This document shows, piece by piece, positions 1 through 19,735 of a stretch of DNA of 19,735 bases. The notes beneath the pieces were generated by a model. It saw only the letters and a program-made list of their open reading frames with translations, was not told the DNA's origin and ran no database searches. The DNA comes from Octopus sinensis (taxonomy: Eukaryota), in contig NW_021824147.1 of NCBI RefSeq assembly GCF_006345805.1, forward strand, positions 1-19,735, in the 5' to 3' direction. Numbering within the stretch: position 1 is the stretch's first letter; the number at the start of each line of letters is the position of its first letter. The position numbers and the translations under genes are program-made.

Positions 1-364
1 ATTAAATATGTATATTCTGTGCATCTTCGTTGCTCTTCGATTTAAACTAACTTCTCTATGATTTATCTAAAAGTGATCATCTCCCTTACAATAACTGCCA
101 TCATGGCACACATGTGTTCAAACTAGCTATTTGGTGCATAACAACTAAATATGTAATCTAGCTTCCTTTCACGTGACTCGTCCCAATTGCTTTTCTGGAT
201 CTTGTGAAGTAATTCTAAATAGAAGTTCTTGCTTAATACGCTTAGACAAGTTCTGGAAGGCTTGTGGACAATTATACACTCATGGAGCAGAAAGGAGAAA
301 TATAGCTAAGTAGCATTTGCAAAGGTGGAAACCCAAAGAGGGATCAGTTCCTCGAGCCTTAGAA

Positions 365-640
365 CTCACAGGACCGGTTACCTGGTTTCCTTGGCAACAT
401 AAGTGATCGAGGTCACAACATTCTTTCTGAATGGAACATCAGCCATTTGCAGGATTCTGGGTCAGCAATTATGAGTTGAGGAATAAAACGATTACACCGA
501 TCCCATGACTAGGTTTAAAGACCGCAAAGCGATGAAAAGCAGATTTGTCCTCGGAAGGATTTGAGTTTAGATTGTGGAACCAGAGGGAATGCCGCTTAAC
601 ATTTTCTTCGACGTGTTAAGGACTGTCTGTTAGCCTCCTT
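365..640 (-). mobile_element. SINE family B, degenerate copy with an extra 3' module
   Basis: 470-640 is similar to 7240-7422 (GATTACA.CGA, GATGAAA.GCA, CCTCGG..GGATTTGAG, GAATGCCGCT). 365-453 is the reverse complement of the module at 7920-8000. Confidence 0.55.
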
Positions 641-879
641 AAAAAAGGACCAGACACGTCACATTTGCTGTGAACTGTACAATGAAAGGTTAACAGCTTG
701 ATCGAATTTTAAAAAGAAAATCAATGTCATTCATTATCCCTTTAGTTTAATGAGAATCCTCAAACTGTTGATCACCCGTAAAAATCAATGCCACAAGAAC
801 AAGCCAACCCTCTGCCAGAAAAACTTCCATCGACCAAAAACAAAAAAAAAAAAAAAAAAAATGAATATTCGTGTAGACC

Positions 880-1110
880 AGCCTTGCATTTCTCTGCTCG
901 ACGTCCATAAAGTAAGATACCAGTTAAATACTCGGGTCGACGTAATCGAATTTTCTGGCCTTGTGCTTATCATCAATGCAGTGAACTGGTTAGCGAGGAA
1001 GATAAAAAGCTTTGCGGTATTTCTTCCAACTCATTACGTCAAGGTCAACTTCATCCTTTCGGGGTCGATAAATGAATATCACTCGACTAGACCCTCCCCC
1101 ACATCCCTTG
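880..1110 (+). mobile_element. SINE family B fragments (two partial copies)
   Basis: ATACCAGTT..TACTCGGGTCGACGTAATCGA..CTGGCCTTGTGC and AGGTCAACTTCATCCTTTCGGGGTCGATAAA match 7100-7200. Confidence 0.6.
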
Positions 1111-1466
1111 CTATCAAAAGGGGTTATAAAATAAACAAGATAGAATTCTGAATATTGCCTATACGTATATTACACTAGTTAGAGATGCTCTGAATTTTAT
1201 TTTCCAAAATACAAAATGTTACCAGTTTATACACGTATAATAAATACTTTAAGTACAAACGATACGCATATATAATATAGTACAAAAAATATATATGCAT
1301 GTGTCTTATACCACATAATATACTGTATAATGGTGTACAATATATACATATTCTCTAAAACCCATTGCATGTTGCATATATTAGATAAAGTATATATGTT
1401 AAATAATGTATGCTTATCATTCCATTTAAAATTATATAACATCTTTTGAGATATATAACATCTTTT

Positions 1467-1467
<1 letters not shown>

Positions 1468-1515
<48 letters not shown>

Positions 1516-1710
1516 ATGTGTATGTGTCTGTGTGTACACACAGCATGTTATATTATATATATACACGCATATACATACACACACACATACACATGTATAG
1601 ATGTACATATACATTATAGTGTATGTGCAGATATATATGCTATAATGTATATGCGCGTATAAATTATGCACATACACACATGTATATGGATATATGTACA
1701 CAATATATAT
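1468..1710. repeat. Compound (TA)n(TG)n/(CA)n microsatellite region
   Basis: Direct reading; source of several spurious YIYI/CVCV ORFs. Confidence 0.9.
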
Positions 1711-2076
1711 TGTGTGGTAGGTAGCTTGCTTACAAAACACATGGTTCCGGGTTCATTCCCACTGCATAGCACCTTGGGCAAGTGTCTTCTACTATAGCCT
1801 TGGGCCGACCAAAGCCTTGTGAGTGGATTTGGTAGACGGAAACTAAAAGAAGCCCGTCGTATATATGTATGTGTGTGTATATGTTTGTGTGTGTGTTTGT
1901 TCCCCAACATCGCTTGACAACCGATGCTGGTGTGTTCCCCGTAACGTAGTGGTTCGGCGAGAGACTGATAGAATAAGTACAAGGCTTACAAAGAATAAGT
2001 CCTGGGGTCGATTTGCCCGACTAAAGGCAGTGCTGCAGCATGGACGCAGTCAAATGACTCAAACAAGTAAAAGAGA
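1711..2076 (+). mobile_element. tRNA-derived SINE, family A, near full length, with internal (TA/TG)n
   Basis: B-box-like GGTTCATTCCC at 1750-1760, CCTTGGGCAAGT core, internal microsatellite 1861-1900, 3' tail GGCAGTGCTGCAGCATGGACGCAGTCAAATGACTCAAACAAGTAAAAGA. Homologous to copies at 4922, 11217, 14414 and 18165. Confidence 0.85.
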
Positions 2077-2934
2077 TAGAAATACGTATACATACAATAA
2101 GCATATAATATGGAGAATTTTTTATGTGTATTATATACATACATATAAGAGTGTGCTATATGTATATATATGTATGCACGGCAAAAGTATTCATGAATAA
2201 ATTGTTAATGGATAATAAGAAAACTGCCAAAACAATATGGCGCCGGACTAAATGCTTCACAACATTAAGTTTTATTCTTGTTGGTTTTGTGTGAAATGAT
2301 ACAAGTTTGACTTTTTCTCTTCCATTGGAGTCCTCAGAATTTGCAGCGGTATTTCGCTGCTTCGTCGAGATGTCTATACGCCATATCTTGCAAAATATAG
2401 CCTTGAAATTGAAAATGTATTAATAAATGAGGTTTGAGAAGATACTCCGGATAATATGTCATATTGGATAGTTCCTCTCTATTCTGAAAATGTGCTCTTC
2501 TGATTTTATAAAATTTTTGGGTGAACTCTCTCAGGAGCAAGGATTTGAAGTGGGCATCAATACACATTCCTCTCCCAACAAATTAGGAAATTAATATATA
2601 TTGGTTTTCTTTTAACAAACAGAAAGAAAGGCTCTATATTTGTGTATCCAAAAATATTTAGCACGTCTATGTCCACTAGGACGCGGGAAGACCGTCTCTC
2701 TGTAGAAATAGTATCAGGATAAAATTCTCCTCATAGGGACTATATATGAAAACGCATCACTGAGTTATGACTGAGATCACTGGATTGTAGGCCGTTTGCG
2801 TTTCTGCGTCGTTACTCTTTAATAATGTAAGTGAATTGAAATGCTTTCCATTGGCAACTGGAACCATTAGGTTAAAATAAATTGAGCGATTAATTCCTGC
2901 TTTCCATCGGTGATCAATGACTTAGAAGCAAAAC

Positions 2935-2966
<32 letters not shown>

Positions 2967-3327
2967 ACATACAAACAAAAATACTTTTCCTTCGATATTC
3001 CACCATAATTAGGAATAAGAACTTGTGGCTATCATACTTTTCTTCCACAAAAGTAAAAGGAAGTGAATCGACCTTAAGAGTGTACACTGGTTTCTTTAGG
3101 ACTAAAGAACAAAGGCTACGTTTAGTAGACTCTTCCACCAAGAAATAAAAAGGAAGTTTCTCTCATCATTCAATTTCCAATGGCATCAATAGTGGAATAC
3201 GAGGTCGCTCGATTCAATTAATAGTAACCATAGTAACCATAGCTGTGTCTCGTTATGTCTAAAATCCAAATTATATTCTATTTCTCACACATGAAACATA
3301 TACGTTAAAAATAATGAAATTTATATT

Positions 3328-3333
3328 TTTATT
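3328..3333 (-). promoter_or_regulatory. Candidate polyadenylation signal (AATAAA) of the SLC6 gene
   Basis: First canonical AATAAA I found on the minus strand after the stop (~555 nt downstream). ATTAAA at 3570-3575 and AATAAA at 2271-2276 are alternatives. AT-rich background makes this weak. Confidence 0.3.
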
Positions 3334-3886
3334 ACTTAAATATGTGGTCAACGACCTTTTATAATTAAAATAGAAATTAATCTCATTTCCAATTAATGAC
3401 TTTTTTATGAACATCTCCAAATAGAAGTGTAGTTATAACAGCGAAAGGTGTAACTTCGTTAACGAGACCCCATAAGGGATTTCACCAACGTTTGGAGTTC
3501 TCTTTCCTTGTTGATCGCGATAGACAACGTTTACTAACACCATATTGGTTTTTTCTCCTTATCGCTGCATTTAATCATTCTGAAGATATTTCTCATTAAA
3601 AACATTTGGAATAGTAAAAACCGTCAAAGAATTGTTTAAAGATAGAAAAAAAAAATATGAAAAATAAAATACAATTAAAATGTACATTATAAAAAATTAT
3701 AAACACAGGAATTATTAATATAAGATGTGATATTTTAGCAAAATGTACTTTGTGTTTTCGAGGTTCATTCCTTAGCTTCAAATTTCTTTTGGTAATAAAA
3801 TACGAAAACTAAGAAATAAACTTAAAAAATAAATCCTGCAAATGGCAGATCCTGAGATGAGATTCGTAAAAAATTAAGATTTCCCG

Positions 3887-4003
3887 TCAGGTAAATGCTT
3901 TATTATCCATTCCACTCATTTCGTGTTCTATGTCTTTCTTAGCTTTCTTAGCTTTCTCAGCAGGTCCCCAGTTTTCTGTAGGTGTAGTAATTCGTTGTAA
4001 TCG
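3887..4003 (-). CDS. SLC6 terminal coding exon: [38 protein letters not shown]
   Basis: 117 nt; acceptor cccaacAG after a pyrimidine tract; R.....P...WGP C-tail motif; TGA at 3887-3889. Confidence 0.92.
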
Positions 4004-4032
4004 CTGTTGGGTAGAAAGAAAGAAAATATATA

Positions 4033-4927
4033 GTGTGTGTGTGCGTGTGCGTGTGCGCGTGTGTCTCTCTGTCTCTGTGTGTGTGTCTCTGTGTGTGTCT
4101 CTGTCTGCCTGTGTGTGTGTGTGTCTCTGTCTGCCTGTGTGTGTGTGTGTCTCTGTCTGCCTGTGTGTGTGTGTGTGTGTGTCTCTGTCTGCCGTGTGTG
4201 TGTGTGTGTGTGTCTGTCTGCCTGTGTGTGTGTGTGTGTGTGTGTCTCTGTCTGCGTGTGTGTGTGTGTGTGTGTGTGTCTCTGTCTGCCTGTGTGTGTG
4301 TGTGTGTGTGTGTGTCTCTGTCTGCCTGTGTGTGTGTGTGTGTGTGTGTCTCTGTCTGTCTGCCTGTGTCTCTGTCTGCCTGTGTGTGTCTGCCTGTGTG
4401 TGTCTGCCTGTGTCTGTGTCTGCCTGTGTCTGCCTGTGTCTGCCTGTGTGTGCCTGTGTGTGCCTGTGTGTCTGCCTGTGTCTGCCTGTGTCTGCCTGTG
4501 TCTGCCTGTGTGTCTGCCTGTGTCTGCCTGTGTCTGCCTGTGTCTGCCTGTGTGTGCCTGTGTGTGCCTGTGTGTGCCTGTGTGTGCCTGTGTGTGCCTG
4601 TGTCTGCCTGTGCCTGTGTCTGTGTGTGTGTCTGTGTGTGTGTGTGTGTGTGCCTGTGTGTGTGTGTGTGTGTGTGTGTCTGTGCGTGCGTGTGTGCGTG
4701 TGCGCGTGTGCGCGTGTGCGCGTGTGCGCGTGTGCGTCTGTCTGTGTGTCTCAGTGTGTGTGTCTCAGTGTGTGTGTCTCAGTGTGTGTGTCTCAGTGTG
4801 TGTGTCTCAGTGTGTGTGTCTCAGTGTGTGTGTCTCAGTGTGTGTGTCTCAGTGTGTGTGTCTCAGTGTGTGTGTCTCAGTGTGTGTGTCTCAGTGTGTG
4901 TGTCTCAGTGTGTGTGTCTCAGTGTGT
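4033..4927. repeat. ~0.9-kb compound (GT)n-derived minisatellite
   Basis: Blocks in order: (GT)n+CTCTGTCTGCCT; 10-mers GTGTCTGCCT/GTGTGTGCCT; GTGTGCGC 8-mers; 13 copies of the 14-mer TCTCAGTGTGTGTG (4749-4927). Confidence 0.97.
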
Positions 4928-5185
4928 GGCAAGAACTGCTACTCAAACACATGGCGCTGGGTTCAGTCCAACTGCGTGGCACCTTGGGCAAGTATCTTCA
5001 ACTATTTCCTTGAGCTGACCACAGCCTTGTGAATGGAAACTGAAAGAAGCATGTGGTGTACATATATGTATACATTTGTGTTTGTGTGTCTAGTCATCTC
5101 CGCTTGACAACCGTTGTCAGTGTGTTTAGGTCTCCGTAACATTAGCGGTTCGACAATGGAGACCGATAGATTAAGTACTTATCTA
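4922..5185 (+). mobile_element. SINE family A, diverged, 3'-truncated copy
   Basis: GGGTTCAGTCC..GCACCTTGGGCAAGT..GGAAACTGAAAGAAGC..CGCTTGACAACCG..GACCGATAGATTAAGTAC aligns to the 1711 copy. Confidence 0.8.
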
Positions 5186-5254
5186 AAAAAAAGCAAAAAA
5201 AAAAAAACTACAAAAAGCCAGACGACACAGAACTGTAAAAAAGAATGTCTTTCG

Positions 5255-5575
5255 TATTGCAGGGTACAAAGCAACATCACCAGTGCTGGTGCCACCACAA
5301 ATTGCATCCGGTACACTTTATAAAAAAAAGTTGTTGAATGAGCGGAGACATCATAGGATCAATTCTTTACTCTGAACATATGACTATTTCTCTAGTTCTA
5401 GTGACAATAAAATACGCCCAGTTCACTCGACAGAGTGGTTGGCGATAGGCAGCGCATGGAACAAAAGAAAACAAACCAGAGTACTAAATATTTCTTGGAG
5501 TAGGAAAAACTATTGTAAATCATGTTGGCTCATCGAACCCATGACAGCATAGAAAGTAGACGTAAAATGATGACG
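5255..5575 (+). mobile_element. SINE-like family C, degenerate, with (TGA)n tail
   Basis: CCCAGT.CACTC...AGTGGTTGGCG.TAGG and ACCCATG.CAGCAT.GAAAGTAGACGTAAAATGATGA are similar to 15530-15702. Confidence 0.5.
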
Positions 5576-5621
5576 TTTATGTTATCCCTGCACACAGTGG
5601 AATCGAAACTTTAATACTTAC

Positions 5622-5792
5622 TTGTATAATACTTCCAGGTTCCAAGCAAAACCTATAAATGAAGTAAAGTGGTATCGGGCATAAACACAAAGCGGATAAG
5701 AGCCAACCAATACTCTGGGCAAATTCCGGATAAACCTCACCATTATCGTATTTAGGAGGTTTGTACCGGATCATCCGGTAAACAAAAAGCAT
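5622..5792 (-). CDS. SLC6 exon l (TM12): MLFVYRMIRYKPPKYDNGEVYPEFAQSIGWLLSALCLCPIPLYFIYRFCLEPGSIIQ
   Basis: 171 nt; acceptor tttgcAG, donor GTaagt; Y.P..Y....YP..A..IGW motif. Confidence 0.95.
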
Positions 5793-6269
5793 CTGCAAAG
5801 AGAAATACATGTTTATAGAATTGTTTTCCTCTTCGGTGTCTGTAAAATGAAATGTTGGATAAAATGTGATTTAATAAAATGAAACGTGCATTTTACACAC
5901 AGAGTTGTCCAGCAGGGTGGCATCTTTTGAAAGTTACAACGGTTTATAATATCAGATCGACCAACGTTGTCGCTATAGTGATCTACACTTAATGCATACA
6001 ATCCTACTACTTACATACATACATTTATACTATAAGCACACGCCACATACATGCATACCTACATACATACAATACTTGCTCGTGTGCACTTACACATACA
6101 GCGAGAGAAGCTGCATCTGATTTTTGAGGACACCTCGTTCAAAAGAGGCAGATTTCTCTCCCCCACACACGTACAGTGTGTGTGTGTGGTGTGTGTGTAT
6201 ATTATGAGGGAATATTATTCCAAACTTAAAGGGAAAAATTCAATTTAGAAATACTAAATCAAGTTTCAC

Positions 6270-6932
<663 letters not shown>

Positions 6933-7064
6933 TATTTTTTGTAAAAGGTATAATTTAATATTTCATTATTAAATTGACAAAAGGTCGTTTTTTTTTCAAA
7001 TTTATATTAAATATAGAATAATGGTGACTGCAAATTAAATTCTGAGGAGATGGATTGCAAATTC

Positions 7065-7205
7065 TGCCGGCTCCACATTCTAAGTTCAAACACCATCGAG
7101 GTCAACTTTGCCTTTCATTCTTTCGGGATCACTAAAATAATTTGAAAACTGGGATCAATGTAATCGACTTATCCTTCCCTTAAAATCGTTGGCCTTCTGC
7201 CTGAC
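7065..7205 (+). mobile_element. SINE family B copy
   Basis: B-box-like AAGTTCAAACACC, GAGGTCAACTTTGCCTTTCAT, GTAATCGACTT, TGGCCTT; inverted relative to 7215-7422. Confidence 0.75.
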
Positions 7206-7214
7206 TAAAAATAA

Positions 7215-7422
7215 TTCTTTCTTCTAAATGCACAAAGTCTGAAATTGTGGGAGAGGGTGCTGGTCGATTACATGGACTCCAGCACTCAGCTGAAACCGAT
7301 TTCATCGACTCCGAAAGGACGAAAGGAAAAGTTGACCTCGGCGGAATTTGAGCTCAGAACGTGAAGACGGACGAAATGTTGCTAAGTGTTTTTCCCGGTT
7401 TGCTCACAATTCTCCCCGCCTT
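7215..7422 (-). mobile_element. SINE family B, near full-length copy
   Basis: Reverse complement reads ..GAGCTCAAATTCCGCCGAGGTCAACTTTTCCTTTCGTCCTTTCGGAGTCGATG..GTAATCGACC; homologous to 7065, 14812 and 470. Confidence 0.8.
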
Positions 7423-7497
7423 AATAATAATAAATCATAAAGGTAACCCCATTAAACTGCCTAGATTGTGGAAGAAAACAATTGGAAATTCACTTAC

Positions 7498-7604
7498 TGA
7501 AATGAGAATTGGAGCACAAATAGTCCAACAAAAGATCCAGAAGACAACTGGGTGTGGGGTGTATCCGATCATGTATTGAATGTCGTTCATCAATCTCCGT
7601 GAAC
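7498..7604 (-). CDS. SLC6 exon k (IL5/TM11): SRRLMNDIQYMIGYTPHPVVFWIFCWTICAPILIS
   Basis: 107 nt; acceptor tttctcaAG (AAG type), donor GTaagt; DI..MIG..P...W..CW....P motif. Confidence 0.94.
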
Positions 7605-7844
7605 CTTGAGAAAAAGAATATTGAATTTATAACGAATTATAGGAAAGCAAAAAAAAAAAAAAAAAAAATCTGTGTTAGTCCCAAACCAGCCTTGGTGAAA
7701 TCGATCTGTATAATCCTGATGCTCCATCCGTGATAATCCCCACTTCTTTAATTGTAGTCTAATATGAGGATACACACCTCAGTCTTACTGATCTGTGGGG
7801 TCGGAATTAAGGTGTTATGTCATTGGTTATTGTAAGGCGACAAA

Positions 7845-8010
7845 AAACAGGAACCAGTCAAGTACTGAGGTCGATATATTGATTTGTCCCCTCTCCTTAA
7901 AAATCGCTAGCCTTGAAACCCTGCAGCGGACAAGCATCCCGTTCAGGAGAAGTGTCACGATATCGGTCACTTTAGGCCATGCAAACCGGCCCTTTGAGTC
8001 CGAGGACCCA
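7845..8010 (+). mobile_element. SINE family B 3' part plus additional 3' module
   Basis: ACCAGTCAAGTACTGAGGTCGAT..CCCCTCTCCTTAAAAATCGCTAGCCTTG followed by CCTGCAGCGGAC..CATCCCGTTCAGG..AAACCGGCCCTTTGAG (mirror of 365-453). Confidence 0.55.
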
Positions 8011-8094
8011 AGAAAAATATTTAAGGCAAGAGACGCAGGTTGTGTAAGGTGACTCGATCTTGCTTTTCTTGGATACCAGCTGTACTCTATGGCA

Positions 8095-8098
<4 letters not shown>

Positions 8099-8127
<29 letters not shown>
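8099..8127. repeat. (CA)n microsatellite
   Basis: Direct reading; lies ~20 nt downstream of the exon j donor. Confidence 0.9.
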
Positions 8128-8130
<3 letters not shown>

Positions 8131-8146
8131 GACATAAAGAACTTAC

Positions 8147-8246
8147 CATAAACCCACATGACAGCAATTAGCTCGCATGCTGCTACACAGAGCACTGAAA
8201 AATCAGCAGCATACCCATCAAGAAGAGAGACGACATAGGTTCCACC
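8147..8246 (-). CDS. SLC6 exon j (TM10): GGTYVVSLLDGYAADFSVLCVAACELIAVMWVY(G)
   Basis: 100 nt; acceptor ttttcAG, donor GTaagt; GG.Y...L.D.Y and E.IA..W.YG motifs. Confidence 0.96.
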
Positions 8247-9005
8247 CTGAAAAAAAACAACAAAAAAAAACTCCTAGAAATAAGATTCTAAAGCAGGTGT
8301 TCTGAAATAGGGGTACAAGGCGTATGCGAAATTTCCAAAATCTTTCAAATTCTGAAATAATTACAGCCACCTGCTGTTCACTGATATTAAGTCTGCGTTG
8401 GGTTTGGCCCTGGTAAGGAAAGAGAGGCAATAAGAAATTTTGAACGGGCGCTACACAATCTGTCCTGAGGAGATGGACTGCAAATTGAAAGTCGTAAGAC
8501 CTCAAAATCCAAGAAGAAAGGCAAAATTGATCTGGATGGGATTTGAACCCACAGCTGCAAACATTCGGAACTAAGGCTGTGAGGAACAGAACGAGACGTT
8601 TTGGCGTAGCCATTTCGGCGCCACTGATTCGACACTGACTTATTTGACATGAGACCTTTTGGTGTTTCTTTCGTTCTCTTTCTCCCTCTCCCGCTCTGTT
8701 TACGAGTGTTAGCTTATTTCTGTTTGTGTGTATGAGGAGAGGGAAAGTGTTTATGTCATTCATGTTCAATTAACAAATTGTAATCTCTCTCTCTCTCTCT
8801 TTGTAAGTTGATATTTCTACGCGCACGCGTGTGCGCGCACATACTCTCGATTGCTTCCAGTGTCAAAACAGTGTCTGAATTCTATCAAAAATTAACGATT
8901 GCCAATATTCTGCATTATTATTCATAACTGGAATTTGGTCTTGTAGAAGTCTGAGAAATGATAACCTTTGGAGTAAAATAAGAGAAACACAAATGTACAA
9001 CTTAC

Positions 9006-9134
9006 AGGGCAGACGCATGGTAAGGCAAAAAAGAAACAACAAATACCAAAGCCCACACAAAGGATTGCTTTGTATTTTCGAAGTTTCGGATACTCGTCCT
9101 GAAGGCACGTGAGGACCGTCTCAAGCAGAGCAAA
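9006..9134 (-). CDS. SLC6 exon i (TM8 end/TM9): FALLETVLTCLQDEYPKLRKYKAILCVGFGICCFFFALPCVCP
   Basis: 129 nt; acceptor ttttcAG, donor GTaagt; F...ET..T.L.D.YP motif. Confidence 0.95.
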
Positions 9135-9385
9135 CTGAAAAAAGAACGAAGAGACAAGGTGTCAAAGCATGAAATAAAGATAGCAAAGAGGCTAAATAGA
9201 TATAAAAATACGCTCCCCCCGCCCAACAAGAAGCAAAAGAAAAGTCGGTTAGTGAAAAATATAAAAGAAACGGAGTAAATCTTAAAGAATAATATATTTG
9301 GAAGAAAATAGGTTAGAGGAGGCCAAAAAATGTCTTGATAACTTGGTCTTGAAAATTCTTTTTTATTTATTTAAAAAAAAATTAA

Positions 9386-10820
9386 TCTAGTTTCAGCTCA
9401 CGAGCTGTGGCCATGCTGGGGCACCGCCATTTTGCGTTGCTACCTAATTTTACTTCATGAATGCTTTTTAGAAATTGACATTAGGTGCATGAGAGAGTTT
9501 GATGCAGCTGCCTTCATCTGCACCTCCTGCTGCGAAGTTGGTTCATCTGACAGGAAGAGGTCCAGCTTTATTTTGAAGACACCTACATCCACCCCATGCA
9601 GGTCTCTCATGTCATTCGGGAGGATATTGAAGAGCTGTGGACCTCTGAAGCCCAATCTATTGCAGTATCTTGTCCTACATCTTGATGGCAAATTTGGAGT
9701 CCTTGGCACTATGCAGTAGCGCCCAGTTCTAGTATTTGTGTAGCTCTCGATGCCAAAGTTTGGGACAAGTCCTTCCAGGATCTTCCAGATGTATATTATG
9801 GCATATCTTTCTCGCCTACGCTCTAAGGAATAGAGTCTTAATCTCTTGAGTCTTTCCCAGTAGCTTATATGCTGCATAGAGGCTATCTTCTTCGTGTAGC
9901 TTCGTTGGATTACCTCAAGTTCTGAGATTATTTTGACACTGGTTGGTGACCATAGCTGAGAGCAATAGTCAAAGTGGCTTAGGACAAGTGTCCTCCAGAG
10001 GACCATCATGGTTTCCTGGTCTCTTGTTCTAAAAGTTCTAAGAATCCATCCGGTCAGCCGCCTACATTTCATTGCCAATTTAGCAACATGCACACGAAAG
10101 GTTGCCTCATTACTCATGTAAATGCCCAGGTCTCGCACTGATTGTGCTTCTGGTATTGCAGTCCCTCCAGGTCCAGTGTATTTATTGGGTATTGCATTTA
10201 GTTTTGCATGCTGATAGGACTCGCTTACGTACTTTTAGAAGGATTGCTGGGAATCCATCAGGGCCAGTAGCTGAGTTTGGGTTCATTTCATTTATAGCCC
10301 TTATTACAACGTCTTCCTTTATATTGATGTAATCAATCATCATTGCCTCTGTTTTTATATCTGCAGTGGTAAATAAGTCAGTTGGATTGCTGACTTAAAA
10401 GTGCCCTAGGGGTGGAGTGAAAATACTTTTGAATTGCTCATTTAGTATTTCACTTATCCTCATTGGATTCCCTGTGAGTGTACCATCTTTTTCGAGGAGT
10501 GGCCCTATCCTGCAGTGAACCGAAGCTGTTTCTTTGGCAAACTTATAGAAAGCTCTGGGGTTAGATTTTATATTGTCTATAGCCCAGGCTTCTTTGTCTG
10601 CTCTTTCTTTTTCATGGGAGAGTTGTAGACTTTTTCAATCTCCAGCAGCTGTATTTCCAGGCTGGACTTTTCACTGTTTTCAATTTGTTTGCTTAGGCGA
10701 TTTAAAACTTTTGTACACCGTCTCATAAGAATTTTCCTCTGCCTGGGGATTTTGTTCTTGTGCACAGGGGCCCTTCTCTCCGGGGGCACATTTGTAGCAT
10801 ATGGCTTGCATTACATATAC
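9386..10820 (-). mobile_element. CR1-group non-LTR retrotransposon (LINE) remnant, 5'-truncated, RT core deleted
   Basis: ORF2-like peptides: linker IKSNPRAFYKFAK..IGPLLEKDG..ISEILNEQFKSIFT; pre-RT NSATGPDGFPAILLK; post-RT VRDLGIYMS..HFDYCSQLWSP..SYWERLKRLRLYSLERRRERYAIIYIWKILEG (track ORF 9455..10138). Frameshifts near 10620 and 10790, a stop near 10395, and a short 3' tail at 9386-9454. Confidence 0.92.
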
Positions 10821-11074
10821 GAATAATAATTTTTTTTGGGTGGTTAAATTAAGCAATATTTATAGCTTCTGAACTCGGTTCAAGACAAATTTCTACCAGG
10901 AAGAGTTTCAGCCAATGAAATGTGTGCGGTAAGGCACCAGCTCTTGTTTTGTCAATCTTGAATTAACGAAAGGCAAAAGCTGACTTTAGATTAACGATGA
11001 TGATGTTAATGAATAGGGAATATATTATCGGATTAAGGGTTTTATACAAGAATATACGATCAACACGAATTTAC

Positions 11075-11187
11075 CTCACTGTCCAGTCCTAGTGTGAATA
11101 ACATGAAAAAGAAAAGAATTGACCAAAGTTGAGGAATCGGAAGACGCGCCAAAGCTTCAGGATACACGACGAAGGCCAACTCGAAAC
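11075..11187 (-). CDS. SLC6 exon h (EL4/TM8): (G)[37 protein letters not shown]
   Basis: 113 nt; acceptor ttttgtAG, donor GTaaat; LAF..YPEA and LGLDS motifs. Confidence 0.96.
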
Positions 11188-11216
11188 CTACAAAAGAAAA
11201 AAAAAAAATTTATCTC

Positions 11217-11400
11217 TTGTTTCACTCAATAGCCAGTGGCCATGCTGGGGCACGGCCTTGAAGGTATTTAGTCGCATGAATCCACTCCAGAACTTTTATT
11301 TAAAAACTGATACTTATTCTATCGGTCTCTTGACGAGCCACTAGGTCACTGGGACGAAAACAAACCAACACCAATTATCAAGTGATGTAGGGACACATAT
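11217..11400 (-). mobile_element. SINE family A, old 3'-half copy
   Basis: TTGTTTCA..GTGGCCATGCTGGGGCAC..TACTTATTCTATCGGTCTCTT..ACACCA..TCAAG aligns to 14431-14600. Confidence 0.75.
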
Positions 11401-11404
11401 TCAT

Positions 11405-11961
11405 CTCTATATATAGACATCTATCTATCTGTACATCGATATCTATCTATCTATCTGTACATCGATATCTATCTATCTATCTATACATCGATATCTATCT
11501 ATCTATCTATACATCGATATCTATCTATCTATCTGTACATCAATATCTATCTATCTATCTATCTATACATCGATATCTATCTATCTATCTATCTATACAT
11601 CGATATCTATCTATCTATCTATCTATACATCGATATCTATCTATCTATCTATCCATACATCGATATCTATCTATCTATCTATCCATACATCGATATCTAT
11701 CTATCTATCTATCTATACATCGATATCTATCTATCTATCTATCTATACATCGATATCTATCTATCTATCTATCTGTACATCGATATGTATCTATCTATCT
11801 ATCTGTACATCGATATCTATCTATCTATCTATCTATCTGTACATCGATATCTATCTATCTATCTATCTATCTATCTGTACATCGATATCTATCTATCTAT
11901 CTATCTATCTATCTGTACATCGATATCTATCTATCTATCTATCTATCTATCTGTACATCGA

Positions 11962-11994
<33 letters not shown>

Positions 11995-12141
11995 GTACAT
12001 CGATATCTATCTATCTATCTATCTATCTATCTGTACATCGATATCTATCTATCTATCTATCTATCTGTACATCGATATCTATCTATCTGTACATCGATAT
12101 CTATCTATCTATACATCGATATCTATCTATCTGTACATCGA

Positions 12142-12174
<33 letters not shown>

Positions 12175-12321
12175 GTACATCGATATCTATCTATCTATCT
12201 ATCTATCTATCTGTACATCGATATCTATCTATCTATCTATCTATTTATCTGTACATCGATATCTATCTATCTATATCTATCTGTACATCGATATCTATCT
12301 ATCTATCTATCTGTACATCGA

Positions 12322-12362
<41 letters not shown>

Positions 12363-13385
12363 GTACATCGATATCTATCTATCTATCTATCTGTACATCG
12401 ATATCTTTCTATCTATCTATCTGTACATCGATATCTTTCTATCTATCTATCTGTACATCGATATCTTTCTATCTATCTATCTGTACATCGATATCTTTCT
12501 ATCTATCTATCTGTACATCGATATCTTTCTATCTATATATCTGTACATCGATATCTTTCTATCTATATACATCTGTACATATCTTTATCTTGTACATCGA
12601 TATATCTTCTGTACATCGATATCTTTCTATCTATATATCTGTACATCGATATCTTTCTATCTATATATCTGTACATCGATATCTTTCTATCTATATATCT
12701 GTACATCGATATCTTTCTATCTATATATCTGTACATCGATATCTTTCTATCTATATATCTGTACATCGATATCTTTCTATCTATATATCTGTACATCGAT
12801 ATCTTTCTATCTATATATCTGTAATCGATATCTTTCTATCTAATATCTGTACATCGATATCTTTTATCTATATATCTGTACATCGATATCTTTCTATCTA
12901 TATACTGTACATCGATATCTTTCTATCTATATATCTGTACATCGATATCTTTCTATCTATATATCTGTACATCGATATCTTTCTATCTATATCTGTACAT
13001 CGATATCTTTTATCTATATATCTGTACATCGATATCTTTCTATCTATATATCTGTACATCGATATCTTTCTATCTATATATCTGTACATCGATATCTTTC
13101 TATCTATATATCTGTACATCGATATCTTCTATCTATATATCTGTACATCGATATCTTTCTATCTAATATCTGTACATCGATATCTTTCTATCTATATATC
13201 TGTACATCGATATCTTTCTATCTATATATCTGTACATCGATATCTTTCTATCCATATATCTGTACATCGATATCTTTCTATCCATATATCTGTACATCGA
13301 TATCTTTCTATCCATATATCTGTACATCGATATCTTTCTATCTATATATCTGTACATCGATATTTTCTCTATATATATGTAGATA
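11405..13385. repeat. ~2-kb (TCTA/GATA)n-derived minisatellite with a TGTACATCGATA core, converging on a 30-bp unit
   Basis: Left half: core plus variable (TCTA)n. From 12361: 30-mer CTGTACATCGATATCTTTCTATCTATATAT and variants. Confidence 0.97.
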
Positions 13386-13499
13386 TGTATAACTTTTATG
13401 TTCTATAATAATTTCCAATAAATGCTTATTAGCAGATATGTTGAACAGATCTCTCAACTGGCATTATGTGTGTACATACACACGTACACCTATAAATAA

Positions 13500-13501
<2 letters not shown>

Positions 13502-13536
<35 letters not shown>
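13502..13536. repeat. (CA)n microsatellite
   Basis: Direct reading. Confidence 0.9.
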
Positions 13537-13539
<3 letters not shown>

Positions 13540-13594
13540 GCAGTGAGACAGACAGACAAATATTAGTAGAACGTAATAGGTGTGGTGAGGTTAC

Positions 13595-13719
13595 CTCCTT
13601 TGGCTAAATTGTCGATTTCCACATTGGATTCTGTCGATAAACCCCCTAAAACACTGAAGATGACAAAACCTGCGATGATGCTGGTCACCAGATCCATCAC
13701 ACTGATGATGAGAGAGTCT
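13595..13719 (-). CDS. SLC6 exon g (TM7): DSLIISVMDLVTSIIAGFVIFSVLGGLSTESNVEIDNLAKG(G)
   Basis: 125 nt; acceptor gtttcAG, donor GTaacc; TS..AGF.IFSVLG motif. Confidence 0.96.
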
Positions 13720-14413
13720 CTGAAACAGACAGAAGAGGAAATTAATAAGATTACCGAGGAAATTTGTGGCGTTCAATGGATTTCTGAACGATACTAACGC
13801 TGTGAAAGAAGTGACGTCACCCAATTATTGAAACTGACCGCACGGTTTCGATACCCTACCCAGCTCGTCAGGAAATGATTATTTCTACCCAATAACAGTA
13901 AGTCATATGTTTAGAGTAGTGAGTACTAGTCAATCTCATTGACAACTCCGGAGAGATGTTAGTATTTGCGTTGGATTTGAACTCAGTACAAAAGGAGTTG
14001 AATACCAAATAACTTTTTTGCCCGGCTTCATCCCACCCACGAGAAGGTAACTGTATAAATCCCGCTTCCTCATAACTATTGGATTCGTGACACTTTTTGC
14101 ATCAGACCAATACAAGTTTGAAGCCCGAGTGAGTGGGACTGGATCTGCACAAATCATGTCCACTGTAATAATATTCATCTTGCAAGCTGTTCAGTAGACC
14201 AAGGCACCAGTGAAACTGTGTCTTGTTGAATCTTCATTGGTTGAAGCAATGAGAGTGTCCACCCTCTATAATAGAACATTATCAAAGCTGAGCCTTTTCC
14301 CTCGAAAACAAACCAGCCTTCACCAGGAGTACTAGTGTAGTTAGCAATTCAGTTGAATTAACCACGGCACAGGAGGAGGTGTCCCGGACGTCGTGATTAT
14401 ATATATGTATGTA

Positions 14414-14696
14414 TTCTTTTACTCTTTTACTTGTTTCAGTCATTTGACTGTGGCCATGCTGGAGCACCGCCTTTAGTCGAAGAAATCGACCCCGGGACTT
14501 ATTCTTTTGTAAGCCCAGTACTTATTCTATCGGTCTCTTTTGCCGAACCGCTAAGTGACGGGGACGTAAACACACCAGCATCGGTTGTCAAGCAATGCTA
14601 GGGAGACAAACACAGACACTCAAACACACACACACATACATATATATATACATATATATACGACAGGCTTCTTTCAGTTTCCGTCTACCAAATCCA
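14414..14696 (-). mobile_element. SINE family A, 5'-truncated, well-preserved copy
   Basis: Reverse complement of 1824-2076, including the internal (CA)/(TA) tract and the (TCTTTTAC) tail repeats. Confidence 0.88.
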
Positions 14697-14811
14697 GTGT
14701 ATCTGAGACTGATGGGACACGTTTTAAACGCAAATAGTTACAACTGGAACAATGGATGGGAGCATTTTGTTGGGCGGGGTAATTTTTCTGTCCCCTCGTC
14801 GCTGCAGTAAT

Positions 14812-14881
14812 AATCTTTTCTACTGAGGGCACAAGGTCTGAAATTTTTGGAGGGGGAGTAGTCGACTGCATCGACACCAGT
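14812..14881 (-). mobile_element. SINE family B 3' fragment
   Basis: GCACAAGGTCTGAAATTTTTGGAGGGGGAGTAGTCGACTGCATCGAC matches 7230-7280. Confidence 0.65.
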
Positions 14882-14884
14882 ATC

Positions 14885-15130
14885 TCTAGGGGACAGTATC
14901 AGATCAGCATCAAGGGGAATATAAAGGAAATTGGAACAGAGTGCCCAGTAGAACTGTTACGAAATGTTTGCCTCCTTGGCACGGTTAGAATAATCAGGAA
15001 AGTATTAGATCACTGAAAAGAATGGATAGCATGGTACCGTAGGCTGCAGGCAGTAGACTCAGTACACATGCAAGACTCCAGAACTAAAAAAAAACCTGTG
15101 ATAAAGAGATAATAATAATAATGATAATAA
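14885..15130 (+). mobile_element. 3' fragment of an R4/Dong-like (RLE-endonuclease) non-LTR retrotransposon with (TAA)n tail
   Basis: 14909-15016 translates IKGNIKEIGTECPVELLRNVCLLGTVRIIRKVLDH*, preceded by frameshifted LGTVS. This resembles the LQK..LLGT..I.RKVL C-terminus of R4/Dong ORFs. About 95 nt of 3' UTR, then (TAA)n at ~15110-15130. Confidence 0.72.
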
Positions 15131-15174
15131 TTAGGTGTCAGAGAATGAAAGGAAACATTCTAAGTGCTACTTAC

Positions 15175-15278
15175 ATATAAATATTATTTTTAAACTTGTT
15201 GAAACTCCCAAACATGATAATCCCTCCAAAACACACGCTGAGCGAGAAGAACATTTGACCTGCAGCATCCACCCACAT
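15175..15278 (-). CDS. SLC6 exon f (TM6): [34 protein letters not shown](I)
   Basis: 104 nt; acceptor gctgcAG, donor GTaagt; W.DAA.Q.FFSL motif. Confidence 0.96.
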
Positions 15279-15529
15279 CTGCAGCAAAACAAAGATTATT
15301 AATTAACGACAACACATATAGGTAAGACGATTTGAAAATTAAGATCAAAATTTCATTATTTTCAAAAATCAGCGTGAGATTAAGGGATGTGGATTTAGGC
15401 ACACAGCCATGCCTGTCGTCATAAAAAAAACAGTAAAAATATAAGTATCGTATTTATATGTAGCCAGCTCTCATTGCCCTAACATAAACATCTCCCTCCC
15501 TCGGGAGGGAGGTGTGTATGCTAGGAGAC

Positions 15530-15702
15530 CTGGAACGAAAAAGCACCCAGTACACAGTGTAAAGTGGTTGATGTTAGGAAAGGCATTCGACCGTACAAAC
15601 CATTCCAAAGCATTGGAGCATGCTACAGTCCTTGAAACCATTGGAACTTACCAAATTTTCCGACCCATATAAGCGAGGAACATGGACGTTAAATGATGAT
15701 GA
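15530..15702 (+). mobile_element. SINE-like family C copy with (TGA)n tail
   Basis: AAAAGCACCCAGTACAC.GTGTAAAGTGGTTG.TGTTAGGAA.GGCAT..GGACGTTAAATGATGATGA; second copy at 5410-5575. Confidence 0.6.
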
Positions 15703-15720
15703 AATTCTTTGAAAACTTAC

Positions 15721-15855
15721 CGATAAATCAGTAAATTTGTTCCAGTCTGGAATTATAAACTTTTTTATGCCTTTAATGGCTCCAGGCATCGTACATCCAC
15801 GGACTAAGAGAATCAGAAGAATGATATAAGGAAATGTTGCTGTGAAATACACCAC
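15721..15855 (-). CDS. SLC6 exon e (TM5): [45 protein letters not shown]
   Basis: 135 nt; acceptor ttttcAG, donor GTaagt; lies within track ORF 15574..15960. Confidence 0.97.
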
Positions 15856-16564
15856 CTGAAAAAGAGATTTTAAAGAAAAAATTACTAATGGATCGAATGT
15901 GTTACGAACAGGTATTCGTCGTCTCCGGGGTTCGAATCTGTCGAATTGTATTCGGAACAAATATGCAAGTCTTTGAAAATTAATATTTTTATAACTGAAT
16001 CAGACAGTTGTGTAATGATCTGCTTTATTAGCGACAGAATCAGTATTAGTCCGGTATAGTATTTTGTATATCTAAGGATATATCATGGAGCCCTCACCAG
16101 TTGAGGACTCCATGGCAAGATAATATCACAGGTAAGCCTTTATGTTAGGGGTTACTATATTTAATGTGACCACCGTTTCCTCAAGTTTTGACTACGTCAT
16201 TATTCTTTAACTGCTATTCACAGATGACAATCCCTAATTAAAATCAAAATTTCAGTTGTCTACATATATGATTGCATATTCGATGATGTTCAACCTGTTC
16301 TGATTGAGCATATCTCTCAACAGCATTCCAGCCATGACATCACAATTTTTGTATATCACTGTCTAATTCCTCGCTCTTTAGGAGAGAAGAGTGTGATTTG
16401 AGGGAGATATTGCTTCTATTTCTAGCAGGTCAAAAGACTGCGTAGAATATCTTCTTCCCGATGGAACAAGATGTACAGAATATATGTGATGATTATTTTT
16501 TGTTTTTGGTTAATCGTTACAAAGTTCTTAAACATTTCTAATCACAGGTAATCATTTGTCTTAC

Positions 16565-16703
16565 CTTTCCTGACGATTTTACACCTTTATATAAACAAGC
16601 CACAACAATTATCCACGATAACAGTAAACACAGTGACAAACGCCAAAGTGGGATGCCAATATTTTCTGGTTCCAGGCCGATAGATTTCTCGGTGACCTCT
16701 AAA
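16565..16703 (-). CDS. SLC6 exon d (TM4): LEVTEKSIGLEPENIGIPLWRLSLCLLLSWIIVVACLYKGVKSSGK
   Basis: 139 nt; acceptor tcttcAG, donor GTaaga; W.L.LCL...W...KGVKSSGK motif. Confidence 0.96.
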
Positions 16704-17703
16704 CTGAAGATAAAAATGAAAGACTAGGTTACTTGTACACATATACACATGCCCGGGTCAATGCGTTTACACACACATATGATAAACGCGCACACACATA
16801 TTCCAGTAAACGAAACGCATACAACTACATAATGTGCGCACTGGAACACACACACAAACAATGTCCACACAATTTTCAGTTCGCTTACACATTCATACTC
16901 ACACGCTCGCCTCCATTCATACATACATACGTACACCTTTCTCAAATACACACGCGCTTGAATAAATTTGTTTAGCCGGGTTATTATTATTTCCCTTTCA
17001 TTCTGCCTTTTCCTTCTGGCCATCTCATGTTGAACCGTTAATCCCTACACATTTTTTCTGTTTTTTTTTTCATTGTTCTTTTTTCCCTCCTCATCCTTTC
17101 TGCGGAAGAGCGGAGATTCGAAACGCACAAAACTTCCCGCACATTCTTCCCGAGCATTAAACTAATACACCTGCTTGTTGTTCCTACAGCTGTTTTCGTC
17201 TTTTTGTTTTCTGTAAATTTTAACTGCATCTATACTTTTTACTACGAAAATGTTTAAGATTGCCTGATGAAATGGTATGGCGATATGGTAATGGGAATGT
17301 TATGTAATATGCATTATTGAATAAATGGCCAAGCTGTAGAAACACATGTAGCATAGATTGAACCGACCATTCAAGTCTGTACATATATGTCATAAAAAGC
17401 ATAAATTTCAAATACTTACTCCTTATGTTTCACAACTATTTCCCTGGCATAAAACACCACACAGATTAGTATTATGTTACTTTCATTCATTTATATATCT
17501 TGAATATGCATTGCACAACTGTAAAATGGCCAGTTTAAATAAGCCGCCATCGATGAAACTTCGAAATTACTCTCAGCAATTTACAATATATACATATATA
17601 GCAATGACTAGCGAAAATGCATATCTAAGAAGAGAAGCAAACAAATCTTACAATAGACATGAATTAAAAGCAAAGTAAAGGAAGGAAAAAAACAAAAACT
17701 AAC

Positions 17704-17873
17704 TCGAAATAAAGAGCTGGGGCTGTCATGAAGTTTGTGCTGTTGACACAAGAGACATTGTAACCAGGTTCATTTAGGGCTTCGTTGCATATACAACCGG
17801 CTTTGTCAAGGGTTACATTTCCTGTACACATTAGTCTCTCTGAGACACAACTCTTTGTTGTTCTGTTGATAAA
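17704..17873 (-). CDS. SLC6 exon c (EL2): FINRTTKSCVSERLMCTGNVTLDKAGCICNEALNEPGYNVSCVNSTNFMTAPALYF(D)
   Basis: 170 nt open frame; acceptor atttcAG, donor GTtagt; starts in phase 0 and ends in phase 2, exactly bridging exons b and d; ends in a P..YF variant of the SP..EYF EL2 motif; four N-X-S/T sequons. Confidence 0.88.
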
Positions 17874-18164
17874 CTGAAATGCATAAAATCAGAAGGAATC
17901 AATGAAAATCAGAGTAAAGGTTACACGCAAACGCACATACAGGTTTATATATATACATACATACACACTTTCGTACGATGTCCTACGTTATGTGAATATA
18001 ATTACACACGGAAAAAGCTCCGCTGAAAGAGATATGATGCTTTCTACGGGGTTGGTAAATACGTTTCAAAGAATGAACGGGAAAGATTGTGGAAAAAGTG
18101 AGGCTATCTGATGAAGAAAAAGAATGCGGGGAGGGGGAGTGGAGTGAAAGCCCCCTGCCACATA

Positions 18165-18216
18165 CACACATTTACATACACGACTTGCTGCTCTCAGTTT
18201 CCGTCTACCAAATCCA
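18165..18216 (-). mobile_element. SINE family A internal fragment
   Basis: CAGTTTCCGTCTACCAAATCCA is identical to 14675-14696. Confidence 0.7.
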
Positions 18217-18235
18217 AAGAAGGAATGATACTTAC

Positions 18236-18363
18236 ACTATCACAGCTAGACCATGGTAATGTTGATTGCATCGAGGCGAAGAAATAAAATAATGTATACG
18301 CCATGATGACGTTGTAATAAATGGCAACAAAGAGGGAGATAATCGCCATGGAGATTCCAATTC
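18236..18363 (-). CDS. SLC6 exon b (TM3): [43 protein letters not shown]
   Basis: 128 nt; acceptor gtttcAG, donor GTaagt; YYNVI and LPW..C motifs. Confidence 0.96.
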
Positions 18364-18911
18364 CTGAAACAGTAGAAAATAAATGAGGCCCCTTTGTTTT
18401 ATTTTTAATATTGATTTTTATTCAGGGTAAACAAAAAAAGTCATTGTTATTTTTTTCTGGAGATGGCTAACATCGATGAAATCGATAATAATTTCATATC
18501 TAATTTATGCAGTTATGAATGGTGAAATAAAGAAACATCAATGAGCAAAAATGTAGGAATAATGTCCCATTAAATTTGGATTTTTACACGGTATATAACT
18601 CTGGAACGAAGAAATGAAGCGCATACGAAAAATGGCGAACGTAGATTTTGGTAGGAATCGTTAAAGAAGAGATGAGGTTGAAAGAGATACAAGAAGACCG
18701 TCTTTTTGGACAGTGATCGTCTGCAACCTTTATAATCCGCACTAATTTACTCAAATATACAAATATTTCATTTAATTATTTAATTTAATATTTGTTGAAT
18801 TTAGAGAAGCTATTTGATGCAAAGTTCCAGAAAATTCGATGTTGTACTTTTATCAAATTGTATTAGACAAACTGAACCCTAAATTTATAGAAATTAGTTG
18901 ATAGACTTTAC

Positions 18912-19043
18912 CTTTTGCACTTGGATTCATGTCCCAAACACCTGTTGGACCCTTTGCTGAGTATTGTCCCATTACTAATTCCATAAAATACATTGGTTTA
19001 CCAATCAAAAGCTGAAGCACCAAATAAGCAATGAGAAAGGCAG
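18912..19043 (-). CDS. SLC6 exon a (TM2): (A)AFLIAYLVLQLLIGKPMYFMELVMGQYSAKGPTGVWDMNPSAK(G)
   Basis: 132 nt; acceptor ttctttgcAG, donor GTaaag; phase 1 at both ends; matches the SLC6 GAFL.PY...G.P.F..E..LGQ pattern. Confidence 0.95.
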
Positions 19044-19129
19044 CTGCAAAGAAGAGACAAAACTATTTAAGACTTAGAAAAGTACGTTTACATAAATAAA
19101 TCTATACACACAAATGCTTAGACACATCT

Positions 19130-19131
<2 letters not shown>

Positions 19132-19168
<37 letters not shown>
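19132..19168. repeat. (CA)n microsatellite abutting the MITE
   Basis: Direct reading. Confidence 0.9.
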
Positions 19169-19170
<2 letters not shown>

Positions 19171-19171
19171 A

Positions 19172-19533
19172 CAGTATACATTTAAATACATAAGAGGTAT
19201 CCATCATATGATTCCTGACACGCTGGAAGGAACAGCCAAAATCCAAACCTCTATTAGAGATAAACTTCGAAGGGAAAGAAAAATAAAAACACAGACCATC
19301 AAACTCCAGGACCATGGTTTTTGACTAAGCGTACCTGTTGATGAAGACTTCGCCTAGCGAATTATTCTATTTGCTATAAAAAGCCAGAAACCATGGTCCA
19401 GGCGATAGAGAGTAAGTGTTTTATTTTTAATTCCCTTCGAAGTTTATATCTAATAGTGGTCTAGATTTTGGCTGTACTTTCTAGCATGCCAGGAATCCTA
19501 TGATTGATACCTCTTATGTTTAAATGTACACTG
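19172..19533. mobile_element. Palindromic MITE, Tc1/mariner-type (TA|CAGT...ACTG|TA)
   Basis: Inverted arms ~19172-19326 and ~19382-19533 (roughly 80-85% identical by eye), TA on both flanks (19170-19171, 19534-19535), CAGT termini, no coding capacity. Confidence 0.85.
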
Positions 19534-19639
19534 TATTTTTTGAATAATATATTGTTATTGACTAATTTTCTACACGCCTGGCCACTGGTAGTAAAAATTA
19601 CTAAAAATTTTTATTACCCTGATATTATTAATATGTATA

Positions 19640-19644
<5 letters not shown>

Positions 19645-19682
<38 letters not shown>
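19645..19682. repeat. (TA)n microsatellite
   Basis: Direct reading. Confidence 0.9.
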
Positions 19683-19688
<6 letters not shown>

Positions 19689-19735
19689 CATAATATGTAT
19701 TAAAAATATATATACACACAAATATGTAATACATA

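What the first reader, a model, noticed from the sequence alone, without database searches (positions are those of the whole stretch)
9386..9428. LINE and SINE share a 3' tail with a co-varying hairpin: a candidate LINE-SINE partnership in one locus
Seen: just downstream of the LINE ORF2 stop, 9390-9428 matches the SINE A tail at 14433-14471 at 30 of 39 nt. Eight of the nine differences fall inside one inverted repeat that stays perfectly paired in both elements: LINE RNA CAGCUC-GU-GAGCUG versus SINE RNA CAGUCA-AA-UGACUG (realistically a 5-bp stem with a 4-nt loop). Established: many tRNA-derived SINEs acquire the 3' end of a partner LINE, and CR1/L2-type ORF2 proteins recognise a 3' stem-loop. 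Inference: this CR1-group LINE, or a close relative, mobilises this abundant SINE, and recognition depends on structure rather than loop sequence.
Basis: partly seen in the sequence, partly recalled or inferred. Interest (0 to 1): 0.72.

Follow-up and report, generated by a model that had tools for sequence, protein, structure and literature searches.

The report
Shared LINE tail swapped among SINEs
A jumping gene (LINE) and a very abundant short repeat (SINE) in this animal genome, likely an octopus, end in the same 39-base tail, predicted to fold into two hairpins; the SINE likely borrows the copying enzyme of this LINE group, probably from a sister family, and many insertions consist of just this tail, alone or joined to U6, tRNA, 5S or another SINE, which would be raw material for new SINEs.

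Summary
Observation confirmed (30/39). The tail is the true 3' end of this LINE family: 27 of 30 copies found with a tail-free query carry it, and one more with an indel. It is predicted to fold into two hairpins, not one. At least five related LINE families share it, with three compensatory changes among 13 family representatives. The window's family is the poorest match to SINE A (29-30/39, different end repeat). Family C (35-36/39) shares its stem, and B/F share its end repeat. A different, young SINE subfamily carries the window-family tail. So the partnership holds for the clade, probably not for this family. 'Structure, not loop' is untested: 27 of 39 positions are invariant. Beyond the finding: 20 of 30 position-ordered family-A copies start within -5..+6 nt of the first hairpin (tail only), against 0 of 38 SINE A copies. 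A U6 3'-end motif lies directly before such tails 44 times (control 0); tRNA and 5S joins also occur. The scan noted these small-RNA fusions before, on other DNA of this genome. Shared SINE/LINE tails are textbook; the sharp boundary is the variant.

The parts
9382..10800 (-). Dead, 5'-truncated copy of LINE family A (CR1-group by recalled motifs). About 720-730 nt of the RT core are deleted at 10212/10217, and there is a 9-nt in-frame deletion near 9547.
   Evidence: blastn against other copies, 87-94% identity; 9-nt gap; related copies L319 and L046 hit Pfam RVT_1
9455..10217 (-). ORF2 C-terminal part ending in TGA at 9455-9457
   Evidence: no Pfam hit for this part alone
10212..10800 (-). 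ORF2 remnant upstream of the RT core, with stop codons; by position likely the EN-RT linker
   Evidence: frames printed; position inferred
9429..9454 (-). 26-nt family-specific 3' UTR spacer between stop and tail
9409..9428 (-). Predicted hairpin SL1 (tail positions 1-20, loop YCCA), almost invariant across families. Its 5' base marks the boundary where tail-only copies and chimeras begin.
9394..9407 (-). Predicted hairpin SL2 (5 bp, 4-nt variable loop): the hairpin of the finding, LINE-A form CAGCU-CGUG-AGCUG
9358..9393 (-). Conserved AAAC followed by the degraded family-A end (TAGAT plus A-rich short repeats)
14412..14696 (-). SINE A copy, 5'-truncated (lacks the first 127 nt of a full copy of about 420 nt, so no tRNA-like head)
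   Evidence: blastn to full copy L086, 92%
14433..14471 (-). SINE A tail: SL1 at 14452-14471; SL2 at 14437-14450 (CAGUC-AAAU-GACUG); followed by the AAG(TAAAAGAG)n end
1711..2075 (+). Near-full SINE A copy: tRNA-like head, CCTTGGG CORE motif at 1772-1778, microsatellite, degenerate tail at 2026-2064
   Evidence: motif named in PMC5786205
11205..11397 (-). Older SINE of the same kind (called SINE B here), tail at 11219-11257 with a decayed SL2
4937..5179 (+). Old SINE A-like fragment without tail
   Evidence: 69% identity

Best explanation
The 39-nt segment is the shared 3' end of a clade of related LINE families and of several SINEs, predicted to fold into two hairpins that the LINE's ORF2 protein likely binds to start reverse transcription, so SINE A likely spreads with an enzyme of this clade, probably first taken from a sister family (C-, B- or F-like) rather than from the window's family A. 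Shown: tail attachment, family-level pairing, tail similarity ranks, and a sharp 5' boundary. At that boundary, 3-5 nt before the first hairpin, most family-A insertions begin, and U6, tRNA, 5S rRNA and other SINE bodies are joined to tails there. Inferred: ORF2p binding; which family drives SINE A; and why the boundary is sharp. Likeliest is a short tail RNA protected by ORF2p and the hairpin, from whose 5' end the RT ends or jumps to another RNA. Such jumps would give new SINE/tail combinations, as in the young SINE C' that carries a family-A tail.
For: Tail on 27 of 30 loci from an ORF-only query, self included, plus L040 with a 1-nt indel. Family C: 28 of 30. Family B: 22 of 30 by my count of core matches of at least 16/22 (query). 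SINE A bodies: 71 of 71 carry it. Two-hairpin fold, z -2.3 (LINE) and -4.0 (SINE). On 13 real family representatives 156 of 156 cells pair, 3 pairs change on both sides, covariation score 0.186 against 0.098 shuffled (0 of 500); slid controls pair 21-41%. On the ORF2 tree ((C,E),(B,((G,D),A))) these map, by my reading, to three separate events. Tail identity to SINE A: C 35, E 34, F 33, B 32, D 31, A 29-30 of 39; end repeat F 15, B 14, C 12, A 6-8 of 18. One SINE A body carries a family-C tail (L419). Tail-only copies: 20 of 30 for A with mutually unrelated flanks; 9 of 30 for C start at -5..+15 with unrelated flanks, plus L419; 0 of 38 for SINE A (Fisher p 4e-10). U6-end plus tail: 44 hits, control 0. 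Of 40 fetched, 17 carry A-type, 16 SINE-type, 4 D, 2 F and 1 unclear tail; 35 of 40 align to U6 over at least 30 nt. 5 of 60 tail-only loci have U6, tRNA or 5S directly before the tail.
Against: No binding or mobilisation assay. Covariation rests on about three independent events, too few for R-scape-type significance. Three of the 13 rows (A4, E, E2) came only from patterns that demanded pairing, and pairs-with-both-sides-changed was reached by 38 of 500 shuffles. Family C is small (136 exact SL2 matches, against about 125,000 tails) and its closest pair is 96.7% while SINE A reaches 99.0% over 120 nt, so a younger driver is needed, and family A is the most abundant and youngest LINE sampled. 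SINE A shows (TA)n after the end in 8 of 44 (random 14%) against 47-83% for LINE A, B, C, so none of the sampled families fits fully. No LINE with the exact AAAU loop was found (30 of 545 loci plus 20 picked). The U6 pattern allowed only 0-10 nt before the tail, so it cannot show that U6 joins are rarer further upstream. Position-ordered samples come from the first part of the largest contigs.
Confidence: 0.7

Rival explanations
1. Family A itself, the window's LINE group, is the main driver of SINE A; its ORF2p ignores the SL2 loop and the end repeat and reads SL1 plus GAAAC.
For: It is the most abundant tail-bearing LINE group (8,741 exact tails) and has the youngest copies (nearest neighbours 97.5%), overlapping the young SINE A subfamily. 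The SL2 loop varies even inside group A (CGUG, CAUG, CAUU, CAUA, CAAG). U6 joins SINE and A tails at the same boundary.
Against: Worst tail and end-repeat match; (TA)n neighbourhood 47-75% against 18-27% for SINE A; loop-specific recognition in ZfL2; SINE C' fits family A better on tail, youth (98.3%) and (TA)n (13 of 20).
Confidence: 0.2
2. The sharp boundary is a stall of the reverse transcriptase at the base of SL1 on full-length RNA, not a trimmed RNA; jumps and 5' joining follow the stall.
For: Explains tail-only copies and chimeras without a new RNA species; template switching is the standard model for U6/L2 chimeras (PMC4476161).
Against: A stall would be expected on entering a hairpin from its 3' side, yet 0 of 30 A copies end deeper than 5 nt inside SL1. 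SINEs with the same hairpins are rarely tail-only: 0 of 38 SINE A; 0 of 19 copies with the C'-type end, while the 11 copies with the same loop and another end repeat, presumably from a LINE, are all tail-only or shorter. Unselected U6 and 5S copies sit at the 5' end of full SINEs, which fits jumps from an RNA's 5' end.
Confidence: 0.3
3. The 9390-9428 segment is an independent SINE remnant, or chance, and there is no partnership.
For: Such tails are very common in this genome, so adjacency in one window proves nothing.
Against: Same tail at the same distance from the stop in 27-28 of 30 copies, with family-specific stem, loop and end repeat.
Confidence: 0.01

Closest known systems
CR1-14_CGi with BivaV-SINE2 and BivaCORE-SINE1; L2 with BivaCORE-SINE2 (Nishihara et al. 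2016, PMC4824008; passages, section 11, supplement parts 1 and 3 read)
   Same: Molluscan tRNA-headed SINEs share a 3' tail with a CR1-group LINE; stem-loops with compensatory changes are used as evidence of partnership.
   Different: By eye the printed bivalve CR1-type tails do not resemble this tail. Here there are two short hairpins, at least five LINE families and a sharp 5' boundary. The paper names no LINE partner for the octopus SINE in the passages read.
Bivalve HCD-SINE partnerships with CR1-Zenon, CR1, L2 and Nimb (Martelossi et al. 2024, PMC11481361; passages read)
   Same: Shared 3' ends of 35-61 bp at 72-95% identity; one LINE tail shared by several SINE superfamilies; module shuffling.
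   Different: 'octopus' and 'cephalopod' do not occur in the main text; its supplements were not read.
Stringent LINEs ZfL2-1 and ZfL2-2 (Hayashi et al. 2014, PMC4176376; abstract and section 13 read)
   Same: ORF2p recognises a 3' stem-loop; stems are exchangeable.
   Different: There the loop is the specificity determinant; here the SL2 loop varies and SL1 does not. Nothing was assayed here.
U6/L2 and U6/Mon-1 chimeras of platypus, U6/AnolisSINE2 of anole (Doucet et al. 2015, PMC4476161; passages and section 10 read); U6/L1 RNA ligation by RtcB (Moldovan et al. 2019, PMC6789731; abstract and outline read); tRNA/5S-L1 chimeras (PMC13174262; passages read)
   Same: U6 joined to the 3' piece of a LINE and of its partner SINE; a 'short L2 sequence' in platypus; template switching proposed as the route to new SINEs.
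   Different: Here the LINE part is reduced to the tail at a boundary of about 12 nt, which also yields two-thirds of family-A insertions. tRNA and 5S are in sense orientation, full or near full, with a 3' trailer, whereas L1 chimeras mostly hold antisense fragments.
Octopus CORE-SINEs OR1/OR2 (Ohshima and Okada 1994; not held, known only from citations in PMC4824008 and PMC4758252)
   Same: tRNA-derived CORE-type SINEs of octopus; SINE A may be one of them.
   Different: Sequences could not be compared (SINEBase supplement not held). The 2013 table of 58 SINE/LINE pairs has no octopus entry (PMC3747384, 'octopus' 0 occurrences).

Membership tests
Stringent SINE/LINE pair with common tail | Tail is the regular 3' end of the LINE family | tested here: met
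   27 of 30 (+1 with indel) for A, 28 of 30 for C, 22 of 30 for B
Stringent SINE/LINE pair with common tail | Tail is the regular 3' end of the SINE family | tested here: met
   71 of 71 SINE A body hits in 1 Mb
Stringent SINE/LINE pair with common tail | Conserved stem-loop with compensatory changes | tested here: met
   only about three independent events
Stringent SINE/LINE pair with common tail | Same terminal repeat in SINE and this LINE family | tested here: not met
   SINE A ends AAG(TAAAAGAG)n; family A ends TAGAT/TAGAAT plus other repeats, 6-8 of 18 identical; B and F 14-15 of 18
Stringent SINE/LINE pair with common tail | Overlapping activity period and insertion signature | tested here: inconclusive
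   Median pairwise identity SINE A 0.907, C 0.906, A 0.925, C' 0.983; (TA)n neighbourhood differs for SINE A; target duplications short or absent (6 of 26 at 6 nt or more, no chance control)
Stringent SINE/LINE pair with common tail | ORF2p binds the tail and mobilises the SINE in trans | not testable with these tools
   Needs an assay
CR1-group non-LTR retrotransposon | ORF2 with non-LTR RT domain | tested here: met
   RVT_1 E 5e-29 and 2.5e-24 in group-A copies, 1.6e-18 in D; no hit in 2 of 5 frames, which lie mostly outside the domain; Atlas top hits RVT_1
CR1-group non-LTR retrotransposon | Placement in CR1, Zenon, L2, Crack or Daphne on an RT tree with reference elements | not testable with these tools
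   No Repbase or Dfam references held; the label rests on recalled C-terminal motifs and on short tandem end repeats
CR1-group non-LTR retrotransposon | APE endonuclease and ORF1 | not tested
   No full-length copy was fetched
tRNA-derived CORE-SINE | tRNA-like head with A and B boxes | tested here: inconclusive
   Box-like motifs at the expected spacing in SINE A and C' by a loose regex; no tRNA hit for these heads in Rfam
tRNA-derived CORE-SINE | CORE domain after the head | tested here: inconclusive
   The conserved CCTTGGG named in PMC5786205 follows the head (window 1772-1778); no full CORE alignment possible
Small-RNA/LINE chimeric retrocopies (group IV) | Small RNA in sense, joined 5' of a LINE or SINE 3' piece | tested here: met
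   Rfam U6 at gathering in 11 of 20 scanned
Small-RNA/LINE chimeric retrocopies (group IV) | One target duplication around the whole chimera | tested here: inconclusive
   Only short or AT-rich candidates; no empty sites available

The most novel reading that the evidence does not exclude
This LINE clade makes, as its main product, a free ORF2p-protected tail RNA of about 60 nt, trimmed to the base of the first hairpin. This is inserted alone (two-thirds of family-A copies) or joined to whatever Pol III RNA is at hand (U6, pre-tRNA, 5S, existing SINE bodies). It would act as a standing factory of ready-made SINEs, and would explain both tail swapping and why SINEs dominate this genome.
Probability: 0.35. 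Interest if true: 0.7.

Novelty: new variant of a known kind. Interest (0 to 1): 0.45.

Why it matters
The partnership alone is textbook, though an octopus SINE/CR1-group pair did not turn up in my searches or in the 2013 table of pairs; Repbase, Dfam and Ohshima and Okada 1994 could not be seen. SINEs dominate octopus repeats (PMC9068888, passage), and this tail marks about 125,000 exact sites. More useful: one genome holds a graded natural series of tails (at least five LINE families, three SINEs) with swapped stems and loops, ready for a direct test of what ORF2p reads. It also holds snapshots of the proposed route to new SINEs at one sharp boundary: tail alone, tRNA/5S/U6 plus tail, an old SINE body with a new tail that then amplified. 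Two searches for such a truncation hotspot found nothing relevant; both were narrow phrase searches.

Tried and rejected
First genome search included the tail: biased, so it was repeated with an ORF-only query. L052 and L054 lack the tail: L052 breaks off before it; L054 was not resolved. Copy-level covariation was not used, because decay after insertion is unselected; family representatives were used instead. The 6-bp stem with a 2-nt loop was rejected. Homology to bivalve CR1-type tails was rejected by eye. Search for a LINE with the exact SINE A loop: none among 30 of 545 pattern loci plus 20 picked ones. The F tail has no known body. Rfam at E-value level on L138 and L111 gave only microsatellite noise. 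ARAGORN at a lowered threshold was noise. Sequencing runs: no RNA holder listed. Laying two RNA runs of a related organism gave 575 and 601 diverged reads and no pile-up of molecule ends; ordinary cDNA libraries cannot show a 60-nt RNA, so this is no evidence either way. Contigs of two other organisms hold related copies, one spanning tail and ORF end. Two tree rows (C_L255, B_L222) have long branches, probably from truncated or misaligned copies; the outgroup row was left out and the root is midpoint. No full-length LINE was examined. Papers not held: PMC231371, PMC15861, PMC4795812; SINEBase and Martelossi supplements were not seen and may name a partner.

Full report
1. Observation. The LINE end (9390-9428) and the SINE tail (14433-14471), both on the minus strand, match at 30 of 39. 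Eight differences lie in the 14-nt inverted repeat: two compensated stem pairs and four loop letters. The tail starts 26 nt after the ORF2 stop. Chance is excluded: 76 tail-core hits in 600 kb against 0 in shuffles, and 124,951 exact genome matches against 0 for the control. The genome (G000, 2.7 Gb) is likely an octopus; that label is recalled, not from a call.

2. The tail belongs to the LINE. A query from ORF2 alone gave 30 loci, the window's own included. 27 carry the tail at 30/39 or better at the expected distance, one more has a 1-nt indel, and two lack it. The window copy is dead: 5'-truncated, with about 725 nt of the RT core missing. Related copies carry RVT_1. The CR1-group label is recalled and was not tested against references. 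All 71 SINE A bodies found in 1 Mb of evenly spaced stretches carry the tail. Of 121 tail hits in that 1 Mb, 102 have a SINE body upstream and 4 have ORF2.

3. Structure. Both tails fold into two hairpins: SL1 (positions 1-20) and SL2 (22-35), z -2.3 and -4.0; with flanks the LINE z falls to -1.1. Pattern and ORF-only searches found further LINE families with the same tail: B, C, D and E, subfamilies of A, and an orphan tail F. On 13 real representatives every pair is kept. Pairs 25-32, 26-31 and SL1 pair 3-18 change on both sides; score 0.186 against 0.098 shuffled (0 of 500), though the count of such pairs was reached by 38 of 500 shuffles. On the ORF2 tree these are about three events, so this is supportive, not statistically decisive. 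Three rows came only from patterns that demanded pairing. 27 of 39 positions never vary. The SL2 loop, linker position 21 and loop position 9 are free.

4. Which LINE? Against SINE A the tails score C 35, E 34, F 33, B 32, D 31 and A 29-30 of 39; the next 18 nt score F 15, B 14, C and E 12, A 6-9. C shares the exact SL2 stem, and one SINE A body ends in a C tail. Against C: only 136 exact SL2 hits and no very young copies. For A: 8,741 tails and the youngest copies. (TA)n follows LINE A, B and C ends in 47-83% of copies but SINE A in 8 of 44 (random 14%). So the clade fits, no sampled family fits fully, and family A fits worst by sequence. Family A has a better partner: SINE C', 98% alike between copies, with an A-type tail and (TA)n in 13 of 20. 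The invariant SL1 and GAAAC are the likelier common signal (inference).

5. A sharp boundary. Anchoring on SL2 only, the first 30 of 4,241 family-A hits split into 20 that begin between 5 nt inside and 6 nt before SL1, none deeper inside, none from 16 to 100 nt, and 10 of 126 nt or more. A constant truncation rate taken from the long copies predicts 2% in that window (p about 1e-27). The 20 flanks are unrelated to each other and hold no ORF2. Family C shows 10 of 30 at -5..+15, one of them the SINE A chimera; about half of the 30 CAGCC-type loci show the same. SINE A shows 0 of 38. At the same boundary U6, two tRNA-Glu-like copies, tRNA-Arg and 5S precede bare tails in 5 of 60 tail-only loci (ARAGORN on 60, Rfam on 58 of them). 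Genome-wide, a U6 3'-end motif lies within 10 nt of a tail 44 times, control 0. Of 40 fetched, 35 align to U6 over 30 nt or more, 21 nearly in full; 17 have A-type, 16 SINE-type, 4 D, 2 F tails and 1 unclear, each keeping a few family-specific bases before SL1. That SINE and LINE tails behave alike here is independent support for shared machinery. The pattern could not see joins further upstream.

6. Mechanism. Shown: shared tail, pairing across families, boundary, chimeras. Inferred: ORF2p binds the two hairpins and primes at the end repeat; SINE A took its tail from a C/B/F-like family and is copied in trans by this clade. The boundary likely reflects a short protected tail RNA from whose 5' end the RT finishes or jumps. 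U6 and 5S copies met by chance sit at the 5' ends of SINEs (5 of 5), and SINEs are rarely tail-only, which fits better than a stall. RNA ligation as for U6/L1 is not excluded.

7. Known and new. SINE/LINE common tails with compensated stems are published for bivalves, and U6 chimeras with stringent LINEs and their SINEs for platypus and anole. I found no octopus pair (searches; table) and no report of a fixed truncation point; key sources were not held. Earlier scan notes, read after my own tests, describe the small-RNA/tail fusions elsewhere in this genome (e1-9504912, e1-9505443). Others describe Tx1-linked SINEs, probably other families (not checked).

8. Verdict. Observation confirmed; interpretation partly supported. 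Known kind of partnership with an unusual sharp-boundary variant. Interest 0.45.

Noticed in passing
window 15577-15999 and 7830-8273, minus strand: Frames holding exons of a sodium:neurotransmitter symporter (SLC6/SNF) gene, Pfam SNF E 4e-15 and 1.5e-07. The LINE and two SINE copies lie between them on the gene's strand, so likely in introns.
   Followed up: partly
L138:9406-9620 and L304, L307, L318, L322, L326, L361-L390: SINE C': a young (98% pairwise) tRNA-headed SINE of about 200 nt plus end repeat, carrying a family-A-type tail. The same head and body carry several other, unrelated tails in the 1 Mb sample. 19 of the first 30 of 765 pattern hits are this subfamily.
   Followed up: yes
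L389:1393-1540, L383, L402, L167:1357-1550, L341: tRNA-Arg(ACG), two tRNA-Glu-like copies, 5S rRNA and U6, each followed within about 25 nt by a bare LINE tail, the tRNAs and 5S with short trailers.
   Followed up: partly
L404:2199-2302, L022, L343:96-214, L387, L130: U6 and 5S copies met by chance in flanks sit directly before the 5' head of SINEs: 5 of 5 such copies.
   Followed up: no
L438, L439: An otherwise unseen tail type F (SL2 loop GGAU) with the SINE A end repeat, seen only in two U6 chimeras; its parent element was not found.
   Followed up: partly
L419: SINE A body ending in a family-C LINE tail and end repeat.
   Followed up: no
LINE families A, B, C and SINE C' loci: (TA)n lies within 60 nt after the tail in 47-83% of copies, against 14% at random and 18-27% for SINE A: a possible target preference.
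   Followed up: partly
window 3890-4780, 6260-6930, 11300-13400: Long low-complexity tandem arrays (CA/CT-rich, AT-rich, 8-30 nt period).
   Followed up: no
window 19188-19288 and 19419-19519; 7067-7126 and 7311-7370: Inverted repeat pairs of 101 nt (87%) and about 60 nt (80%), MITE-like.
   Followed up: no
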